In this document: piece after piece, positions 1 through 64,000 of the stretch | Layout of the letters: every line of letters begins with the position of its first letter | Position numbering within the stretch: position 1 is the stretch's first letter | Source of the DNA: Enterobacter phage CC31 | Length of the DNA stretch: 64,000 bases | Sequence record: NC_014662.1 | Strand: one strand, 5' to 3' | Position numbers and translations under genes: made by a program | Notes under the pieces: generated by a model | The model's input: only the letters and a program-made list of their open reading frames with translations | Database searches by the model: none | Told to the model about the DNA's origin: nothing

Positions 1-1176
1 ATTCAATTCTTCATTAAGCGTTTTGATTTCATCTGAATAATCAATGAACTCTTCAGCTGCTTTATCAATAGCTGCTTTAATCTTGCGAATACGCTCAACA
101 GCTGCTTTCAACTCTTCAGTTTTGGCTGCTACCTGTCCTCGGATGTCTCTGGCTCGGCGTTTAACCGCTTCATATTCCATCTGGGACGCCTGAAGATTCT
201 CTAGATGCGTTTTTAACTCAGCATGTTTGATATTACATTCATCAACTTTCGAGTTAATCTGGCCGATTAGAGTGTCACTGGAGTGCAAATCCTGCAAACA
301 TGTTGGACAATGACCACCTTTATCATACAATGACAGAACTTTTGTGTATGACTCGATGCGGTTCAGGATAGTAATCCCAGCCATTTGAGTCTTTTGAATT
401 CCTTCAGACACATCGTCTTCTTCACCGATTACGATATTGGCCAGGTTCTTGTTCAACTCATCAATAGCAGAACGAATATTACGAGCATCCGCCATAGACT
501 CTTCGTACATGTTCTGCCAACGAGCAACGTTTTCACCAGAAAGTTTCTTTTGCTTCTCTATGTTTTCTTCATAGATTTTGATTTGTTGCTGAATTCCGTC
601 TTTCTTGGCATCTAGAACTTGAACTTGAGAATTCAGTTCTCGAACCAAAGACTTATTCAGTTTATCCATTTCAGCAATGATTGAAACTTCGAGCAGGTCT
701 TCTACTAACTTTCTTCTAGCGGGTGTACTAAGACCCATAAACGGAGTGTAGCCTGCTGTTCCGAGTACCACGACTTGTTTGAAACTCGTGTATGACATTC
801 CAATGAGTTCTTCGAAATAACTTTGGAAGTCTTTAACTGAAGCCGCTTCATCAAGCTTAGCACCATCGCGTTCAATTTCAAAGACATTTGGTTTCTGCCC
901 ACGTTTGATGTAATACGAATGACCATCATATTCCATCCACAATTCACACAGCAATCCTTTCTTGTTTGTGGAATTGATTAATTGGCCTTTCTTGAAATCA
1001 CGGAACGGTTTGCCAAACAATGCGAATGTAATTGCTTCAAGCATTGTACTTTTACCGGCACCATTCTTACCAGTGATTAGTGTTTTGTGGACCTTATCAA
1101 GTTGAATATCAATGGGCTGTCCGCCCACTGACATAATATTCTGATACTTGACTCGGTTCAATTTGAAAATCTTCAT
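1..1176 (-). CDS. 46: gp46 recombination endonuclease subunit (SbcC/Rad50-like ATPase), N-terminal 392 codons; 3' end lies beyond window start
   Basis: Minus-strand translation from ATG at 1174-1176 gives MKIFKLNRVKYQNIMSVGG...ITGKNGAGKST (Walker A) then long coiled-coil; start overlaps gp47 stop (ATGA); T4 46/47 synteny. Confidence 0.9.
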   Translation of the reverse strand, partial: MKIFKLNRVKYQNIMSVGGQPIDIQLDKVHKTLITGKNGAGKSTMLEAITFALFGKPFRDFKKGQLINSTNKKGLLCELWMEYDGHSYYIKRGQKPNVFEIERDGAKLDEAASVKDFQSYFEELIGMSYTSFKQVVVLGTAGYTPFMGLSTPARRKLVEDLLEVSIIAEMDKLNKSLVRELNSQVQVLDAKKDGIQQQIKIYEENIEKQKKLSGENVARWQNMYEESMADARNIRSAIDELNKNLANIVIGEEDDVSEGIQKTQMAGITILNRIESYTKVLSLYDKGGHCPTCLQDLHSSDTLIGQINSKVDECNIKHAELKTHLENLQASQMEYEAVKRRARDIRGQVAAKTEELKAAVERIRKIKAAIDKAAEEFIDYSDEIKTLNEELN

Positions 1177-2195
1177 TGATTCTGAGCCTCAACATAAAGA
1201 GCTTGTGCAAATTTTTTCAATGCAGCGTTATCAGTTGGAGATAAGTCTTCCAATGCATCAATATATTCTGACATCAAATCTAATAAGCTTTTAACTTCAA
1301 TGTCTTCTTCATCGTCAGATTCAACTGAATTGTCAATCTTAGAAACCATGCGTAGTTCATGAACTACTTTTTCAAGTTCGGTTTCAAACTTAGTGATATC
1401 TTTATCAACATCAGTGACAATTACTCGGACTGAAAGATTTTTGTAGTCGTTGTAATCAATCTTACCAGTGAATGGATATTGAAGTCTTACATGCCAGGTA
1501 GTTTCGTTTGGCACAAAATCCATACTTTCCGTTGCGGTATCGAAAATCCAGAATCCGCGAGGGTCGTTCTCGTCACCTGCTGTAAGGGTCCAGGGAGTGC
1601 CGATATACTTAACATTGGCAGCAGAGGATATAGTATGGAAATGCCCTGACCACACTTGCTTATATGACTTAAGGAAATCTGGCTCGAGACCATGAGATTT
1701 TAAACCTTTGTAGTAATAGAAGCCATTAAGCTCCCAGTGCCCAATACAATACTCTGCAGATGATTCTTTAACATGCTTCATAATAGAAGCTACGTTTTCA
1801 TCGCAAAGCCATGGAATTAGGTCAATTAAGCATCCGTCAAAATCAACAGTAGTAGGCACATCATAAATTTTGATGTGGTCATGTTTGCCTAATACTTCTG
1901 TGATAGCATTGGGATGAATTTTATTCTTATAATGCATGTCGTGGTTTCCGATGATTGTATGCATCGTAATCCCAGCTTCTGCTAGCATATCAGCGATTTC
2001 ACGAGCGAATTCCATCGTCTTGTGAGTGATAGCTTTACGTACGTCAAAAATATCTCCGTACTGAATCCACACAGTAATTCCGTGCTTCTTCGAATACTCA
2101 ATTTTTTGACGAATACCATTACGTTGAATTTCTTGAAGCCAAGGGTCATCACCCTTTACGCCCAGATGCCAGTCACCTGTGTGTAATATTTTCAT
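1173..2195 (-). CDS. 47: gp47 recombination endonuclease subunit (SbcD/Mre11-like phosphoesterase)
   Basis: 340 aa, MKILHTGDWHLG and GNHD phosphoesterase motifs; ATG with GAGGTG RBS; position as in T4. Confidence 0.92.
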   Translation of the reverse strand: MKILHTGDWHLGVKGDDPWLQEIQRNGIRQKIEYSKKHGITVWIQYGDIFDVRKAITHKTMEFAREIADMLAEAGITMHTIIGNHDMHYKNKIHPNAITEVLGKHDHIKIYDVPTTVDFDGCLIDLIPWLCDENVASIMKHVKESSAEYCIGHWELNGFYYYKGLKSHGLEPDFLKSYKQVWSGHFHTISSAANVKYIGTPWTLTAGDENDPRGFWIFDTATESMDFVPNETTWHVRLQYPFTGKIDYNDYKNLSVRVIVTDVDKDITKFETELEKVVHELRMVSKIDNSVESDDEEDIEVKSLLDLMSEYIDALEDLSPTDNAALKKFAQALYVEAQNQ

Positions 2196-2302
2196 GTTTT
2201 CACCTCAAAGAGATTATATTCCATACTCCAGAAAGCAGAAAGGGCCCGAAGGCCCTTAATTAAAATCCGTCGAATTCATCAAAGACATCGACATCTTCTG
2301 CA

Positions 2303-2566
2303 TCAAATTTTCTTAACGAGAACATAACCCAATTCCTCGGCTAATTTCTTAGCTTCATTGAATTTTTTCCACATTTCAATTTTTGAATTATGAATAGCTT
2401 CATAATCAATTTTTGGTTCTGGTCTTTCAGATGTGTTGCAGATATTGCAAAATATAGAACGCTTTGGACCAATATAATTGATACCACAGTGTCTACATGT
2501 GCACATATAATCGCCAGAAGGCCAATCTTCAGGCATACTACGAGGTAGCATTAAAGTTTCCACCAT
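2303..2566 (-). CDS. hypothetical small zinc-ribbon protein
   Basis: 87 aa ORF with CxxC...CxxC cysteine pairs; followed by hairpin terminator. Confidence 0.45.
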   Translation of the reverse strand: MVETLMLPRSMPEDWPSGDYMCTCRHCGINYIGPKRSIFCNICNTSERPEPKIDYEAIHNSKIEMWKKFNEAKKLAEELGYVLVKKI

Positions 2567-2725
2567 GGTTTAACTTGGAGAGTATCAACCCATACAACTT
2601 CTTTTGGAGAAGCTTTTACTGCCGGGCCTGTGCTTCCAAGAACACGATAATGAGTTTCGGATAGTTTTACTGCCATGACTCCGTTGGAAACTGACAGAGT
2701 AAAACCTGCATTAACTTTTAAACGC

Positions 2726-3052
2726 TTAAACGGTTTCTGTACCAGCATTGATGATTTCCCATACTTGTTGGCGTGTAGTCTGCCAGTTAACACGGATGAT
2801 TTCGTCATTATAAGGTTGTTTGTAAATGTCACGCAGTTTACAGAGAGCGTACTTATATGCTTCGAAATTATTTTCGAGGACTGCGCCAGCGGCATGGTCA
2901 TTCAGTCGCTTAATTTCACGACGATTCTTTTTGAAGATTTTAGTTGCCATAGCATTTGCACGTCTCTGGCTTTCTTCTTCAATTAAACGCTTAATACGTT
3001 CTTCTTCGTTATCGTCGATTTGTTCTACGCTGTCAATATTACGTTCGTTCAT
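2726..3052 (-). CDS. hypothetical protein
   Basis: 108 aa ORF co-directional with the early gene block, charged/helical; overlapping antisense ORFs judged shadows. Confidence 0.4.
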   Translation of the reverse strand: MNERNIDSVEQIDDNEEERIKRLIEEESQRRANAMATKIFKKNRREIKRLNDHAAGAVLENNFEAYKYALCKLRDIYKQPYNDEIIRVNWQTTRQQVWEIINAGTETV

Positions 3053-3057
3053 TTGAC

Positions 3058-3312
3058 CTACTTACTTTTGTAATCAATTGTTATGCTAAAATCATTTTCT
3101 CCTAGATTATAACTGTGAGTTATCTCAGCATTATCAGAAGTGAATTCAGCGTCATGTGGGTTCTTGGGGTCGATGCGAATGTCCAAATCCAATACCTCCC
3201 TCATATACATTTTAAGCAAATAAGGGATAGCATCATAATCGGGCACTTCTTCCAGGAAACCTGCGAGGTTAATCGTCAGCCTCATATAAAAAATCCAAGT
3301 TCGGACCTTCAT
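3058..3312 (-). CDS. hypothetical protein (start probably internal to track ORF)
   Basis: 84 aa track ORF overlapping gp55 3' end; true start uncertain. Confidence 0.3.
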
Positions 3313-3802
3313 CTACAACATCGCTCTTTTTGTCAGACCCTGGCTGTTTGTAGGTGGAGGTTTCGTAATGCGTCATTTTATCGTAGATGTCTTGAATAAA
3401 AGTTTCATCTACTAACGCAACCATATCATCGTCACGAGCGTCATAGACGTTGTGAACAAAATAGCTATACTTTTTAGCAACTTCCTTACGTTCTTTCTTG
3501 ATACGTTGGACGAATGCGTTAAAGCAAGCACGGGTTATATACGCATGCGGGTTGTCGTACTTTGTTTCATCGAAGTTGTGTAGACCTTTAATAGAAGCCT
3601 CTACACCGTCTGAAATCATTTCATCTTTCCAAGAGCGGGTGTACCCCGAAAAGTTAAAACGCTTACTCAGACCCTCAGATATCAACATAATTGCTCTGCC
3701 GATAGTATCATTCTGACGAACGGGTTTACCAGCTTCGCGACATTGCTGTTTCCACTCAGTGATGGCTTTCAGCAACTCCTTATTATTTACATAGTTAGCC
3801 AT
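3269..3802 (-). CDS. 55: gp55 late-transcription sigma factor
   Basis: 177 aa; [11 protein letters not shown]...[26 protein letters not shown]...[28 protein letters not shown] closely matches T4 gp55 as recalled; ATG with GGAAGAGG RBS. Confidence 0.93.
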
Positions 3803-3868
3803 ATTACCTCTTCCGCTTCATTTAATAAGAATATTATAACACGTTTGGAGGAAGGGTATTTTAAGCAT

Positions 3869-4165
3869 CTATTTAAGGAGTTCGTAAAGCGAAAAGCACT
3901 TAATCATGAGTTTGCGGAAAGTAACAAAATCGAGTTCTGGCTCAAAAGCATTTTCATTACAGAATCTGAGCCATGATTTCCAAAGTTCGATGTAGCCGTT
4001 TTCATTCAGCTTAGATACATGGCCTCGCCAGACGTATTCTAAACTCGGGCCAGGTTCATTTGAGTCTGAGAATGTAATTCCCATCCACTTATCTACGAAA
4101 AATTCACCTAATCCAGTAACACGGAATGATGTGATTTCAATATTATCTAAAGTAATTCTGCTCAT
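3869..4165 (-). CDS. hypothetical protein (55.x region)
   Basis: 98 aa ORF, tightly packed with neighbours on minus strand. Confidence 0.4.
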   Translation of the reverse strand: MSRITLDNIEITSFRVTGLGEFFVDKWMGITFSDSNEPGPSLEYVWRGHVSKLNENGYIELWKSWLRFCNENAFEPELDFVTFRKLMIKCFSLYELLK

Positions 4166-4413
4166 AGGTCAAATATCCTAAAAGTATCTTCGATTAAAGT
4201 CTTGAACGTATTGAAATGCATAGGTTCAAGGTCTTCACATGTTTCTTCACAGAATTCACGATAAAGAATATCTGGAGTGTAATCACGGAAGATAGCAATA
4301 TCAGATTCCCAGTAAGCACCAGTTTCTTCATCAGAGAAATAAACGGTACCATCACGACGAATAACCCAGTCGCCGTAGTTCAATACTGTGATAGTGAATT
4401 GATTATATTTCAT
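4162..4413 (-). CDS. hypothetical protein
   Basis: 83 aa ORF, 4-nt start/stop overlap with neighbours. Confidence 0.4.
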   Translation of the reverse strand: MKYNQFTITVLNYGDWVIRRDGTVYFSDEETGAYWESDIAIFRDYTPDILYREFCEETCEDLEPMHFNTFKTLIEDTFRIFDL

Positions 4414-4637
4414 AGGATAAGTTCCTTAGCACATTCAATAGCTTCATCCATACTTCCGAATGCATCTACTGAGTGATAATCTTTCCCAGTGTATTCATAA
4501 ACCCACCAGGCGTCAAAATCTTCTTCAATAACGAAATCAACATCGTTCTTTGAAGTACCTTCAATCATTAGGCGGCCGTCTTCAGTACGCTTTGTTTGAA
4601 ATCCGGCTAACTGTAAATCACTTTCAATTTTATTCAT
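4410..4637 (-). CDS. hypothetical protein
   Basis: 75 aa ORF in coupled array. Confidence 0.4.
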   Translation of the reverse strand: MNKIESDLQLAGFQTKRTEDGRLMIEGTSKNDVDFVIEEDFDAWWVYEYTGKDYHSVDAFGSMDEAIECAKELIL

Positions 4638-4899
4638 CGAGGTACTCCTTCAGTTCTTCCTCTGTCATTCCTTCTTCCCACATATGATAAAAAGGATAAT
4701 CCACACTTCTATCTTGAACTGGGAAATATCTAACTTGGAAATTTTTGTTTATCATTTCGCATGCTTTGAGATAATCAACAGCATTATTGATATCTTCCCA
4801 ATTGGTTCCAAAGACGAATCTAGCGTGCAGTTTAGCATGCCAAACGTCTATTTTATGAGATATCAATATGATAACACTTATGCCTTCGTTCATAACCAC
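4630..4899 (-). CDS. hypothetical protein
   Basis: 89 aa ORF in coupled array. Confidence 0.4.
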   Translation of the reverse strand: MVMNEGISVIILISHKIDVWHAKLHARFVFGTNWEDINNAVDYLKACEMINKNFQVRYFPVQDRSVDYPFYHMWEEGMTEEELKEYLDE

Positions 4900-5204
4900 T
4901 CCTCTTTATAACCAGGCACAGTCAAATGGATTTCATAACGTGAACGATGACCGTGATGAAGATGAAATTCCATATGAGCCTTAGCACCCATAAAGAAACC
5001 AATAAACATTTCAAGGTCCATTCTTGTTTCAATCATATCTGGCAAAGGCCAGATGAGTTGATTGCTACCTTTAAGCTTAATTGCTTTAAGACTTGGACCA
5101 AATTCCCGGCATAATTTCACCGGAACATAACGCTTATTTGAAGTAAAATCAGCATAAGGCTTGAATCCAGGGTCACATTTGAAGTAGACCTTGACATTTA
5201 TCAT
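4890..5204 (-). CDS. hypothetical protein
   Basis: 104 aa ORF, His-rich segment (HLHHGHRSRYEIH). Confidence 0.4.
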   Translation of the reverse strand: MINVKVYFKCDPGFKPYADFTSNKRYVPVKLCREFGPSLKAIKLKGSNQLIWPLPDMIETRMDLEMFIGFFMGAKAHMEFHLHHGHRSRYEIHLTVPGYKEEWL

Positions 5205-5539
5205 TTGGCGGCCTTGACAATTTTAAGGTCAACGAATCCTTTCTTACGCTGGTTCTTCATCTTACGGATAGTGCTATCAGAGATTTCTTTACGCTTTATA
5301 GTTGGAATACCGAAAGCATCAAGATTAAATTCAGACAGAATGTAAGCAACAACCAGTTCACGGATACGAGCTTTACCAATTTTCTGGTCATTTTCTTTCA
5401 TCGTACCGTGCAGTTCAACTTCCCACTTATCCAGCAACTTAGGAGTCACGATAACGTCTTTGAACTCACCATCAACTTTCATTGCTTCCACCTTCGGGAA
5501 TACGAAAGCGTTCAGTACGTTTTTGATAGCCTGTGACAT
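5201..5539 (-). CDS. hypothetical protein
   Basis: 112 aa ORF. Confidence 0.4.
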   Translation of the reverse strand: MSQAIKNVLNAFVFPKVEAMKVDGEFKDVIVTPKLLDKWEVELHGTMKENDQKIGKARIRELVVAYILSEFNLDAFGIPTIKRKEISDSTIRKMKNQRKKGFVDLKIVKAAK

Positions 5540-5604
5540 ATTGATTTCCTCATTTTAACTAAGTTTGACATAAGAGATTCTATTCCGAATCTCTTATAGC
5601 AAAA

Positions 5605-5871
5605 TTAGCAGTTTTTGACGTATTCGTAGATAGCACGAGTCAGTTCAGCCGCTTCATCTTTTTCAATATCTGAAATCAGAGCATAGATAGCATTAGTGAT
5701 TGAGCTTGGGCGATGACGAGCAGCACTAATTGAAACTTCTGTCATACACGAACGACCACGAAGAACAACTTCAACGTTGTTGATTTCAATGTTCATACGT
5801 TCTTGACCACGGCTTTCAGAACGAATGAAAACTCCTAACTCGACAGTTACTTTCTTTTTCAGTGTAATCAT
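5605..5871 (-). CDS. hypothetical protein
   Basis: 88 aa ORF preceded by early-type promoter at about 5898-5928. Confidence 0.4.
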   Translation of the reverse strand: MITLKKKVTVELGVFIRSESRGQERMNIEINNVEVVLRGRSCMTEVSISAARHRPSSITNAIYALISDIEKDEAAELTRAIYEYVKNC

Positions 5872-5934
5872 GTTACTCTCCTTGGTTGGTGTAAGAGTAT
5901 AGTAACACCTTCCGCAACGGATGTAAACGGTTGG

Positions 5935-5965
5935 TAGAAATAAAAATGGGGACCGCTAGGGTCCC
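5935..5965 (-). terminator. rho-independent terminator downstream of nrdH-like gene
   Basis: Hairpin GGGGACC-GCTA-GGGTCCCC followed on minus strand by ATTTTTATTT. Confidence 0.6.
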
Positions 5966-6017
5966 CGAAGATGTGAGCCATATGTTTATATGGACTTCAA
6001 AAGAAAGTGTCTTAGAG

Positions 6018-6332
6018 TTAATCCAGCGAATCGAGGTCGTAACCTAGTTCACCGAGTCTTTCTTTTATTGTTCTTAGATTTGGGTAATATACACCACCGA
6101 GGATGACGACCGGGTAATTGACGCGCTTGCTTGGGAAAACTCCTGAGGCTTTAGCGGCTTCTTCAATCGCCTTGTAGTTGTATTGGACGTCACCGGCCAT
6201 GTAGATAACGTCGATGAACTCATACGGAATTTTGAATTCGTCAAAAATTTCTTTGACTGCTGCGCAACCAGCGCAGCGATAGACGTCTTCCGGAATTCCA
6301 TAAATTTTAGCTCTTAGTTGTGAGTTTTCCAT
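6018..6332 (-). CDS. nrdH: NrdH-like glutaredoxin (redoxin for ribonucleotide reductase)
   Basis: CAGC redox motif, VNYPVVILGG glutaredoxin-type motif; start trimmed to ATG at 6332 with GAGG RBS (track ORF 6018..6356). Confidence 0.6.
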   Translation of the reverse strand: MENSQLRAKIYGIPEDVYRCAGCAAVKEIFDEFKIPYEFIDVIYMAGDVQYNYKAIEEAAKASGVFPSKRVNYPVVILGGVYYPNLRTIKERLGELGYDLDSLD

Positions 6333-6582
6333 TGACTGTAACCTCAAGCTTATCATCTAAACCAATATCCTTAAGCGCATCAGTCATTCGACGAATACGA
6401 GCAGTAACTTCTTCAGGAGAAAGTTTAGGCTTATCATCAGTCTTCGGAGCGATAATCACTGCCATTCCGAATACCAAGAGTGCAGGTACAGCAACAATAA
6501 TTCCGTAAGCAATAACAATATAAGCCAGAAGCTTAGATAAAGCAGTTCGAGTTCCGTTGAAGAAAGATTTGATATGTTTCAT
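6307..6582 (-). CDS. hypothetical membrane protein
   Basis: 91 aa, one hydrophobic helix (LLAYIVIAYGIIVAVPALLVFGMAVIIA). Confidence 0.4.
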   Translation of the reverse strand: MKHIKSFFNGTRTALSKLLAYIVIAYGIIVAVPALLVFGMAVIIAPKTDDKPKLSPEEVTARIRRMTDALKDIGLDDKLEVTVNGKLTTKS

Positions 6583-6681
6583 ATTTTTCCTTAGGAGAAA
6601 GTTACGATACCGGCGAAAACATACAGAGCTGGAAATTCTTCACCCCAACTTTGAATGATGAAGTTTGCGTTTAATGCGAGT

Positions 6682-7167
6682 TTATTCAGGATGTTCATTG
6701 TGTTCCTCATTCCAAGTTCCGCTGTTAATCCACAGCCTTTGATTATCACTGCCTCTCCAAAGCTTTTTAGTTGGTAGAGACTGTTCATATTTACCATCGA
6801 TAATAACATCAACATAATTTAGCAGTTCCAAGTCCTTGATATCTTCGAACTTGTATCCCGTCCACATCCAAACATCTTTGTGAGGGTGACTATTATGTAA
6901 GCACTTGAGTAGTGCTTCTATAGTTTCTCTATTGTCTGGATAAAGAGGGTCTCCACCTGTAAGAGTGATTCCTTGAATGTAATCTTTGCTTAAAAGCTCT
7001 CTGATTTCTTCAATGGTTTCACCGGTGAACTCTGTTCCATTACGTGGATTCCATGTGGATTTATTATAACATCCTTCACATTTATGCAAACACCCGGTGA
7101 CGAAAAGAACGACCCTGCAACCAGGGCCATTCACAAAATCACAAGGATAGATTCTGTCATACTTCAC
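6682..7167 (-). CDS. nrdG: anaerobic ribonucleotide reductase activating protein NrdG (radical SAM)
   Basis: 161 aa; CDFVNGPGCRVVLFVTGCLHKCEGC cysteine motif; probable GTG start; adjacent to nrdD. Confidence 0.9.
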   Translation of the reverse strand: MKYDRIYPCDFVNGPGCRVVLFVTGCLHKCEGCYNKSTWNPRNGTEFTGETIEEIRELLSKDYIQGITLTGGDPLYPDNRETIEALLKCLHNSHPHKDVWMWTGYKFEDIKDLELLNYVDVIIDGKYEQSLPTKKLWRGSDNQRLWINSGTWNEEHNEHPE

Positions 7168-8986
7168 AGTGTTTCGTCCTGTGCATTATTTCTTTGTTCT
7201 TACCAAGATTAAATCCGCGTTCAGACGGATTACCAAGATATCCACAAGTGCGTCTGATTGTGTTCATCTTTTTAGGGTCTGATTCACCGCATTCATGACA
7301 GATAAATCCATCTTCCGTTGGAGTCATTTCATGAGTTGAACCGCATGTAAAGCACTTATCAACTGGCATGTTCACACCGAAGTAATCAAGATGCTCAACA
7401 GCATAATCCCATACAGCTTCAAGGCCTTTGAGATTGTTCTTCATATCAGGAAGTTCTACATAACTGATATGACCACCTTTGGCAATAAAGTGGAAAATAG
7501 ATTCACGGTCAATTTTACCGAACGGAGAAATCTTTTCTTCTACTGAAACATGGAAGCTGTTAGTGTACCACCCTTTATCGGTGACGCCTTTAATGTCACC
7601 ATGGACTTCAGCATCAATCTTACAGAAGCGATAGCACAAGTTCTCTGCTGGAGTTGAATAAAGACTAAAAGCAAAGCCAGTCTCTTTAGTCCATTCAGCA
7701 AGATAATCGTTCAGGCATTTCAGAAGAAGCTTACCGATATCAGCACCCAATAGAGTTTGAACTTCATGGATTCCGATGTACCCTAACGAAATTGAAGAAC
7801 GACCATTTCGGAAGATGTCGAGAATCTCATCGTTTGGCTTAAGACGAACACCAAAAGCACCTTCTTGGTAAAGAATAGGAGCTACCGAAGCTGTTACACC
7901 ACGAAGCGATTCAATACGAGCTAAAAGAGCTTCTTTACAAATCTTCAAACGGTCATCAAGAATATGGAAGAACTTGGTCAAATCTGGACGACCATCAACC
8001 ATACAATCGAGTGCTACTCGTGGAAGGTTAATTGTCACTACGCCAAGATTATTACGTCCGTCAAGAATTTCTTCACCGTCTTTGTTCTTCCATACGCCAA
8101 GGAATGAACGACATCCCATTGGAGAAACTGGAACAGAAGAACCAGTGATTAGACGGTTATTCTTTGAACTAATGATGTCAGGATACATTCGTTTACTTGC
8201 ACATTCCAATGCAAGTTGTTTGATGTCATAATTCACATCAGTTGGATGAAGGTTAATTCCTTCTTCAACAAACATAACGAGCTTAGGAAAAATTGGAGTG
8301 ATTCCGTCTCGTCCAAGGCCTTTGATTCTATTTTTGAGAATAGCTTTTTGAATCATACGTTCATAATCGCTTGTGCCAGTACCAAAGGTAATTGTCACGA
8401 ATGGAGTTTGACCATTTGAGCTGAACAGAGTATTGACTTCATATTCATAAGCCTGGAATGCATCATATACGTCTTTTTCTGTTTTCTCAATCGCGTATAC
8501 GTAGTCATTGACGTGCTCAATACCGTATCTTTCTGCATCACGTAAATGCTTAAAGAAAGTCTTCTCTACAAAAGGAGCAAGCACAACATCAACATTAGCA
8601 AATGTCGTTCCACCGTATTGATGAGAAGCTACTTGAGCAGTGATTTGAGCCATGATAGCAGTTGCTACACCAATTGACTTTGGAGTCTCAATTTGAGCAT
8701 TACCAAGTTTAAATCCATTGCTGAGCATACCCTTCAAATCGACTAAGCAACAGTTAGTGAATGGAAGAGCTGGAGAATAGTCTAAGTCGTGAAAATGAAT
8801 AAGACCTTTATCATGAGCATTTAGAACAGTAGGAGAGATAACCTGACGAGCAATGTGTTTTGAAACAATTCCTGCCATCAGGTCTCGTTGAGTTGGAAAA
8901 ACACGAGAATCTTTATTAGCATTCTCATTAAGTAAGTCTTTGTTGGTACGGTTGATTAAACCCTGGATTTCTGATTCAATTGTCAT
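7157..8986 (-). CDS. nrdD: anaerobic ribonucleoside-triphosphate reductase NrdD (glycyl radical enzyme), uninterrupted
   Basis: 609 aa continuous ORF; C-terminal glycyl-radical region (RRTCGYLG) and zinc-ribbon CxxC...CxxC; T4 synteny nrdG-nrdD-49. Confidence 0.95.
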   Translation of the reverse strand: MTIESEIQGLINRTNKDLLNENANKDSRVFPTQRDLMAGIVSKHIARQVISPTVLNAHDKGLIHFHDLDYSPALPFTNCCLVDLKGMLSNGFKLGNAQIETPKSIGVATAIMAQITAQVASHQYGGTTFANVDVVLAPFVEKTFFKHLRDAERYGIEHVNDYVYAIEKTEKDVYDAFQAYEYEVNTLFSSNGQTPFVTITFGTGTSDYERMIQKAILKNRIKGLGRDGITPIFPKLVMFVEEGINLHPTDVNYDIKQLALECASKRMYPDIISSKNNRLITGSSVPVSPMGCRSFLGVWKNKDGEEILDGRNNLGVVTINLPRVALDCMVDGRPDLTKFFHILDDRLKICKEALLARIESLRGVTASVAPILYQEGAFGVRLKPNDEILDIFRNGRSSISLGYIGIHEVQTLLGADIGKLLLKCLNDYLAEWTKETGFAFSLYSTPAENLCYRFCKIDAEVHGDIKGVTDKGWYTNSFHVSVEEKISPFGKIDRESIFHFIAKGGHISYVELPDMKNNLKGLEAVWDYAVEHLDYFGVNMPVDKCFTCGSTHEMTPTEDGFICHECGESDPKKMNTIRRTCGYLGNPSERGFNLGKNKEIMHRTKHCEV

Positions 8987-9456
8987 TTTAAACTCTTACG
9001 AAGTTGCTTTTTGAATGAAGCAACAAGCTTTGGTTTGGAATCATCTTCAGAATAGGTAAACCCGTAAGCATTCATTTCAGCTATCATCTCGGGTTTACCA
9101 AGTCGACTGAATTCTTTTGACTTATCGCCAATGAAATTAGGATGAATGTTATTTTTAGTATAGTCATTCTTCAGATAGGTCAGCAAACTCTCAAGCCACT
9201 CGAGGTAGTCGACTTCACGACCTTTTAAACCAGAGCGGTTGAACTTATGCTTCATTTGACCTTCTGCTGCGTTACACAGATTACATAGTAAACCACGAAC
9301 TTTACCGGCTTTTGGTCCGTTCAATTCATGGTCGTGGTCAAGGTGGTTACTTTGAACATCGCCGTCTAATTCGCGTTTACAAATCGGACAGATACCATGC
9401 TGTGCATCAAATAGTCTTTGTTTTTCTTCTTTGTAGAGTTTGCTGGTCAATAACAT
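8983..9456 (-). CDS. 49: gp49 endonuclease VII (Holliday junction resolvase)
   Basis: 157 aa; MLLTSKLYKEEKQ...HLDHDHELNGPKAGKVRGLLCNLCNAAEGQ matches T4 endo VII as recalled. Confidence 0.93.
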   Translation of the reverse strand: MLLTSKLYKEEKQRLFDAQHGICPICKRELDGDVQSNHLDHDHELNGPKAGKVRGLLCNLCNAAEGQMKHKFNRSGLKGREVDYLEWLESLLTYLKNDYTKNNIHPNFIGDKSKEFSRLGKPEMIAEMNAYGFTYSEDDSKPKLVASFKKQLRKSLK

Positions 9457-9480
9457 AGTTCACCTCAATATTAGATGAAC

Positions 9481-9488
9481 TATTTATA
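9481..9488 (-). promoter_or_regulatory. T4-type late promoter (TATAAATA on minus strand) upstream of gene 49
   Basis: Plus-strand tatttata = revcomp TATAAATA about 25 nt upstream of gp49 ATG. Confidence 0.55.
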
Positions 9489-9490
9489 GT

Positions 9491-9964
9491 TTAGAACTTC
9501 CTTGAGTTAAATTCAAGTTGAGCTTCAAGCCAACGAATATAATCTGCAGCAGCTTGCATCAAATCGTATTCTTCAGAATCACAATTTTCTTGACCAGCCA
9601 TTTTATAGAGCTGTGCAGTGATATCTTTTCCGTTAAAAAGGTTACGAGGGATATCTCCAGAAGAGCCGTATTGGTCAGAAGAAAGTTCTTCAAGTTCTTC
9701 AAGTTCTTCTAAATGATCAATCTCATCAGAGTAGAAGCACCAGAACCATGAATCTTGTCCGCTGATTTCTGGATGAGTAGCAGTTTTAACATGAACATAA
9801 GGGCCGTTCTTAAATTGAACAGAAGTCATGCCAGTTGATTCGCCTACTTTACTGATGCTCAGAACTTTAAATTCTGCGCCCTTAACAAATTCAGGGAATT
9901 GAGAAAGCAGCTCTTCATCTTCTGCAATGACACGAAAAACTTTATTCAGGAAACTCATATCCAA
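9491..9964 (-). CDS. hypothetical acidic protein (occupies T4 pin position)
   Basis: 157 aa ORF immediately upstream of 49; contains EELEELEEL from a 9-bp tandem repeat; pin identity not verifiable. Confidence 0.4.
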   Translation of the reverse strand: MDMSFLNKVFRVIAEDEELLSQFPEFVKGAEFKVLSISKVGESTGMTSVQFKNGPYVHVKTATHPEISGQDSWFWCFYSDEIDHLEELEELEELSSDQYGSSGDIPRNLFNGKDITAQLYKMAGQENCDSEEYDLMQAAADYIRWLEAQLEFNSRKF

Positions 9965-10072
9965 ACTCCATATCGATTAATTCATTGTTGGTAGGTTCAT
10001 TATAATCATCTTCAGGAAAGCGTTCTTCTTCCTCTGGCTCGAGGGTTTCCCATCGAGCCGCATACCAAGGTT

Positions 10073-10384
10073 TTAGAGCGTAACCCATTCTGTGATAGTC
10101 TTAGTTACTTCACGTTCGCGTTTTTCAACCAACGATACGTCAGGTTCCATGTAGTACCAGTCAGTATGATACGAACCAGAACGAGTTTCATTTACGGCAA
10201 CGTGTACATCATGCTTCTTGCTGTAGTAAACTACTTGACGATATTGATACTTGTGATTCTGAGTCCATTCATCATGGTCTACTTCTTCAAGATAATCGGA
10301 ATCTTCAAAGTCATAATACTCTGAATGCCCATCATGGTCTTCCATGATTTCTTTCAGAATCTTTTCTTTCATTTCAGAAATCAT
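10073..10384 (-). CDS. hypothetical protein
   Basis: 103 aa acidic ORF. Confidence 0.4.
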   Translation of the reverse strand: MISEMKEKILKEIMEDHDGHSEYYDFEDSDYLEEVDHDEWTQNHKYQYRQVVYYSKKHDVHVAVNETRSGSYHTDWYYMEPDVSLVEKREREVTKTITEWVTL

Positions 10385-10553
10385 TATTCACCTCGTAAAG
10401 TTTCAAGAACTTCATCATCAACCCAAGACTCTAAACCACTTGGAAGAGAACGTTCAACTTCCCAAAGCAAAGCTTCACATTCACGAAGACGATTGAGCTC
10501 AGCAGAGCAAATTACTTCTTCTTTCTTTGGGTCAATCAATACAGAGTTCAGAC

Positions 10554-10835
10554 TCATTTCAAATATTCCTTCAATTCAGTGAATCCACCGATAGGCGAAC
10601 CTTTTTCGTCAAAAATCTGGGGCATTGTCAGACCAACACGAGATGGTCTATTCAGACGCACCAGAAGCTCAGAGATAACTTCTTCATTAAAGATTGGTGT
10701 ACCATCAGCTTCATTACCTGAAGTCACAGAGATGAATTCGTAATCTTTACGTTTAGCATCTAACAGACGCTTAGAATTAATGCATGGAACACATTTAAAA
10801 TGCTTGCTGTCGTAACCGAAAACCTTGAATGTCAC
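10554..10835 (-). CDS. nrdC: NrdC thioredoxin/glutaredoxin
   Basis: FKVFGYDSKHFKCVPC...GLTMPQIFDEKGSPIGGFTELKEYLK matches T4 NrdC as recalled; track ORF starts at TTG 10850, probable GTG start at 10835 after GAGGA. Confidence 0.85.
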   Translation of the reverse strand: MTFKVFGYDSKHFKCVPCINSKRLLDAKRKDYEFISVTSGNEADGTPIFNEEVISELLVRLNRPSRVGLTMPQIFDEKGSPIGGFTELKEYLK

Positions 10836-11088
10836 TAGAGATGTCCTCAATAACGGATGAGACTACTTTATCATAGTCGGGATGATTTTGTGTGCGATGG
10901 TCCCATTTAACACCAAGTCGTTTTGCAACTTCACGGTTAATTGAACCAAACGCAAATGAATGAGCACGGGTTAAAGCACTCTTCAAGACTGAATAAGAAT
11001 CCGGCATTTTACCATGGTCTTTATGATAAGCTACCATCATTCGGAGGAGGCTGTCTTCGGCCTCCATCATATATTCTTTACGGCTCAT
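10795..11088 (-). CDS. hypothetical protein (nrdC.x region)
   Basis: 97 aa ORF. Confidence 0.4.
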   Translation of the reverse strand: MSRKEYMMEAEDSLLRMMVAYHKDHGKMPDSYSVLKSALTRAHSFAFGSINREVAKRLGVKWDHRTQNHPDYDKVVSSVIEDISSDIQGFRLRQQAF

Positions 11089-11378
11089 AGTTCTTTTAAT
11101 CTCTTATACGATTCGTGAGCTGCAATAGCAATCTTTTCACTCATTGGAAGAGAAGTGTTAGGTTGACTATTCAATTGATGGTATGCATATGTTTTGAACA
11201 TTATAACATCAAAATCAATTGAAGCGTGAAGAGAACGGTGGACGTGGTCCATGTTAAGATTTTCACCTTTTTCTTCAGCGTATTGAAGACAAATACGCCC
11301 GGCAACTTCGCGAAGCTCTTTAAACAGAGATTTCATCTCTTCAGTTTCGGAAATAGCACTGCTTTGAAATGGATTCAT
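11085..11378 (-). CDS. hypothetical protein
   Basis: 97 aa ORF, 4-nt overlaps with neighbours. Confidence 0.4.
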   Translation of the reverse strand: MNPFQSSAISETEEMKSLFKELREVAGRICLQYAEEKGENLNMDHVHRSLHASIDFDVIMFKTYAYHQLNSQPNTSLPMSEKIAIAAHESYKRLKEL

Positions 11379-11710
11379 TTGACCGCCTTAACACCAGGAA
11401 TTTTAGAGATAGTTTCGAATACTTCGTCAAAATCGTCTTTATTGATTGTGACTACAATAGTACGAGTTGTTTGCTTCTTTTTCCAACGCTTAAAGAAAGT
11501 TTCTAAACGAAGGTCATGAGCTGCAAAACTATCTTCATTATGCTTATAAACATACCCAGATTCGATTGTAACTACTGCGTCTGGAGCTGGGTTTTCATAT
11601 TCTTCAACTTCTACATCATCGAATAGGACTAATGTGTCGTCATGATAATAGCCTTCCCAGAAGGCTTCATCGTTATAGAATTCTTTCCAAAGTGCGCCAG
11701 TAGTTTTCAT
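11375..11710 (-). CDS. hypothetical protein
   Basis: 111 aa ORF. Confidence 0.4.
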   Translation of the reverse strand: MKTTGALWKEFYNDEAFWEGYYHDDTLVLFDDVEVEEYENPAPDAVVTIESGYVYKHNEDSFAAHDLRLETFFKRWKKKQTTRTIVVTINKDDFDEVFETISKIPGVKAVK

Positions 11711-12222
11711 TTCTTCACCTCAGGGAAAGCTGCAGCGATACGTTCAGCAATTGCTTTATCGAGCATATTACCAAAGTGATTATTGATACGAGAAACAATC
11801 ATTTGTTCCCAGCGATGTTCAGTCATTCGAAGAGTATCTTCAATGCGGTTTTCTAATTTTTTGGCGGCTTCTTCAATGCATTTAGCGATTTTGTTTTGAA
11901 TGATATTTTGAGCAACTTCAATAGCCTCTTTACGCATTGCTTGGTCTAACTCAAATGTCGAGTCATAGTTATTCCAACCGCGCTTAGTGAAGAACGTTTT
12001 GAGTTCAGTTTCAACAGCAGCCTTCACTGAAGGAACACGAGCGCCAAGTAATTCAATTTCCTGCGAAACTGCTTTACGAATTTTGTTATCAGAGTCTTTA
12101 AGCACCATCTCTTTGACGATGTTCTGAATAACTGACTGTTGCAAGGCGGCACGAATTTCTGTTCCTTCTGGGAACAACTGACGAATTGTGTTGGTGTCTA
12201 ATTTTAAATCAATGAGTGACAT
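11707..12222 (-). CDS. hypothetical protein
   Basis: 171 aa helical ORF. Confidence 0.4.
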   Translation of the reverse strand: MSLIDLKLDTNTIRQLFPEGTEIRAALQQSVIQNIVKEMVLKDSDNKIRKAVSQEIELLGARVPSVKAAVETELKTFFTKRGWNNYDSTFELDQAMRKEAIEVAQNIIQNKIAKCIEEAAKKLENRIEDTLRMTEHRWEQMIVSRINNHFGNMLDKAIAERIAAAFPEVKK

Positions 12223-12234
12223 AATATTTTCCTC

Positions 12235-12663
12235 TTAAATAATATCCGAATTCATCCAATCAATTACTGATTTAGGTAAACATACTATCACAGAAAAGAA
12301 GAAAGCAAGTATATAAGTGATAATATAAAGGAACGCTGAACCAAATGACCAAGCAACGTTCCATCCTTGGCGATATTCAGAATAGATTAGTTCTGGTCGT
12401 ATTTCTAAATCGTATGTTGAACCAACTTGCGCCATGCTATAAAAGGCAGGTGAAATTTCTCGGTCAAATCTTCGTCCGTTTTGGTCTTCATATACAGCGA
12501 TGAATTCAAGATGAGAATACTTACCGGATGAAGTTCCGGAATAAAGTTGAACTAATTCTGCTTTAATGAGCTGGTCTTTTGAAAAGTCAGGACGCACATC
12601 AGTGAAAATAGAGAAGCACCAAAAGCAAATTGCTGCTATGAGAAATTTCATACGAGTTGTCAT
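12235..12663 (-). CDS. hypothetical exported/membrane protein
   Basis: 142 aa; N-terminal signal-like helix and C-terminal TM segment. Confidence 0.4.
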   Translation of the reverse strand: MTTRMKFLIAAICFWCFSIFTDVRPDFSKDQLIKAELVQLYSGTSSGKYSHLEFIAVYEDQNGRRFDREISPAFYSMAQVGSTYDLEIRPELIYSEYRQGWNVAWSFGSAFLYIITYILAFFFSVIVCLPKSVIDWMNSDII

Positions 12664-12917
12664 TTTAATTCCTTCACAAATTTATGAAAACAGATTCGGC
12701 ATTTCATCTGAAGTTGAGGAGTTTGCCAGTTAACTAATTGTACTTGAATACTATCACATTTTGGACAAGGCGTAACTTGTTTAGCTGCTGCTTCACGGCG
12801 TTCAACCATTTCCATCATCGCTTCCCAGCGAGTAGCGGCCAGAAGCCGCTCCATTCCTTCAGGGTCATCTAAAATTTCTTGACTTAAATCAACGTCTTCT
12901 GCTAATTGCTTTTTCAT
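12660..12917 (-). CDS. hypothetical zinc-ribbon protein
   Basis: 85 aa; CPKC...CRIC. Confidence 0.4.
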   Translation of the reverse strand: MKKQLAEDVDLSQEILDDPEGMERLLAATRWEAMMEMVERREAAAKQVTPCPKCDSIQVQLVNWQTPQLQMKCRICFHKFVKELK

Positions 12918-13912
12918 ACGCCAGCCTTAGGTTCAGAAATAACTTCTAATGAGATTCGCAATGTTTCCATTTGGCGTTTCAGCTGAATAGTACGTGAACT
13001 GATTCGTGAAACTTCGTCATTAAGATTACGTTTTTTCGTTTCAAGTTCATTGAACTCTTTTTCAAGCTCGTTAATTTTCGCTTTAATAACTTTGCCTGCA
13101 TCTACAGGAGTTTCAACAATTTCTTTGACTGTGTTAGGAGTCACAATTGGCTCTTCTGGAGCAACAAAATCTTCGCTTTTCTTGATATTCAAGTTCACCA
13201 TAATTTGATGCTGACGCGGTGTTTCCACAACAAGATTATGAAAACGAACGATATTCATTCGCTTAAGAGCTGAGATAATCTGCTTTGAGATTCGTTCCAT
13301 ATCACCGTTTTCACGCCCGGCACGAATGGTGATAGTCATTACATCTTCACTTTCTTCAATAAATGAAACCGTCGGAATGGTCCATTTACTAGTTGAAAGC
13401 ATGAAGTTAGTTTTAGCTTTGTCGTTTTCAGTCAGAAAAGCTGCACCCAGACGTAACAGACGAGGAAACTCAAAAGAAAACTGATTAATGATGAAATTAA
13501 CAGCGCTTTGATTATGCATTTTATTCGTGTGCACATTAGTTTTATCACCATCAGCGTTATAATAAAGAGCATTGTATTCGTCAGGAGCTTGCATTAAGTA
13601 ATGACGAAGACGGTTATTTGCTTTAACACGACGGAGAATTCCACTGGTGCGCAGTACATCAATCCAGGCGTCGGGTTTATTAGCATCTCCAGTAGCTATT
13701 CGCGTAGCGTTGATGCGAGCATCAATTCCCATTTTACCAAATTCAGTGTTTAAAATGGTTGAAATCCACTGACGAATACATCCAAGTTTTTCAATTCGGT
13801 CAGCTCGTAATCCTTCGCCTGGGACGAAGTTGAAAGATGCTTCAGCATTAGCAATAAGTTCTTTGATGTAAGTATTGAAATTGTTGTTGGTCAACACATT
13901 TACTAATTTCAT
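12914..13912 (-). CDS. hypothetical protein with C-terminal coiled coil
   Basis: 332 aa ORF; C-terminus KINELEKEFNELETKKRNLNDE heptad-like. Confidence 0.45.
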   Translation of the reverse strand: MKLVNVLTNNNFNTYIKELIANAEASFNFVPGEGLRADRIEKLGCIRQWISTILNTEFGKMGIDARINATRIATGDANKPDAWIDVLRTSGILRRVKANNRLRHYLMQAPDEYNALYYNADGDKTNVHTNKMHNQSAVNFIINQFSFEFPRLLRLGAAFLTENDKAKTNFMLSTSKWTIPTVSFIEESEDVMTITIRAGRENGDMERISKQIISALKRMNIVRFHNLVVETPRQHQIMVNLNIKKSEDFVAPEEPIVTPNTVKEIVETPVDAGKVIKAKINELEKEFNELETKKRNLNDEVSRISSRTIQLKRQMETLRISLEVISEPKAGV

Positions 13913-13987
13913 ATCTATTCCTTCATTGTCAGGCGTAAATTTGATTGAGAATCCGTGAAACCATTATACATCACGGATTTTAAAGCA

Positions 13988-14194
13988 TTAATCGAAGATG
14001 ATTGCGCAAATCCAAAACAGTGGCCAAGTTGCTACTTTAAAGATAAAAATCACCCAAACGATTGGCCAAGTCATGATAATCCATGCAGCAGTATCACCAT
14101 CGATGTCGATGAACCAGTCTTCTACAAGCTTAAAGAATCCAGTTGATACTGCGCCGATGGCTAAGTAAACCAGAATAGCTCCTATGATTTCCAT
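13988..14194 (-). CDS. hypothetical small membrane protein
   Basis: 68 aa, two hydrophobic segments, Trp-rich. Confidence 0.3.
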   Translation of the reverse strand: MEIIGAILVYLAIGAVSTGFFKLVEDWFIDIDGDTAAWIIMTWPIVWVIFIFKVATWPLFWICAIIFD

Positions 14195-14619
14195 AATATC
14201 TCTCTCGCTTCAATGATACAAAGTTGTGCTTGCTTGTAAGTATACACTGCTTCTTTTAGTTGAGCATTTGAAACTTGAAGATGGTCTTTATACCACTTGT
14301 TCAAGTCCTGATGCTTTTTAAAAGTTTCAACAAGTTTGTTATTTGCTTCAATTAAAGCTTCTTGAAGTTTATCAAAAGTCTTTTCAATAACTTCGCGCTT
14401 TACTGAACCATCATAGTTCAATTTACAGAGAATGTTAGCATGACGCCAAATTTCTCTGAGTTCTCCAAGGACGTTTTTCTTATCACCCCAAGTGAACTTA
14501 TAAAGCTCTTCACATATAGCTTCTGCTTGCTTTTCAGCTTTACCTTTAGCCATTCCAGCGTAGATATAAGCAGGAGGATAAAGGGCCGTGTTATCGACCC
14601 AGTTAGAAAGAATCAGCAT
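14182..14619 (-). CDS. hypothetical protein
   Basis: 145 aa ORF. Confidence 0.4.
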   Translation of the reverse strand: MLILSNWVDNTALYPPAYIYAGMAKGKAEKQAEAICEELYKFTWGDKKNVLGELREIWRHANILCKLNYDGSVKREVIEKTFDKLQEALIEANNKLVETFKKHQDLNKWYKDHLQVSNAQLKEAVYTYKQAQLCIIEAREILWKS

Positions 14620-15389
14620 ATAACCACCTTAGTTGGGCGCTTAAAGAACGAATGAGTGCTATCGTCTTTAGCATGTTCAAAAGTTGCAGAGAATTCAATG
14701 ACTCCACGATAATCCATCGGAACTGCTTTTGGCAGAGAGCCGTAGACCGTTGCACCGTTTTCAAGACGGACAGTCATTTTGACTTGCATCCCGTAATAAT
14801 CTTCCCAGCACTTAACTGAGACGACTTTACCTTTAACTATTTGCTTGCCAGTAGGTGCTTCGCCTTTGTTCTTTTTGAACGATTCATACAGTTCATCAAA
14901 GAACTTCTTAGAAGCTTCTTGAATAGCCGCAAGAATGTTCTTATGAGCTCTGACTTCAACCATCATAACAGTGGTGAAATCTTCAAGTTCCCAACGTTTG
15001 TAAGGTTCACGGACCTCGATAGGATGTCCGTAAAGTTTAAGTTCAACATACATTGCTGCAGTTAAACGAAGTTTCCACCATCCATGGTCTCCTGTATACT
15101 CTGGTTTATCAAAGTAATCAAGTTCCGTGACGTATGGAAGATAACTACCAGCGTGATATGCTTCCACTTCGCCTAAATCATTTTCCCAGAGATAACCATC
15201 GAACGGAGCATGTGGACGATCATCAATTCCCCAGGTTGGAGCAACCACCTTATCAAATCCTTCACGACCGTAGCGGGTCTTCGCCCATCCAGCATTCAAC
15301 TCCAAAGCGCGTTCTTCAACTTTCGCTCGGCGTGCAGCATGTGCTTTACGATTTTCATCTAAGATTGAATCGATGATTTCAGTTAACAT
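14613..15389 (-). CDS. hypothetical protein
   Basis: Track ORF 14613..15467 starts at GTG; trimmed to ATG at 15389 (MLTEIIDSIL) with GGAGA RBS and early promoter at about 15425-15450. Confidence 0.45.
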   Translation of the reverse strand: MLTEIIDSILDENRKAHAARRAKVEERALELNAGWAKTRYGREGFDKVVAPTWGIDDRPHAPFDGYLWENDLGEVEAYHAGSYLPYVTELDYFDKPEYTGDHGWWKLRLTAAMYVELKLYGHPIEVREPYKRWELEDFTTVMMVEVRAHKNILAAIQEASKKFFDELYESFKKNKGEAPTGKQIVKGKVVSVKCWEDYYGMQVKMTVRLENGATVYGSLPKAVPMDYRGVIEFSATFEHAKDDSTHSFFKRPTKVVIC

Positions 15390-15519
15390 TTTGTTTCTCC
15401 ATTGGTTGATTACGAGACTATCATATACTAGCTTTTCAAGGATGTAAACGGTTGAATGCGGATTCACCAGAACGGTTGAGAGGAACTTTCTTGGGAAGGA
15501 TGATAAATCATATTACGAG

Positions 15520-15549
15520 GATACAAAAATGCCCCAGCGAAGCCGGGGC
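15520..15549 (-). terminator. rho-independent terminator
   Basis: Hairpin GCCCC-N9-GGGGC followed on minus strand by ATTTTTGTAT, right after stop of 15555..15986. Confidence 0.5.
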
Positions 15550-15554
15550 GAACT

Positions 15555-15986
15555 TTAGTGATAAGCTGGAGTATTAGGGTCGCCAGAAAACCACACAGAC
15601 TTTTCTATAACAGCTGTTTGCAATTGATTGTTATAAAGAGTCTCATTAATAATTTTTTCCATCTCAAACAAATGTGCAGCTTGCAACTGCTCACGGTCCA
15701 TTGAGATTAGAGCTTTACAGCGTTTCTTATGATATAGACGCTTACCTGTATTGTTATCGGGAGTGTCATCACAAGCTGTTGCATTACGAATCCAATCGTC
15801 TGATGCTTCATCAATAGCATTTTTGTATTCTACTATAGAATCAGTCATGCGGTTATAAAAGTCTAGTTTAGCTTCTTTATTGTTCTTTTGAAACATTTCC
15901 AAAGCAATTGATTTTAAACTCACTGCTTCCACTCCTCTGTTCGACCTATTCGGTCGGGGTGACAATTCCAGAAATAGTCCTTGCAC
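15555..15986 (-). CDS. hypothetical protein
   Basis: 143 aa ORF. Confidence 0.4.
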   Translation of the reverse strand: MQGLFLELSPRPNRSNRGVEAVSLKSIALEMFQKNNKEAKLDFYNRMTDSIVEYKNAIDEASDDWIRNATACDDTPDNNTGKRLYHKKRCKALISMDREQLQAAHLFEMEKIINETLYNNQLQTAVIEKSVWFSGDPNTPAYH

Positions 15987-16336
15987 TTATTTCCATTAGT
16001 GCGGCAGAACTTTTGCTGGTACGATTTCTTTTTAAACGGCTCACCACAGCTTGGACACACAAGTGTAGAACCAACTTTCATTAATGCATTATTCCGGTAG
16101 ATAGGTTCCATAATATCGTACCGGGTTGTTGGCTTCTGCCCTTTAGCACTTTTACTACTATGCTTTCCTTTTCCATCTTTGTTGTGTCGCTGAGCATCAC
16201 TAAGAAGTCTGAGGACTTCAATTCGCTCGCCATGCAAGTTGATGGGTCGAGGTTCATATCCATATTCTTCATTTTCATAGTCCTCGTCTTCATAATCATC
16301 ATACCAATCGTTGAGTTCATCTAATCCGTAGCCCAT
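15920..16336 (-). CDS. hypothetical zinc-ribbon protein
   Basis: 138 aa; acidic N-terminus, CPSC...C...C; overlaps next ORF so start uncertain. Confidence 0.35.
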   Translation of the reverse strand: MGYGLDELNDWYDDYEDEDYENEEYGYEPRPINLHGERIEVLRLLSDAQRHNKDGKGKHSSKSAKGQKPTTRYDIMEPIYRNNALMKVGSTLVCPSCGEPFKKKSYQQKFCRTNGNKCKDYFWNCHPDRIGRTEEWKQ

Positions 16337-16551
16337 TATTTACCTGCAATTAAAACGACAACCATGAAAATAATCCAGAATGGATAAAACAAAACCATAG
16401 ACCATTCTGCTAAACATTTAACCACTTTCTGTTTAGCGGTGTGACAACTTGATGCTGGCATTCCAAGACACCAAGCGAAAGTGCTGGCAAAGAAAACTCC
16501 GCCAAGTAAATAAACCGCAATAGCTATTGCAATAAGAATTGGAGTTACCAT
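16336..16551 (-). CDS. hypothetical membrane protein
   Basis: 71 aa, two TM helices. Confidence 0.4.
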   Translation of the reverse strand: MVTPILIAIAIAVYLLGGVFFASTFAWCLGMPASSCHTAKQKVVKCLAEWSMVLFYPFWIIFMVVVLIAGK

Positions 16552-16730
16552 AAGTCTTTCCTTAGTAGATTTTCAACATCGCTTCTGTAAATGGATGAAG
16601 AAGTTATAAGTTCATCGTCAAATTTCACTTCAACCTCTAACGTTCCAAATAATGAATCATTGCGAACTTCTATTGTTAAGTTCTCTTTAAGCATTTCTTT
16701 TAATAATGCTCGAATCTCTTCAGGGCTCAT
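16545..16730 (-). CDS. hypothetical protein
   Basis: 61 aa ORF. Confidence 0.3.
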   Translation of the reverse strand: MSPEEIRALLKEMLKENLTIEVRNDSLFGTLEVEVKFDDELITSSSIYRSDVENLLRKDLW

Positions 16731-17230
16731 AATTTCATCTCAATCCGTTCTTTACTTTTAACACCCTTTCCGTTATCTGAATATTTACGTTCCATAATAA
16801 AATCATATGGGTCATCAATATCCATACGCATCCAGAAGACGCCAAGTTGAATATTACACGGGTCATTAGATTTAGAACCTGTGCAACGTCCTAAGTCACG
16901 GCGAGAATAACGATGATGACCATTTTCGTCCATGATAGTTTCATAACCAGTGCGACGGTCAAGACCAAGGTCTTTGAATTTTGTCATCAAGACTTTATCA
17001 CCAGACAGAGTTTCATAAGTCCAGCCTTCTTCAAAGTGACTTGGATTTCCGTCTTTTGATTGAACCATCACAATAACATCTTCAATGTTCTGGTCATCAT
17101 TATAAGTGCCAAGATGCCATACTGCTTGATATTGGTTCTCAGCTTTTACTGTTGCTACTCGGAACTTTTCGTCCCAAATTCCATTAACAAAACGTTTAAA
17201 CTTGATTTCATAAGTGATTAATTTGCTCAT
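16727..17230 (-). CDS. hypothetical protein
   Basis: 167 aa ORF. Confidence 0.4.
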   Translation of the reverse strand: MSKLITYEIKFKRFVNGIWDEKFRVATVKAENQYQAVWHLGTYNDDQNIEDVIVMVQSKDGNPSHFEEGWTYETLSGDKVLMTKFKDLGLDRRTGYETIMDENGHHRYSRRDLGRCTGSKSNDPCNIQLGVFWMRMDIDDPYDFIMERKYSDNGKGVKSKERIEMKL

Positions 17231-17240
17231 TATAATTTCC

Positions 17241-17582
17241 TCAGATTAAGCCTAATGCACGTTTTTCTTCAGGGTTCAATTTAGACAAAGCATTTTGTTT
17301 TACTTTTTCTAAACGAGCAACTCGTTCTGCTTCAGTTTCGGTACGAATTTCAAAAGCACTTGTTCTTAAGAAAGAAAGTTTGCTTCCATCTTCAAAAGTT
17401 AAAGTGATTGCCTTTTGAGGCTGATGGTCAACAGTACCGTTTGAACCATAGAAGGATTTACCAGCGACACTCTCTTCAGCTTTAAAGTAAGAGTCATAGT
17501 AACCATAAACTTCTGAGCGCCGGTCGTCTGGTGAAATTCTGGCGACATATACATCCGATTCTTTTACATTGACTACTTTCAT
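17241..17582 (-). CDS. hypothetical protein
   Basis: 113 aa ORF with GAGGAAATAAA RBS. Confidence 0.4.
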   Translation of the reverse strand: MKVVNVKESDVYVARISPDDRRSEVYGYYDSYFKAEESVAGKSFYGSNGTVDHQPQKAITLTFEDGSKLSFLRTSAFEIRTETEAERVARLEKVKQNALSKLNPEEKRALGLI

Positions 17583-17620
17583 TTTATTTCCTCAGTTGGG
17601 GCTTTCGCCCCGTGGTTGAA

Positions 17621-18598
17621 TTATTTCAGCATAGTTACTTCAGCAATTTCAGTCCAGTTTTTCTCGTCGGTAGCGACGAAATCTGCCAGGTAAAGAGCTG
17701 TGCGGAGAGATACATTACGAAGGCGATTAACGTTGTTTTGCATAAATGCCAGAACGTCAAGTACTTGGTAGTGTTTTAAGCCGCGGTTCTGCAACATGTC
17801 GGTTGTCATAATAACATCTTCAACGCGAGACATGATTTCTTCGTTTGTGTGAACACCGAGGTCCAGATAAACAGAACGAGATACCAAAGCAGAAAGATGA
17901 GGAGCTAATTTGCTACCACGTTCTAATTCTTTATCAATATCAACGTTTGTGATGAAGACGACAGTACCTTCAAATTCAAATTCGTTTGGAATATCTTTTT
18001 CTTCCAGGAAAGCAGAAGCAGTTGACCAGCAAACTTTACGTTTTTCGCCAGAATCAAGAGCAGCTTTCAGAAGGTTCAGGATGTCCATATCAGAAAATAC
18101 GTCCACATCATCAATAAGCAGAACAGAATTTGAATGACGAGATTCCCAGAGACGGCAGTAAAGACCGATGCCAGAAATCTTACCGTTAACCATTTTGTAT
18201 TCAATATCACCGCGAGCATCTGCTTTAGTTAATGCTTTATCTAAGGAGAAAGTTTTACCGATACCAGCAGCACCTGAGATAATCAGTGAACGAATGTTTC
18301 CGTTAACCAGACCAGCAGTCATTAACCCCATAACGTTGAAGCGTTTAGCGATACGTGCTTTCATTTCTTCAACAGATTCGGTCAGAACTTCTTTAGTTAC
18401 TTGACCTTCAATTTTGTAATCACCGTGGAAAACCCATACTCCACGTTTCTTACCATCAATCATTACGAATACTTTACCATCACCCTGAGCAGCGTCAGCT
18501 TCAGATAAATCTTTTGGGAACCACTGATCAATGAATTCAAAAGTACCAGAAATTTCTTTACCGAAGTTAGTACCTTTGGTGATAGTGATGGTTTTCAT
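17621..18598 (-). CDS. P-loop NTPase (AAA-like ATPase), unknown function
   Basis: Walker A GAAGIGKTF and Walker B VLLIDDVDVF; start trimmed to ATG 18598 (MKTITITKG) with GGAG RBS and early promoter at about 18636-18666. Confidence 0.55.
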   Translation of the reverse strand: MKTITITKGTNFGKEISGTFEFIDQWFPKDLSEADAAQGDGKVFVMIDGKKRGVWVFHGDYKIEGQVTKEVLTESVEEMKARIAKRFNVMGLMTAGLVNGNIRSLIISGAAGIGKTFSLDKALTKADARGDIEYKMVNGKISGIGLYCRLWESRHSNSVLLIDDVDVFSDMDILNLLKAALDSGEKRKVCWSTASAFLEEKDIPNEFEFEGTVVFITNVDIDKELERGSKLAPHLSALVSRSVYLDLGVHTNEEIMSRVEDVIMTTDMLQNRGLKHYQVLDVLAFMQNNVNRLRNVSLRTALYLADFVATDEKNWTEIAEVTMLK

Positions 18599-18669
18599 TT
18601 TTGTTCTCCGAGTTTCTATTTGTTTGGTATGAGGTAATAGTATCATCATCTCATACCGTTGTAAACAAT

Positions 18670-18933
18670 TTATTTTAATGTCCGCCAAATTTTTACTGCT
18701 TCTCGTCTAGAAACTTCTACAGCTCCAAGCTCTACAGCTTTTTGACGACGGTCTGCACGCAAGTCATAGTGCTTAATGCGTTTGTCCTGGAACCAAGAAC
18801 GTTTCATTCCGATTGCTTCTGCTACTTTATGTAGCTCTTCGATATCTCCATCAGTGAACATATGACAATTTTTAGTTGGATGACCACGAAGCTTCCAACC
18901 ATGATTCATTAGAACATCTACGTAAACTGTCAT
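18670..18933 (-). CDS. hypothetical protein (DUF4031-like pattern)
   Basis: 87 aa; MTVYVDVL...CHMFTDGDIEELHKVAEAIGMKRSWFQ...HYDL resembles a widespread phage/prophage domain of unknown function. Confidence 0.4.
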   Translation of the reverse strand: MTVYVDVLMNHGWKLRGHPTKNCHMFTDGDIEELHKVAEAIGMKRSWFQDKRIKHYDLRADRRQKAVELGAVEVSRREAVKIWRTLK

Positions 18934-19078
18934 TGGTTTTTATCCAAATAAGTTTCGATAATTTTCTGGGCGAGATAAACTGCGTTATCTTCGGTTGCAT
19001 CTTCTAAGAAGCTTTCAAAACATGCTGAAATTTCTTCTGTGTCAATCAACTTCTTTACTTCAATCGGTGTAGTTTTCA

Positions 19079-19291
19079 TTAGCTTTCCAAAATTTCGTTG
19101 ATGTAGTAAGGACGAACTGAAGAATTCAGGAAGAATTCATCTACGAAGTCAATCAGAGCATCTGAAGTACCTTCCAAAACGATGTAATACTTTTCTGAAA
19201 TTTGCTTTTCAGAAGTGATTTCAACTTTATACTCCTGTGCTACTGCTTTAGCTTGAGCGATATTTTTAACTACGATTTCTAAAGTTTTCAT
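19079..19291 (-). CDS. hypothetical protein
   Basis: Trimmed from track ORF 19079..19402 to ATG 19291 (MKTLEIVVKN) with AAAGGAGAA RBS; early promoter at about 19305-19340. Confidence 0.4.
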   Translation of the reverse strand: MKTLEIVVKNIAQAKAVAQEYKVEITSEKQISEKYYIVLEGTSDALIDFVDEFFLNSSVRPYYINEILES

Positions 19292-19356
19292 TTTGTTCTC
19301 CTTTGGTTTTGATAGTGCTATAATACCATATGCTATAGCGCTTGTAAACATTATTT

Positions 19357-19641
19357 TTAAGCAATGTATGGAGTTGCTGAACCGTCTGAGTAACGCGCCC
19401 ATACTTCATTGCCAACGTTGAAAAGTTTTGCTTTACGACCATTAGGCATCTGAACCATTTTGCTTTTAACCGGAGTTACAGCTTCAATCAACGTTCCAGC
19501 AGCTTTTGCATTTTCTTTAGTTTTAAGAATTTTTTCCATGTATTCAACGTATTCGATGATAGCAGGTGCCATATGCTGTTTGTGGCCCATACCGCCAAAA
19601 TCGAATTCAGTTACTGCGTAGAAAATTTTTGAAGTAGCCAT
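19357..19641 (-). CDS. hypothetical protein
   Basis: Trimmed to ATG 19641 (MATSKIF) with AAGGA RBS; early promoter at about 19676-19721. Confidence 0.4.
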   Translation of the reverse strand: MATSKIFYAVTEFDFGGMGHKQHMAPAIIEYVEYMEKILKTKENAKAAGTLIEAVTPVKSKMVQMPNGRKAKLFNVGNEVWARYSDGSATPYIA

Positions 19642-19725
19642 TTTATTATCCTTGATTTTGTTACCGTTTAGTTGATAGAGATATAGTATCAAAACTTAAA
19701 GCATCTGTAAACACTTTTTGAAAAC

Positions 19726-19759
19726 TTTCTTCAAAAACAACAAAACCTCCCGAAGGAGG
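19726..19759 (-). terminator. rho-independent terminator closing the 22000-19760 operon
   Basis: Hairpin CCTCC-TTCG-GGAGG followed on minus strand by TTTTGTTGTTTTT. Confidence 0.65.
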
Positions 19760-20020
19760 TTATTTTGAGTGTTTTTCTAGCTGGCGTTCAGCAAACAGTT
19801 TAGGTTGATACAACAACCAACTTAAGATATGCCAGATGACTTTTATGACACCGACAGGCAGCCATAATATAATACTAAACAAGTAATTAAAAGGTGTCTC
19901 TATGTACCCTCGTTTAACGAGAGCATTTGTGATGAGCCACCCGGCGGCTAGATAAACCAATGCAATAAAGACAGGCATAATCCACCATAGTTGAGCCAAA
20001 AGTAAAGTAACCATAATCAC
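19760..20020 (-). CDS. small membrane protein, last gene of NTase operon
   Basis: 86 aa, 2-3 TM helices; ATGA overlap with upstream NTase gene. Confidence 0.45.
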   Translation of the reverse strand: MIMVTLLLAQLWWIMPVFIALVYLAAGWLITNALVKRGYIETPFNYLFSIILWLPVGVIKVIWHILSWLLYQPKLFAERQLEKHSK

Positions 20021-21027
20021 CTGTAGTAAGAGTTGTGGTTCGCCAGATAAACCTCTTCAAGGAACTCGTCCCAGAATGTCATGTCAACTTTATCAGGCAT
20101 ACCGTTTTTAGAAGCGATGATGCTTTGACGTTCAACTTCATCTACACAGTTTTCTAACCATTCTTGAACTTCTTTGAATGGAATAGTGCCAGCTTTAACT
20201 TTCTTGATGAACTCAGCATCTTTAAGCGGATAAACCAAATCACCTGTGGTGTAGATTTCCTGGAGCTGAAGACCACCACGAAGAGCATGAGATAGAGCTT
20301 TCCAGTCTACGCCTTCGTTAGCTTCTGCTTTACGAGCACGTTCACCATATTCATTCCACAGCTTAGTGAGACTGTATTTCATTTCGGCAACAGTGATTGT
20401 TGTCTGGAATTTACGGCCAAGCACATTATAGAACTTCTGAACACCAGATTTGTGGTCAACAAAATCAGTCCACTCAAGGAACTCTGAAGTTGGAAGCAGA
20501 TGAGCAATATCAGCAACTTTCCAACGAACATTATGAGCTTTATCTTTTGGACGGTCTTCGTATTTCCATTCTGGATAAGGCTCTAATACTTCAAGAACTT
20601 TACGAAGTTCAGCTAAACGAGAACCTTTGACACCATACTTAGCTGCTTGCTTACGAACATAACCAAGATAAGCTTTCATATCGGTGGTGTAGAAGCGCCA
20701 GCGGTTATCTTGAATGAATTTCCATACTTCAGGAAGTTCAGACTTAACAACCATATTTGCAGGAGTATGAAGCATATCAAGCGCGACAGTTTCACCTGTA
20801 GCTGCTAATTGCAGGAAGTACTTCAAAGAATAGAGTTCATGGTCAACATCATCATGGGAGTTCTTTGTTGATGTGTTGTTTGTATTCAAATTGGTGTGAT
20901 TCATTGCACGGCCAAGAAGAATTTCCTTCGGATGAGGAACGAAGATTTCTTTGAAGTCCGTGTCACTTTCTGGTGTTGACGTACCATAAAGATGGCTACC
21001 GAAGTAGCCTTTCATAATTGTTTTCAT
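20017..21027 (-). CDS. Pol-beta superfamily nucleotidyltransferase-like protein
   Basis: 336 aa; N-terminal GSHLYGTSTPESDTDF fits the G[GS]x3Gx5SDxD nucleotidyltransferase signature, candidate third acidic residue in VALDML. Confidence 0.5.
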   Translation of the reverse strand: MKTIMKGYFGSHLYGTSTPESDTDFKEIFVPHPKEILLGRAMNHTNLNTNNTSTKNSHDDVDHELYSLKYFLQLAATGETVALDMLHTPANMVVKSELPEVWKFIQDNRWRFYTTDMKAYLGYVRKQAAKYGVKGSRLAELRKVLEVLEPYPEWKYEDRPKDKAHNVRWKVADIAHLLPTSEFLEWTDFVDHKSGVQKFYNVLGRKFQTTITVAEMKYSLTKLWNEYGERARKAEANEGVDWKALSHALRGGLQLQEIYTTGDLVYPLKDAEFIKKVKAGTIPFKEVQEWLENCVDEVERQSIIASKNGMPDKVDMTFWDEFLEEVYLANHNSYYR

Positions 21028-21449
21028 AGATAAATGTGTTGTCCTTTGGCAAATTTTACTAGCTCATTGGTAATTTTAACACATTGTTCAACGTGTTCTT
21101 TATCTTCGCTTTTCTTTGAAGTTCTATTAATATTTCCAACTTTCTGCTGAGAATAATAGTATTTCACTTCATGCGTATGATATTCTTGGCCATCTGGATG
21201 TTGTTCCCGCTGAACATGTTCTTTTAAAACAGTTTCATAGAGTGGAACTAATGCCCAATCACTTCCGATATTAATGATTGCTACTTGAATGTCAATCTTA
21301 TTCCACTTAAAAGCATTAACATATCCAAGTACCCTTTGAGAAGGGTCCATCATAGCAAATTTTATTCCGGAAATAGAAGCCATTGGCATTTGTTTTAGTA
21401 ATGACATACTAAGTTTTTTCTTAGTAGTTACAACTTCTATTTCAATCAT
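21024..21449 (-). CDS. hypothetical protein (NTase operon)
   Basis: 141 aa ORF, 4-nt overlaps on both sides. Confidence 0.4.
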   Translation of the reverse strand: MIEIEVVTTKKKLSMSLLKQMPMASISGIKFAMMDPSQRVLGYVNAFKWNKIDIQVAIINIGSDWALVPLYETVLKEHVQREQHPDGQEYHTHEVKYYYSQQKVGNINRTSKKSEDKEHVEQCVKITNELVKFAKGQHIYL

Positions 21450-22000
21450 TTAGTAGGTTGACCCCATGTGAATTGACCACCAAATGCCGAAATCAGAGAA
21501 GTGTCATTCAGATTCACTGGCAGACCGTCACCGCTTTCAGATTCGAGGAACATTGTACCACCATTTTTAGTGATAGCAATTACAGTGAATTCTTTAGAAC
21601 CTTTTTGGAATACATCACCAACAACTACTGGAATATTTTTGAAACCGGAAGCTTCAGCTTCATATGTTTCTGTGTATCGGCCTTCTTTTGGTCTGAAATT
21701 AGTAAAATCAACTAAATACTTGTTACGGTTTGAAGTTACATACACATTAGTAACGCCATATGATGTAATTTTATCTTCGCTATAAACGAAGAGTTCAATC
21801 ATAATACGAGTTGAATATACTTTTAAAACAGCTCGTTGATTTTTATTAATTTTAAGGAAAATATGAGTTGTTCCTTGACACCGGCTAATAAAATCAATTT
21901 CACCATCAAATTCTGTAGTTCCAGATTGAACTGTAATTGAGCGTCCAACTTCAAGTTCTTTCTTTACCAGACCTTTAGCTTTTACTTGACGAATAAACAT
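21446..22000 (-). CDS. hypothetical protein (NTase operon, first gene)
   Basis: 184 aa ORF. Confidence 0.4.
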   Translation of the reverse strand: MFIRQVKAKGLVKKELEVGRSITVQSGTTEFDGEIDFISRCQGTTHIFLKINKNQRAVLKVYSTRIMIELFVYSEDKITSYGVTNVYVTSNRNKYLVDFTNFRPKEGRYTETYEAEASGFKNIPVVVGDVFQKGSKEFTVIAITKNGGTMFLESESGDGLPVNLNDTSLISAFGGQFTWGQPTK

Positions 22001-22009
22001 AATATTTTC

Positions 22010-22231
22010 CTATACGAAGCGCCATGAACCATTACGATAAGCAATTGCACGGTCCATCAAGTCAGAAGCAGTTGATGTACCTTTCAGGTTGTTATGAACA
22101 ACTCGAATAATTTTGCCATCAGGGAAAGTGAATTCTGCTACCGGGAAGAGGCCCATAAGGCCTCGTTCAACCGTTGCATTAAACTTTGCAGATTCACCAT
22201 TAATTACATAATTGTGGTCTTGTTTAAGCAT
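22010..22231 (-). CDS. hypothetical protein
   Basis: 73 aa ORF. Confidence 0.35.
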   Translation of the reverse strand: MLKQDHNYVINGESAKFNATVERGLMGLFPVAEFTFPDGKIIRVVHNNLKGTSTASDLMDRAIAYRNGSWRFV

Positions 22232-22683
22232 TATTTAAATTCCAGAGTTGGGCAGAACTTCTCTTTACGAGCCTTAATGAAAGCGATAATGATATTAGGC
22301 TGCGGTGGAACGTAAGTGCCATTTTTACGAGCTTCCCATTCGGCAGCTTCTTTCTTTTCTTTTCGACGAGAGATTACTTTATAAATTCCGTAACCAATAC
22401 AGAAAATTGTACCAAAGACCGCGGCCAGAATAAGCCAACCAACAATCAACCCAGGAATAATTGCTGCCGCAGAAGACAGAACTACACCGCATTTAGCGAA
22501 CAGCCAAGTTGCTAAATCAACACCAGAACCCCAACCAGCGAAACATACAGCGAACGCGGCGAAAGCCAGAAGGAATGTATGCCATACGCCTTTCCAAAAG
22601 TATGGGCACAGAGAACGTGGGGCGCTTTCAGCACCATTCATAGTAACGAGTTTGTAGTGCCAAGAGTTAGTATTGATTTGCAT
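22231..22683 (-). CDS. hypothetical membrane protein
   Basis: 150 aa, several TM helices. Confidence 0.4.
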   Translation of the reverse strand: MQINTNSWHYKLVTMNGAESAPRSLCPYFWKGVWHTFLLAFAAFAVCFAGWGSGVDLATWLFAKCGVVLSSAAAIIPGLIVGWLILAAVFGTIFCIGYGIYKVISRRKEKKEAAEWEARKNGTYVPPQPNIIIAFIKARKEKFCPTLEFK

Positions 22684-22704
22684 TATAATTTCCTTTCAGT
22701 TCAG

Positions 22705-22950
22705 TTATTTAAAGTTTTTGGAATTGGTCATATGAGGTATTGTAACCTGCAACCATGAAAGCAATTTCTCAGCTTCTTCTTTAAGAAGCTCAACTTCTTC
22801 ACCCTGAGAAATGATGGTGAGTACATCTTTCTCATCATTGACAAGGAGAAGAGTTTTAATATTAGCGTGTCCACCATGAACTGATTCAGCTTCATAGCTG
22901 ATAGTAGCATCTAAACCTGGGACTTTCCAATCTAACGTACACTTAGCCAT
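22705..22950 (-). CDS. hypothetical protein
   Basis: 81 aa ORF. Confidence 0.35.
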   Translation of the reverse strand: MAKCTLDWKVPGLDATISYEAESVHGGHANIKTLLLVNDEKDVLTIISQGEEVELLKEEAEKLLSWLQVTIPHMTNSKNFK

Positions 22951-23233
22951 TTGCTTGTTCCTTGCGAGCTCGTTCTTTAAGTTGCTCTTGAATTTTGAGC
23001 ATTGTTTCTGTGTATTCTTCTGAATTAGCTCTTACAATTCTAGAAGAATACGGAAGCGATTCATGATATTTCAAAAATCTCTCAAGACGCGGTTTGTATT
23101 GAGTAGAGAAATTGTACATCAAAAATCCTGTAGCACTTACGTGAGTACAAATTTCATATTGAATTCCGTCGTATTGACGAGTAACAATAATGTCTTTTAG
23201 CTCAAGACTTAGGCTCATTGACTTCTCCTGCAT
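22943..23233 (-). CDS. hypothetical protein
   Basis: 96 aa ORF. Confidence 0.35.
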   Translation of the reverse strand: MQEKSMSLSLELKDIIVTRQYDGIQYEICTHVSATGFLMYNFSTQYKPRLERFLKYHESLPYSSRIVRANSEEYTETMLKIQEQLKERARKEQANG

Positions 23234-23408
23234 AAAGTTTAAGAATGAAAAACGCTACCTTTAAAGCCTCTTCTTTACTTAAACGAAGAGGAGAGCCGGC
23301 ATAACATGCTCCTTCAGGGACGGCATGCTCCAAAACAATTTCATCTTCTTTAGTGCGAATGTCTAAACTTCCTAGATGAAATTGTTCATATCCCCAAGGG
23401 TCTTTCAT
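23202..23408 (-). CDS. hypothetical protein
   Basis: 68 aa ORF. Confidence 0.3.
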   Translation of the reverse strand: MKDPWGYEQFHLGSLDIRTKEDEIVLEHAVPEGACYAGSPLRLSKEEALKVAFFILKLYAGEVNEPKS

Positions 23409-23698
23409 TGCATTTCCTTAATAGCTTTTAAGAAGTTATCAAGATTCTTTTTACTGCAAAAAGATACGCAGCCATAGCTTCCATCTTTTGCTTCAAAAGT
23501 AAATGAATCATCACCATAATCAGTGTAATCAATATTAGGACATTGATTACATTCAATCAGATGTGCTTTGTCCAGACGAAAATGGATTTTGAACAAATCT
23601 TCATCATCTACATGACCAAGTTTGCAAAAGTTTCCACGTACTTCAAGAACCAGAGGACCATGTACTGAACCGCTTTCAAATGTATGTTTCATAATCAC
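23405..23698 (-). CDS. hypothetical protein
   Basis: 97 aa, Cys/His-rich (C..H..C..C) possible metal site. Confidence 0.35.
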   Translation of the reverse strand: MIMKHTFESGSVHGPLVLEVRGNFCKLGHVDDEDLFKIHFRLDKAHLIECNQCPNIDYTDYGDDSFTFEAKDGSYGCVSFCSKKNLDNFLKAIKEMQ

Positions 23699-23964
23699 CT
23701 CAGCTGTGAATCTTTTGAACCGCGTCTGTTGTAAGACGCTTTAATAATAGTGTCATGTGAGCTTTGGCAAGCTACGCATCGGGTGCATCCTTTTTGAGCT
23801 TTGCGTCTAGCTTCCGGAATTTCTCCGTCACAATCTTCACAGTATTTTTCGCTCTCACGATTTTGAGATTTGATGAGCTCTAAACGAGCCCATTCAATTC
23901 CATCACTTACTGTAGCTTCAATAGCTGCAAATCCGTCGTCACTTGGACCCCATCCACTTGCCAT
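23695..23964 (-). CDS. TraR/DksA-type C4 zinc-finger protein
   Basis: 89 aa; CEDCDGEIPEARRKAQKGCTRCVAC (CxxC-x14-CxxC) typical of TraR/DksA family. Confidence 0.5.
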   Translation of the reverse strand: MASGWGPSDDGFAAIEATVSDGIEWARLELIKSQNRESEKYCEDCDGEIPEARRKAQKGCTRCVACQSSHDTIIKASYNRRGSKDSQLR

Positions 23965-23987
23965 TACAAACTCCTTTGAACGAGGTC

Positions 23988-24018
23988 CATTATACCATTA
24001 ACCAAGTTGTATGTAAAC
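23988..24018 (-). promoter_or_regulatory. sigma70-type early promoter (GTTTAC -35, TATAAT -10)
   Basis: Minus strand reads GTTTAC-N18-TATAAT immediately upstream of 23695..23964. Confidence 0.55.
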
Positions 24019-24098
24019 AACGGATTGTGGTATTGAACAAACAGATAAAGCAGTACAAATACCGTTCTCATTACCAGCCTGCCGTATCAAATTCACCA

Positions 24099-24530
24099 TC
24101 ATCGTAGATGTCCCAAGCCATTCTTTCTTCCAGAACTCGGACTGGTGTCCCAATAGTCCGCATATTCTTGGTCTTCCGGAGAAGAGAATTTATTTGCTTT
24201 AAGTTCAGCCATAAATTCCAAAGCAGATTCAACATCACCGAACAGCCGGTTCAAGTTGTGAGGTTTACGTTTATGGTCTTCAAATACTGCGTTATCACCC
24301 GGGCAAATTTGAGTACGATAAGAACGCTTTGTTTCGCCGTTGATGTCAGTATACTCGCAGATGATATCAACCATCAAGATATCTGATGTTGGGCTACGAT
24401 ATGGTTTACTGAGGATAATGTACTTGCTAACTTCATCCAGCGACACTGTGGTTTCAGTACGAGATACACCGTACACGTGATACATGATACGACCTGGAAC
24501 GAAATCAGATAATTTAGTAATGCGATTCAT
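24099..24530 (-). CDS. hypothetical protein
   Basis: Trimmed from track ORF (24635) to ATG 24530 (MNRITKL) with AAGAGGAGAA RBS; early promoter at about 24559-24588. Confidence 0.4.
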   Translation of the reverse strand: MNRITKLSDFVPGRIMYHVYGVSRTETTVSLDEVSKYIILSKPYRSPTSDILMVDIICEYTDINGETKRSYRTQICPGDNAVFEDHKRKPHNLNRLFGDVESALEFMAELKANKFSSPEDQEYADYWDTSPSSGRKNGLGHLR

Positions 24531-24595
24531 GATGTTCTCCTCTTGTTTGTGTAAGGTCATAGTATCACCTTTTGAAGAGGATGTAAACGGTTCAT

Positions 24596-24632
24596 TTAAA
24601 AACAACAAAAGCCCTGACCAAAAGTCAGGGCT
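24596..24632 (-). terminator. rho-independent terminator
   Basis: Hairpin AGCCCTGAC-N5-GTCAGGGCT followed on minus strand by TTTTGTTGTTTTT. Confidence 0.65.
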
Positions 24633-24636
24633 CAAA

Positions 24637-25029
24637 TTATTCCAAAGACAGCAAGTATTTGGTTTGAAACACTATGCCATTGATTTCATCAATTGTGTTT
24701 CTGATTGCTCCGGGCATCTTCTCATAGATGCTTTCAGCTTTTGCTGTGATGCTATCGAGCATCTCAATTGTGTCAGTAGGCAAATCCTGTTGCGAAGGTA
24801 TAGATGGAGTGTACTTTTTACCAGACCATCCAAGCCATTGCTCTCCGAACTTGTCGGTTAACTCAGGGATTGCATCAAAGAAGAAATTGTATGCTTTGTG
24901 ACGAGCATAACTTTTAGTTTCAAAATGAGCTGAATGGAAGTATGACGCAGAAGCCATCAAAAGACCAATGAACTCATCCTCTGGAAGTTTCTTTCCGGTT
25001 GTTATGAAATCTTCAAATTTCGTTTTCAA
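24637..25029 (-). CDS. hypothetical protein
   Basis: 130 aa ORF. Confidence 0.4.
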   Translation of the reverse strand: MKTKFEDFITTGKKLPEDEFIGLLMASASYFHSAHFETKSYARHKAYNFFFDAIPELTDKFGEQWLGWSGKKYTPSIPSQQDLPTDTIEMLDSITAKAESIYEKMPGAIRNTIDEINGIVFQTKYLLSLE

Positions 25030-25288
25030 GTTTAACCTTCGTTAGAGAAACGTACTGCTTACCGGCGTGAACTCCTTCTTCAGTGCACTGGGTAGTACAA
25101 CTTGAAGCTGCCCATCTCTGCTTAATGAAAGAAAAGAAACGTTCGGATTCTTCTTTAGAAGGTTCTTTGAACTTGCTATATACTGCCATAGCACCATCAG
25201 CGTATTGTTCAAAATTTGCTTCTTCTGCCGATACGGGCGAGATTAAAGTGGCTGCAAATAAAATCGCAGCCAATGCGCGTAGAGTCAT
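25013..25288 (-). CDS. rI: RI-like lysis inhibition regulator (signal-anchored periplasmic protein)
   Basis: Trimmed to ATG 25288: MTLRALAAILFAATLISPVSAEE signal sequence then periplasmic domain with FFSFIKQRW resembling T4 RI; position two genes from tk; late promoter nearby. Confidence 0.5.
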   Translation of the reverse strand: MTLRALAAILFAATLISPVSAEEANFEQYADGAMAVYSKFKEPSKEESERFFSFIKQRWAASSCTTQCTEEGVHAGKQYVSLTKVKLENEI

Positions 25289-25295
25289 AAAAGCC

Positions 25296-25508
25296 TCAGC
25301 GTTGTCCTGTATTAAGTTTGTGCTGAAGAACAGCCTTAACTTTATCGAGGTATTTTTGCAGCTGGCGTTTACGCAAATAGTCTGGGCGTGCACCATGCTG
25401 GCGAAACTCTTCGTTTAGACTTGAGATAGCGTGGCCAATCTCGCACTTAATTTCTTCCAGTTGAGATACACCAAGATTACGAAGTTGCTTATCGTTCAAA
25501 TGCTTCAT
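25296..25508 (-). CDS. hypothetical protein
   Basis: 70 aa ORF with GAGGT RBS, downstream of late promoter. Confidence 0.4.
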   Translation of the reverse strand: MKHLNDKQLRNLGVSQLEEIKCEIGHAISSLNEEFRQHGARPDYLRKRQLQKYLDKVKAVLQHKLNTGQR

Positions 25509-25532
25509 ACATACCTCATTAGTTAGTAATAG

Positions 25533-25540
25533 TATTTATA
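25533..25540 (-). promoter_or_regulatory. T4-type late promoter (TATAAATA on minus strand)
   Basis: Plus tatttata = revcomp TATAAATA about 25 nt upstream of ATG at 25508. Confidence 0.55.
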
Positions 25541-25542
25541 AA

Positions 25543-25558
25543 GGGGAGCATGCTCCCC
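25543..25558 (-). terminator. perfect palindromic hairpin (probable terminator) abutting the late promoter
   Basis: GGGGAGCATGCTCCCC followed on minus strand by TTTAT; right after stop of 25568..25951. Confidence 0.5.
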
Positions 25559-25567
25559 AATTTAACT

Positions 25568-25951
25568 TTAGTCCCACAACATTTGGCACAGACCTTTCTC
25601 ATACTTACGAGCAGCCTTTTCGTCCCAGTTATAGTCTGTATCGTTTCTCAACGAGTGTTTGATTTCCATCTTGTGAAATACACGAGGAATCGGTGAAGCA
25701 TAGCGCATCCAGCGCAGAGTCTTCCAGAATGAATCACGATGACGTTCTTTCATCATAGAAGCAAGCTCTAATGGTCTTTCCATGTTTTCTTTAATTTGCT
25801 TATCAACATATTTCTGCTGATATTCTTCGTCTTTCTTTGTTTTAACGTATTCGGTATATCGTTTGATATAAGCGAATTTGTTATTCTTCTGGGCGTGCCA
25901 TTTAGAAGAAGTGGTTACGTGCCAGCCTTTACGACGAATAGTTCTTGACAT
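25568..25951 (-). CDS. hypothetical basic protein
   Basis: 127 aa, Lys/Arg/Trp-rich. Confidence 0.4.
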   Translation of the reverse strand: MSRTIRRKGWHVTTSSKWHAQKNNKFAYIKRYTEYVKTKKDEEYQQKYVDKQIKENMERPLELASMMKERHRDSFWKTLRWMRYASPIPRVFHKMEIKHSLRNDTDYNWDEKAARKYEKGLCQMLWD

Positions 25952-26403
25952 ATCTACCTCTTGAGTTAAAGTACCTCAATGGTAGTAAAATCCTGCTTTA
26001 AAATATTTCATGGTGATACCTTTCCTTCAATTAAAATCTTTAAGAACCCAAGCAAAGCAGCTATAACAAATCCTGCTGTTGGAAAAGCGAATAACCAAAA
26101 TAATACATCAATAGTCATCCTAATGTTACCTTACATTTGCATTTTGGACATTCAACTTCTTTTACACGAAGACGCTTTGTCTTCGTACGAGTAGCGGTAT
26201 CATGGTCGTAAACATGAAGACAACGATAGCAAATGACTAATTTCATCGGTCGATAACCTCGAAGATTTCATCTATGATTTCATCACCTTGACGAGCACGA
26301 ATTAACTCTTCAAATGTAACGGGCTTTTCAGACCAGCCAAGAACAACAGTGTTGCGTTGTAGCATATCACGAAGTTCTTCTAAAGCTTCTTGTTTAGTTG
26401 AAA

Positions 26404-26616
26404 TCATAGAACCTTCTTATAACATTCGAAATTACCTGAATAATATGCTTCAGAAACGTAATCACCTTCAACAACTAGTTGGCAAACTTTATCTGCGAGC
26501 AATTTATTAGCTTCAATTTGTTTACTAATTGCATGACCTTTTATACCTAAGAAAACGAATGCAACCAAAGTGATAGCAAGAAGAACCGTGTTGAAGATTT
26601 TTACATTCTTATTCAT
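26404..26616 (-). CDS. hypothetical signal-anchored small protein
   Basis: 70 aa; N-terminal TM helix. Confidence 0.4.
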   Translation of the reverse strand: MNKNVKIFNTVLLAITLVAFVFLGIKGHAISKQIEANKLLADKVCQLVVEGDYVSEAYYSGNFECYKKVL

Positions 26617-27193
26617 AAATACCAGTCATTTCACACCAATGTTTTCGACAGAGTGAGACGTATTTGTCTTCACCACCTAATTCAATAGTATCACCTTCTA
26701 CAATAGCATTTCCTTCTTGGTCAACACGAGCAACCATAGTTGCTTTACGACCGCAATGACAAACACCCTTCAGTTCACAGAGTTTATCTGCCGTAGCCAG
26801 AAGAGCAGCTGAACCCTTAAATAGGTTACCACGGAAATCTGTGCGAAGTCCATAGGCCATCACTGGAGTATTATAGAGGTCAACAATTTGACATAACTGA
26901 AGAACATGAGATTGAGTCAAGAACTGTGCTTCATCAACAAATACACAGTGAATGTCTTTTTGAGTCTGTGCCCATTTGAAGAACTCAAGAATGTCCATGT
27001 CTTCAGTAATAGTATTTGCTTCAGCATGTAGACCAACACGAGATACAACTTCATTTGCTGAATCTCGAGTATCAATAGCCGGCTTAAGAATGAGTGTTCC
27101 CATTCCACGCTCTTTATAGTTATGAGCTGCTGTAAGTAGAGATGCTGATTTACCAGCGTTCATTGAAGCATAGTTAAAATAAAGTTGTGCCAT
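26609..27193 (-). CDS. tk: thymidine kinase
   Basis: YFNYASMNAGKSASLLTAAHNYKERG...IHCVFVDEAQF...CHCGRKAT...VSLCRKHW matches T4 Tk; start trimmed from TTG 27208 to ATG 27193. Confidence 0.93.
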   Translation of the reverse strand: MAQLYFNYASMNAGKSASLLTAAHNYKERGMGTLILKPAIDTRDSANEVVSRVGLHAEANTITEDMDILEFFKWAQTQKDIHCVFVDEAQFLTQSHVLQLCQIVDLYNTPVMAYGLRTDFRGNLFKGSAALLATADKLCELKGVCHCGRKATMVARVDQEGNAIVEGDTIELGGEDKYVSLCRKHWCEMTGIYE

Positions 27194-27648
27194 TATTCGC
27201 CGTCCCAATCAACAACTACAATATCAACATTCGGTGTAAACATATTAATTAGTGCTTCAATTTTTTCCCAATCGCCGCCAGCAATACCTGCTCCAATACG
27301 AGGAATATGAACTTCCATTTTAAACAGAGAACCAGATAAAAATTTATCCATTTTCTGGAAAGCATTAACTAATGCGCCGTAATCAAGATTAGGACCTGGC
27401 TCATATTGAGTATAAAGATTAAAGCAAGCTCCACCTTTTGCTGCTAATGCTAAACTAAATGTTCCAAGCTTTTCGCGGGCGGCATAATCCGTAGCTGCTT
27501 TATCTGTTGATAAAATAACTGGAAATTTTGATGCAAGCTGTCCTGCTACACCCGCACCCATTGTATGAAAACAATTACATCCGTGAGCAATTACTTTTCC
27601 TTCAGAATACAGCTTAACAATATCGCCTTTAATGTATTTTACAATCAT
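27193..27648 (-). CDS. macro-domain-like protein (possible ADP-ribose binding/hydrolase)
   Basis: 151 aa; N-terminal GDIVKLYSEGKVIAHGCNCFHTMGAGVAGQL resembles the macro domain nucleotide-binding motif; pattern-level call only. Confidence 0.45.
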   Translation of the reverse strand: MIVKYIKGDIVKLYSEGKVIAHGCNCFHTMGAGVAGQLASKFPVILSTDKAATDYAAREKLGTFSLALAAKGGACFNLYTQYEPGPNLDYGALVNAFQKMDKFLSGSLFKMEVHIPRIGAGIAGGDWEKIEALINMFTPNVDIVVVDWDGE

Positions 27649-28064
27649 CTTTTCCTCAACTCGGGTATGCTTTTAAATTGGTAAGTAGCGTAGTTTTCGA
27701 ATTCATCGTAAACTCGCACATAAATTTCTTCGCCACATGTTAAATTCTTAAAAGACTTCAAATCTCTTTCAGAAAAATCTATCGATACTCCATCAATAGT
27801 TCCGGAGGATTTGGCTCCGCAACCTCGAAAATGAATTGAACCACCCGGAATAATAGCTTGGTCTTCTTTGTTGGAGTAATTGTAAAATGATACACCAAAA
27901 GCTTTCTTTTTCGGATAGTAAGAAACTTCAATATTCTTTTTAAACGAACCAGTTGTTTCAACTAGCCTACCATTAATAGCATAGATGTTATCAGGATAGC
28001 CTGGGAGTTTTTCCCAGGCATTTACTGATAATGGTAGAGCTAGCAGAAATGCTGCTATTTTCAC
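27645..28064 (-). CDS. secreted protein with signal peptide
   Basis: 139 aa; MKIAAFLLALPLSVNA-WEK cleavable signal-like N-terminus. Confidence 0.45.
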   Translation of the reverse strand: MKIAAFLLALPLSVNAWEKLPGYPDNIYAINGRLVETTGSFKKNIEVSYYPKKKAFGVSFYNYSNKEDQAIIPGGSIHFRGCGAKSSGTIDGVSIDFSERDLKSFKNLTCGEEIYVRVYDEFENYATYQFKSIPELRKR

Positions 28065-28387
28065 TTAGATAATCCCGCTATATACACCCTCAATAATGTG
28101 TCACGATATTCTTCGCATACATTCATATCAGGCGCATTATCACATAACGACTCAAGGTCTTTAGCCTTACGAGCCACCAAGGTAGACCATTTAAAGCGGC
28201 TACCAGAATCAGTTTGTCCTTCAGCGTAAGTTTTGTCAAAGTCAAATGACAAAATGTTCAAACACTCCGTATTAGTCTTTGTGCAGAATTGCTTTGCTAA
28301 TGTCAAAGAATCATCTTGTTCAGTAGAAAAATCAACTTTACACCCAGATAGAGCAAAAACTACTAGAAGTACAAACAACTTTTTCAT
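28061..28387 (-). CDS. putative lipoprotein
   Basis: 108 aa; MKKLFVLLVVFALSGC lipobox. Confidence 0.5.
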   Translation of the reverse strand: MKKLFVLLVVFALSGCKVDFSTEQDDSLTLAKQFCTKTNTECLNILSFDFDKTYAEGQTDSGSRFKWSTLVARKAKDLESLCDNAPDMNVCEEYRDTLLRVYIAGLSK

Positions 28388-28935
28388 TATTCCACCGTAT
28401 AATGAAGCATTTTACGAGATTTCAAGTAATTCGCCTTTGCTAATACTTCAGAGGCGTACTTGTTACCGGCTTTCCACTTGTTTCCTGCGTTGTATGACGC
28501 TATGGCTTTTCTCATATCACCGTTATGACGGTCCAGCCAATAACTTAACTCAATATACGCCCAAGCGGCGGAGTGCTTCCGGTTCTTTGCCATGCGGATG
28601 ATTTCTGCGTCTGTCATTGACCATCCGGCTTGTTTAACTCTTTCCCTGAGTGTAGGAAGATAATTTTGAAATATCCCGTAAGCGTGATGCCCGTGTTTAC
28701 CAGTTGTACGTAAGCCTGCAGAACTTTCCTGCCAGACTAGTGCAGCCATAATGTAACCAAGTCCATTGTTGTCATACCGCTTACTATGGTCTTTATACTT
28801 CCCATTCTTCTGAAATTGTTCACCAAACGAATATGCATATTGCAAATTGTCGAGTTGGACATTACTGAAGGTGTGTTCGGACGCAAATCCTAAAGACGAA
28901 ACTAGGAGTAACGCCGCGCATAGAGCTTTTTTCAT
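28387..28935 (-). CDS. exported lytic-transglycosylase-like (SLT-domain) protein
   Basis: 182 aa; signal peptide MKKALCAALLLVSSLGFA; WQESSAG...AYGIFQ...YNAG motifs typical of family 1 lytic transglycosylases. Confidence 0.5.
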   Translation of the reverse strand: MKKALCAALLLVSSLGFASEHTFSNVQLDNLQYAYSFGEQFQKNGKYKDHSKRYDNNGLGYIMAALVWQESSAGLRTTGKHGHHAYGIFQNYLPTLRERVKQAGWSMTDAEIIRMAKNRKHSAAWAYIELSYWLDRHNGDMRKAIASYNAGNKWKAGNKYASEVLAKANYLKSRKMLHYTVE

Positions 28936-28957
28936 GCTTGCCTCAATTGAAACTAAA

Positions 28958-29422
28958 TTATAACTTGATAATCTTTGTGCTGATTTTACCTTTCAAGCGT
29001 TTATCATTTACGAATGCCATGCGACATTGCATGGAGTGACCGCGGAACGGGTGTTCTGGGTTTGGTAGAGAGACAGTCATTCCAAGCCATAGAGTACCAT
29101 CAGTGATTTCCAAACGCTGAGGCCTGTATTCTACTTCTGGGTCAATTTCCGATGGGTCAATAGGAAGCATCGGCATTTCTAAGAACTCGTGAATTTCTGT
29201 TACGTGATTGTGTACTTTGTGGAACAGAGCGAACACATACTCTTCATCAATCTCCCGTTGGATAGCACGGTCCAAGAGATGATTAGAATATTTAATAAAG
29301 AAAGCTGGGATACCAGCAGATGCGCAAGCACTACGTATAGAATCGTTTACACTCTTGAACTCAGTCTCAAAGCGACGACGTAGCTTGTTTCGGCGGATGA
29401 ATACTTCTGGATTAGTTGTCAT
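28958..29422 (-). CDS. regB: RegB site-specific endoribonuclease
   Basis: MTTNPEVFIRRNKLRRRFETEF...LLDRAIQREIDEEYVF...EYRPQRLEITDGTLWLG...LQCRMAFVN matches T4 RegB; start trimmed from TTG to ATG 29422 with AAAGGAG RBS. Confidence 0.9.
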   Translation of the reverse strand: MTTNPEVFIRRNKLRRRFETEFKSVNDSIRSACASAGIPAFFIKYSNHLLDRAIQREIDEEYVFALFHKVHNHVTEIHEFLEMPMLPIDPSEIDPEVEYRPQRLEITDGTLWLGMTVSLPNPEHPFRGHSMQCRMAFVNDKRLKGKISTKIIKL

Positions 29423-29448
29423 TTTCAATCTCCTTTGTTGATAGGGCT

Positions 29449-29478
29449 ATAGTATCATAGCCCTTGGAGAAAGTAAAC
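29449..29478 (-). promoter_or_regulatory. early promoter (GTTTAC -35, TGATACTAT extended -10 inside inverted repeat) for regB
   Basis: Minus strand GTTTAC-N18-TACTAT; -10 lies within AGGGCTAT/ATAGCCCT dyad; element duplicated at 39109-39138. Confidence 0.5.
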
Positions 29479-29750
29479 TAGTAGTTTTGGTCGTCATAGA
29501 ACACTTGAAGCAGAACGTTGTTACGTAACCGCTTTGTGTCAGCTAAACGTTGTCTAAGCTTGGAGATTTTGTCCTGTACCCGGTTAAACTCTTCTGAGGT
29601 TGACGGGTCATGAATCTTCATAGCCTCATCCACAAGCTGCTCCATCTTTTCTTCCATAGCATTAATAGCTTCAGAGAAAGATTCGGAGACTTTGTTGCGG
29701 ATAGACATTAGTACTTTTCTTCTGGTTGAAACACTGAACGGCATGCCCAC
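29478..29750 (-). CDS. hypothetical protein
   Basis: 90 aa helical ORF. Confidence 0.4.
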   Translation of the reverse strand: MGMPFSVSTRRKVLMSIRNKVSESFSEAINAMEEKMEQLVDEAMKIHDPSTSEEFNRVQDKISKLRQRLADTKRLRNNVLLQVFYDDQNY

Positions 29751-29989
29751 ATAGATGCTTCTTTAAGGTGCTGAATAGCATTACGAATTTGAGTGATACG
29801 CTCATGAGCCAAATCAAACTCTTCGTCACTAATTTTATCAACATCTAAATCCATGTATACTTTTACATGTTCTTCTTCAAGAGCTTTAAAAATCAGGCCA
29901 AGACGAAGTTCAGCATCTTTAATAGCATTCACTTTACCGATTTTATCTTCAGTATGTGGTTTATAGCCTTTGATATCTTCAATTGACAT
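29708..29989 (-). CDS. hypothetical protein
   Basis: 93 aa ORF. Confidence 0.4.
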   Translation of the reverse strand: MSIEDIKGYKPHTEDKIGKVNAIKDAELRLGLIFKALEEEHVKVYMDLDVDKISDEEFDLAHERITQIRNAIQHLKEASMWACRSVFQPEEKY

Positions 29990-30351
29990 TACATTTCCTT
30001 GGTGAAAGTACGTGCAATAACGTCACGCTGCTGTTCTGACGTCAGAGAATTAAATCGGACAGCATAACCAGAAACACGAATAGTCAGCTGAGGATATTTT
30101 TCTGGATGTTGAACTGCATCTTCTAAAGTTTCTTTAGTCAGAACATTCACGTTCAGATGTTGGCCACCTTCAACTTTAACTACAGGTTGACTTTCAATTC
30201 CAACTTCTCGAGATTCAAGTCCAAAGAAAGTTTCTACATCAACAATAGAATCTTCTGCCAAAGTTTTAGATACAATCACACGGGCTTTATCACCATCTTC
30301 AAGATAAATTGTGCCTTTATGAGTGCCATTCAAAATTTGATATGCGTTCAT
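29989..30351 (-). CDS. grcA: autonomous glycyl radical cofactor (GrcA/YfiD-like)
   Basis: 120 aa; [57 protein letters not shown] contains the RVSGY glycyl-radical signature and closely resembles enterobacterial GrcA as recalled; ATG with AAGGAA RBS. Confidence 0.85.
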
Positions 30352-30360
30352 AGTAGTTCC

Positions 30361-30597
30361 TTATGGGTATTGAATTTCTTCGTCAGTCTCTTTATCATAC
30401 TCACGAATTTTGATTGGTTCATTAATTCCGTAACCACTTATAAGAAGTCCAGTTTTAGCATCTTCCCACTGTTTAGTTTCTTCATTCCACACACCATTAG
30501 CGTGTGCTTCCATTAAATCTTGTTCGCCTTGGTTTGAAAACCAGTCGCAGAAAGATTTAACCAAGTGGTCGGGGACGTCGATAATAATTTGCGCCAT
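30361..30597 (-). CDS. hypothetical protein
   Basis: 78 aa acidic ORF. Confidence 0.35.
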   Translation of the reverse strand: MAQIIIDVPDHLVKSFCDWFSNQGEQDLMEAHANGVWNEETKQWEDAKTGLLISGYGINEPIKIREYDKETDEEIQYP

Positions 30598-30890
30598 GTT
30601 GGCTCCAGAGAAATGACCCTGCGGTCGTAAGTAATTAAGCTTGAAGTTTTGATGCCTTTACATGGGCCAGAGATAAACTCTACTTCAAACCATGGATGCT
30701 CATTCATCAGACCTACATCCGGTGAAGTGCAGAGAAATAATGAACCTTTAAAAGGCCCATCTAAAAATCTATACAGCTTAGGTTCAAGAACTGCACCATC
30801 TGAAAACTTAATATGCAAAATATTAATCAAAGATTCTATATCACATTTTCCGGTAGAGCGCAAGAACCTGATATATTCACTTGTAGTCAT
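30513..30890 (-). CDS. hypothetical protein
   Basis: Track ORF 30513..30932 trimmed to ATG about 30890 (MTTSEYIRFL) because a hairpin occupies 30895-30915. Confidence 0.35.
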   Translation of the reverse strand: MTTSEYIRFLRSTGKCDIESLINILHIKFSDGAVLEPKLYRFLDGPFKGSLFLCTSPDVGLMNEHPWFEVEFISGPCKGIKTSSLITYDRRVISLEPTWRKLLSTSPTTWLNLSATGFQTKANKI

Positions 30891-30928
30891 TCCAAGAGCC
30901 CGAAGGCCCTTATTAAAATTTTCTTTCA

Positions 30929-31528
30929 TCATTGCATTCCTATCACAAAGAATAATGGCATCATCTCTTCACCGCTAATGTGTGATTGATGAACACATGC
31001 ATAAAAAGGACCTTTGAAATGAGCTTCGTAGAACTTTTCCATTTCAGGGAGTTTCATTGGTTCTTCTATAATATACAAGATTCTGTTAAGCGTTCGGCCA
31101 CGGGCTTTTGAACCACCATTACTCAAGAAACTTCGCACAGTGTCCATGATAATCATGCGTTTAGCTTCATCTGGATTTGCTTGATGAATGAGTTCTTTCT
31201 CATAACAAGCTCGTATTCTTCTTGCTGTTTCTTCGGAGTTTCGTTGATGGGTGCTAATAATCCAGACAGTTCCACCGTCATGTAACCAGTCCGCTGCAAA
31301 TTCAGCAATAGCTTTAGTTTTACCTGACTGACGCCCGCCGTCGATTTTTAGCGTAGCATATTCGCGTAGAATATCTATAGGAGTGTAATGACTTTCTTTG
31401 AGGATTTCTATACAATCATCTGCGCGGATTTTAAATGCGTGCATCAGGGATAGATATGGAGCAAATAGAGATTTCGTTTTCATAAAGTTACCGTTAGTGA
31501 GGGCCTTCCATGGCTCAAGGATTTCCAT
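30929..31528 (-). CDS. hypothetical P-loop protein
   Basis: 199 aa; GGRQSGKT Walker A-like motif; no clear RBS. Confidence 0.4.
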   Translation of the reverse strand: MEILEPWKALTNGNFMKTKSLFAPYLSLMHAFKIRADDCIEILKESHYTPIDILREYATLKIDGGRQSGKTKAIAEFAADWLHDGGTVWIISTHQRNSEETARRIRACYEKELIHQANPDEAKRMIIMDTVRSFLSNGGSKARGRTLNRILYIIEEPMKLPEMEKFYEAHFKGPFYACVHQSHISGEEMMPLFFVIGMQ

Positions 31529-31670
31529 CAGCTAGCGGGAGTGCTAGGACCCTGATTGTAACTGGCTTTACCGCACTTGGGCTCGACCTTTTTACAGGTA
31601 CCAGAAGCTACTTCACTCAGAGGACACGACGTTCATGAGGAGAGGTCCAGGTTGGCTTTTTGATTGAAGA

Positions 31671-31967
31671 TTAACTAAACGGGTCGTGGAGCTTATTACC
31701 GACACGACGGAACACTTTAGCTGCAAATTTATTGGAAGGGTTATCAACCATGACTTTGCGCATGTGACCGGTCGCAACTGTTCGAGCAGCCTTATAACCA
31801 GCAATATTATCTTTCAAAGTAATTCGACCTTTTCCTTTAGGGTCATCAATGGTCACTTTGTAAGTTCCCATATCTTCGCCAGGCTTAATTTCTTCAATCC
31901 AGATATAACCACCTGGGACTCGCTTTTGTTCAGCGGCTTCAGTAATAAATTCGTTGTAGGTTTTCAT
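31671..31967 (-). CDS. internal head protein (IP) with capsid-targeting N-terminus
   Basis: 98 aa; N-terminus MKTYNEFITEA matches the T4 IP capsid-targeting sequence; flanks denV as ipII/ipIII do in T4. Confidence 0.7.
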   Translation of the reverse strand: MKTYNEFITEAAEQKRVPGGYIWIEEIKPGEDMGTYKVTIDDPKGKGRITLKDNIAGYKAARTVATGHMRKVMVDNPSNKFAAKVFRRVGNKLHDPFS

Positions 31968-31975
31968 TTTAATCC

Positions 31976-32392
31976 TTAGTTGTAAATAGCCTTACCATAA
32001 TGTTTATACCACTTAGGCCGTTGAGCAATTTTTTCGTCCAGACGTGCTTGAGAAATTTTAAGAGCGTCAGAAGTTGGAATGTAATCATTACGCCACTCGA
32101 CCGGAATATCACTAATGTCCTGGGCAGTTGTGTCCTGGATTTTAAAACCTCGTTTTAAACATTCAGCAATAATGTTGATTTGGCGTTTATGCAAGAACTC
32201 AAGTTTATCATAAAAGAAAGTAACATGACCTGTACCTAAAATGAAAACCGAAGAGATTTTAAAATCCTTAAGCTTTTTACCATTTTGAACATGCTTACGA
32301 ACGGCACCAAAAACACGTGGCAATTCACGATACTCAGCCATAAGATGTTGGTCGGCCAGTTCAGATACTAAAGTTAAGTTAATGCGTGTCAT
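31976..32392 (-). CDS. denV: DenV endonuclease V (pyrimidine dimer DNA glycosylase)
   Basis: 138 aa; [34 protein letters not shown]...[10 protein letters not shown] nearly matches T4 endo V. Confidence 0.95.
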
Positions 32393-32418
32393 TTTTAATC
32401 TCCGTTTGTTTGGTATGA

Positions 32419-32452
32419 GAGTATCATAACATGGACAAACGGAGATGTAAAC
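32419..32452 (-). promoter_or_regulatory. early promoter for denV
   Basis: Minus strand GTTTAC then GATACT-type -10 within GGTATGAG dyad, upstream of denV ATG 32392. Confidence 0.45.
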
Positions 32453-32742
32453 TACTTTCTAGTCAAAGATTTGATTTTTCCTACAAGTTTATCTTTCTTA
32501 ATGCCTTTATGATAGTCTTTACCTACCATCATGAAATAAGTTCCAGTAGTAGGGTCAAAGTTAACAGACACACGAGTACCATTAACATCGATATCACGTT
32601 GATTTATAACACGACTTACTTTACCGAATTCAGCGGCTAGAATAGTTTCAATTTCTTCTGCGCCTTTAGTAGCGGCCGCATAAAGTTCTTTGCCAGACAT
32701 TTCACGTTTAGCTTCAAACATAAATTCATTATAGGTTTTCAT
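32452..32742 (-). CDS. internal head protein (IP) with capsid-targeting N-terminus
   Basis: Track ORF trimmed to [11 protein letters not shown] start at 32742. Confidence 0.65.
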
Positions 32743-33223
32743 ATGCTTTCCAAGTACCTGTTTTAAATGTTGCAATCACGCGTTTAGCACGATTTGGTGT
32801 CTGACGATACCACTTGGAATTAGCAAGCTCTTTTGCAGCTGCTTCCCATTGTTTTGATTTAAGCAGACGCATTGACGCTGGGAAACTAGCTACACCTGCT
32901 ACACCCATCTGAAACACCATATTAATAAGTGCAGCACGACGAACTCCATCAAGTACATCATATACTGGTTTTAATACAGCATTTCCGAGAATCCCTCGAG
33001 TTGCTTTATCGACGTCTTTCGCAAAAATAGCTTCTGCTTCAGCTTTTGTGATTTGACCATTACATGGGCGTCCCACAAGCTTATCAAGTTCTCGTTTAGC
33101 AACATCAAGAGAAGGGTCACGTGTCAAAAGGTGACCGATACCGATTGTCCAAAAACCTTCGGTATCTTTATAGATTTTAGAATCGTATCCTTCATCGATA
33201 CGAAGCATGCCAAAAATGTCCAT
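32729..33223 (-). CDS. e: lysozyme e (endolysin, T4 lysozyme family)
   Basis: 164 aa; [12 protein letters not shown]...[15 protein letters not shown]...[15 protein letters not shown] strongly matches T4 lysozyme including catalytic E11/D20 context; AGGAGG RBS. Confidence 0.95.
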
Positions 33224-33256
33224 GAGGACCTCCTATCAGTTGATAGGAGTATTTAT

Positions 33257-33736
33257 TTAGCATTCCCAAAGAGCATCTTGAATGACCTTTGGATAAAGTT
33301 TCTGCATAACTGAGAAAAGACTTGGACCCATTACTACATTCCACATGCGCGGATGAATCAAAGCAAAAGCATCAATCTCCGGGAATTCATTTCCGTCTTC
33401 ATCTGTATGATATGCCGTGCAAATACAATCTCTGAATTGAGAGTGTTCCACTGGATGCATGTATTGGAAAAGATGTATATCTTTATTGCTAGCATAATCA
33501 TGACGACCTAGGTCAACCAGTAAACTCTGGTCGTAATCGACAAAGCCGGTTTCTTCACGGCATTCGCGAATAGCAGCTTCAATAGGTGTTTCACCTTCTT
33601 CAATATGGCCCTTTGGAATATCCCAGCGTGATGGCCCACCGCCTAATCCAGAATTAGTCACTCTTCCCATGAATAGTTCGTAGTCTTCGGTAAAGAAGAT
33701 AATTCCTGCAGATACTTCTTTAATTTTCTTACTCAA
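33257..33736 (-). CDS. nudE: NudE Nudix hydrolase
   Basis: Nudix box GHIEEGETPIEAAIRECREETG; position after e as in T4; start codon uncertain (TTG in track). Confidence 0.8.
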   Translation of the reverse strand: MSKKIKEVSAGIIFFTEDYELFMGRVTNSGLGGGPSRWDIPKGHIEEGETPIEAAIRECREETGFVDYDQSLLVDLGRHDYASNKDIHLFQYMHPVEHSQFRDCICTAYHTDEDGNEFPEIDAFALIHPRMWNVVMGPSLFSVMQKLYPKVIQDALWEC

Positions 33737-33963
33737 ATTTCACCCCAACTAATTTCACGAAGTCTTTGCATAATTGACTCAACTTCTTCAATCATATCTT
33801 CGTCAGAATCAAACGAACCTTCAACCATCCAATCAGAAATTGGAGTGAACATTTCCAGGCCCGTGGACAGACGATTACGAATATCATCAACTGATTCATT
33901 GTCGTTGAAGGAGTACAGGTAAGAATCAGCCGATTCAGATTTAACAAATACCGCAATACTCAT
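33733..33963 (-). CDS. hypothetical acidic protein
   Basis: 76 aa ORF. Confidence 0.35.
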   Translation of the reverse strand: MSIAVFVKSESADSYLYSFNDNESVDDIRNRLSTGLEMFTPISDWMVEGSFDSDEDMIEEVESIMQRLREISWGEI

Positions 33964-34271
33964 ACCTTTTCCTCTAAGAAGTCAGACAGTTTAAAATCTT
34001 TACGGTCCATCAGACCATAGTGAATGTTCTTCAGCGTATCGTACATGTCCCAGTACTTTTCTTTTAGCATATTACCAAATGGTGGAATGTAAAGCTTATC
34101 CCATTTGGCAGCTAACTCACCGTTGCGCAGTTCTCCTGGAACATTTTCAACGATACGTAAAACTTTAGTTGCAACCTCATAATCGGATGGCGGAATCCAT
34201 CCCCAATTATGATGTACTGAACCGTTAATTTCGCCATTCAGCGAAGTAAAAATTGTAGCTGGACAACTCAT
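33960..34271 (-). CDS. hypothetical protein
   Basis: 103 aa ORF. Confidence 0.4.
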   Translation of the reverse strand: MSCPATIFTSLNGEINGSVHHNWGWIPPSDYEVATKVLRIVENVPGELRNGELAAKWDKLYIPPFGNMLKEKYWDMYDTLKNIHYGLMDRKDFKLSDFLEEKV

Positions 34272-34630
34272 CGTGTACCTCTAATACCTTGAATAAAGTT
34301 TAAAGCATCTTCACCTGAAGGAACTTCTTTAGACTTAGATTTTCGTTTAAAGAGTTTCCACTCTTTCTTTTGGTCGAAGGTTCCACGTTGAACCTGCCCA
34401 AGATAAAATAACCACTTTCCAATCCAGTAGAATGGAGTTAAAATGCCAGCCATCCAGCCAACAAAAAGTAATTGTTCTCCATAAAGAGGACTAAAGAAGT
34501 ACAATCCCCAATATAATCCAAACCCATTAAGCATTGTGAACATAAAGCAAATAATAATAGTGCCAATAGTCCATCCGAAATTATCATATGAACCAGCATC
34601 TTTGAATCCGCGAAATAATGTTTTAATCAT
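34268..34630 (-). CDS. small 2-TM membrane protein, paralog D of tandem array
   Basis: 120 aa; two hydrophobic helices; C-terminal LNFIQGIRGTR. Confidence 0.45.
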   Translation of the reverse strand: MIKTLFRGFKDAGSYDNFGWTIGTIIICFMFTMLNGFGLYWGLYFFSPLYGEQLLFVGWMAGILTPFYWIGKWLFYLGQVQRGTFDQKKEWKLFKRKSKSKEVPSGEDALNFIQGIRGTR

Positions 34631-34965
34631 CGTTTAATCCTGCATCTGGAGATAAAGTTCTCTAAATTTTGTTTGTCGTCGTAAATGGCCTTGGCTTTAG
34701 TAAACAGTTTAACATGAATTTTACAATAGCACCATTTGATAAAAGAAGCTAAAACTATTACCACGAATAATGAGCATAAAGCACTTAGTGGTACAGTGAT
34801 AATCATTTCAGCTACAAAACCGTTGAACCACCAAACTGCGAAATTTGATAAGAAAACAGTAAGTATAATAATTGTCCAACAAACGTTGTCCTCATATTTC
34901 GACTTGAATCTGTCAGCAATTTCTCGTTCAAAATGTCTGATATTCATTTTAGGATTGTATTTCAT
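34627..34965 (-). CDS. small 2-TM membrane protein, paralog C
   Basis: 112 aa; C-terminal ENFISRCRIKR. Confidence 0.45.
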   Translation of the reverse strand: MKYNPKMNIRHFEREIADRFKSKYEDNVCWTIIILTVFLSNFAVWWFNGFVAEMIITVPLSALCSLFVVIVLASFIKWCYCKIHVKLFTKAKAIYDDKQNLENFISRCRIKR

Positions 34966-35302
34966 TTTTACCTCGGCATTCCGTAATGAATTCTTCTGAT
35001 TCTCTGATTATTCTATTATGAAGAACTTTAGCATTCTGTTCAGCTAAGCGTTTATTTTCTGGTCGCATCACCCACCAAATAGCAATTTCTTGTGATTTTC
35101 CGTGAGACCAAAGTAGAACTGGAATAGAAAGAAACATTGATACTACAACCCAAATTGGAGCATATACTCCGTCATTAAGTATTAAAGCAGGAACAAAAAT
35201 TAAAAGCACCGCCACTGAACTAAAAGCCAAAAATATTATCATATGTAAAAATTCTGCTTTTGCTGCAAGCTCTCTTAATTCACTTTTTGGTTGATACCCC
35301 AT
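34949..35302 (-). CDS. small 2-TM membrane protein, paralog B
   Basis: 117 aa; C-terminal EEFITECRGK. Confidence 0.45.
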   Translation of the reverse strand: MGYQPKSELRELAAKAEFLHMIIFLAFSSVAVLLIFVPALILNDGVYAPIWVVVSMFLSIPVLLWSHGKSQEIAIWWVMRPENKRLAEQNAKVLHNRIIRESEEFITECRGKNEIQS

Positions 35303-35304
35303 GA

Positions 35305-35679
35305 TTATTTCCTCGCTTTACGACAGTCGTTAATGAAGCATTCAAACCGTTCAGCTTTGCTGAGCTTTGATATTATTCTATTTCTTCGCATGCCAATTAA
35401 AATTTGTGCAATAAAATTAACAAATTCACCAATCAGCATAACAATGATACCAAACATTCCCCAACCAAAGCATGTGAATGCAGCCATTGCTCCAGCAGAG
35501 TCAGCTCTTTCTTCTTTTGGAAGATTTGTGATATCAGACCAACCCCAAAATACAATAATTCCGTATAGTGTCAATGCAACGCACCAGCAGAGCTTTTCAT
35601 TTCTGGTCAAAATATATCTGACTTTGGTTGAAAGAGAATCCGTTTTAGCAATTTTAGCTTTAAGTTCAGTTGAATTCAT
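35305..35679 (-). CDS. small 2-TM membrane protein, paralog A
   Basis: 124 aa; C-terminal ERFECFINDCRKARK. Confidence 0.45.
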   Translation of the reverse strand: MNSTELKAKIAKTDSLSTKVRYILTRNEKLCWCVALTLYGIIVFWGWSDITNLPKEERADSAGAMAAFTCFGWGMFGIIVMLIGEFVNFIAQILIGMRRNRIISKLSKAERFECFINDCRKARK

Positions 35680-35712
35680 TTTATTTTCCTCATAGGGCCC
35701 GAAGGCCCTTTA

Positions 35713-36630
35713 TCATTTGAACGGACGAATCATATCAAAGTTTTGTTTAAAGCGTTTGACATAATCTGTCTTTCCAAGTTTCTTATGCATTGCAACTATC
35801 TTATGGTAGTTTTCCCATGCATATTCACGAAACCAGCCAGATGTAATGCTAGTACAAACTTTTTCCAAAGCGTACATAAATGAACCCGTAGGGTCTGGGT
35901 TGAAATTATTTGGAATTTGATGGCGTTCTAAAGCAAGTACACAAGTTTCTTCATATACACCTGCAAGCTTAAGTTCTTCAGGAAGAGAATCGAACTTCTC
36001 TTTTGAAGTCATTACTTCAGAGCCATCTTTCATGTAGAAAGTATAAGCAGGACGACCAGCTAAAGCCACTGCTTCATGAATTGAATCGTGGTCATAGATG
36101 TAAAAATCATCTTTAAAGAAAGAATCTTTATCTACATCCAGATTAGGATGAGAATATGCTAATGTTTCTTTCTGGCGCAGTTCAGAAATCTTTTTCAGTT
36201 TACTGTCTAAAACAATTCCTTTATTACGCAAGAAACGAATATGATGCATAGTCTTTTGAAAGAAACGAGTGTTCTTCTTGAAACGATGAGACATCTTAAT
36301 TGCTAAGCACATCTCAGGAGTTGCCCAATACATCTGTGAAAGCGCATCATAGCACCCATTAAATACTGCGTAGTGAGCAAGCAGTTCAGATGAACTCTCG
36401 TCGTTATATTCAAAAATGTATGCTTCAAAATAGGTCTCACGACCATTATGCATGCATTTAAAGGCTTGTACATTAGGAGATTGAACTTCGACCTCTGTAC
36501 CATTCATACGGTTTTTGAAATGGAGCCATTCGCCCGGAGACGCGATGAAGTCCCAATCAGAATTCTTAACATCACTGTACTCAATGAGTCCATGGTGATG
36601 TAGAGCTCTAGAACCAATAACCAGCAACAT
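35713..36630 (-). CDS. hypothetical protein, 305 aa
   Basis: ATG with AAAGAGGAAAA RBS and early promoter at about 36660-36688; N-terminus LLVIGSRALHHHG...SDWDF faintly NTase-like but not assignable. Confidence 0.45.
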   Translation of the reverse strand: MLLVIGSRALHHHGLIEYSDVKNSDWDFIASPGEWLHFKNRMNGTEVEVQSPNVQAFKCMHNGRETYFEAYIFEYNDESSSELLAHYAVFNGCYDALSQMYWATPEMCLAIKMSHRFKKNTRFFQKTMHHIRFLRNKGIVLDSKLKKISELRQKETLAYSHPNLDVDKDSFFKDDFYIYDHDSIHEAVALAGRPAYTFYMKDGSEVMTSKEKFDSLPEELKLAGVYEETCVLALERHQIPNNFNPDPTGSFMYALEKVCTSITSGWFREYAWENYHKIVAMHKKLGKTDYVKRFKQNFDMIRPFK

Positions 36631-36659
36631 AATATTTTCCTCTTTAGAATGTAGAACTA

Positions 36660-37001
36660 CTATAACACACTTGACTGATGTTGTAAACGGTTCTTTCTAC
36701 ACATTCTGATGAAGTTTTCAATAGGCTCTTCTGGTCTATTGGCTGGATAGCATTTCTTCCAGTTCCACCCTCCCAGCAAGTCAAAGATTTGGTCAGGAAG
36801 AGAATCCCATGGATGTTCTCTTTCGCGGAGTTGAAGCACAATATCACCGGCTGCTTCTCTAATTCCAGTATCAAGTTTTCCATTACAAATCACGACATCC
36901 ATGAGTACTGCAAGACAACAACTATCATGGCTTCCGTATTTGTTCGGATAGTAGAAATAATGGTCAATAATGTAGCAGCAATTACGGTCTAAACCTTTCA
37001 T
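36660..37001 (-). CDS. hypothetical Cys-rich protein
   Basis: Track ORF trimmed to ATG 37001 (MKGLDRNCCY) with GGAGGAA RBS; hairpin at 37022-37044 between it and tRNA-Gln. Confidence 0.4.
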   Translation of the reverse strand: MKGLDRNCCYIIDHYFYYPNKYGSHDSCCLAVLMDVVICNGKLDTGIREAAGDIVLQLREREHPWDSLPDQIFDLLGGWNWKKCYPANRPEEPIENFIRMCRKNRLQHQSSVL

Positions 37002-37064
37002 AGTGTTCCTCCAGTGATTCTGGGGAAACTTTTCAGTTTCCCCATATATTACCATTAACAGCTG

Positions 37065-37137
37065 CTAGTGTACCTGGACTCGAACCAGGGAATCGTAGAA
37101 TCAAAATCTACTGCCTTACCAACTTGGCTATACCCCA
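37065..37137 (-). tRNA. tRNA-Gln (anticodon UUG)
   Basis: Minus strand TGGGGTATAGCCAAGTTGGTAAGGCA-GTAGA-TTTTGAT-TCTAC-...CCTGGTTCGAGTCCAGG; anticodon loop gives TTG; coordinates approximate. Confidence 0.7.
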
Positions 37138-37143
37138 ACTGTT

Positions 37144-37220
37144 TGGAGGCGGGTGATGGACTCGAACCATCGCGTAACGGGATATGAACCCGTCATTCTA
37201 CCAACTGAAGTTAACCCGCA
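37144..37220 (-). tRNA. tRNA with CAU anticodon (Met or lysidine-type Ile)
   Basis: Anticodon arm ACGGG-TTCATAT-CCCGT, T arm GATGGTTCGAGTCCATC, CCA encoded; pos 1:72 mismatch and irregular D arm lower confidence. Confidence 0.55.
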
Positions 37221-37340
37221 CTTATCCGGATTCCTGAAGTACAACGGCTGCTTTATGTAGAACTCACCTATTGTGAGGGAACAAAATCACTGGTCCTGGC
37301 ATTAATTATGGACCACCATCTTCAGGAACTGCCTCGTATT
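37221..37340 (-). ncRNA. structured spacer in tRNA cluster, candidate small stable RNA
   Basis: About 120 nt without ORF or tRNA; long-range complement ttcctgaagt/acttcaggaa and internal hairpin GGTCC...GGACC; T4 carries two small RNAs of unknown function in its tRNA cluster. Confidence 0.3.
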
Positions 37341-37416
37341 TGGCGGACCTAACGGGATTCGAACCCGTGACTCTCACGTGACAGGCGAGTATTTTCACCG
37401 CTGAAACTATAGGTCC
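37341..37416 (-). tRNA. tRNA-Asp (anticodon GUC)
   Basis: 76 nt with CCA; acceptor GGACCTA/TAGGTCC; anticodon arm CTCGC-CTGTCAC-GTGAG; T arm ACGGGTTCGAATCCCGT. Confidence 0.7.
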
Positions 37417-37658
37417 AAATTATCTTTCGTGATTATGTGAATCCCTCAGGTTTTCCGGAAAACCGAATAGGCGACAAAAGCTCTCATATACCCGTGCACA
37501 GATATAATCTTTGTTAACTAGTGTCTGAATCAGTATAATCCGAAAGATAACTTTCGGCGCCGTATTTAATTTGAGATATGTAGTTATCGTTGAGGGAACT
37601 CATATTCAGGGATTAACATGCCGACGACTTTGTCAGAACGTCTTCCAACTTCTATATT
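37417..37658 (-). ncRNA. structured spacer in tRNA cluster, candidate small stable RNA(s)
   Basis: About 240 nt without ORF or canonical T-loop; hairpins GGTTTTCC/GGAAAACC and CCGAAAG-N4-CTTTCGG. Confidence 0.3.
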
Positions 37659-37743
37659 TGGCGGGTCGTGCAGGTATCGAACCTGCCTAGTCATTTCTGA
37701 CACGGATTAACAGTCCGCCGCTTACCCTCTCAGCCAACGACCC
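37659..37743 (-). tRNA. tRNA-Asn-like (anticodon GUU) with unusually long variable arm
   Basis: 85 nt with CCA; perfect acceptor GGGTCGT/ACGACCC; anticodon arm GCGGA-CTGTTAA-TCCGT identical to the recalled E. coli tRNA-Asn arm; 15-nt variable region GTCAGAAATGACTAG. Confidence 0.6.
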
Positions 37744-37748
37744 AAATT

Positions 37749-37823
37749 TGGTTCTCCGTAAGAGAATTGAACTCTTCTTTCCGACGTGAAAGGCCGGCGT
37801 CCTAACCGATAGACGAACGGAGA
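37749..37823 (-). tRNA. tRNA-Glu (anticodon UUC)
   Basis: Acceptor TCTCCGT/ACGGAGA; TCGTCTA...GGAC D arm; anticodon arm CCGGC-CTTTCAC-GTCGG; T arm AAGAGTTCAATTCTCTT; CCA encoded. Confidence 0.75.
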
Positions 37824-37824
37824 T

Positions 37825-37902
37825 TGGTAGGACGTGAGGGAGTTGAACCCATCGACATTCCGATTAAAAGTCGGATGCTCTAACCAACTGAGCTAACGTC
37901 CT
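37825..37902 (-). tRNA. tRNA-Lys (anticodon UUU)
   Basis: Acceptor AGGACGT/ACGTCCT; D arm TAGCTCAGTTGGTTAGAGC; anticodon arm TCCGA-CTTTTAA-TCGGA; T stem pairs imperfectly in my reading. Confidence 0.6.
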
Positions 37903-37940
37903 GTAGATATTTATAATAACAAAAATATCTTTAAGCAAAT

Positions 37941-38016
37941 TGGTGGGAATAACTGGACTCGAACCAGTGACCTAACGATTATCGGTCGTTTGCTCTACCA
38001 ACTGAGCTATATTCCC
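37941..38016 (-). tRNA. tRNA-Ile (anticodon GAU)
   Basis: 76 nt: GGGAATATAGCTCAGTTGGTAGAGCA-AACGA-CCGATAA-TCGTT-AGGTC-ACTGGTTCGAGTCCAGT-TATTCCC-A-CCA. Confidence 0.7.
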
Positions 38017-38022
38017 TGAATT

Positions 38023-38110
38023 TGGTGGGGAGTGATGGAGTCGAACCACCCGAGTCGCAATGACAACAGATTTACAGTCTGCACCGCTACCTCTACGGAA
38101 TTAACTCCCC
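38023..38110 (-). tRNA. tRNA-Tyr (anticodon GUA), type II
   Basis: Acceptor GGGGAGT/ACTCCCC; anticodon arm GCAGA-CTGTAAA-TCTGT; long variable arm with GTC/GAC stem; T arm GGTGGTTCGACTCCATC; CCA encoded. Confidence 0.7.
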
Positions 38111-38115
38111 GAAAT

Positions 38116-38475
38116 TTATTTAAGAACTGTTGAGTTCATCGATTTAACCAAGAAAACTTGGTGTGGTGAACGAAGTGAACCTTCAATAGTGCGATGTTCT
38201 GGAAAATTGGTTGAAGTCTGAAAACCAGCTACACGGTAACCTTGCTCAGTCCATCCTAAAAGGATACCAACCATACAGCCAGAATATTTTCCGCTTTTAT
38301 CCAAAGCTACAATATCACCAGGAGCAATTTCATTACCCATTGAATCAGGCTTAATCCATTGTGGAGTAACCAGTTCTATAGGTATATTTATACCGCTTGA
38401 AAAGCTGTAATATTCGTCTGAACGTAAGCCCTGAATGCTTTTAAAGACTTTATGCCAAGTTTTACTGATGCTCAT
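38116..38475 (-). CDS. hypothetical protein
   Basis: 119 aa ORF immediately downstream (minus) of... upstream neighbour of tRNA cluster. Confidence 0.4.
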   Translation of the reverse strand: MSISKTWHKVFKSIQGLRSDEYYSFSSGINIPIELVTPQWIKPDSMGNEIAPGDIVALDKSGKYSGCMVGILLGWTEQGYRVAGFQTSTNFPEHRTIEGSLRSPHQVFLVKSMNSTVLK

Positions 38476-38701
38476 AATGTTCTCTCGCAGTGTTTTGGTG
38501 AATCAACGATAATTCATCGAAGATTGACTTCATTGCATTTTTCACAAAAATTTTTTCAGAAGGCTCCATCGACGTATTGTTGATGATTCTCGCCATTCGT
38601 TCTTTAAGCTTCTTTTTCCGATTCCGGACCGTCTCCTTGGAAGCGGTCCTCATGTGAGCAAGATTAGTCATCATGTTCCGTCGATAGATTAATAATAACA
38701 A
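38462..38701 (-). CDS. hypothetical basic protein
   Basis: 79 aa ORF. Confidence 0.35.
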   Translation of the reverse strand: MLLLIYRRNMMTNLAHMRTASKETVRNRKKKLKERMARIINNTSMEPSEKIFVKNAMKSIFDELSLIHQNTAREHYEHQ

Positions 38702-38717
38702 GTAGCTCTTTAAGCAT

Positions 38718-38915
38718 TTAACCGCGTTTATACGCGTGATGAATCAAAATACCAAGTACACCACAAGAAACTATAACGCTTTTAATAAAAGTTAAAACAA
38801 CGCCAGTAGCAACGCCGATAAGAATCCAGTCAAACTTATTCATCGGAGAATCGACATCATAAGTTTTCTTAACCCATGCTTTAGCTTTGGTGTACAGTTC
38901 TTTAATTTGGTTCAT
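38718..38915 (-). CDS. hypothetical small membrane protein
   Basis: Track ORF trimmed to ATG 38915 (MNQIKELYTK); one TM helix. Confidence 0.35.
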   Translation of the reverse strand: MNQIKELYTKAKAWVKKTYDVDSPMNKFDWILIGVATGVVLTFIKSVIVSCGVLGILIHHAYKRG

Positions 38916-39081
38916 TTGCAATTTTATCCATAACGAATGAAATGATACCAGCAACGAGTGTAAGTACTACGCTACTGATGAGTTCAGAATTTGAAAGGAA
39001 CGGCCATCCGAAGATTGAAGTTCCAAGTGCTCCCAGGGTTACTACAGTAAAGATGTTTCCGATGATTTCGCAACGTTTCAT
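38902..39081 (-). CDS. hypothetical small membrane protein (59 aa, below track threshold)
   Basis: ATG at 39081 preceded by GGAG RBS and the duplicated regB-type promoter/leader; hydrophobic MKRCEIIGNIFTVVTLGALG... Confidence 0.35.
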   Translation of the reverse strand: MKRCEIIGNIFTVVTLGALGTSIFGWPFLSNSELISSVVLTLVAGIISFVMDKIANEPN

Positions 39082-39108
39082 TTTTAATCTCCTTGTGTTG
39101 ATAGGGCT

Positions 39109-39138
39109 ATAGTATCATAGCCCTCAAGGAAAGTAAAC
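39109..39138 (-). promoter_or_regulatory. early promoter, near-identical copy of the regB promoter/leader
   Basis: ttgttgatagggctatagtatcatagccct...aaagtaaac repeated at 29438-29480 and 39091-39138. Confidence 0.5.
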
Positions 39139-39146
39139 GGCTAAAA

Positions 39147-40157
<1,011 letters not shown>

Positions 40158-40161
<4 letters not shown>

Positions 40162-40886
40162 TTAATTACCTTTTCAATTTTAGAATAGAGGTCCTCTAAA
40201 GAACCATCGTTTGTTATTACAATATCACCGTCTCTGATTGGTAAACCAGCTTCAGTGATGTGAGTATCTTGTGAACTTTCACTATCTGGACGAACTACAT
40301 GAATTACTGTAGCACCCATCGCCCGAGCAGCATCGAGTTCATGGTCCTGACGAGTATCTGGAACAATGTAAAAATCCAGGTCGTCATGGAAGCTATCGAC
40401 ATAATCAATAGCGAATAACTTCAACCAATACATGCGGTCAACCATGTTGCAGAAAATATCAGTCCCAAGGGTCTGCATGAGACGACGTACTGTCCATGGT
40501 TTGGTATTTTTATTTATTAGGGCTTCAATCTTGGTATTTCCACTGAATGAAAAATCACCATTGTCATGAATGAAGAACCCGTTTTCTCTTTTTCCAGCTT
40601 TTAATTTGCGGTCCAAAAGACGATAAACACACCGTTTCATGTAATCGATGACGTCTTTGTTATTCAGCAACAGAATCTGTTCGCGGTCATAACCTTTACC
40701 TTCAAAATCAAGGCGGTTCAAAGATACACCAGTTTTTTGGGTCAAATCTGGATTCCAGCAATCAGCTAATGTATCTTTAATTGGACCAGCAAGCTGGAAC
40801 TTTTTAGTTTTGTAGTTATTCGCAAGATAGTCAGCGGTGGTATCTTTACCTGACCGTTTCTTACCTATGATGAAAATAAGTTTCAT
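40158..40886 (-). CDS. 1: gp1 deoxynucleoside monophosphate kinase
   Basis: 242 aa; MKLIFIIGKKRSGKDTTADY...YIVPDTRQDHELDAARAMGATVIHVVRP...THITEAGLPIRDGDIVITNDGSLE matches T4 gp1. Confidence 0.93.
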
Positions 40887-40887
40887 A

Positions 40888-41478
40888 TTACCTCATAGAA
40901 GGATGCATTCCAACAGATGAACGAGACTGAGCAGCCTGTTCGATATTTTGTTTACCTACTATGATTTTACCATCTTTTTCTATTTGCAAATACTTGAATG
41001 GGAACATTGCAGTGCAAATAACCGCTGGGTCAGTATCTTCAGTATAGCTGAATTCTACTTCGCCTAAATCAGAACACCAAGCTCCATAATAATGAAAACT
41101 CATTACAATTTTCTTCTTGGAGTTATCAAGCATATGCACAGAAACATGTGGTGGAGTGAAGCCAGGTTTCCACGCTTGAGAGTTAAAATCAATGTAGTTA
41201 TTGATTGAAAGCATCCATTGATACATCTGAAGCCAAGAGTTTAAGTCTTCATCGACTAAAAAGCGTATGACCAGTGGGTCATGCTCAAAAGTTGAACCTG
41301 GCAGTTGAGAACGTGCCAGACCACCTTGTCCAGATGGAGTTTCAGTAATAGGGATGCGTATACCTGGTATTGTAGCTGATTGTACGTTAAGCGTAAAAGC
41401 TTTTGTCAATCCAGCATCAGGAATATCTACTATAAAGTTAGTAATATTCGTTTGGTTAAAAAGTTGATTAGCGTCCAA
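40888..41478 (-). CDS. 3: gp3 tail completion / sheath stabilizer (by synteny)
   Basis: 196 aa ORF between genes 1 and 2 as in T4; TTG start in track, exact start uncertain. Confidence 0.6.
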   Translation of the reverse strand: MDANQLFNQTNITNFIVDIPDAGLTKAFTLNVQSATIPGIRIPITETPSGQGGLARSQLPGSTFEHDPLVIRFLVDEDLNSWLQMYQWMLSINNYIDFNSQAWKPGFTPPHVSVHMLDNSKKKIVMSFHYYGAWCSDLGEVEFSYTEDTDPAVICTAMFPFKYLQIEKDGKIIVGKQNIEQAAQSRSSVGMHPSMR

Positions 41479-41559
41479 TTCGCTTTCCTTCTGGAGTAGT
41501 TATAATGGTTTTGAGTTCTTCCGGAGCAATCAATATCAATCAATCCGGAAGAAGATGGA

Positions 41560-42390
41560 TTAAGATTTCCAAACAGCAGTAGCAGAATAACGCTTGCCTT
41601 TTGACATGAACTGTTGAGTTGGTAACATAACAACGTTAGCCCAGTCTGCTGGCTTAATCTCTACTAAACTTCCTTTGATATGACCAGGAAGATAAGCTTT
41701 AATCATCTTATCCGCGCCAGCGAAACCCTTAACTTGACTCCAATTAATCTTCAACTTAGTTTTGTTAGTAATAGTCGGAGTGTTAGCATATTGCTTTAGC
41801 AACTCTTCGAGAAACTGTTGTCGTGCTTTTGGTGGAATATAGTGCAAGTTCAAACCATACATCAACGTAGTTGAGCCTTGCTTACCCAATCCCAAATAAA
41901 TAATCAATGGAAATCTATCCCAGAATGGAAGTGTGTCTTTATGTTTAGCATCATACATATAAGCATAAAGTTTTCCTGGAGTAGGTTTTGATACCTGATG
42001 GCCACGAATATTTTTCTTCATAGTCTCGTTGAACCAACGAGCTGACTTATTGTTAACAGCTGCGCCTTCATTAGCAATCTTTTGACGAATGCTCTGACGG
42101 AAACTGTTAATCATCACGAGTTGTCTTTCTTGACGAGTAAGTTTCTTTGGACTCTTTCCTTCAAGTTTAGCAACTTGCACAGCCGTCTTAATTCTCGAAG
42201 CATATCTGCTCATCGCCTTTGTAAATGTAGCATATTTTATGCCTTTTTCTTCGGCAAAAGATTTGGCGGTGGCACCTTTCTTTTTCGCTTCAGCATATTC
42301 TACACCTATCTCTACCCATTTTCTTTCGTCTTTAGGGACTGTTCGAGCTATCGGTTGAGCACCTTCATTAAGCAATTCAAATATAGCCAT
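41560..42390 (-). CDS. 2: gp2 DNA end protector protein
   Basis: [19 protein letters not shown]...KSARWFNE...[16 protein letters not shown]...[11 protein letters not shown] matches T4 gp2; start trimmed to ATG 42390 overlapping gp4 stop. Confidence 0.9.
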
Positions 42391-42839
42391 TAGCCTTTCC
42401 ACCCTAATCTCTTCAGACCATCTTCTGTAAGCAATCTGAATTTTATGTTATTCTTTTCAGCAACTTTTTGAGCAGCTGACCATTTATCCTGGTTCACACT
42501 CCATGTGTATATCTCATCGATATATCTTTTCTTTGCTGCTGTAGTAAGTTTAGCAGGCTTTGGAGGTGGTTGAGTCTCTTTCTTTGGCTTAACTTCAACA
42601 AAGAATTCTTGTCCGTTTACATCTCTGAACCAGAAGTCCATGAAGTATCTACGTTTTTTACCTTCTGCGTTGCAGAAATAAGGAATAACAACTTCTTCAC
42701 TGTTCCATTTAACTATTTCTGGATTTGCATCAAGCCATTTCATGAACCATGACTCCCAGGACGAGCGATATGTAATTTTACGAATATCACCCCTGTACTT
42801 TTCATGGTTCTTAGGCATAAATTTGCCAGAGTACGCCAT
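42390..42839 (-). CDS. 4: gp4 head completion protein
   Basis: 149 aa, position and size as T4 gp4; ATG at 42839. Confidence 0.85.
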
Positions 42840-42867
42840 TTCATTTTCCTCTAATAAATAATATTAC

Positions 42868-42875
42868 TATTTATA
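42868..42875 (-). promoter_or_regulatory. T4-type late promoter (TATAAATA on minus strand) for genes 4-2-3
   Basis: Plus tatttata = revcomp TATAAATA about 29 nt upstream of gp4 ATG, in divergent intergenic region. Confidence 0.6.
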
Positions 42876-42888
42876 AAGTGGAGGCTTT

Positions 42889-43464
42889 ATGTTATTCAGC
42901 TTTTTTGACCCTATTACATACACCGCTAAAACGGTTGATGAAAACGCTAAGCCTATTTCCATGACAGACATTTTCAGAAACTATAAAGCATACTTCAAAA
43001 GAGTTGCTGCTAACTATCGTCTGCGCACATACTATATCCAAGGTTCTCCACGACCTGAAGAGTTGTCTAACATCATTTATGGTAACCCTCAATTGTATTG
43101 GGTGCTTCTGATGTGTAATGATAACTATGACCCTTACTATGGTTGGATTACGAGTCAAGAAGCAGCTTATAGAGCTTCTGAACAGAGATATGAAAATGCT
43201 GGTGGAAATCAGGTGTTGTACCACGTGGACGCTAAAGGAGAAAGATACTACAACTTAGTAGAATCTGAAACTAATCCTGGTACATGGTATGACAAAGGAG
43301 ATACTCTTCAAGAACATCCTCAATATCAAGGTGCTTTAGCAGCTGTTGATGTTTATGAAGCAGCTATTCTTGAAAATGAAAAGAAACGTCAAATCAAAAT
43401 TATTTCTCCTGCTGATATTGACACTTTTATTGCAGACTTAATCCGTGAGATGGAGATTGCATAA
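42889..43464 (+). CDS. 53: gp53 baseplate wedge protein
   Basis: 191 aa; MLFSFFDPITYTAKTV...YRLRTYYIQGSPRPEEL...GNPQLYWVLLMCNDNYDPYYGWITSQEAAY matches T4 gp53; GGAGG RBS. Confidence 0.93.
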   Translation: MLFSFFDPITYTAKTVDENAKPISMTDIFRNYKAYFKRVAANYRLRTYYIQGSPRPEELSNIIYGNPQLYWVLLMCNDNYDPYYGWITSQEAAYRASEQRYENAGGNQVLYHVDAKGERYYNLVESETNPGTWYDKGDTLQEHPQYQGALAAVDVYEAAILENEKKRQIKIISPADIDTFIADLIREMEIA

Positions 43465-45197
43465 TGGAAATGATTAGTAACTCTCTTCAATGGTTCACAG
43501 GAGTTGTTGAAGATAGAATGGACCCGCTTAAGCGTGGTCGTGTGCGCGTGCGCGTGCATGGATTGCATCCGTTCCAAAAGACTCAAGGCCCTGTGATGGG
43601 TGTTCCGACTGAAGACCTTCCGTGGATGAGTCCAATATTTCCTGTGACATCTGCGGCTATTTCTGGCGTTGGTGGTTCAGTTACCGGTCCTGTTGAAGGG
43701 ACTCACGTATATGGTCATTTTTTAGACAAGTATAGACAGAATGGAATTATACTTGGAACTTATGCTGCTAATGCAACTGCTCGTCCAAATAGAACTGAAG
43801 GATTCTCTGACCCGACTGGACAGTATCCTCGATATCTTGGTAATGACACTAACGCATTGAACCAAGGCGGAGTTGAAGGTGACGATTATACCGCTAACAT
43901 AGTTCAAGATAACAACCTTGACACTGGTATTAATCCAGATGATACTGACCTTGCAAATATTCCTGAAGACAATAATCCGAATTACACAATAGAAGCAATG
44001 CTTCGTCGCGATGAAGGTCTTCGTCTTAAGGTGTATTGGGACACCGAAGGATACCCTACAATCGGTATTGGTCACCTTATTATCGCTCAACAAGTCCGTG
44101 ATATGACTCAGATTAATAAGGTGCTGAGTAAACAAGTTGGACGAGAAGTAACTGGTAATCCTGGCTCTATCTCAATGGACGAAGCTTCAAAATTATTTGA
44201 AGAAGACCTTGCTGATATGCAGCGTGATATTAAAACTAACTCTGCTGTTGGTCCAGTTTATGCTAAGATGAATAAGTCTCGCCAAATGGCTCTTGAAAAC
44301 ATGAGCTTCCAAATGGGAGTTGGCGGTGTAGCTAAATTCACTAACATGCTCGCTGCGATGTTTATTGGTGATTGGAAAACTGCATATAACGAAGCAAGAA
44401 ACTCTCGTTGGTTCCAGCAAACTAAAGGACGAGCATCTCGTGTTTCAATGATTATCTTGACAGGTAACTTGGAATCATACGGTGTTCCAGTTTCTCCACC
44501 AAGCCCAAAAAGTCTTTCAGCTGCCGCAGTTGCAATGGCGGTTGGTTCTGATGACCCATGGGGGCCGCCAATTCCTCAAACTGGACGAATCTTATTCAAA
44601 GAACCTGAATCTTCATATAATGGGCAATATCCTTATGTTCATACAATGGAAACTGAGTCTGGTCATATTCAAGAATTTGATGATACTCCAGGATATGAGC
44701 GTTATCGTATTGTTCATCCAACTGGAACATATGAAGAAGTTGCTCCTGACGGGCGAAGAACAAGAAAAACTGTCGGTGACCTTTATGATATGACTGGTGG
44801 TGACGGCAATATTTTAATTTCAGGCGATAAGAAAGTTAACGTCGGTGGTGATGAAACTTATTACAACATGGCTAATAAGACCACTCAAATCGATGGAAGC
44901 AACACTCTCTTTATTCGTGGTGATGAAACTAAAACTATTGAAGGCGATGGAACTCTTTATGTGAAGGGTAATATCAAAATTGTAGTTGATGGAAATGCTG
45001 ATATTCTTGTGAAAGGTGATGCCAAAACACAGGTTGAAGGAAACCATGATTATACCGTCAACGGTAACGTCACATGGTCTGTTAAGGGTAATGTGTCAAT
45101 GAACGTCACCGGAAACTGGGCTGAAACTATGCAGACGATGAGTTCTAAAGCATCTGGTCAGTACACCGTCGACGGTTCACGTATCGATATCGGTTGA
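43464..45197 (+). CDS. 5: gp5 baseplate hub subunit with tail lysozyme domain and C-terminal beta-helix
   Basis: 577 aa; central lysozyme domain (RRDEGLRLKVYWDTEGYPTIGIGHL) and C-terminal VxGxxxxx octapeptide repeats. Confidence 0.95.
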   Translation: MEMISNSLQWFTGVVEDRMDPLKRGRVRVRVHGLHPFQKTQGPVMGVPTEDLPWMSPIFPVTSAAISGVGGSVTGPVEGTHVYGHFLDKYRQNGIILGTYAANATARPNRTEGFSDPTGQYPRYLGNDTNALNQGGVEGDDYTANIVQDNNLDTGINPDDTDLANIPEDNNPNYTIEAMLRRDEGLRLKVYWDTEGYPTIGIGHLIIAQQVRDMTQINKVLSKQVGREVTGNPGSISMDEASKLFEEDLADMQRDIKTNSAVGPVYAKMNKSRQMALENMSFQMGVGGVAKFTNMLAAMFIGDWKTAYNEARNSRWFQQTKGRASRVSMIILTGNLESYGVPVSPPSPKSLSAAAVAMAVGSDDPWGPPIPQTGRILFKEPESSYNGQYPYVHTMETESGHIQEFDDTPGYERYRIVHPTGTYEEVAPDGRRTRKTVGDLYDMTGGDGNILISGDKKVNVGGDETYYNMANKTTQIDGSNTLFIRGDETKTIEGDGTLYVKGNIKIVVDGNADILVKGDAKTQVEGNHDYTVNGNVTWSVKGNVSMNVTGNWAETMQTMSSKASGQYTVDGSRIDIG

Positions 45198-45204
45198 GGT
45201 AATA

Positions 45205-45708
45205 ATGGTTGACATACTTCCAGTAAGCACTGAGTTGCCTGATATTCAAGAAGGTGGTTCAGTTAATCAAACATTCACTGCTCAATTAGAAGCAACAGAC
45301 ACATTAGAGTCTATAAATATAATTGATTTTCAACCTACTCCTGGGATTACAGTCTCAGGAGCTAATTACACAGGCGTTTATGAGAGTGTCTTTTCTTTCG
45401 GAGGAGATGCTCTTAAATACCGAGAAGGTAATGAATTTAAAGTAGCCCAATCATGGGAATCTTTACCACCTCCTGGTACAGCCGATTTATACCTCTGGAA
45501 AGCCCCCTCTAAACTTGAGAGGACCTTTACATACACAGTTAAGGTTACATATTGGAGACAAGGTGAAGACACTACAGGACCATCTGGTGAACCTGTCACA
45601 CCTCCTCCAGTTAAAATGGAAATGACCAAAACTTATTCTCAGTTAGTGTATGGTAATTGGAGCAAATGGGCTGAACAACTTCGCTCATACGTATATGCGA
45701 GACCATAA
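45205..45708 (+). CDS. 5.1: gp5.1-like baseplate-associated protein
   Basis: 167 aa ORF between 5 and 5.4 as in T4. Confidence 0.6.
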   Translation: MVDILPVSTELPDIQEGGSVNQTFTAQLEATDTLESINIIDFQPTPGITVSGANYTGVYESVFSFGGDALKYREGNEFKVAQSWESLPPPGTADLYLWKAPSKLERTFTYTVKVTYWRQGEDTTGPSGEPVTPPPVKMEMTKTYSQLVYGNWSKWAEQLRSYVYARP

Positions 45709-46005
45709 ATGGCCGGATTAAGTTATGACAAAGCTTTAACTGCAGGCCACTCAGCTTATCCTCCTACGCAAGTAAATGCGACTCAAGGAAAAGTATTTGT
45801 TGGTGGAATTGCAGTTCTAGTAGATGGAGACCAAATAACTCCTCATACTAAAACAGTTAAACCCTACGACACTCACGGGGGTTCTGTTCAACCTCGTACA
45901 AGTAAAGTGTTCGTTACAGGAAAGAAAGCCGTTCAAATGGCTGACCCTATTTCTTGCGGTGACACTGTAGCCGAATCGAGTAACAAAGTATTCATTCACG
46001 GATAA
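45709..46005 (+). CDS. 5.4: gp5.4 PAAR-repeat spike tip protein
   Basis: 98 aa Gly/Val-rich beta protein at the T4 5.4 position. Confidence 0.75.
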
Positions 46006-46009
46006 AACA

Positions 46010-47956
46010 ATGGCAACTACTGAACCCTTTAACTATCAATTAAAAAGAACCGCGAATGCGATTCCTGAAGTTTTCATCGGCGGCACGTTCCAAGAAATTA
46101 AAAAGAACTTCGTTGATTGGCTGCGTGGCCAAAATGAGTTTTTAGATTATGATTTCGAAGGCTCCCGCATGAACGTATTGCTGGACCTCTTAGCATATAA
46201 CACTCTATACATTCAGCAATTCGGTAACAGCGCAGTTTATGAATCATTCATGCGTACTGCTAACTTGAGAAGTTCTGTTGTTCAAGCAGCTCAAGACAAT
46301 GGATATCTTCCATCTTCTCGTTCAGCAGCTAAAACTGAAATTATGCTTGAGTGTACACATGCACTGAATGAAAACAGTTTAAGAATTCCTCGCGGAACAA
46401 GATTCCTTGCATACGCTCGAGACACAAGTGCTGACCCATATCCATTCGTAACTACTGAAGACGTAATTGCATTAAAAGACCAAAATAGCTTGTACTTCCC
46501 TAGAGTAAAATTAGCTCAAGGACGTATTGTTCGTACTGAATTGAAGTACAATAAGTTGAAGCCGATTATCATCAGAGATGAAAATATCGACCGTTCAGAA
46601 GTTCGTTTATTTGTAGATGGAGCTGAATGGACTAACTGGACTTATAAATCAATGGTGCATGCTGGTTCTACATCAACGATTTATTACATGCGAGAAACTG
46701 TTGATGGTCACACTGAATTCTTCTTCGGTGAAGGCGAGCAATCTGTTTCAGTTGCTGGTGCAGCATTAGAAGCTAACTACATTGGTGGTTTAAAACCAAT
46801 TCAAGACCAGACTATTGTAATTGAGTATATCCGAACTGACGGTGAACGAGCAAATGGCGCTACTGAATTTTCATATGCTGATACCTTACAATACATCAGT
46901 GTTCAGAAAATTTATGAGAACCCAGATGATTCTCCAGATTACGTAGGTGCTGATGGTGGTGGTGACCCCGAAGATATTGAACGTATTCGTGAACTTGGAA
47001 CTATTAAACGCGAGGCTCAAGCCCGTTGTGTAACTGCAACTGACTATGATACTTTCGTTTCTGAACGTTTTGGTTCAATTGTTCAAGCTGTTCAGACATT
47101 TACTGACCAGTATAAACCAGGATACGCATTCATTGCAATTAAACCAAAATCTGGACTGTATCTTACTTCTGTTCAAAGAGAAGATATTCAGAACTATCTG
47201 AAGCCATTTAACTTGGCTCCGATTACTCCTTCTGTTATTTCTCCGAACTATCTGTTCTTGAAGCATAACATTAAAGTTACATATGCTTTAAATAAACTGC
47301 AAGAATCAGAGCAGTGGCTTCACGGTCAAATCATTGATAAAATCGATGAATATTACACCAATGAAGTAGAGATTTTCAATGCTCAATTTGCTAAGTCCAG
47401 AATGTTAACTTATGTTGACAGAGCAGACCACTCTATTATTGGTTCTTCTGCTGAAATTGAAATGGTTCGTGAAGTTCAAAACTTCTTTGAGACTCCATCT
47501 GCTGGTATTAAATACTATAACCAGATTACTCCGCGCAGTTTAAAATCGAGCGAATTCAAATTCACTAAAGGCACATCGTCTTACATGGTACGTTTAGCTG
47601 GTACTGTTGGTGATAGTAAAAAAGGTAAAGTTGTTCTTGGGCCATTTAAAGCCGGAGATTTAGTAGCTACACCTGCTGCTCCAATTTATACCGGAAGCGA
47701 TTTTGAAAAGCTCCCAGTGACTGACGGAAGAAATACATATTTCGTTGTTGGTGAAGTAGATTATCCATCAGATTACATCTATTGGAATATTGCAGCTCTT
47801 AATATTAACTCAAGTTTATTTGATGTTCAATCTATTGAGCTATACGCTTTACCAAAAGAAAACAACATTTTCACTAAAGATGGTTCACTGATTGTATTTG
47901 AGAATGACCTTCGTCCTCAATACACGACCATCACATTGGAGCCTATTGCACAATGA
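46010..47956 (+). CDS. 6: gp6 baseplate wedge protein
   Basis: 648 aa, size and synteny with T4 gp6. Confidence 0.9.
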   Translation: MATTEPFNYQLKRTANAIPEVFIGGTFQEIKKNFVDWLRGQNEFLDYDFEGSRMNVLLDLLAYNTLYIQQFGNSAVYESFMRTANLRSSVVQAAQDNGYLPSSRSAAKTEIMLECTHALNENSLRIPRGTRFLAYARDTSADPYPFVTTEDVIALKDQNSLYFPRVKLAQGRIVRTELKYNKLKPIIIRDENIDRSEVRLFVDGAEWTNWTYKSMVHAGSTSTIYYMRETVDGHTEFFFGEGEQSVSVAGAALEANYIGGLKPIQDQTIVIEYIRTDGERANGATEFSYADTLQYISVQKIYENPDDSPDYVGADGGGDPEDIERIRELGTIKREAQARCVTATDYDTFVSERFGSIVQAVQTFTDQYKPGYAFIAIKPKSGLYLTSVQREDIQNYLKPFNLAPITPSVISPNYLFLKHNIKVTYALNKLQESEQWLHGQIIDKIDEYYTNEVEIFNAQFAKSRMLTYVDRADHSIIGSSAEIEMVREVQNFFETPSAGIKYYNQITPRSLKSSEFKFTKGTSSYMVRLAGTVGDSKKGKVVLGPFKAGDLVATPAAPIYTGSDFEKLPVTDGRNTYFVVGEVDYPSDYIYWNIAALNINSSLFDVQSIELYALPKENNIFTKDGSLIVFENDLRPQYTTITLEPIAQ

Positions 47957-50900
47957 CTGTAAAAGCACCTTCTGTTACAAGTCTCAGAATAACAAAACTA
48001 TCTGCAAACCAAGTTCAAATTAAGTGGGATGACGTTGGTGCTAACTTCTTCTATTTCGTTGAACTTGCAGAGACTCGTAACTCAAACGGGGAGATTATAC
48101 TCCCCGAAAATTATCAGTGGCGTAACTTAGGCTACACTGCTGAAAATGAATTTTTCGAGGACAACTACATTCGCCCTCTGAGCTATTATGTTATGCGTGT
48201 AGCTGTAGCAGCTGAAGGGTTTGAACAATCAAACTGGAAAATGACTGAAGAATTTCAATCATTCGAAACAAACGTTTATACGTTTGAAATGATGAGAGAA
48301 ATGACATTGTCTAAGCAATTCATTGAAGAAAAATTTACTAAAAATAACCAAGATTTTGTCAATTTTAACCGTGACACTATCATGGCTTCTTTAATGGATG
48401 AAACTTTCCAGTTCTCTCCTGATTATCGCACATCATCTTCTGTTGATAACTTCATTCTCAAAGAAGATGAGTATCATGAAATTCAAGGCGATATTACTAA
48501 GATTTGTAAAGATAAAGAACGAGTAATGCTAATGGAGTCAGAAGGGATTTTATATCTTTTTGAACGATTCCAGAACATCGTTAAGGTGTCAAACGATAAA
48601 GGACAGACTTGGAAGGCCGTACGATTACTCAATGACCGCGTAGGGAACCCAGTGTCCAAAAATGTATATTACCAAACGCGGAACACTACGTATCTCCTGG
48701 GATACGACAGGGTCTTCTATGGACGTAAGAGTAATGACATTCGTTGGTCAGCTGACGACGTAAAATTCAGCTCACAGGACGTTACATTTGCAAAAATTGG
48801 TGACCAGCTGAAATTAGGATTTGATGTTGAGATTTTCGGTACATATGCTCGTCTTCCGTTAGCTGTTCAGAAATATGCTGAAGCTATCACGGCAACTGAT
48901 GACATGATTTATGTTGCTGGTCGTGATGTTGTTTACAGAGCTCAAACACGAAATGCTCCGATTGACCAAGACCCATTATCACCAACCTTCGGTGAAAAGC
49001 TGTTTGATACTTGGACATCAAGAATAACTGGTAATTCAAAAGCAGTTTGTCATAACTTAGTTTCAGTTGAAGGCAAAACTTTAGCTCTTATTACTGGCGA
49101 AGTTAAAAACGATTTAGATGACAGAACAGTAGCAGATAACGTTGTTGATTCCGATTCGAAAGGTGTTTACATTCTCGAAGGAGATACTTGGACTCGAGTA
49201 TTTGGTAATACAGCCGAAGAACGCCGCCGAATTGAGCATGGATATACTTCACTTTCTACAAATGGAACTGAAATATTCTTTAGCTCAAGTAACTTCAAAT
49301 TTCTTGATTCAAACGTCGTTCCTGACCCAGACACTGCTGCTAAATATGGTCTTTTAGGTGCAGTAAAATATGAATACACCAGAGAATGGCTTTCTGATAA
49401 GCATTATCATATGATGAGCTTCAGAACTAACTCGAAGAGCGGATTTAAAACATTCGTTCCAGGAGCAATGAACTATTACGCTGAGCCGTTTTTCAATTGG
49501 TCACGTAAATCTAAGTCAAGATGCTGGATTGATACTTCATATCGAGTAGTAGTTGTTTACTCTGATATTGTTCACTCTAAAGTGATTGATGCTAATGGTT
49601 CTGGTTCTCCTGACCGTGTACTTCATGAATATTGGGATAAAGGGGTTTGCACTGTAACTAGCCCTAACATTCAATTTGATAACTTTACGAAATATGCTTC
49701 TGGAATTTTATTCCATAAAATGTCAGGTGAAATTATTTCATACTACGAGTTCAACTATCGAGTTCGTGATGAAGTATCAATAATTTGGAAACCATCTGAA
49801 ATTTTCTTAAAAGCGTATCTTCAGAATCAAGAAAGAGAAACTCCTTGGACACCTGATAATCGTGATGGACTGAAGGACCCTGATTTACGTCCATTGCTGA
49901 ATACTATGATGCCCGACAGTTATCTTCTTGAAGAAAGTAATTTTGAAGCGTTTTGCGAAGCTTATATTCAATATCTGTCAGATGGATACGGAACTCAGTA
50001 CAACAATCTGTTGAATCTCATTCGTAACAAATACCCTCGTGAAAAAGACGCTTGGGAATATTTGTGGTCTGAAGTTTACAAGCGCAATATCTATTTGAAT
50101 CCTGATAAACGAGATGCTGTTTCAAGATTCTTTGAAGCTCGTAAATCTGATTTTTATTCAACAAAAGGTATTGAAGCTTCTTATCAGTTCTTGTTCAAAT
50201 TGTTATACAATGAGAACGTTGAAATTGAAATAGAATCAAACTCTGGTACTGAGTACGATATCATTGTTGAATCTGATTCAGTAAATGACGATTTGGTTGG
50301 TCAGACAATTTACACCGCAACTGGTCGTACAAACGTTACTTACGTTGAACGCCACTATAATGAAGGCCGTTTGCAATGGCGAATTACAATTCACAACCTT
50401 TTAGGTCGTTTAATTGTAGGACAAGAGCTTAAAGCAGAACGTATGCCTGGATTTAGTGGTATTATTGTTCAGGGTGTACGTGGTAAAGAGTTAGTTGAAA
50501 ATACCATCGAGTATATCAACCGAAACCGCTCTTACTATGTGATGAAAATCAAATCTAATCTGCCTACTAGTAGATATCGTAATGACGTTTTAAGATTTGT
50601 TCATCCTGTAGGATTTGGTTTTATTGGCATTACGTTGTTGACTATGTTCATTAACGTAGGTTTGACTTTGAAACACGTTCAGACTATAATCAATAAATAC
50701 AAAAACTACAAATGGGATGCGGGACTTCCAAGTATTTGGGCTGACCGTGTTGCTCAATTGGATTCAAATGGTGATATAGAGCATGACCCTGTCACAGGAG
50801 AAGCATTATATTTACCTCACCCTAGAGCAGGTGAAGACTTTGACATTCCAGCCGATTATGATGCAGAGAATAATAACTCTGTAATTGCTGGCCAATTGCC

Positions 50901-51051
50901 GTCAGAAAGACGTAAACCAATGAGCCCTACATTTGACCAGAGCGCAGTAACATTCTCTAATTGGAGAGATTTGGTTGATGCTAGACTTATTGATAAAGTC
51001 AATATCCCTCGTGACCCGGCTAATCCAACACAGGTTAAGATTAATGAATGA
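47953..51051 (+). CDS. 7: gp7 baseplate wedge protein
   Basis: 1032 aa, same length as T4 gp7, synteny. Confidence 0.9.
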   Translation: MTVKAPSVTSLRITKLSANQVQIKWDDVGANFFYFVELAETRNSNGEIILPENYQWRNLGYTAENEFFEDNYIRPLSYYVMRVAVAAEGFEQSNWKMTEEFQSFETNVYTFEMMREMTLSKQFIEEKFTKNNQDFVNFNRDTIMASLMDETFQFSPDYRTSSSVDNFILKEDEYHEIQGDITKICKDKERVMLMESEGILYLFERFQNIVKVSNDKGQTWKAVRLLNDRVGNPVSKNVYYQTRNTTYLLGYDRVFYGRKSNDIRWSADDVKFSSQDVTFAKIGDQLKLGFDVEIFGTYARLPLAVQKYAEAITATDDMIYVAGRDVVYRAQTRNAPIDQDPLSPTFGEKLFDTWTSRITGNSKAVCHNLVSVEGKTLALITGEVKNDLDDRTVADNVVDSDSKGVYILEGDTWTRVFGNTAEERRRIEHGYTSLSTNGTEIFFSSSNFKFLDSNVVPDPDTAAKYGLLGAVKYEYTREWLSDKHYHMMSFRTNSKSGFKTFVPGAMNYYAEPFFNWSRKSKSRCWIDTSYRVVVVYSDIVHSKVIDANGSGSPDRVLHEYWDKGVCTVTSPNIQFDNFTKYASGILFHKMSGEIISYYEFNYRVRDEVSIIWKPSEIFLKAYLQNQERETPWTPDNRDGLKDPDLRPLLNTMMPDSYLLEESNFEAFCEAYIQYLSDGYGTQYNNLLNLIRNKYPREKDAWEYLWSEVYKRNIYLNPDKRDAVSRFFEARKSDFYSTKGIEASYQFLFKLLYNENVEIEIESNSGTEYDIIVESDSVNDDLVGQTIYTATGRTNVTYVERHYNEGRLQWRITIHNLLGRLIVGQELKAERMPGFSGIIVQGVRGKELVENTIEYINRNRSYYVMKIKSNLPTSRYRNDVLRFVHPVGFGFIGITLLTMFINVGLTLKHVQTIINKYKNYKWDAGLPSIWADRVAQLDSNGDIEHDPVTGEALYLPHPRAGEDFDIPADYDAENNNSVIAGQLPSERRKPMSPTFDQSAVTFSNWRDLVDARLIDKVNIPRDPANPTQVKINE

Positions 51052-52054
51052 TTCAAGCGTAATCTATCGTTCCATAGTGACTTCAAAATTCCGTACTGAA
51101 AAGATGCTGAATTTTTATGAGTCAATTGGTGATGGCGATAATCAAAATACAATTTACATCACATTCGGACGAAGTGAACCTTGGTCAGATAACGAATCGG
51201 AGGTGGGGTTCGCCCCACCATATCCAGTAGATAATACACAAGGTGTTGAAGATATGTGGACTCACATGATGGGTTCAGTAAAAGTAATGCCTTCTATGCT
51301 GGATGCAATTATTCCCCGTAAAGACTGGGGAGATATTCGTTATCCAAATCCAAGAAACTTTGCAATTGGCGAAATTGTTGTGGTGAACAGTGCTCCATAT
51401 AATGCTACTGAAGTAGGTAGTGGATGGATGGTTTATCGTTGTATTGATATTCCAGATGCTGGTACTTGTTCAATTAACACTATCAAAAATAAAGAAGAGT
51501 GTATTAAGCTAGGCGGAAAATGGACTTCTTCAGTTCAATCAGCATTCCCTCCTCGTGGACGTGGTGATGCCACCAATGACAACAAAATTGATATGAAAGA
51601 TGGATATCTATGGGAATATCTGTATGAGATTCCACCTGATGTTTCTATCAACCGTTGTACAAACGAATATATTGTTGTTCCTTGGCCAGATGAAGTTAAA
51701 GAAGACCCAGAACGTTGGGGCTATAACAATAACTTAGAATGGGAACACGACGCATATGGAATTATCTATCGTGTAAAAGCATATACCATTAGATTTAAAG
51801 CATATTTCGATTCAGTGTATTTCCCAGAAGCTGCTTTGCCTGGCAATAAAGGCTTCCGTCAGATTTCAGTTATTACAAACCCGTTGGAAGCTAAAAAGAT
51901 ACCTTCTGAGCCAAATAAAAAGGCTAAGAATTTGTGGTACAACCCTATTGATTTAAGCCGTCATTCCGGTGAAATGATTTACATGGAAAACAGGCCTCCT
52001 ATCATTATGGCTATGGACCAAACCGAAGAAATTAACATCATCTTCGAATTCTAA
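51044..52054 (+). CDS. 8: gp8 baseplate wedge protein
   Basis: Track ORF 50975..52054 trimmed to ATG 51044 (MNDSSVIYRSIVTSKFRTEKMLNFY matches T4 gp8 N-terminus), overlapping gp7 stop. Confidence 0.9.
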   Translation: MNDSSVIYRSIVTSKFRTEKMLNFYESIGDGDNQNTIYITFGRSEPWSDNESEVGFAPPYPVDNTQGVEDMWTHMMGSVKVMPSMLDAIIPRKDWGDIRYPNPRNFAIGEIVVVNSAPYNATEVGSGWMVYRCIDIPDAGTCSINTIKNKEECIKLGGKWTSSVQSAFPPRGRGDATNDNKIDMKDGYLWEYLYEIPPDVSINRCTNEYIVVPWPDEVKEDPERWGYNNNLEWEHDAYGIIYRVKAYTIRFKAYFDSVYFPEAALPGNKGFRQISVITNPLEAKKIPSEPNKKAKNLWYNPIDLSRHSGEMIYMENRPPIIMAMDQTEEINIIFEF

Positions 52055-52057
52055 TGC

Positions 52058-52075
52058 GGGAGCCTTCGGGCTCCC
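52058..52075 (+). terminator. rho-independent terminator after gene 8
   Basis: GGGAGCC-TTCG-GGCTCCC followed by ATTTTTG. Confidence 0.7.
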
Positions 52076-52082
52076 ATTTTTG

Positions 52083-52090
52083 TATAAATA
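52083..52090 (+). promoter_or_regulatory. T4-type late promoter TATAAATA for gene 9
   Basis: Exact TATAAATA 25 nt upstream of gp9 ATG. Confidence 0.65.
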
Positions 52091-52114
52091 GCATATATCA
52101 ATAGAGGACTCATT

Positions 52115-53023
52115 ATGTTCGAACAAGAAGCTAAACAACTAATTGACGTCGGTGAAATTGGTAACGCATCGACTGGTGATATTTTGTTCGATGGCGGTAA
52201 CAAAATTAACGACAACTTCAATGGCATTTATAATGCTTTTGGAGACCAACGCAAAATGGCACTTGATAATGGTCAAGGACAGGGCGTAGGACAGGTAATT
52301 CATGCTACCGGTTATTGGCAGAAATCAAATGACCCGCTGGAATTTACTACTCCAGTACCAAACGGCTCACAATATGACATTGACACCTCGGGCGGAGCTG
52401 TTCAAGTTACTTTAAGTAAAGGTGTTCGTGGAGAAGCAGTATTTTTCTGTAACAGCAATGGCTCATTCTCTCCAACCAATCCACTGACAATTGATGCAAA
52501 CGATACATTTGCAACAGTCACCGGCTCATTGAGAATTACATCTCCTTATGTATTTGTAAAATGCTGGTGTATTTCTGATGAAGGCGGTCGTTCAGTCTGG
52601 GATTATTCAGTAGAAAGTATGTTTGGTGAAAAACATATTCCAACTGACGGAACTTGGCAGTTAGGTGCAGCTGGAACTTCTACTAATATTCCGCTGTTCC
52701 ATAACACTGAATTTACAGTAGCTAAATATCTCATTACAGCTGAAACTAGTAATGGTTCAAAAGCCAAGAGCTGCGAAATAAATATTCACATAGACAGGGT
52801 TAAACGTGAAGTTAATAGCGTAGAGTATGCAGTAATTCGTATTGGTGCAGTTGATACTCCAGCTACTTCAACAACTCCAGAAGTGATTGACAAAATTTTT
52901 GTCCCATCATTTTCAATTAACCCTACCACAGGATATGTAGTCCTGACTTTAACGCCAGGAGTCGCTGGTTTGAAAGCGGCAGTTAAAGCTATCGCTACAC
53001 AGAAAATTGGGAATCCAAGATGA
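52115..53023 (+). CDS. 9: gp9 baseplate wedge / long tail fiber socket protein
   Basis: 302 aa, synteny and size. Confidence 0.88.
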   Translation: MFEQEAKQLIDVGEIGNASTGDILFDGGNKINDNFNGIYNAFGDQRKMALDNGQGQGVGQVIHATGYWQKSNDPLEFTTPVPNGSQYDIDTSGGAVQVTLSKGVRGEAVFFCNSNGSFSPTNPLTIDANDTFATVTGSLRITSPYVFVKCWCISDEGGRSVWDYSVESMFGEKHIPTDGTWQLGAAGTSTNIPLFHNTEFTVAKYLITAETSNGSKAKSCEINIHIDRVKREVNSVEYAVIRIGAVDTPATSTTPEVIDKIFVPSFSINPTTGYVVLTLTPGVAGLKAAVKAIATQKIGNPR

Positions 53024-54828
53024 AGCAAGATATTAAAATTGGTCAAGCTGTTGATGACGGCTCCGGCGACTACCTCCGTAAGGGCGGTCAAAAAATTAAT
53101 GAAAACTTTGATGAGCTTTATTATGAGCTTGGTGATGGAGACGTTCCATATGCTGCTGGCGCTTGGAAGAACCATAAAACTTCTAGTGGAGCTACATTAA
53201 CAGCTGAATGGGGTAAAGCATACGTTCTTGATACATCAACTGGTCGTATGAATGTTCGTCTTCCAAAGGGAACTGCCAACGATTACAATAAAGTAATTCG
53301 TTTCCGTGATGTTTATGCAACATGGCAGGTTAACCCAGTTACTATTATTCCAGGGTCTGGCGATACGTTGAAGGGTGATTCTCGTCCTCGAGAAATTCGC
53401 ACTCAATTCGCTGACTTGGAAATGGTTTACTGCCCTCCAGGACGTTGGGAATATGTTGAAAATAAACAAATCAACAGAATTTCCAATAGTGAATTAAGTA
53501 CCGTAGTTCGTAAAGAATTCTTGGTTAAAACTGCAGGCCAAACAGATTTTCCTGACGTCTTTAATGGTACAGAATATAACATCGGCAATACACAAGTATT
53601 CCATCGTGGTAACATTCTGTACTACGGAGAGAAATTTAGTGCAACTGATTCTGATTTTGGTTCTATTGGACCTAATGGAACTATGGTTGCTCTTGATGGT
53701 AAAAGCATTAAATTAAAAAATGCTGCCAACGTAGGTGATACTGTAATTGTTGTTTCTTACCTTGATGGTATTTCACAATTCCGTAGCTCATATAATCGTC
53801 GCACTATAACTCTAAGAGATTCTTCAAAGACTAACGAAACTTCAATTGAAGGTTCACTGTTAGTCACTGATTTAAGCACTCTAACTTATTTACCATTAGA
53901 TGTATTTGGTATTGATAGTTTCTCTCCTGTCAACCATCAATCAATGGAAGTTCGCTTTAATGGAATTCTTCAAAACGAAGCTGGCACAGCTGGTCTTCCA
54001 ACTGAACGTTGTATTAATGCGATTGCTGATGATGCATTTACATGTCAAGCTCTTGGTGGAACTTGGCAAAACAGCAAGTTAGATTACGTTCTCGATATCG
54101 ATGACAACAACAAATTGGTCGGTATTGAAACAGACCGCAAAATGGAAGATGGAGACGTTATTACACTGACTTGGTATAATAACCAAATCGGTACTGTAAT
54201 GGAGCTTGAAGACATTATCGCTGAAACCGATGCAAAATATGTATCTAAAGGCGAAATTCTTAATATTACTGGCCAAGTGCGTATTACTGACCAAAACAAA
54301 CCCGGTTGGCCTAATGTTGTTCCTGAACCAGCTCAATCGATAGAAGTAAATAACGTTCAAAACTTATTTGATTTGGTTTATCCAATTGGAACGATTTATG
54401 AAAACGCAGTGAACCCAAATAACCCAGCAACATATATGGGATTTGGTACTTGGGTGTTGTGGGGACAAGGTAAAGTTATAGCTGGTTGGAATAATGATAC
54501 TACAGACCCATATTTCGCCATGAACAATAATGATTTGGATGTTAACGGAAATCCAAGTCATACTGCGGGCGGAACTGGCGGTACTACATCAAATGAGTTA
54601 GAAAATGCTCAAATTCCAGCTGCTCAGACTACCGAAAAAGTTTTAGTAGTAGACCCTAATGGTCCTATTGTAGTTGGCGGGTGCCAATTTGACCCAGATG
54701 AACAAGGCCCAGCTTATACAAAATATCGTGAAGCTGTGGCAAATATAAATCCAACACATACGCCACCAAAATCGGTAAATAACGTTCAACCGTATATTAC
54801 TGCATATCGCTGGTTAAGGGTTTCTTAA
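53020..54828 (+). CDS. 10: gp10 baseplate wedge and tail pin protein
   Basis: 602 aa, same length as T4 gp10, synteny. Confidence 0.9.
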   Translation: MKQDIKIGQAVDDGSGDYLRKGGQKINENFDELYYELGDGDVPYAAGAWKNHKTSSGATLTAEWGKAYVLDTSTGRMNVRLPKGTANDYNKVIRFRDVYATWQVNPVTIIPGSGDTLKGDSRPREIRTQFADLEMVYCPPGRWEYVENKQINRISNSELSTVVRKEFLVKTAGQTDFPDVFNGTEYNIGNTQVFHRGNILYYGEKFSATDSDFGSIGPNGTMVALDGKSIKLKNAANVGDTVIVVSYLDGISQFRSSYNRRTITLRDSSKTNETSIEGSLLVTDLSTLTYLPLDVFGIDSFSPVNHQSMEVRFNGILQNEAGTAGLPTERCINAIADDAFTCQALGGTWQNSKLDYVLDIDDNNKLVGIETDRKMEDGDVITLTWYNNQIGTVMELEDIIAETDAKYVSKGEILNITGQVRITDQNKPGWPNVVPEPAQSIEVNNVQNLFDLVYPIGTIYENAVNPNNPATYMGFGTWVLWGQGKVIAGWNNDTTDPYFAMNNNDLDVNGNPSHTAGGTGGTTSNELENAQIPAAQTTEKVLVVDPNGPIVVGGCQFDPDEQGPAYTKYREAVANINPTHTPPKSVNNVQPYITAYRWLRVS

Positions 54829-55490
54829 TGATTAGTGTATCTTCTTCAAAGGCGGGACTTAAGTCCCGCTCTGCAGCATTCCTGCAATATGAACTGGCTT
54901 CTGGAAGTATTGATGTAATGAATACTCAGCCGCTCGGTTCAAATACAATTTCTCAAAAATATCAAGGTGTTGATTTTCCTAACGTCCAATCCGCTATAGA
55001 AGATGTCCGTGGATTCGCTATTCTTCCTATTGGCTCAATTGTTATAAACGATACTGGTACCTCACCAGAGGGTATTCAGCAAATAGATGATTGGACTTTT
55101 ACTGGAACAGTTGAATTTGAAGGAAAAACTACAGGAGATTCAGTTCTTGTAGATGTTTATGGATTCATGGTACCTGCGCTAGTAGGTGATACTGATACTG
55201 AGTTTACTGCAAAAGTTAAAACCACTCTTGAGAATGCTATAACTGCAGGAGAAATTATTTCTTCTGTTGAAGTATCTTCATCCGCTGGTAATATTTTGAA
55301 TGTTAAATACATAGACAACCAAGAACATGTACTTCCTTCGTATTCATCATGCGGAATTTCTATTTCAGCGTCAATTCAATCTCCTTCTAAAGTAGGTTAT
55401 GGGTCTTGGGAATTAATTGGTCGTCAATCACTAACGTTTGACGGTGCTTCGGCTCCTACCGTCTTACAATACTTTAAGAGAATGGGTTAA
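54828..55490 (+). CDS. 11: gp11 baseplate wedge and tail pin protein
   Basis: 220 aa, synteny. Confidence 0.88.
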   Translation: MISVSSSKAGLKSRSAAFLQYELASGSIDVMNTQPLGSNTISQKYQGVDFPNVQSAIEDVRGFAILPIGSIVINDTGTSPEGIQQIDDWTFTGTVEFEGKTTGDSVLVDVYGFMVPALVGDTDTEFTAKVKTTLENAITAGEIISSVEVSSSAGNILNVKYIDNQEHVLPSYSSCGISISASIQSPSKVGYGSWELIGRQSLTFDGASAPTVLQYFKRMG

Positions 55491-57040
55491 TGGCTACTAA
55501 TACTCTAAATCACATCAGTGATGAATCAAAATATAAAACGTTTAACCCGGCGGGAACAAGTTTCCCGTCAAATATAACAAACGTTCAAGCTGCTCTTGCA
55601 GCTTTAAAACCAATTGCTGTGAATGGTGTTCCTGACGCTACTGAAACTGTAAAGGGCATTATTCGTATTGCTACCCAACAAGAAGTAAATGATGGCGATT
55701 CGGCGAATACTGTGGTCACTCCGAAAACGTTAAAAGAGCGTTTAGGTAATCCTCAGGCTACAGAAACTACAATTGGTCTTACACGATACGCAACTACTCC
55801 AGAAGCTATCGCTGGAACAGTTTCTACTGCAGCTGTAGTTCCGACCGGTTTAAAAGGCGCAATTGATAATGCCTTCACAACTCGTACAGCAAAAGAATCT
55901 GTTTTGGGTGTAATTAAATTAGCTACTATTGCAATGGCTGAAGCCGGCACTGACGATACTTCAGCAATGACTCCACTTAAAACTCAGCGTGCAATTGCTA
56001 AAGCTACTGCAGTTCTTCCAGTGTATGGTCCAGCAACTGAAGCTGTCAGCGGTACAGTTCGTATTGCTACTAATGGTCAAGTTGCTCAAGGAACATTACG
56101 CGATGGTTATGCTGTATCTCCTAGCGGATTAGCTTCTTTAACTGCAACCTCTTCTCGTCGCGGAATTGCTCGTTCAGCTACAATAGCTGAGGTTAATGCA
56201 AACACCGCTGGAGATATTTTCGTTACTCCTAACGGATTGAACCAAAGAGTCGGCACTACTTCAACAAAAGGTCTTGTTAAATTAACAACTACCGTAGGTT
56301 CTGGCGATGCTAATACAGCTTTAGCTTATAACGCTGATGTTGTTCATACCAGAGGCGGACAAACAATTAATGGAAACACAACATTCGGTACTGCTCGAGT
56401 AAACGGTCGTTTAGATATGGGGTCTGGCTTTATTAACAACCAGCAAATTGCTACAGTTAATATGTTAGTTGATTCTGTTCCTATTGGAACAATTATCATG
56501 TGGCCTGGTCAAAACCCTCCAAGTTCAGATTGGATGCATTGTAATGGAGCTTTACTAAACAGAAGCGACCCACAATTCTCTACGTTGTTCAGTATTATCG
56601 GTATTCTGTACGGTGGTGATGCTACACGATTTGCTTTACCTGATATGCGTGGTATGTTCCCTCGTGGTGTAGGTAAATCAAATATCATGAACCAATATTC
56701 AGGAAACGACTCTAAAGGTAAACCTGGTCTTGGCGCTGGATGCGGCGGTGCGTCGCTTGGTCAATCTATGCCGCAATCTGTTCGTAAACACAAACACGAA
56801 TCTGGATGGGGTGAACATTATAAGCGTTCAGATGCAAGAAATGGTTGTACTGTTCGCAACGGTTATTTAGGTTCTAATCGTTCAGATTATGATAACTACA
56901 AGTATTTTACCAATGATGGCGATGAAGTTGAACCAGCCAATATTCGTGATTCATTCGGTACAATGAATACAGAAGGTCTAATGGGCGATGAAAACCGTCC
57001 TTGGTCAATTGCTCTAAACTTTGTAATAAAAGTAAGATAA
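55490..57040 (+). CDS. 12: gp12 short tail fiber
   Basis: 516 aa; N-terminal TETVKGIIRIATQQEV...ETTIGLTRYAT repeats and C-terminal domain matching T4 gp12 pattern. Confidence 0.92.
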   Translation: MATNTLNHISDESKYKTFNPAGTSFPSNITNVQAALAALKPIAVNGVPDATETVKGIIRIATQQEVNDGDSANTVVTPKTLKERLGNPQATETTIGLTRYATTPEAIAGTVSTAAVVPTGLKGAIDNAFTTRTAKESVLGVIKLATIAMAEAGTDDTSAMTPLKTQRAIAKATAVLPVYGPATEAVSGTVRIATNGQVAQGTLRDGYAVSPSGLASLTATSSRRGIARSATIAEVNANTAGDIFVTPNGLNQRVGTTSTKGLVKLTTTVGSGDANTALAYNADVVHTRGGQTINGNTTFGTARVNGRLDMGSGFINNQQIATVNMLVDSVPIGTIIMWPGQNPPSSDWMHCNGALLNRSDPQFSTLFSIIGILYGGDATRFALPDMRGMFPRGVGKSNIMNQYSGNDSKGKPGLGAGCGGASLGQSMPQSVRKHKHESGWGEHYKRSDARNGCTVRNGYLGSNRSDYDNYKYFTNDGDEVEPANIRDSFGTMNTEGLMGDENRPWSIALNFVIKVR

Positions 57041-57048
57041 GGAAAAAT

Positions 57049-58461
57049 ATGTCAACTATTGATTTAACTCCCCTTCCTTACGTCAACGGCCTTCCGGATG
57101 AAGGCCAATCTCGTGTAAACTGGATTAAAAATGGCGAGGAATTAACAGGAGCATCCACCAAGAATGGTGTAGACGGTAATTTGAACCGTGGACCTGTGCA
57201 GGTTCAACAAAACGTGGAAGTGCTCGACGGGAATATCGTAGTTGTCCGTGATTCTCTTGAGCAATCAAACGTAAGAATTAAGAATGTCGAGGATGCCCTA
57301 GGGGTCATTGGGGATGTAGATGTTGTCAAACAAATAGGTATTAACACAGCCGCAATTAAAGTTCTCCAGACTGACACAGGGGAACTTAAAACTACATCCG
57401 AGGACCACGGCTTACGTATTACTCACATTGAAGAAGATGTCGGTGAGTACGACCCATCTCGTGATTCGGTTTATCGTCCAGTTCGTGAAGATTTGCTTTG
57501 GATTAAAACTGAATTAGGTGCTTATCCAGGACAAGACATTAATGGTATGTCAGTACCAATGGCTCCTGGCCGCGGCTTAAAGAAAAGAGTCATTGATACC
57601 GCAAAAGCAACCAATGATAACTCAGTAAGAATCACAGAACTTGAAAAACAATTCAGCGATTCTGATGTTGGCGCTCTTACTATTGAAGTTCAGCGTCTTC
57701 GTGAAGAAATGGGTCCAAGAGCTTCAGCCGGGATTGATAGCGTTTATATCCGTTTGAACAAAATGGGTAATTCTATTGGAAGCTTAGCTTCTGATATGGA
57801 AAACGTTCTTGATTCTATCGGTTATACAAATGGCGTTACAAACCTTTATCAAAAGGTAGTAATTAACGAAAACGGTATCACTGAAATAAACCGTAAGCTG
57901 AGTGACCAGACTGTTGGTTTAATTCCTCGTGTAGATTTAATCGAATCTGCAATTGGTAAAGATTCTCAACCATCGACCATCAATGGTAGAATTAAAATCA
58001 ACTCAAATGAAATCACTGCTCTTAAATCTATCGTTGGTGCTGATACTTCATCAGGTCTTCGTGGACAAGTAGCTTGGATTAATCAGGTCGTTGGTATTAC
58101 CGAAAGTGGTCAGCCAGCTCCAACGAATTCTTTAATTGGCCAAATCAATACCTTAACTACTATGCAAAATCAGATGGCGAATACCATCCAAGATATTCAG
58201 GTAGATATTGGTAACAATAACGAAGGTTTGAAAGGGCAAGTAATTCGTTTAAATAGTATTGTTATGGGTACAAACCCTAATGGCTCTACTGTTGAAGAAA
58301 GAGGGTTGTTATCAACTGTTAAAACTCATGACACTGATATCGCATCTATTAAATTAGCTCAAAATAATTTCATCTCAGAAGCACCAAAAGATGGAAAAGC
58401 ATACGTTCGTAAAGACGGAGCTTGGGTTGATTTAGACACCATTCTTAATCCTACTCCATAA
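57049..58461 (+). CDS. wac: fibritin (whisker antigen control, wac)
   Basis: Track ORF trimmed to ATG 57049 (MSTIDLTPLPYVNGLPDEGQSRVNWIKNGEE matches T4 fibritin N-terminus); C-terminal foldon-like ...GKAYVRKDGAWV. Confidence 0.93.
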   Translation: MSTIDLTPLPYVNGLPDEGQSRVNWIKNGEELTGASTKNGVDGNLNRGPVQVQQNVEVLDGNIVVVRDSLEQSNVRIKNVEDALGVIGDVDVVKQIGINTAAIKVLQTDTGELKTTSEDHGLRITHIEEDVGEYDPSRDSVYRPVREDLLWIKTELGAYPGQDINGMSVPMAPGRGLKKRVIDTAKATNDNSVRITELEKQFSDSDVGALTIEVQRLREEMGPRASAGIDSVYIRLNKMGNSIGSLASDMENVLDSIGYTNGVTNLYQKVVINENGITEINRKLSDQTVGLIPRVDLIESAIGKDSQPSTINGRIKINSNEITALKSIVGADTSSGLRGQVAWINQVVGITESGQPAPTNSLIGQINTLTTMQNQMANTIQDIQVDIGNNNEGLKGQVIRLNSIVMGTNPNGSTVEERGLLSTVKTHDTDIASIKLAQNNFISEAPKDGKAYVRKDGAWVDLDTILNPTP

Positions 58462-58462
58462 T

Positions 58463-58481
58463 AAAGGGCCTTCGGGCCCTT
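58463..58481 (+). terminator. hairpin terminator after wac
   Basis: GGGCC-TTCG-GGCCC directly after wac stop; weak T tract. Confidence 0.5.
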
Positions 58482-58491
58482 AGAGGTTTAT

Positions 58492-59430
58492 ATGGCCGCA
58501 AATACCGCACGAAATCCAAAAGAACTTAAAGACGTTATTCTGCGTCGCCTTGGTGCACCAATCATTAACGTCGAATTAACCGAAGATATGATTTATGATT
58601 GTATCCAACGAGCTTTAGAGCTATTCGGTGAATATCATTATGACGGCTTAAATAAAGGCTATCAAGTAATTCATATTGGCGATGACGAAATTGGTTGTGG
58701 TCAATTCAAAAACGGTGTGTTTGATTTTTCAGACCGTAACATTTTCGCAGTAACACAGATTGTTCGTACTAACGTTGGTTCATTAACGAGTATGGACGGT
58801 AATGCTACCTATCCATGGTTCACCGACTTCCTTTTGGGAATGGCTGGAATTAATGGTGGTATGGGTAGCTCTTGTAATAAAGCTTATGGACCAAATGCAT
58901 TTGGTGCTGACCTTGGCTATTTTACTCAGCTAACAACTTATTGGTCAATGATGCAAGATATGCTTGCTCCGTTGCCTGATTTCTGGTTCAACGACGCTAC
59001 TGGCCAACTCAAAATAATGGGTAACTTCCAGTTAGGTGACGTAATTGTAGTTGAATGCTGGACTAAATCTTATATTGATGTGGATAAAATGGTTGGAAAC
59101 ACTGCAGGATATGGAACAGCAGGCCCAGAAACATCTTGGACTCTTCCTGATGTGTATGATAATCCAGATAAACGCTTAACTGGTTACAGAGCTGGTGAAG
59201 AACTTTCAATTGTTCAAGGCTCTTATAACAACCGTTGGGTGAAAGATTATGCTCATATTCTGGCCAAAGAATTACTTGGCCAAGTATTAGCTCGTCACCA
59301 AGGTATGCAGCTTCCAGGCGGAGTCACATTAAATGGTGAACGTTTAATTGAAGAAGCTCGATTAGAAAAAGAATATGCTTTAGAACAGCTTTATTTACTT
59401 GACCCTCCAACAGGAGTACTTGTAGGATGA
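58492..59430 (+). CDS. 13: gp13 neck protein
   Basis: 312 aa, synteny and size. Confidence 0.88.
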
Positions 59431-60227
59431 TGAATAAAAATTTGTTCGCGAAGCTCGAGAACAAATCAGGTTATTCACGCACTAATGAAGAGGAAGTTCT
59501 TAATCCATATGTGAACTTCCACAATCATTTTAACACCCAAGCTCTGTTTGATACTCTTGTGGCTGAAAGTATTCAAATGCGTGGGGTTAAATGTTATTAC
59601 GTTCCCCGTGAATATGTAAAACCTGATTATGTCTTTGGTGAAGACCTTCAGTCCAAGTTCACTAAAGCTTGGCAATTTGCAGCTTACATTAACTCATTTG
59701 AGGGTTATGAAGGAGCAAATACATTTTATAGTAAGTTCGGAATGCAAGTTAATGATGAAGTTACTTTGTCAATTAACCCGGGCCTCTTTAAGCATCAAGT
59801 AAATGGACAAGAACCAAAGGAAGGAGACTTAATTTACTTCCCGATGGACAATAGCTTGTTTGAAATTTCTTGGGTAGAGCCGTATGACCCGTTCTATCAA
59901 GCTGGACGAAATGCTATTCGTAAGATTACAGCAGAGAAATTCATTTATTCTGGTGAGCAGCTTAAACCTGAGCTTCAGCGTAATGATGGAATTAACATTC
60001 CTGAATTCAGTGAGCTTGATTTAGACCCTATTCATGAATTAGATGGTCTTTCTGATATCAATGAAGTTCCGTATCAGGAAGTAGACCAAATGAATGATGA
60101 AGCTGATAAAGACGTTAAGCAATATGAAGTCGTTAATGGTACCGGTTCACCTAAGGTAGAACCACCAAGAAACAGACCACCAGCTAATCATGTAGCATCT
60201 CCGTTTGATGATGGTTTTATGCTATAA
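59427..60227 (+). CDS. 14: gp14 neck protein
   Basis: 266 aa, synteny. Confidence 0.88.
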
Positions 60228-60230
60228 ATA
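60223..60230 (+). promoter_or_regulatory. T4-type late promoter TATAAATA for gene 15
   Basis: Exact TATAAATA overlapping gp14 stop, 43 nt upstream of gp15 ATG; leader contains CGGCTC-TTCG-GAGCCG hairpin (60245-60260). Confidence 0.6.
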
Positions 60231-60272
60231 GTTAAAAGCATATACGGCTCTTCGGAGCCGTTAGGAGAAACA

Positions 60273-61102
60273 ATGTTCGGATATTTTTATAACTCGTCTT
60301 TGCGCAGATACATCCTAATGCTGGGTGACTTGTTCTCCAATATTCAAGTTCAAAGAGTGCGCGAAGACATAGGCAAGACATACATCAGAGTTCCAATTAC
60401 TTACGCTTCCAAAGAACATTTTATGATGAAGCTGAATAAATGGACTTCTGTTAATAATGAAGATGGTCCTGCGAAAGTAGAGACAATTCTTCCACGTATC
60501 AACCTCCATTTAGTTGATATGATGTACAACCCAACTTATAAGACTGGGCAACTTAATCGTTCAGCAATGAGCAATCCTAATTCGAAGACTGGGACTATTT
60601 CTCAATACAACCCAACTCCGATTAAAATGATTTTTGAGCTTGGAATTTTTACTCGTCACCAGGACGATATGTTTCAAATTGTAGAGCAAATTATGCCCTA
60701 CTTCCAACCTCATTTTAACACCACAATGACTGAACTATTCGAAAACGAAATTACATTTGAAAGAGATATAAGAATAACTTTCCAATCAATTTCAATTGAT
60801 GAACAAATTGAAGGCGAGAAACAATCTCGCAGACGTTTAGAATGGGCTATAATGTTTGAAGTAAATGGATGGCTTTATCCTCCAGCTTTCGATTTAAGTG
60901 GTGAAATCCGTACAATTTATCTTGATTTCCATGCTAATAGTCGTGAATTGGTAAATGAAGGTGTATTTGAATCTGTAGATTCTGAAGTAGACCCACGCGA
61001 TGTTGAAATTCAAGATTGGGACGGAAAATCTATTCAGAAATATGATAGCGATTCAACTCCAATTCCAAAAGAGCCTGAACCGCCTGGACCACGAGGTGTA
61101 TA

Positions 61103-61103
<1 letters not shown>
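60273..61103 (+). CDS. 15: gp15 tail sheath stabilizer / tail completion protein
   Basis: 276 aa, synteny. Confidence 0.88.
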
Positions 61104-63419
<2,316 letters not shown>

Positions 63420-63449
63420 TACTAAAGCACACATGTAGAGGAATTCTTA

Positions 63450-64000
63450 ATGGCTTTATTATCTCCGGGCGTTGAGCTCAAAGAAACTAGTGTACAAAGC
63501 ACTATTGTTAATAATGCTACTGGGCGTGCGGCTCTTGCTGGTAAATTCCAGTGGGGCCCGGTTGGTCAAGTTGTTCAGGTGACTAACGAAGTCGAATTAG
63601 TCGATATTTTCGGCACTCCAGATAGCCAAACTGCTGACTACTTTATGTCCGCAATGAACTTCCTGCAATATGGTAATGACCTTCGTATTTCACGTGCAGT
63701 AAACCGTGAAGTTGCGAAAAACTCATCTCCTATCGCAGGAAACGTTCAAATCACTATTTCAGCAGCTGGTTCAAACTATGCTGTAGGTGATACTGTTCGC
63801 GTAAAATACAACGTTAATATCATCGAATCTGCTGGTAAAGTAACTCAGGTTGATGGTAATGGCGGTATTTTAGCTGTTTCAGTACCAAGCGCAAAAATTA
63901 TTGCATACGCGAAATCAATTAATCAATATCCAGATTTAGGTTCAAACTGGACTGCTGAAGTTACTTCCGCATCTTCTGGTGTAGCAGCAACTCTGGCTGT
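63450..64000 (+). CDS. 18: gp18 tail sheath protein, N-terminal part (continues beyond window)
   Basis: ATG at 63450 with GAGGAA RBS; MALLSPGVELKETSVQSTIVNNATGRAALAGKFQWGP matches T4 gp18 N-terminus. Confidence 0.9.
   Translation, partial: MALLSPGVELKETSVQSTIVNNATGRAALAGKFQWGPVGQVVQVTNEVELVDIFGTPDSQTADYFMSAMNFLQYGNDLRISRAVNREVAKNSSPIAGNVQITISAAGSNYAVGDTVRVKYNVNIIESAGKVTQVDGNGGILAVSVPSAKIIAYAKSINQYPDLGSNWTAEVTSASSGVAATLA

What the first reader, a model, noticed from the sequence alone, without database searches (positions are those of the whole stretch)
19726..22000. Translationally coupled four-gene operon with a Pol-beta nucleotidyltransferase and a small membrane protein
Genes 21446-22000, 21024-21449, 20017-21027 and 19760-20020 each overlap the next by 4 nt (ATGA-type coupling) and end at a strong terminator (19726-19759). 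The third gene has an N-terminal GSHLYGTSTPESDTDF nucleotidyltransferase signature and the last encodes an 86-aa multi-TM protein. I do not recognise a T4 counterpart for this module in the nrdC-tk hypervariable region. The enzyme-plus-membrane-partner layout is reminiscent of nucleotide-signalling or nucleotide-modifying modules, so it is a candidate counter-defence or host-takeover system.
Basis: partly seen in the sequence, partly recalled or inferred. Interest (0 to 1): 0.7.

Follow-up and report, generated by a model that had tools for sequence, protein, structure and literature searches.

The report
T4 nrdC.11-type RNA-repair nucleotidyltransferase and neighbours
The central gene is the ordinary counterpart of phage T4 gene nrdC.11, an RlaP-family enzyme thought to patch damaged RNA ends, and the three small genes around it are variable passengers rather than parts of a new four-gene system.

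Summary
The four ORFs, their short overlaps and the terminator are real. The "four-gene module" reading does not hold.

- **Central gene.** The 336-aa protein is 67% identical, full length and ungapped, to T4 NrdC.11. It matches Pfam RlaP (PF10127) and keeps an invariant G10-S11 / D22xD24 / D62 active site. A confident AlphaFold model shows a Pol-beta fold.
- **Likely function.** Pseudomonas RlaP enzymes add 1-2 NMPs to RNA 3'-OH ends of cleaved tRNA (2025 preprint). That points to RNA repair alongside phage Pnk and Rnl1, not CD-NTase-type signalling.
- **Neighbours are variable.** NrdC.11 occurs in 1522 phage records. The 86-, 141- and 184-aa genes occur in only 253, 184 and 165. They are absent from T4, T6 and Bp7, and are lost or reordered in PG7, Kosakonia 305, Roth79 and S16.
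- **Overlaps are generic.** Four-nt overlaps are the commonest junction in this window (28 of 102). Runs of three or more occur four times.
- **Transcription unit is longer.** It probably starts about 2-2.6 kb upstream and holds about 11-12 genes.

Ordinary, already-known locus. The in vivo role of NrdC.11 remains untested.

The parts
20017..21027 (-). NrdC.11 ortholog: 336-aa RlaP-family (PF10127) Pol-beta nucleotidyltransferase. Motifs G10-S11, D22xD24 and D62.
   Evidence: 67% identity, ungapped, to T4 NrdC.11. Pfam RlaP 52.8 bits against a cut-off of 23, E 5.9e-14. phrog_388 E 5e-129. Motif residues invariant or nearly so in 126 homologs. AF2 pLDDT 90.2. Fold hits are all Pol-beta NTases.
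19760..20020 (-). Small two-TM membrane protein: 86 aa from GTG 20020, or more likely 84 aa from ATG 20014. phrog_6166, function unknown.
   Evidence: ORF. TM-like segments at about 1-36 and 44-70. Start-codon context. Homologs in 253 phage records, always just downstream of NrdC.11 where examined. Absent from T4, T6 and Bp7.
21024..21449 (-). 141-aa ORFan (phrog_7981), soluble, function unknown. Lineage-variable.
   Evidence: Found in 184 phage records. Absent in the close relative PG7. In S16 it lies upstream of the 184-aa-like gene, the reverse order.
21446..22000 (-). 184-aa ORFan (phrog_10164), predicted all-beta N-terminal domain, function unknown. Lineage-variable.
19734..19761 (-). Intrinsic terminator: 7-bp stem, UUCG loop, U-rich tail. 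The stem starts inside the stop codon of the membrane-protein gene.
   Evidence: T4 has an equivalent terminator directly after nrdC.11.
19683..19711 (-). T4-early-type promoter-like site (TTTACA-17-TACTAT with TG) that restarts transcription toward the next genes and nrdC.10.
   Evidence: The same GTTTACA-17-TACTAT arrangement follows the T4 nrdC.11 terminator.
22010..22683 (-). Upstream genes of the same unit: a 150-aa multi-TM membrane protein (22231-22683; RB32ORF096c family) and a 73-aa protein (22010-22231). These are the more deeply conserved neighbours of NrdC.11.
   Evidence: The membrane protein lies directly upstream of nrdC.11 in Bp7 and T6, and further upstream in Roth79, Kosakonia 305, S16 and Acinetobacter phage Kimel. 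The 73-aa homolog precedes NrdC.11 in Kimel.
23989..24017 (-). Best candidate promoter of the transcription unit that ends at the 19761-19734 terminator (TTTACA-17-TATAAT, TG).
   Evidence: 11/12 match, and no T-rich-tailed minus-strand terminator-like site between it and 19761 (the two other minus-strand stem-loops, at 22540-22521 and 21009-20994, lack a T-rich tail and lie inside ORFs). A further terminator (24633-24609) plus promoter (24587-24559) pair lies just upstream.

Best explanation
This is the distal end of a long early/middle transcription unit in the hyperplastic rI.-1-to-nrdC.10 region of a Karamvirus-type T4-like phage. Its one recognisable enzyme is the ortholog of T4 NrdC.11, a member of the RlaP family (PF10127).

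**Proposed mechanism**
- By family membership, the enzyme most likely uses its G-S / DxD / D active site with two divalent ions (Mn2+ preferred in characterised members).
- It would add one or two NMPs, without a template, to the 3'-OH of broken RNAs.
- The main inferred substrate is the 5' half of a tRNA whose anticodon loop was cut and then trimmed by a host anticodon nuclease of the RloC type.
- The phage's own polynucleotide kinase and RNA ligase 1, encoded elsewhere in the genome, could then reseal a full-length tRNA.

**Neighbouring genes**
The 184-aa, 141-aa and 86-aa genes are lineage-variable ORFans of unknown function. They share the transcript and the usual T4-style stop-start overlaps. 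They are not obligate partners of the enzyme.

**Shown versus inferred**
- Shown here: orthology, family membership, an intact catalytic site, a Pol-beta fold, and the lack of conservation of the four-gene unit.
- Inferred: the RNA substrate and the repair role in vivo.
For: **Orthology and family**
- 67% identity, ungapped, to T4 NrdC.11.
- Same position upstream of nrdC.10, with the same terminator and promoter, as in T4.
- Pfam RlaP above the gathering score and phrog_388.

**Active site and fold**
- In 126 homologs at 25-84% identity, G10, D22 and D62 are invariant; S11 and D24 each differ in one sequence. K243, H247 and R250 are also invariant.
- AF2 model pLDDT 90.2, with beta1-[GS]-helix-beta2(DxD)...beta(D62) followed by a helical C-terminal domain.
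- Structural neighbours are all Pol-beta NTases: HalB, 3c18, MNT, LinB, ANT.

**Biochemistry of the family (PMC12776372)**
- RlaP adds 1-2 NMP to RNA 3'-OH and prefers cleaved-tRNA mimics.
- It is Mn2+-dependent and acts on neither DNA nor protein.
- It restores aminoacylation of a tRNA missing one nucleotide.
- The paper places T4 NrdC.11 in the family (SSN cluster 5).
- PMC7824862 gives the same prediction for phage RlaPs.

**Repair partners**
- The relative COW86c (92.8% nt identity over the locus) encodes polynucleotide kinase and RNA ligase 1.
- A distant NrdC.11-like homolog (P0182) sits two genes downstream of a PF09414 RNA ligase.

**Not a four-gene unit**
Against: - No NrdC.11-type enzyme has been assayed. 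The characterised Pseudomonas RlaPs belong to a different SSN cluster (1a versus 5).
- The Pfam match covers mainly the N-terminal NTase domain (residues 6-136).
- In this phage and in T4 the gene is not adjacent to Pnk or RNA ligase.
- The PfRlaP crystal structure was not found in the PDB copy, so no direct superposition was possible.
- T4 tolerates deletion of nrdC.11-mobD.3 (PMC9825161). That fits an accessory role but gives no phenotype.
- The two bacterial/MGE homologs other than P0182 whose contexts were examined (P0186, P0204) show no RNA ligase within 6 kb.
Confidence: 0.6

Rival explanations
1. The four genes form a dedicated, translationally coupled module in which the NTase makes or modifies a nucleotide signal and the 86-aa membrane protein is its effector or partner (CBASS-, Thoeris- or Hailong-like logic, or its inhibition).
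For: - The overlaps and the shared terminator are real.
- Where present, the 86-aa homolog always lies just downstream of NrdC.11.
Against: - The three partner genes occur in only 253, 184 and 165 records against 1522 for NrdC.11.
- T4, T6 and Bp7 lack all three. PG7 lacks the 141-aa gene.
- Gene order differs in Roth79 and S16. Extra genes or 187 nt separate NrdC.11 from the membrane gene in Roth79 and Kosakonia 305.
- The S16 record has a stop at codon 53 of NrdC.11, yet its membrane gene is intact.
- Distant phages have non-membrane small ORFs downstream instead.
- 4-nt overlaps are generic here.
- No PADLOC hit.
Confidence: 0.06
2. NrdC.11 is a HalB-like oligonucleotide synthase. It would make short DNA or RNA oligomers, either as a decoy that keeps host Hailong HalA channels closed (anti-Hailong) or to regulate a phage membrane protein.
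Against: - Only 13% identity, with TM-scores of 0.23-0.38.
- A 126-sequence NrdC.11 profile finds no HalB sequence in the PDB, even at E <= 10.
- NrdC.11 is about 120 residues longer, with a different C-terminal helical domain.
- Pfam places it in RlaP, whose tested members do not extend DNA and stop after 1-2 additions.
- The similarity is at the level shared by MNT, ANT and LinB enzymes.
Confidence: 0.05
3. NrdC.11 nucleotidylylates a non-RNA acceptor, either a small molecule (as ANT, LinB and KNTase do) or a protein (as MNT, DrrA and GlnE do). That would modify a host factor during takeover.
For: Fold neighbours include KNTase/ANT(4'), LinB, AadA, MNT, DrrA and GlnE. The two-domain NTase-plus-helical layout resembles ANT and LinB enzymes.
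Against: - Sequence family assignment is to RlaP.
- Tested RlaPs labelled RNA but not protein or DNA in E. coli extracts.
- There is no HEPN partner.
Confidence: 0.1
4. NrdC.11 works with its deeply conserved neighbours (the 150-aa membrane protein, the 73-aa protein and the P-loop protein NrdC.10) in a still-unknown Straboviridae system. The RlaP-type chemistry would be only one step of it.
For: The order membrane protein (+73-aa) - NrdC.11 - ... - NrdC.10 is kept from Tequatrovirus, Dhakavirus and Karamvirus to Acinetobacter phage Kimel. NrdC.10 has a Walker-A motif and weak AAA/STAND matches.
Against: - Conserved synteny in T4-like core regions is common without any functional link.
- A terminator and a promoter separate NrdC.11 from NrdC.10.
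- T4 replaced the membrane gene with the homing endonuclease mobD.
- phiM7, Vibrio D485 and RB43 show no detectable homologs of these neighbours within 3 kb of NrdC.11.
Confidence: 0.12

Closest known systems
Phage T4 NrdC.11 (NP_049709; annotated nucleotidyltransferase)
   Same: - 336 aa in both, 67% identical with no gaps.
- Same genomic slot immediately upstream of a terminator, an early-type promoter and nrdC.10.
- Start codon overlapped by the upstream gene's end in both.
   Different: - T4 has the homing endonuclease mobD upstream and no small gene downstream.
- This phage has the 73/184/141-aa genes upstream and an 84-86-aa membrane gene downstream.
- The function of T4 NrdC.11 has not been tested experimentally.
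Pseudomonas RlaP (PfRlaP/PaRlaP), PF10127, RNA 3'-end NMP transferase (PMC12776372)
   Same: - Same Pfam family.
- G-S / DxD / D catalytic residues.
- N-terminal NTase domain plus C-terminal helical domain (one search compared with the paper's description).
- Proposed role alongside 5'-phosphate RNA ligases, which this phage lineage encodes.
   Different: - Different SSN cluster (5 versus 1a).
- The Pfam alignment covers mainly residues 6-136.
- The gene is not in an RtcB/RtcA operon and is unlinked to RNA ligase.
- Activity is not measured for any NrdC.11-type member.
Hailong HalB (PDB 9dbh/9dbj), oligodeoxyadenylate-synthesising NTase paired with the HalA membrane channel
   Different: - 13% identity, with no profile-level sequence match.
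- HalB is about 217 aa and lacks the NrdC.11 C-terminal domain.
- Hailong is a bacterial defence system, not a phage gene.
- The membrane neighbour here is not conserved with the enzyme.
Aminoglycoside/lincosamide nucleotidyltransferases (KNTase/ANT(4'), LinB, AadA) and MNT antitoxins
   Same: Pol-beta core plus, for ANT and LinB, a helical second domain. These recur among the fold hits.
CD-NTases of CBASS (cGAS/DncV-like)
   Same: Only the Pol-beta superfamily acidic-triad chemistry.
   Different: - No PADLOC CBASS model hit.
- No effector or Cap genes nearby.

Membership tests
Pol-beta nucleotidyltransferase superfamily | hG[GS] motif, DxD pair and a third carboxylate on successive strands of the minimal NTase fold. 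| tested here: met
   In 126 homologs G10, D22 and D62 are invariant, and S11 and D24 each differ in one sequence. The AF2 model places them on E2-9 / H11-14 / E23-30 / E61-67. All meaningful fold hits are Pol-beta NTases.
RlaP (PF10127) | Sequence match to the family HMM above Pfam's gathering score. | tested here: met
   52.8 bits against a cut-off of 23, E 5.9e-14. All 120 listed close homologs, and most of the distant ones, carry PF10127 in the precomputed annotation. PMC12776372 lists T4 NrdC.11 as a family member.
RlaP (PF10127) | Two-domain architecture: N-terminal NTase, C-terminal helical domain, and a terminal helix packing back on the NTase domain (PfRlaP crystal structure). | tested here: inconclusive
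   The AF2 model has an N-terminal NTase domain, a helical C-terminal half and a long terminal helix at 316-335. This fits the published description. The PfRlaP structure was not found in the PDB copy, so no superposition was possible.
RlaP (PF10127) | Genomic association with RNA ligase or RNA-repair genes. | tested here: inconclusive
   The gene is not adjacent to such genes here or in T4. The near-identical lineage encodes Pnk and Rnl1 about 87-90 kb away. One distant homolog lies two genes from a PF09414 RNA ligase; two others show none within 6 kb.
RlaP (PF10127) | Template-independent addition of 1-2 NMP to RNA 3'-OH (Mn2+-dependent). | not testable with these tools
   This needs a biochemical assay. 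It is shown only for Pseudomonas members (PMC12776372).
T4 NrdC.11 orthologous group | Full-length high identity to T4 NrdC.11, and conserved position upstream of nrdC.10. | tested here: met
   67% identity over 336/336 residues. NrdC.10 ortholog lies at 17621-18688, with 72.5% identity to T4. The terminator/promoter layout is shared.
CD-NTase / CBASS cyclase | Match to CD-NTase models, a cGAS/DncV-like fold, and adjacent effector or Cap genes. | tested here: not met
   No PADLOC hit. No cGAS/DncV among the listed fold matches. The neighbours are ORFans.
Hailong (HalB NTase + HalA channel) | HalB-family NTase encoded with a conserved HalA membrane-channel partner. | tested here: not met
   Record counts are 1522 against 253, 184 and 165. 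Losses, reorderings and insertions are seen in PG7, Roth79, Kosakonia 305, S16, Bp7, T6 and T4.
MNT-HEPN toxin-antitoxin | A small MNT NTase paired with a HEPN toxin gene. | tested here: not met

The most novel reading that the evidence does not exclude
NrdC.11-type NTases may not be RNA-repair enzymes. They could be phage-encoded HalB-like oligonucleotide synthases that act through membrane proteins. One route would be supplying a decoy oligonucleotide that keeps host Hailong-type channels shut. Another would be gating the phage's own small membrane proteins: the 150-aa family upstream and the 86-aa family downstream.
Probability: 0.04. Interest if true: 0.8.

Novelty: already known. Interest (0 to 1): 0.15.

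Why it matters
This finding corrects a false "no T4 counterpart" lead. The enzyme is T4 nrdC.11, present in about 1500 sequenced phages and already assigned to the RlaP RNA-repair family.

The remaining value is modest but real:
- No NrdC.11-type enzyme has been assayed.
- If it restores nucleotides excised by RloC-type anticodon nucleases, it would add a third step (end-filling) to the classic T4 Pnk/Rnl1 tRNA-repair counter-defence.
- The three flanking ORFans are typical hyperplastic-region cargo with no functional lead.

Tried and rejected
**NTase searches**
- Sequence searches of the PDB with the protein and with a 126-sequence profile gave no meaningful hit. PfRlaP seems not to be deposited or released.
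- NCBIfam and PADLOC gave nothing for the NTase.

**The three small proteins**
- Pfam, NCBIfam and PADLOC gave nothing for any of them. PHROGs gave only families of unknown function.
- The 184-aa protein was tested as a possible T4 MobD.1 homolog, given its similar size and position. There is no similarity.
- A protein-database search for the 184-aa protein returned only 6 close relatives.

**S16 as a test of dependence between genes**
- I first read the S16 annotation as an insertion-disrupted NrdC.11.
- Translation shows a single in-frame stop at codon 53. The supposed insert (gp56.2) is a 184-aa-like gene upstream. The stop may be a sequencing error.

**Other**
- The Hailong primary paper (PMC12360457) is not held, so its mechanism is cited from a review.
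- Rfam found no RNA family in the locus.
- A MotA-box pattern scan gave a candidate middle promoter at 22763-22739. The pattern is only about 2-fold enriched over shuffles, so I list it as a candidate only.
Full report
**1. The observation**

The four minus-strand ORFs are present exactly as described: 21446-22000 (184 aa), 21024-21449 (141 aa), 20017-21027 (336 aa) and 19760-20020 (86 aa).

- The first two junctions are ATGA overlaps.
- The third is GTGA. The GTG has no Shine-Dalgarno sequence. An ATG 6 nt downstream (20014) follows AGGTGA and yields the 84-aa product annotated in phages PG7 and S16. The last junction may therefore be a 2-nt gap.
- The terminator is real. On the minus strand the stem AACCTCC-UUCG-GGAGGUU lies at 19761-19744, followed by UUGUUGUUUU. 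Its MFE is -13.7 kcal/mol, with a modest z-score of -1.7 for the 56-nt context.
- A T4-early-type promoter-like site follows immediately (19711-19683, TTTACA-17-TACTAT with TG).
- The 86-aa product has two TM-like hydrophobic segments.

**2. Is it more than chance, and is it a four-gene operon?**

It is neither.

- With a crude ORF call, 28 of 102 same-strand junctions in the window are 4-nt overlaps. That is the commonest class.
- Runs of three or more consecutive 4-nt overlaps occur four times in the 64 kb.
- The 184-aa gene starts 9 nt after the preceding gene (22010-22231). That gene in turn overlaps a 150-aa membrane-protein gene (22231-22683) by 1 nt.
- No T-rich-tailed minus-strand terminator-like site lies between 19761 and 24609. 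The other two minus-strand stem-loops (22540-22521 and 21009-20994) lack a T-rich tail and lie inside ORFs.
- The best upstream promoter-like sites are 24017-23989 (11/12 match, TG) and 24587-24559. The latter sits just after a terminator at 24633-24609.
- A MotA-box-like candidate lies at 22763-22739.
- The transcription unit is therefore probably about 4.2-4.8 kb with 11-12 genes. The four genes are its tail.
- T4 has the same architecture. A terminator follows rI.-1, then a string of small mobD.x genes, then nrdC.11. After that come a terminator (AGGGAGCC-TTCG-GGCTCCCT plus a T-run), GTTTACA-17-TACTAT and nrdC.10.

**3. What the window is**

- The locus is 95% identical in DNA to Enterobacter phage EcL8g and 91-95% identical to many Karamvirus (PG7-like) phages.
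- Thymidine kinase, rI.-1-like and DksA-like genes lie upstream, and NrdC.10 lies downstream, as in T4.

**4. The enzyme**

*Orthology and family*
- The 336-aa protein aligns with T4 NrdC.11 over all 336 residues without gaps, at 67% identity.
- It matches Pfam PF10127 (RlaP, "RNA repair pathway DNA polymerase beta family") at 52.8 bits against a cut-off of 23.
- It matches phrog_388 at E 5e-129.
- tblastn finds it in 1522 phage records, from Tequatrovirus to Acinetobacter, Aeromonas, Vibrio and Sinorhizobium phages.

*Active site*
- In an alignment of 126 homologs at 25-84% identity, G10, G15, S21, D22, D62, G78, G228, K243, H247, A248 and R250 are invariant. S11 and D24 each differ in only one sequence.

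*Fold*
- The AlphaFold2 model is confident (pLDDT 90.2, pTM 0.74). It shows strand-[GS]-helix-strand(DxD), a later strand carrying D62, a beta-hairpin insert, and a helical C-terminal half.
- No cGAS/DncV-type or CCA-adding enzymes appear in the listed matches. PADLOC has no match.

**5. Likely mechanism**

*Published work on the family*
- RlaP was named for its association with RNA ligases. It was predicted to restore nucleotides lost from cleaved RNAs before ligation (summarised for phages in PMC7824862).
- A December 2025 preprint (PMC12776372) characterised two Pseudomonas RlaPs:
  - They add one or two NMPs (or dNMPs) to RNA 3'-OH ends.
  - They do not act on DNA or protein.
  - They prefer Mn2+.
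  - They favour the 5' half of a cleaved-tRNA mimic.
  - They partially restore aminoacylation of a tRNA lacking one anticodon-loop nucleotide after ligation with T4 Rnl1.
- The authors place T4 NrdC.11 in the family (SSN cluster 5, against cluster 1a for the tested enzymes). They propose RlaP as the antidote to nucleotide-excising ribotoxins such as RloC.

- The close relative COW86c encodes polynucleotide kinase and RNA ligase 1 about 87-90 kb away, as T4 does.
- One distant NrdC.11-like homolog lies two genes downstream of a PF09414 RNA ligase.
- Others show a tandem RlaP pair or no ligase nearby.

*My reading*
- The enzyme fills in RNA 3' ends as an accessory step of phage tRNA repair.
- I give about 0.55-0.6 to the in vivo role, and about 0.97 to the family and orthology assignment.
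- T4 tolerates loss of nrdC.11-mobD.3 (PMC9825161), as expected for an accessory counter-defence gene.

**6. The three other genes**

They have no Pfam, NCBIfam or PADLOC assignment. Their PHROG families are of unknown function.

*Distribution*
- The 86-aa gene is in 253 records, the 141-aa gene in 184 and the 184-aa gene in 165. NrdC.11 is in 1522.

*Synteny*

| Phage | Gene order |
|---|---|
| This window, COW86c, KaAlpha | memb150 - 73 - 184 - 141 - NrdC.11 - memb86 |
| PG7 | 141-aa gene absent |
| Roth79 (related to Klebsiella phage JD18) | memb150 - 184 - 73 - 141 - NrdC.11 - 62aa - memb86 |
| Kosakonia 305 | memb150 - 184 - NrdC.11 - 187 nt - memb86 |
| S16 | memb150 - 141 - 184-like - NrdC.11 - memb86 |
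| Bp7, T6 | memb150 - NrdC.11 - NrdC.10 |
| T4 | mobD - NrdC.11 - NrdC.10 |
| Acinetobacter phage Kimel | memb153 - 73-like - NrdC.11 - two unrelated small ORFs - NrdC.10 |
| RB43, phiM7, Vibrio D485 | non-membrane small ORFs follow the enzyme |

*What the synteny shows*
- The NrdC.11 start is overlapped by the stop of whichever gene lies upstream:
  - 141-aa, 184-aa, memb150 or an unrelated gene, by 4 nt;
  - T6 memb150, by 1 nt;
  - T4 mobD, by 17 nt.
- The enzyme lacks a well-placed Shine-Dalgarno sequence.
- Coupling is therefore a property of how NrdC.11 is expressed in a packed transcript. It is not evidence for a specific partner.

*Other points*
- The 141- and 184-aa genes are more AT-rich (GC 0.33-0.36) than NrdC.11 (about 0.41).

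**7. Rivals**

This is contradicted by the distribution and synteny data.
- **(b) A HalB-like oligonucleotide synthase or anti-Hailong decoy.**
  - HalB is the best structural neighbour, and Hailong pairs an NTase with a membrane channel (PMC13276650).
  - Against it, identity is 13% and a family profile finds no HalB sequence.
  - The C-terminal domain differs, and the resemblance is no greater than that expected between Pol-beta NTase families.
- **(c) A small-molecule or protein nucleotidyltransferase.** Only weak core-fold similarity supports this. Tested RlaPs did not label proteins.
- **(d) Cooperation with the deeply conserved neighbours (memb150, 73-aa, P-loop NrdC.10).** Synteny supports this. 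However, a terminator and promoter separate NrdC.10, and T4 lost memb150 to mobD.

**8. Verdict**

- It is wrong about the absence of a T4 counterpart, the four-gene unit and the signalling analogy.
- The locus is already known (T4 nrdC.11 / RlaP).
- What remains open is the experimental function of NrdC.11-type enzymes and of the ORFans.

Noticed in passing
window 20017-21027 and 17621-18688; GenBank/UniRef names: Many public records name NrdC.11 orthologs 'thioredoxin' (for example KaAlpha, X20, P896, and UniRef 'Thioredoxin' clusters). At least one record (KaAlpha) does the same for NrdC.10. This looks like error propagation from the 'nrdC.x' gene names. Neither protein is a thioredoxin.
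   Followed up: partly
L012 (Salmonella phage S16, NC_020416.1) 2990-4000: The S16 NrdC.11 ortholog carries an in-frame stop at codon 53, between the DxD motif and D62. It is annotated as fragments gp56.1 and gp56. The downstream 84-aa membrane gene is intact. This is either a real pseudogene or a sequencing error.
   Followed up: partly
window 22231-22683 (-) and 22010-22231 (-): A 150-aa multi-TM protein (RB32ORF096c / 'replaces mobD' family) and a 73-aa protein are conserved upstream of NrdC.11, from T-even phages to Acinetobacter phage Kimel. They are more widely conserved than the 86-aa membrane protein the finding focused on. Their function is unknown.
   Followed up: partly
window 17621-18688 (-): The NrdC.10 ortholog has a Walker-A motif (GAAGIGKT) and sub-threshold AAA_22, AAA_16 and novel-STAND NTPase matches. 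It is a conserved neighbour of NrdC.11 across Straboviridae. The likely true start is the ATG giving 326 aa, not the upstream TTG.
   Followed up: partly
L020 6001-7760 (metagenome scaffold, homolog P0204): A bacterial chromosome-like contig carries two tandem RlaP paralogs (327 aa and 259 aa) overlapping by 4 nt, next to YjbR and zf-CHCC genes. No RNA ligase lies within 6 kb.
   Followed up: no
window 37065-38110 (-): A cluster of eight tRNA genes (Rfam tRNA, 39-74 bits), the equivalent of the T4 tRNA region.
   Followed up: no
window 22705-23233 (-) and 18670-18933 (-): Other recognisable small genes lie nearby. Two are in the same transcription unit: T4_y05I_C (PF24448, 22705-22950) and a phage Tudor domain (PF24144, 22943-23233). 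A DUF4031 protein (18670-18933) lies beyond the terminator.
   Followed up: no
window 22739-22763 (-): A MotA-box-like middle-promoter candidate (TGCTTTCATGGTTGCAGGTTACAAT) lies about 56 nt upstream of the 150-aa membrane gene. The pattern is about 2-fold enriched in the window over shuffles (30 against 15).
   Followed up: no

Follow-up and report, generated by a model that had tools for sequence, protein, structure and literature searches.

Phages related to T4 are the textbook case of a stepwise capture of the host RNA polymerase (RNAP), through Alt, ModA, AsiA, MotA, Alc, gp55 and gp33, and to our knowledge no factor that acts through the secondary channel of the enzyme belongs to this picture. 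The locus studied here raises the question of whether a small zinc-finger gene of such a phage may encode one. An earlier note on the same DNA had described the product as a TraR/DksA-type protein and had suggested that, as a DksA-like factor, it could retune host transcription early in infection. We computed the open reading frame and its expression signals, the selection acting on it, its family and fold, and the conservation of the residues with which TraR contacts RNAP, and on this basis we weigh how the protein could act.

Gene, promoter and genomic context

Two phages, Aeromonas phage PS49 and Enterobacter phage myPSH1140, share 95-96% DNA identity with the region. Phage myPSH1140 is classified as Straboviridae, Tevenvirinae, Karamvirus, and the window (the whole 64-kb stretch that was analyzed) is, as judged from these matches, T4-like Karamvirus DNA. 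The ORF read from the sequence, which runs from ATG to TGA over 89 codons, lies on the minus strand exactly where the earlier note had placed it (Table 1), and its product is MASGWGPSDDGFAAIEATVSDGIEWARLELIKSQNRESEKYCEDCDGEIPEARRKAQKGCTRCVACQSSHDTIIKASYNRRGSKDSQLR. Profile matches, together with the substitution pattern, place this ORF far beyond chance. The gene differs from its myPSH1140 ortholog by 8 synonymous and 0 non-synonymous substitutions, and is a real gene on which purifying selection acts. Proteins that are 100% identical are already on deposit (for example from KKP_3262 and vB_Ent31), and orthologs carry the annotations "DksA-like zinc-finger protein", "putative zinc-finger containing protein YbiI" and "TraR/DksA C4-type zinc finger protein". 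The superfamily annotation is thus public in sister phages, and nothing is new about it as an annotation.

Table 1. Positions in the window of the YbiI-like gene, its expression signals, its protein elements and the gene that follows it.
Feature	Position	Strand	Description
Sigma70 / T4-early-type promoter	23989..24018	-	-35 GTTTAC(A), TG-extended -10 TATAAT; leader ~15-20 nt
Shine-Dalgarno AAAGGAG	23971..23977	-	6 nt 5' of ATG, read from sequence
CDS	23695..23964	-	89 aa, stop codon included in the coordinates; YbiI-type TraR/DksA-family C4 zinc-ribbon protein
N-terminal tip	23929..23955	-	residues 4-12, GWGPSDDGF; Gly4-Trp5, Asp9 at the TraR D6 position
Long N-terminal helix (predicted)	23863..23937	-	residues 10-34, net acidic; AlphaFold2 pLDDT 86-93; counterpart of TraR N-helix 2-27
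Zinc ribbon	23767..23841	-	residues 42-66, C42-x2-C45-x17-C63-x2-C66, four invariant Cys
C-terminal tail	23698..23730	-	residues 79-89, NRRGSKDSQLR-COOH; invariant or nearly so in 122 homologs
Downstream gene	23405..23692	-	95 aa, PHROG 23838, family of unknown function; start 2 nt past the YbiI-like stop

The near-consensus sigma70 promoter that had been claimed upstream of the gene, GTTTAC-N18-TATAAT, is present and ranks first among the sigma70-like matches between 21 and 27 kb. Read alternatively as TTTACA-N17-TATAAT, it matches at 11/12 positions and has the TG extension in addition, and the exact pattern occurs once in 64 kb, against a chance expectation of 0.04. We take the GTTTAC hexamer to be the -35 element of the T4 early promoter consensus. 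The promoter of myPSH1140 is almost identical, with a single difference in a spacer base, and in the one Jiaodavirus compared the -35 part, GTTTACATA, is kept and the -10 is degenerate.

The ribosome-binding site of the downstream gene is located within the 3' end of the YbiI-like coding sequence. Since the two genes are also separated by a gap of only 2 nt, the YbiI-like gene heads a run of small co-oriented ORFs, and no terminator-like site was found downstream of it until ~22.5 kb. On this sequence arrangement the 95-aa gene belongs to the same transcription unit and would be co-transcribed, which does not imply a role as a partner.

The gene lies within the plastic early block that extends in T4-like phages from tk, rI and rI.-1 to nrdC.11, and its assignment to an early accessory block was therefore borne out. 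A tblastn search found a homolog in 705 phage records. The T4-like carriers comprise Karamvirus, Jiaodavirus, Slopekvirus, Lasallevirus and other Acinetobacter phages, Aeromonas phages and Dhakavirus, and the jumbo-phage carriers comprise Asteriusvirus and Erwinia phages. In Karamvirus, Jiaodavirus and Dhakavirus the gene is positioned between rI.-1 and nrdC.11; it adjoins nrdC.10/11 in Acj61, and in the Slopekvirus Miro it stands directly 5' of the primase gene. No homolog was found in positions 1-62,000 of phage T4, including the syntenic slot, which there holds mobD.1-mobD.5.

The product of the nearby rI.-1/DUF5856 gene (24637..25029) is annotated as a "starvation-inducible transcriptional regulator". 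A link of this gene to Dps, an idea that came from the adjacency of dps and ybiI in Serratia, was rejected, as the product had no PDB or NCBIfam match.

Family, zinc ribbon and predicted fold

Membership in the TraR/DksA C4 zinc-finger superfamily, as proposed in the earlier note, is upheld by profile searches. The protein passes the gathering threshold of Pfam PF01258 zf-dskA_traR (39.1 bits against a cutoff of 24.9, E 7e-10) and matches PHROG_54, "DksA-like zinc-finger protein" (E 1e-18). With the YbiI equivalog of NCBIfam, NF008243/PRK11019, it scores slightly below the curated cutoff of 96 (88.8 bits, E 2.3e-25). The alignment to NF008243 runs from end to end, with residues 1-89 of the protein placed on positions 1-88 of the 88-position profile. 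The TraR equivalog reaches 30 bits against a cutoff of 108, and the DksA equivalogs TIGR02420 and NF033459 reach 15.1 and 14.3 bits against cutoffs of 115.5 and 105. The top PDB match is 2KGO, the NMR structure of E. coli YbiI (5e-15, full length), followed by TraR in its complexes with RNAP (6N57 and 5W1S, 2e-5). Both signatures of the YbiI family, which were derived here from a 122-sequence alignment, are found in the protein: M-x-x-G-W at the N-terminus and N-R-R-G-S-K-D-S-Q-L-R-COOH at the C-terminus. By these comparisons YbiI is the closest relative and a full-length homolog, and TraR comes second.

The protein resembles E. coli YbiI in its length (88-89 aa), in an identical MASGW N-terminus, in an identical C-terminal YNRRGSKDSQLR and in the same CxxC-x17-CxxC finger with IP.ARR, the overall identity being ~46-52%. 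YbiI and the rest of the bacterial clade differ from the phage clade in lacking a three-residue insertion after the N-terminal helix (S33-Q-N35) and in lacking Cys60. At the tip, YbiI reads D(G/D)AVQ whereas the phage clade reads SDDGF, which places an Asp in the register of TraR D6.

A profile was searched against 1.84 billion cluster representatives and retrieved 476 clusters (50% identity) at E<=1e-10, a family that includes both the phage protein and E. coli YbiI; at E<=1e-3 the number of clusters was 3408. The bacterial members (87-88 aa) come from Pseudomonas, Serratia, Erwinia, Brenneria, Yersinia, Sphingopyxis and Caulobacteraceae, and share the start MASGWAxDGAVQ... and the NRRGSKDSQLR tail. 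The 122 aligned homologs belong to phages, Alphaproteobacteria and Gammaproteobacteria; G4 and W5 are kept in 120-121 of them, and the tail is attached through a linker of variable sequence (residues 72-77) and is absent from TraR and DksA. Alternative tails seen in metagenomic representatives proved to be mostly frameshifted or truncated ORF calls of the same DNA; the tail QPPRQQGQPAAL, for instance, results from reading the tail DNA in frame +2. One alternative tail is genuine, FKRxPRNCWHRSMR, and occurs in JS10 and PBECO4. The best bacterial relatives are ~52% identical and belong to mixed taxa. This combination speaks for a long-established phage lineage and against a recent acquisition from the host.

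The spacing of the zinc finger needs to be corrected. The protein has five cysteines, and the CxxC-x14-CxxC that was called typical of TraR/DksA in the earlier note is literally there as a string (C42, C45, C60, C63). It is not the finger of the family, as it includes C60, which is not conserved, and leaves out C66. Across the alignment of 122 homologs C42, C45, C63 and C66 are invariant, and the finger is therefore CxxC-x17-CxxC. These four residues align with C37, C40, C58 and C61 of TraR, so that the x17 spacing is that of TraR as well as of the family. Position 60 is Val in 98/122 homologs and Cys in 13/122, all 13 of which belong to the phage clade.

An AlphaFold2 model built from a 121-sequence alignment (mean pLDDT 79) predicts coil for residues 1-9 (pLDDT ~60), followed by the long N-terminal helix, the zinc ribbon and a short helix of ~7 residues (64-70), after which residues 71-89 are low-confidence coil (pLDDT 52-62). 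Foldseek comparison of the model with the PDB returned YbiI (9e-6) and RNAP-bound TraR (6N57_M, 2.4e-4, TM 0.52, rmsd 3.5 A over 65 columns), and DksA weakly (E 0.07-0.2). The model contains no coiled-coil hairpin. The DksA-like label of the earlier note, and the coiled coil that it had named as a check, accordingly have to be given up: the hairpin is absent from the model, as it is from TraR itself, and this together with the DksA equivalog scores rules out a DksA-type coiled-coil reading. The predicted architecture, a single N-terminal helix plus zinc ribbon, is of the TraR type and not of the DksA type.

From fold to function

TraR approaches RNAP with three elements (Chen et al. 2019; Gopalkrishnan et al. 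2022), and each was compared with the phage protein. Its N-terminal helix (residues 2-27) carries a DxxDxA tip that reaches the RNAP active site, with Ser2 lying 4.3 A from the Mg2+ (PMC6970531). In its globular C4 domain, R48 binds the beta' rim helices, P43 and P45 are needed for binding too, and E46, R49 and K50 contact beta'Si3 (PMC6970531, PMC9239242). A C-terminal helix (residues 58-73) binds the beta lobe-Si1.

The globular domain is where the agreement is closest. Profile-profile alignment (hhalign) of the YbiI-like family with TraR gave a probability of 99.1% over residues 19-74, using a TraR profile that was narrow, as a word-indexed homolog search had yielded only close F-type TraR proteins. 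The TraR segment I44-K50 is identical to I49-P-E-A-R-R-K55 of the phage protein, which ranks among the most conserved stretches of the family (invariant or nearly so in 122 homologs). The RNAP-contact residues P45, E46, R48, R49 and K50 of TraR thus have identical counterparts in P50, E51, R53, R54 and K55.

The N-terminal helix agrees in part. Extrapolating the hhalign register without gaps, which agrees with the HMMER alignment to the PDB sequence, places D9, E16, G22, I23 and R27 on the identical TraR residues D6, E13, G19, I20 and R24, and D10, G11 and F12 on the similar positions E7, A8 and Y9. The acidic tip, which the earlier note had named as a check, is half present: the second Asp of DxxDxA is kept as D9, Gly6 stands in place of the first (TraR D3), and Gly11 replaces the Ala at a position where close phage relatives have Ala or Ser, so that the equivalent of the motif reads G6-P-S-D9-D-G11. 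The N-terminus is three residues longer than that of TraR, and G4-W5 falls at TraR M1-S2. With Ser2 of TraR already so close to the Mg2+, these three additional residues would make an identical docking crowded. At the other end, the TraR-type C-terminal helix is replaced in the model by the short helix and coil described above, and after D71 the phage protein has a variable linker and a tail unrelated to TraR. Overall it is 16 residues longer than TraR.

What is published on relatives bears on how much of the TraR mechanism such a protein could retain. Each of the five phage TraR homologs that have been assayed, two of them with an imperfect DxxDxA motif, binds RNAP, inhibits the promoters of rRNA and ribosomal-protein genes and complements a strain null for dksA (PMC9239242). 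P2 Orf82 and X. bovienii Gp34, which are without the full motif, keep RNAP binding and show lower activity, and lambda Orf73 slows host growth and raises phage yield and burst size (PMC9239242). Some C4 TraR/DksA-like proteins without the tip motif and the C-terminal helix have no DksA-like action (PMC9239242). For YbiI and PA4870 themselves we found in the literature one sentence resting on data not shown, an operon description and a SELEX table, and nothing further. Blankschien et al., who picked up YbiI by BLAST together with TraR, state that overexpression of E. coli YbiI relieves the amino-acid auxotrophy seen in a dksA null strain, and not that of relA spoT (data not shown), and thought an iron role likelier for it, given the fiu-ybiX-ybiI cluster (PMC2613031).

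The reading that we favor, and to which we would give roughly even odds (about 0.5), is that the protein is expressed early and binds in the secondary channel of RNAP, in a broadly TraR-like manner that is independent of ppGpp. The unmodified host sigma70 RNAP would transcribe the gene soon after infection from the T4-early-type promoter, a timing read from the promoter sequence, with the YbiI-like gene coming first in a string of small early ORFs. The likeliest mechanism would be that of TraR, without a need for ppGpp: the acidic N-terminal helix would enter the channel and bring Asp9 near the active-site region. The phage protein probably binds host RNAP, and a retuning of host transcription, as originally suggested, is plausible; both the binding as such and the direction in which promoters would respond are what we infer here. 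The Gly-Trp tip and the C-terminal peptide lie outside the TraR model and probably add or alter a contact. Against the TraR-like reading stand the incompleteness of the DxxDxA motif, which is critical in both TraR and DksA, the longer N-terminus, the short C-terminal helix, TraR and DksA equivalog scores far below their cutoffs, the C4 proteins without DksA-like action, and the preference of Blankschien et al. for an iron role.

The same altered tip can be read differently. The protein may occupy the channel without acting as TraR does, plugging the channel or the active site, or excluding DksA, GreA and GreB, and would then not be a kinetic modulator that selects among promoters; the cause would be the Gly-Trp that replaces the first acidic residue, the three extra N-terminal residues and the tethered basic tail. 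We consider this unlikely, although the TraR docking face IPEARRK is shared while the tip is not, W5 falls on TraR S2, 4.3 A from the catalytic Mg2+, and the conservation of G4-W5 and the tail from Alphaproteobacteria to phages suggests a specific function that TraR lacks. Gfh1, beside Rnk, offers a comparison for a blocker or competitor of this kind. Rnk in particular provides a precedent, as a channel binder that merely competes (PMC9239242). The rescue of dksA null auxotrophy by YbiI would, however, need a DksA-like positive activity (PMC2613031), and D9 is kept at the position of TraR D6, a conserved acidic residue of DxxDxA.

It is similarly doubtful that the protein leaves RNAP alone, with the ribbon serving as a scaffold and the C-terminal peptide, with or without the Gly-Trp, binding another conserved host machine or being the substrate of a host enzyme; bacterial YbiI proteins would then serve in stress responses or metal homeostasis, and the phage would have borrowed such a factor. 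The elements that are conserved best, GW and NRRGSKDSQLR, are indeed without counterpart in TraR or DksA, and the lack of DksA-like action in some C4 proteins, mentioned above, fits such a role. The setting of the bacterial genes is in line with it as well: E. coli ybiI belongs to the Fur-controlled fiu-ybiX-ybiI iron cluster, as described in the literature for the operon, a strong site for RpoS holoenzyme precedes it in genomic SELEX (PMC5493296), and ybiI sits between dps and glnH in Serratia and adjoins a DUF1328 gene in Sphingopyxis. These neighborhoods are, however, not conserved among Pseudomonas, Serratia and Sphingopyxis, so that no partner can be inferred from them, and a PADLOC search for defense systems with the YbiI-like protein and its neighbors returned no match. 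The residues by which TraR contacts RNAP are the best conserved ones of the globular domain, which is hard to explain if RNAP is not bound.

We put forward a more far-reaching proposal only tentatively, considering it improbable as it stands. YbiI-type proteins, the phage copy among them, would form a mechanistically distinct class of RNAP effectors, with TraR-like docking, an aromatic Gly-Trp tip at the catalytic center where TraR has its first acidic residue, and the tethered NRRGSKDSQLR tail placed on a second site that is likewise conserved and belongs either to RNAP or to a different host machine. Several genera of T4-like phages would have adopted them for early takeover of the host, with the JS10 and PBECO4 tail as a variant of this scheme.

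Finally, an activity that emerges only in complex with a second small phage protein, for which the translationally coupled 95-aa product would be the candidate, has a precedent in TraR_VP882, whose complex with the adjacent QisA arrests host growth and needs the RNAP-binding motif of TraR_VP882 (bioRxiv 10.64898/2026.07.27.740977), and has the 2-nt gene spacing in its favor, but is very improbable, since no copy of the downstream gene lies within 2.5 kb of the homolog in five other phage genera (Jiaodavirus, Slopekvirus, Lasallevirus, Dhakavirus and Asteriusvirus) and bacterial YbiI genes stand alone. No conserved partner emerged on the other side either, the upstream g100-like ORF being, like the downstream one, unlinked to the gene in other phage genera.

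Comparison with TraR, DksA and the phage TraR homologs

If the favored TraR-like reading holds and RNAP is bound, the protein would add a ppGpp-independent, TraR-like layer to the takeover of the host in T4-like phages, and it would provide a first function for the widespread bacterial YbiI family. The interest lies in the mechanism, the annotation being routine: a YbiI branch with a Gly-Trp tip and a C-terminal peptide is widespread in virulent T4-like phages.

With DksA the phage protein shares the Pfam PF01258 domain and, presumably, the target, the RNAP secondary channel. DksA is ~60 residues longer and has a coiled-coil hairpin that the model of the phage protein lacks, and, by analogy to TraR, a dependence on ppGpp is not expected for the phage protein. 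The resemblance to TraR and its phage homologs (lambda Orf73, P2 Orf82, VHML Orf8 and VP882 Orf61) goes further, as these are likewise small, with one N-terminal helix and a C4 ribbon, and are likewise carried on mobile elements and expressed early, the early timing of the YbiI-like gene being suggested by its promoter. The TraR homologs are found in temperate phages or on a plasmid, whereas the YbiI-like gene belongs to a virulent T4-like phage.

Subtypes and a possible finger variant of the YbiI-like protein

The proteins of Escherichia phages JS10 and PBECO4 represent a second, genuine subtype of the YbiI-like protein. Both begin with MAVGF, in which Phe replaces the usual Trp, and end in a conserved tail, FKR(E/P)PRNCWHRSMR, that stands in place of NRRGSKDSQLR. 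This tail is not a frameshifted version of the usual one. The subtype occurs both in a Dhakavirus, which is T4-like, and in a jumbo phage that is not related to it. A different kind of variation was seen in Acinetobacter phage Acj61, where the fourth zinc ligand position is occupied by His and not Cys (YCIKHQCEHD), with a further Cys two residues past it; the finger may be a variant of the C3H type or one with a shifted ligand.

Features of the CC31 window and of the comparison loci (each locus L has its own numbering)
Feature	Sequence	Position	Strand	Details
T4 rI.-1 homolog	window	24637-25029	-	Pfam DUF5856, PHROG 858
Strong terminator-like hairpin	window	24609-24633	-	11 pairs, 6 G-C, then T-run
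TGCTTTA string	window	24046-24052	-	~28 nt upstream of -35 hexamer of YbiI-like promoter
Small ORF, Pfam "Phage tudor domain"	window	22943-23233	-	PF24144, 5e-30
Small ORF, Pfam "y05I-like putative transcription factor C-terminal domain"	window	22705-22950	-	PF24448, 3e-18
YbiI-like homolog	Acinetobacter phage Acj61, L003	2504-2770		
YbiI-like protein, second subtype	Escherichia phage JS10, L011	1501-1758		
YbiI-like protein, second subtype	Escherichia phage PBECO4, L012	1001-1258		
ybiI homolog with neighbours	Serratia marcescens, L007/L008	4357-5267		
YbiI-like gene and DNA primase gene	Klebsiella phage Miro (Slopekvirus), L002	2501-3790		

The transcription unit in CC31

The transcription unit of the YbiI-like gene also includes the two small ORFs with tudor-domain and y05I-like matches, and on the strength of these Pfam matches the early block may therefore carry several small factors directed against the host machinery. 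Upstream, the terminator-like hairpin lies just past the rI.-1 homolog and sets it apart from the g100-like ORF and the YbiI-like unit. Both RefSeq and PHROGs name the rI.-1 homolog a "starvation-inducible transcriptional regulator"; neither PDB nor NCBIfam gave a match backing this label, which looks unsupported. The TGCTTTA string matches the core motif of the MotA box, the element of T4 middle promoters, but since no convincing −10 element was seen at the expected distance, it may be a chance occurrence.

Gene neighbourhoods in bacteria and in Slopekvirus

Directly upstream of the Serratia ybiI homolog lies a ferritin-family gene of 167 aa, probably dps given its size and position, and downstream is a cluster whose domains resemble those of glnHPQ. 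Genomic SELEX in E. coli gave a strong peak for the RpoS holoenzyme ahead of ybiI (PMC5493296). Together, the Serratia neighbours and this peak are a hint that YbiI serves bacteria as a protein of stationary phase or stress.

The phage gene is found in yet another context in Miro, where the DNA primase gene follows directly after a gap of 3 nt, its annotated ribosome binding site lying within the end of the YbiI-like gene, and an NTP pyrophosphohydrolase gene is also nearby. The Slopekvirus setting of the YbiI-like gene is unlike that in Tevenvirinae.

Follow-up and report, generated by a model that had tools for sequence, protein, structure and literature searches.

A T4-type coupled gene block in Enterobacter phage CC31 with a probable anti-DarT macrodomain gene and three predicted exported proteins, one of them Vs

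Introduction

Immediately upstream of its thymidine kinase gene, Enterobacter phage CC31 carries a gene for a macrodomain-like protein and, upstream of that, three consecutive genes whose products begin with candidate export signals. What are these genes, do they form one system, and what would they do for the phage? We addressed these questions in a window of 64,000 nt, the whole stretch of DNA that was analysed (NC_014662.1, one strand). The macro and SLT assignments of T4 tk.4 and vs.1 have been in the literature since 2003-2006, with the SLT similarity of T4 vs.1 reported in 2006. The explanation that we favour, with a probability of roughly 0.7, is a coupled gene block of the T4 type in which Tk.4 would be an anti-DarTG2 macrodomain and, independently of it, a Sec-exported trio of proteins would modify the wall or envelope.

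The block is the Karamvirus version of a T4 gene block

The window belongs to a Karamvirus, a T4-like Enterobacter phage, and shares 99% DNA identity with Enterobacter phage EnA02. Its gene order on the minus strand is regB, vs.1, vs, (ORF2), tk.4 and tk. Judged by its sequence, this is the prereplicative gene block of T4 in its Karamvirus form, made up of T4 orthologs except for the extra ORF2. A sequence-only reading had described four minus-strand ORFs here, one macro-like and three with export signals, and all of them are present among the following features:

28958..29428, minus strand: regB, site-specific endoribonuclease, upstream of vs.1 (Pfam REGB_T4, 9.7e-70)
28387..28935, minus strand: Vs.1 ortholog, 182 aa, predicted exported SLT lytic transglycosylase-like protein
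28061..28387, minus strand: Vs ortholog, 108 aa, predicted lipoprotein
27645..28064, minus strand: ORF2, 139 aa, GTG start, predicted exported, phrog_4957
27193..27648, minus strand: tk.4 / AdfM ortholog, 151 aa, single-domain macrodomain, predicted cytoplasmic
26609..27193, minus strand: tk, thymidine kinase, downstream end of the coupled chain (Pfam TK, 1.7e-54)

From vs.1 to tk the genes are joined by stop/start overlaps (TAATG, GTGA, ATGA and TAATG). The start of tk is most likely the ATG that overlaps the tk.4 stop (TAATG, 27193) and not a TTG at 27208; tk is annotated as 585 nt in Entb_43. No minus-strand terminator was found within the block, whose genes would be expressed as one translationally coupled string. 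No T4-type MotA-box middle promoter was found close to the block; on the minus strand the nearest one lies at 34.5 kb. Sigma-70-like promoter matches were not above chance. The 'early' timing of the block therefore rests on knowledge of T4, whose counterpart genes are early (prereplicative), and not on sequence.

Most Straboviridae loci that we compared keep the order regB-vs.1-vs. Among the exceptions are the Acinetobacter phages Ac42 and AB1I1M-1, where the gene ahead of vs.1 encodes a homing endonuclease, and RB16, whose vs.1 is split. RB16 and PM2 were considered as natural cases of vs without vs.1 and were set aside: in both, a simple +1 frameshift, which may be a sequencing error, leaves the catalytic part intact but in the next frame.

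Tk.4 is a macrodomain with an altered active site

The window Tk.4 is 52% identical to T4 Tk.4 over its full length, matches phrog_335 (1.9e-64), and lies between vs and tk in conserved synteny with T4 and the relatives examined. Pfam Macro (PF01661) matched it slightly below the 22-bit cut-off (20.0 bits, E 6.8e-4), and phmmer against the PDB returned macrodomain matches down to 9e-10. A family profile (7 members) searched against the PDB matched BT1257 (6e-14), Poa1p (2e-12), TARG1 (2e-8) and DarG (1e-6 / 2e-5), the best of these matches spanning positions 3-147 of the 151 residues. We conclude from these profile comparisons that the ORF described as macro-domain-like in the sequence-only reading is a genuine macrodomain of a Poa1p/BT1257-like branch. 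The heuristic export rule described below detected no signal peptide on it.

Active-site residues of DarG, TARG1 and the PhiKZ AdfM were taken from PMC13309987. Three ADP-ribose-binding elements are invariant in the Tk.4 family (H-G-C-N25-C, M-G-A-G-V-A and I-G-A-G-I-A-G-G), and the Asn, which follows strand 2, and the two Gly-rich loops align with the DarG, TARG1 and PhiKZ segments. N25 (codon 27576-27574) corresponds to DarG N22 and PhiKZ N23. At the position of the catalytic Lys (T. aquaticus DarG K80, PhiKZ K78, TARG1 K84) the window protein has Q81 (codon 27408-27406), which is invariant in 7/7 family members, with MAFFT and HMM alignments in agreement; the position of TARG1 D125 is Ala or Gly in the family. 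The NCBIfam DarG model (338 positions) matched Tk.4 only at positions 2-45, with 21 bits against a cut-off of 250, and no DarT-binding second domain was found in what is a single domain of 151 aa.

These features place T4 Tk.4 and two other macrodomains at different distances from the window protein. T4 Tk.4 has the same size and the same place upstream of tk, and shares all family-invariant residues with the window copy; the differences are the Enterobacter host and the extra exported ORF2, which here separates tk.4 from vs. The DarG2 macrodomain (PDB 5M3I, 5M31/5M3E) and PhiKZ gp104 AdfM share the fold class and the active-site Asn. However, both have the catalytic Lys where the Tk.4 family has Gln, and the C-terminal DarT-binding domain of DarG2 is absent from Tk.4. 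Since Tk.4 sits on a different branch, it is best described as an analog, not a member, of the DarG2 / PhiKZ-type AdfM macrodomains.

Tk.4 and DarTG2-type defence

An anti-DarTG2 role of a Tk.4-type macrodomain is already published. HIDEN-SEQ gave T4 tk.4 as its only hit against DarTG2, T4 became sensitive when the gene was cleanly knocked out, and the gene was named AdfM, for anti-DarT factor Macrodomain (2025 preprint, 10.1101/2025.11.20.689424). In the same work T4 tk.4 showed no significant depletion in two other tables, LB vs M9 and one further comparison. A different phage macrodomain, PhiKZ gp104, strips DarT2-installed ADP-ribose in vitro, and its conserved active-site Asn was shown to matter (PMC13309987).

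By analogy with T4 tk.4, the window Tk.4 most likely protects the phage from DarTG2-type defence, as the sequence-only reading had supposed in proposing that the macro domain counters DarT-type toxins; its agreement with published genetics is through the ortholog, from which we infer the role. The protein would bind ADP-ribosylated phage DNA and remove the ADP-ribose that DarT2 puts on thymidines, an enzymatic step that we infer as well. Because the Lys of DarG, TARG1 and PhiKZ AdfM is missing from Tk.4-type anti-DarT macrodomains, these proteins may use a chemistry, or have a real substrate, other than the one assumed.

It is conceivable, then, that DarT2-modified DNA is not the main substrate of Tk.4, and that the anti-DarTG2 effect is a side activity or specific to T4. 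The enzyme would act instead on ADP-ribose-1''-phosphate, on O-acetyl-ADP-ribose, or on protein or RNA marks written by phage Alt/ModA/ModB-type enzymes or other host toxins. Such a role is in keeping with the nearest solved relatives, Poa1p (an ADP-ribose-1''-phosphate phosphatase) and the uncharacterised BT1257, which rank ahead of DarG, and with the long-standing annotation of the family as 'A1pp phosphatase'. The replacement of the DarG/TARG1 Lys by an invariant Gln and of TARG1 D125 by Ala or Gly points the same way, as does the short match to the DarG model, confined to the first 45 residues. Yet tk.4 was the one significant, knockout-confirmed DarTG2 hit of an unbiased T4 transposon screen, it was not significantly depleted in the two other tables, and the Asn that is important in PhiKZ AdfM is kept as N25. 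We consider a different main substrate to be unlikely, though still worth weighing, and retain the anti-DarTG2 reading.

Three consecutive genes encode predicted exported proteins

In place of SignalP and LipoP we used a heuristic export rule: an n-region with K/R; then a hydrophobic stretch of nine residues that scores 2.2 or more on the Kyte-Doolittle scale and is free of acidic residues; and lastly either a -3/-1 site or a lipobox ([LVI][ASTVI][GAS]C) that closes the h-region. Of the 111 ORFs in the window that do not overlap one another and are 60 aa or longer, five passed, three of which are the consecutive vs.1, vs and ORF2 (permutation P = 0.0047 for a run of at least three consecutive passing ORFs). 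An N-terminal export signature was present in every correctly started ortholog of the trio across 10-12 divergent phages, so that the export signals first noticed in the window are conserved. As annotated, 10/11 orthologs of ORF2 and 10/11 of Vs.1 passed the rule; the failures, CkP1 ORF2 and Ac42 Vs.1, are probably mis-annotated starts. The signal sequences themselves are poorly conserved across orthologs, as expected for signal peptides, and Cys pairs are conserved in mature Vs and ORF2. NCBIfam gave no match for Vs.1, Vs or ORF2. The three proteins would be Sec-exported early in infection.

Vs.1, a transglycosylase-like protein

Vs.1 is 64% identical to T4 Vs.1, and about 2,000 phage records carry it. 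Pfam SLT (PF01464) matched residues 61-155 with 25.7 bits, above the 21.3-bit cut-off (E 8.7e-6), which bears out the SLT motifs first noticed from the sequence. The motifs W-Q-E70-S-S, A-Y-G-I-F-Q-N and S-Y-N-A-G are present; across 11 orthologs they are invariant or nearly so, the second in the form AYGxFQN, and the Glu (Glu70, codon 28728-28726) is invariant. The predicted signal peptide covers residues 1-18 (28935-28882), with cleavage between GFA and SE. No solved homolog was found by sequence, and no demonstrated activity for any member of the family was found in the literature searched. Its sequence marks Vs.1 as lytic transglycosylase-like, of family 1 (Slt70-type), with the catalytic Glu intact and export predicted. 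From the periplasmic side it would cleave the glycan strands of peptidoglycan. Several GenBank records mislabel Vs.1 as RegB or endoribonuclease.

Like the soluble bacterial Slt70-type transglycosylases, Vs.1 has E-S, GxxQ and (A/S)YNxG motifs and a predicted cleavable signal peptide. It is much smaller, consisting of the catalytic domain and a short conserved N-terminal segment, and it is the product of a phage early gene, neither a virion nor an end-lysis enzyme. A functional parallel, by description only, is the Kayvirus Tgl, which PMC7150955 describes as a Sec-secreted phage protein with transglycosylase motifs that uses a host secretion system instead of a holin; it comes from a Gram-positive phage and belongs to an unrelated, IsaA/SceD-like family.

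ORF2, an orphan protein with predicted export

ORF2 falls in the orphan family phrog_4957, is absent from T4, and has a patchy distribution. Its predicted signal peptide (residues 1-16, 28064-28017) would be cleaved between VNA and WE to leave a 14-kDa protein, a beta-sandwich in the predicted structure, with one conserved Cys pair. A fold search in BFVD returned its own family only, and fold searches were otherwise generic. Word-index homolog searches with a single ORF2 or Vs sequence recovered close relatives only; a concatenated Vs+ORF2 profile search rescued 7 and 19 members. Four large multi-stretch ORF2 matches from exhaustive HMMER searches were rejected as repetitive Big_9/cadherin-like adhesins, compositional or Ig-like noise and not homology.

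The export signature of Vs conflicts with its annotation

For about 50 years Vs has gone by the name of a tRNA-synthetase modifier, and 'valyl-tRNA synthetase modifier' is its annotation throughout T4-like genomes, more than a thousand of them. The window protein, encoded directly downstream of vs.1, is 33% identical to T4 Vs and matches PHROG 1256 (1.5e-31); PF26829 is found on its close homologs. Its signal region (28387-28340) contains the lipobox L13-S14-G15-C16, and L-[SFLV]-G-C is present in the Karamvirus relatives (P0006-P0012), so the protein that had been called a lipoprotein from the window alone keeps that call and gains a name. Other orthologs, including that of T4, have a type-I signal site and no lipobox. 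The lipobox is specific to the Karamvirus clade, with a lipid anchor predicted there and a soluble protein elsewhere. That clades differ in having a type-I site or a lipobox makes sense only for an exported protein.

Mature Vs, of 93 aa and 10.5 kDa, is predicted to fold into a helical bundle, and its four conserved Cys are arranged as C-x6-C and C-x9-C. Its predicted structure matched only generic helical bundles in the PDB. With a signal peptide or lipobox in 12/12 orthologs and the four Cys, the predicted location appears incompatible with binding to cytoplasmic valyl-tRNA synthetase (ValRS). The export signature of the family therefore conflicts with the universal annotation of Vs as a modifier of that enzyme. 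A literature search found no paper on Vs localisation and likewise none on ValRS modification.

If the annotation is right, Vs is the cytoplasmic tau peptide that binds host ValRS, its hydrophobic N-terminus is no working export signal or a membrane tether only, and the trio reduces to an exported pair (Vs.1, ORF2) around a cytoplasmic gene. The label is universal in T4 and its relatives; reportedly, older T4 genetics places the vs locus in this interval and older biochemistry has a peptide of some 10 kDa co-purifying with ValRS. Cleavage would bring T4 Vs from 13.1 kDa down to a predicted 11.0-11.2 kDa, which is near the size of that peptide and suggests that the ORF assignment may be right; but the same match implies a cleaved signal peptide, hence export. 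Equally hard to reconcile with a cytoplasmic Vs are an n-h-c signal of variable sequence kept in 12/12 orthologs, its conversion to a canonical lipobox in one clade, four conserved Cys in a 93-aa bundle as is typical of oxidising compartments, and the position of vs, flanked by and translationally coupled to genes for two other predicted exported proteins. The HIDEN-SEQ authors, in line with the annotation, read the M9 phenotype of vs as one of translation under nutrient limitation (10.1101/2025.11.20.689424). We find a cytoplasmic Vs rather doubtful.

As a tentative proposal, possible but well short of probable, Vs would be a Sec-exported, disulfide-bonded periplasmic protein, lipid-anchored in Karamviruses, that forms an early envelope/peptidoglycan-remodelling module with Vs.1 and, in many genera, ORF2.

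The predicted exported trio is independent of Tk.4

Acinetobacter and Proteus phages with no tk.4 at the locus still carry the vs.1-vs-ORF2 trio, and TransTerm terminators have been reported between vs and tk.4 in RB69 and RB49. Because the trio persists where tk.4 is absent, we conclude that tk.4 and the exported trio are independent neighbours and not one system. Vs.1 in turn is found with neither Vs nor ORF2 in Vi1-like phages, FelixO1-like phages and one Aeromonas phage, so the three need not form an obligate complex.

Transposon data from T4 bear on the fitness value of these genes (10.1101/2025.11.20.689424). Even in LB, insertions in vs and in vs.1 were about 10-fold rarer than in the neighbouring genes. 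In M9 vs LB, vs insertions were depleted with a log2FC of -2.19 (adjusted p 0) and vs.1 insertions with a log2FC of -0.87 (p 0.0055, adjusted p 0.155); vs was the strongest fitness determinant in minimal medium, with tk.4 unaffected. The weak vs.1 phenotype could be polarity on vs.

As the fold searches gave generic matches only, the roles that we assign to Vs and ORF2 are guesses. In our preferred reading Vs, modelled as a disulfide-stabilised helical bundle, and ORF2, modelled as a disulfide-bonded beta-sandwich, would be periplasmic accessories that were joined to Vs.1 in the Straboviridae. Modification of the infected cell's wall or envelope, to the benefit of the infection, is the most likely function of the trio, which would not serve lysis at the end of the cycle. 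The sequence-only reading had suggested envelope remodelling or exclusion for it, a reasonable candidate role.

Vs, ORF2 or both might instead regulate Vs.1, as inhibitor, anchor or activator, in a periplasmic complex that spares the host an early death. An early exported muralytic enzyme plausibly needs control, vs.1 and vs are strictly adjacent with a stop/start overlap in most Straboviridae examined, and both are depleted to a like extent in T4. That co-depletion can be explained by polarity, however; Vs.1 homologs lack a Vs-like neighbour in the Vi1-like, FelixO1-like and Aeromonas T4-like phages, and the fold search with Vs found no likeness to known lysozyme or transglycosylase inhibitors. 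We judge such regulation improbable.

Least likely of all is a module for superinfection exclusion or protection from lysis from without, with Vs.1 incidental and Vs and/or ORF2 acting in the periplasm on incoming tail lysozymes or DNA entry, like T4 Spackle and Imm: early small periplasm-directed proteins are the class of Spackle ('sp spackle periplasmic protein' in the T4 table), ORF2 is as patchy as an accessory or arms-race gene, and Vs weakly matches the Cor superinfection-exclusion lipoprotein family (phrog_1119, E 0.0013), but that match (residues 1-76) is marginal and falls mostly on the signal-peptide region, vs and vs.1 behave as conserved, core-like genes instead of turning over fast, and the T4 vs phenotype comes from single-phage competitive growth in minimal medium, not from a superinfection assay.

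Implications

The genes of this block can now be named, the macro gene as the AdfM/Tk.4 ortholog and the SLT gene as Vs.1. The block is ordinary in kind, and its exception is an exported-looking Vs at odds with the textbook label. Tk.4 probably counters DarTG2, which matters for host range among Enterobacter strains that carry DarTG. In every sequence hallmark Vs resembles an exported protein, and its gene lies within a conserved trio of genes for predicted periplasmic proteins. If Vs is periplasmic, its link to ValRS would be an indirect or post-lysis association, or Vs would also act outside the cytoplasm, and the fitness defect of T4 vs in minimal medium would be an envelope phenotype. Settling where Vs resides would shed light on a T4 accessory gene that, unlike most, has a clear conditional fitness phenotype.

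Gene layout of the locus

On sequence grounds the phage is a T4-like Karamvirus. In the 3.1 kb surrounding the minus-strand block regB-vs.1-vs-ORF2-tk.4-tk, DNA identity is 99.1% to Enterobacter phage EnA02 and ~94% to PG7-like phages. ORF calling of the window recovered, exactly as described, the four minus-strand ORFs that a sequence-only reading had claimed. Three of the encoded proteins are orthologs of T4 proteins (Tk.4/AdfM, Vs and Vs.1), and the fourth, ORF2, belongs to a small orphan family:

27193-27648, minus strand: Tk.4, macrodomain ORF, 52% identity to T4 Tk.4
27645-28064, minus strand: ORF2, putative exported protein of 139 aa, phrog_4957
28061-28387, minus strand: Vs, annotated 'valyl-tRNA synthetase modifier', 33% identity to T4 Vs
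28387-28935, minus strand: Vs.1, transglycosylase (SLT)-like, 64% identity to T4 Vs.1

The annotation of the close relative Entb_43 reads 'macro domain-containing protein', two hypothetical proteins, 'transglycosylase SLT domain-containing protein' and regB. Comparison with the T4 locus, where tk.4 directly adjoins vs, revealed no counterpart of ORF2. Because the genes overlap at their junctions (vs.1/vs TAATG, vs/ORF2 GTGA, ORF2/tk.4 ATGA, tk.4/tk TAATG) and no minus-strand terminator was found within the block, vs.1, vs, ORF2, tk.4 and tk are predicted to be translationally coupled. The tk start is most likely the ATG at 27193, not the TTG given by the ORF finder; with this start tk agrees with the 585-nt tk annotated in Entb_43.

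Upstream of regB, a position conserved as in T4, lies a Vs.6 ortholog (29989-30351, minus strand), a 120-aa autonomous glycyl-radical cofactor (GrcA-like; Pfam Gly_radical 1.6e-17). In the whole window, 17 copies of the MotA-box-like pattern TGCTTNA-N10-14-TANNNT are present against 6.0 expected (0/100 shuffles reached 17), which is consistent with T4-type middle promoters. None of them adjoins the tk.4-vs.1 block; on the minus strand, the closest upstream copy is at 34510-34533.

Tk.4 is a macrodomain that differs from DarG at the active site

Pfam Macro scored Tk.4 at 20.0 bits, slightly short of the 22-bit threshold. A phmmer search of the PDB with window Tk.4 matched Poa1p, BT1257, a Streptomyces macrodomain, TARG1/OARD1 and alphavirus nsP3 macrodomains. 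A family profile built from seven orthologs of different genera matched, near full length, BT1257 (6e-14), Poa1p (2e-12) and TARG1 (2e-8), as well as the DarG macrodomains of M. tuberculosis (1e-6) and T. aquaticus (2e-5). These matches confirm the macro domain proposed for this 151-aa ORF, and despite the subthreshold Pfam score the assignment is secure at the level of sequence. The family is widespread, with members in 2,825 phage records.

Active-site residues were mapped by MAFFT and by HMM alignment, with concordant results. DarG sequences were taken from PDB alignments via PhiKZ gp104, and the TARG1 sequence was checked against the PDB (2lgr residues 2-152 identical, no mismatches). PhiKZ gp104 carries the active-site Asn and Lys of DarG (N23/K78 versus N22/K80; PMC13309987). 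The Asn is kept in the Tk.4 family, where window N25 corresponds to DarG N22 and PhiKZ N23, whereas the catalytic Lys of DarG, PhiKZ AdfM and TARG1 is Gln in 7/7 Tk.4-family proteins (window Q81, motif L-Y-T-Q, versus DarG K80 and PhiKZ K78). The TARG1 D125 position is Ala or Gly in the family, and the NCBIfam DarG model matched only residues 1-45 of window Tk.4, with a score far under the cut-off. Window Tk.4, an ortholog of T4 AdfM, is therefore no DarG-type macrodomain in the strict sense and falls in the Poa1p/BT1257-like branch.

The suggestion that the macrodomain counters DarT-type toxins was right, and is already published for the T4 ortholog. In a T4 transposon screen, tk.4 was the sole significant hit on a host expressing DarTG2, and a clean tk.4 knockout made T4 DarTG2-sensitive; the gene was renamed adfM (10.1101/2025.11.20.689424). 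The PhiKZ macrodomain gp104, also named AdfM in a separate paper, strips DarT2-installed ADP-ribose off DNA in vitro (PMC13309987). How window Tk.4 would neutralise DarT2 we infer.

The macrodomain and the exported genes are neighbours

The order regB-vs.1-vs-ORF2-tk.4-tk is found in Karamvirus, Jiaodavirus, Roskildevirus, Gelderlandvirus, Tegunavirus and a Providencia phage. The vs.1-vs-ORF2 trio is kept in phages of Proteus (Bragavirus) and Acinetobacter (Twarogvirinae), whose locus lacks tk.4, and a predicted terminator separates vs from tk.4 in RB69 and RB49. The macrodomain thus adjoins the exported genes without forming one system with them.

Export signals of Vs.1, Vs and ORF2

Export was scored by an explicit rule rather than a dedicated predictor: a basic n-region, a hydrophobic 9-mer without an acidic residue, then a -3/-1 site or lipobox. 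It is satisfied by 5/111 non-overlapping window ORFs, three of which, ORF2, Vs and Vs.1, are consecutive (permutation probability of such a run, 0.0047). The locus was also compared across ten more Straboviridae, from eight host genera; every correctly start-annotated trio ortholog keeps the n-h-c N-terminal architecture while its sequence drifts freely. The three adjacent export signals of the earlier reading are thus borne out by the rule and by the orthologs, and the comparative evidence for export is stronger than the rule-based counts within the window.

The Vs signal site is type-I in most clades, including T4, and a canonical lipobox in the Karamvirus clade. The window Vs has the lipobox L-S-G-C16, and its Karamvirus relatives (P0006-P0012) have a lipobox as well, in keeping with the lipoprotein that had been called in the trio. 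A switch from a type-I site to a lipobox is meaningful for exported proteins alone, which argues that Vs is exported. Ortholog alignments show four retained cysteines in mature Vs (C-x6-C, C-x9-C); in mature ORF2 they show a single cysteine pair together with an invariant N-terminal Trp.

Elsewhere in the window, a 70-aa ORF overlapping the tk end (26404-26616, minus strand), one of the five signal-positive ORFs, begins with a hydrophobic signal or anchor and contains two Cys close to its C-terminus; it had no match in Pfam or PHROG. A 142-aa ORF (12235-12663, minus strand) has a signal-peptide-like N-terminus (MTTRMKFLIAAICFWCFSIF...) and no NCBIfam match.

Confident AlphaFold models, computed from alignments of database homologs, predict a beta-sandwich with one helix for mature ORF2 (pLDDT 84, pTM 0.80) and a four-to-five-helix bundle for mature Vs (pLDDT 86.5). 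Vs is confined to Straboviridae; ORF2 is present in a subset of 245 records. Among 1.84 billion representatives, an exhaustive HMMER search yielded no more than 23 ORF2-like clusters; the few large matches, repetitive Ig/cadherin-like adhesins, are best taken as noise. The tk.4 macro gene of Aeromonas phage avDM9-HANS is immediately preceded, in the place that ORF2 holds in the window, by a gene for a predicted lipoprotein of 146 aa (L017:2851-3291; lipobox I-Y-G-C); the locus has no obvious Vs.

Vs.1 is a conserved transglycosylase-like protein

Window Vs.1 exceeds the Pfam SLT threshold, and the family-1 transglycosylase motifs W-Q-E70-S-S, A-Y-G-x-F-Q-N and S-Y-N-A-G are invariant or nearly so in eleven orthologs, so the soluble-lytic-transglycosylase motifs noticed earlier hold up; SLT similarity of T4 vs.1 and five relatives was already reported in 2006. 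Vs.1 is the broad core of the trio (~2,000 records), and in Vi1-like and FelixO1-like phages it stands alone, with a signal peptide. ECML-4 gp116 (L015:1711-2328; Vi1-like, Ackermannviridae) and phage E9 CDS0120 (L018:1663-2211) are such signal-bearing SLT proteins; neither has a Vs- or ORF2-like neighbour, and the E9 gene directly follows rIIA/rIIB.

Many GenBank records name the Vs.1 gene 'endoribonuclease', 'RegB' or 'site-specific RNA endonuclease' (among them H147, H152, H161, H162, H168, H179 and H180; Yersinia phage TG1, L007:1624-2175), which looks like annotation spill-over from the adjoining regB. The gene is annotated as split or truncated in RB16 (L016:1530-2178) and Proteus phage PM2 (L012:1577-2145). 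On translation, each showed a single +1 frameshift, and the next frame encodes an intact catalytic region. A sequencing error, a pseudogene or recoding could each account for the shift.

Fitness data and the annotation of Vs

T4 transposon data are the only functional handle on the trio. In T4, vs, vs.1 and tk.4 are all non-essential in LB, and vs shows the strongest depletion in M9-glucose (log2FC -2.19, adjusted p 0); vs.1 trends in the same direction (-0.87, p 0.0055, adjusted p 0.155) and tk.4 is unaffected (-0.07) (10.1101/2025.11.20.689424). Insertions in vs and vs.1 are ~10-fold below their neighbours even in LB (10.1101/2025.11.20.689424). The vs.1 effect may arise through polarity of its insertions on vs. 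An action of the trio on the envelope, as first proposed, would be plausible. As a side result with no bearing on the exported genes or the macrodomain, the same LB versus M9 comparison (HIDEN-SEQ Extended Data Table 6, sheet S8) shows significant enrichment of nrdA, nrdB and td insertions in M9 (log2FC +1.4 to +2.3) and an upward trend for regB (+1.17, p 0.049).

In every annotation Vs is named as a modifier of host valyl-tRNA synthetase. Because that synthetase is a cytoplasmic enzyme, the predicted export of Vs conflicts with its label; we found no paper on this conflict in the literature searched. The purified modifier (tau) is ~10 kDa, and predicted T4 Vs is a 13.1-kDa precursor, or 11.0-11.2 kDa once the signal peptide is cleaved. 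If anything, this suggests that the T4 ORF assignment is right and that the protein is processed.

The absence of the catalytic lysine from Tk.4-type AdfM is a modest point beyond the literature searched, as is the exported nature of Vs, which would be of the lipoprotein type in the Karamvirus clade.
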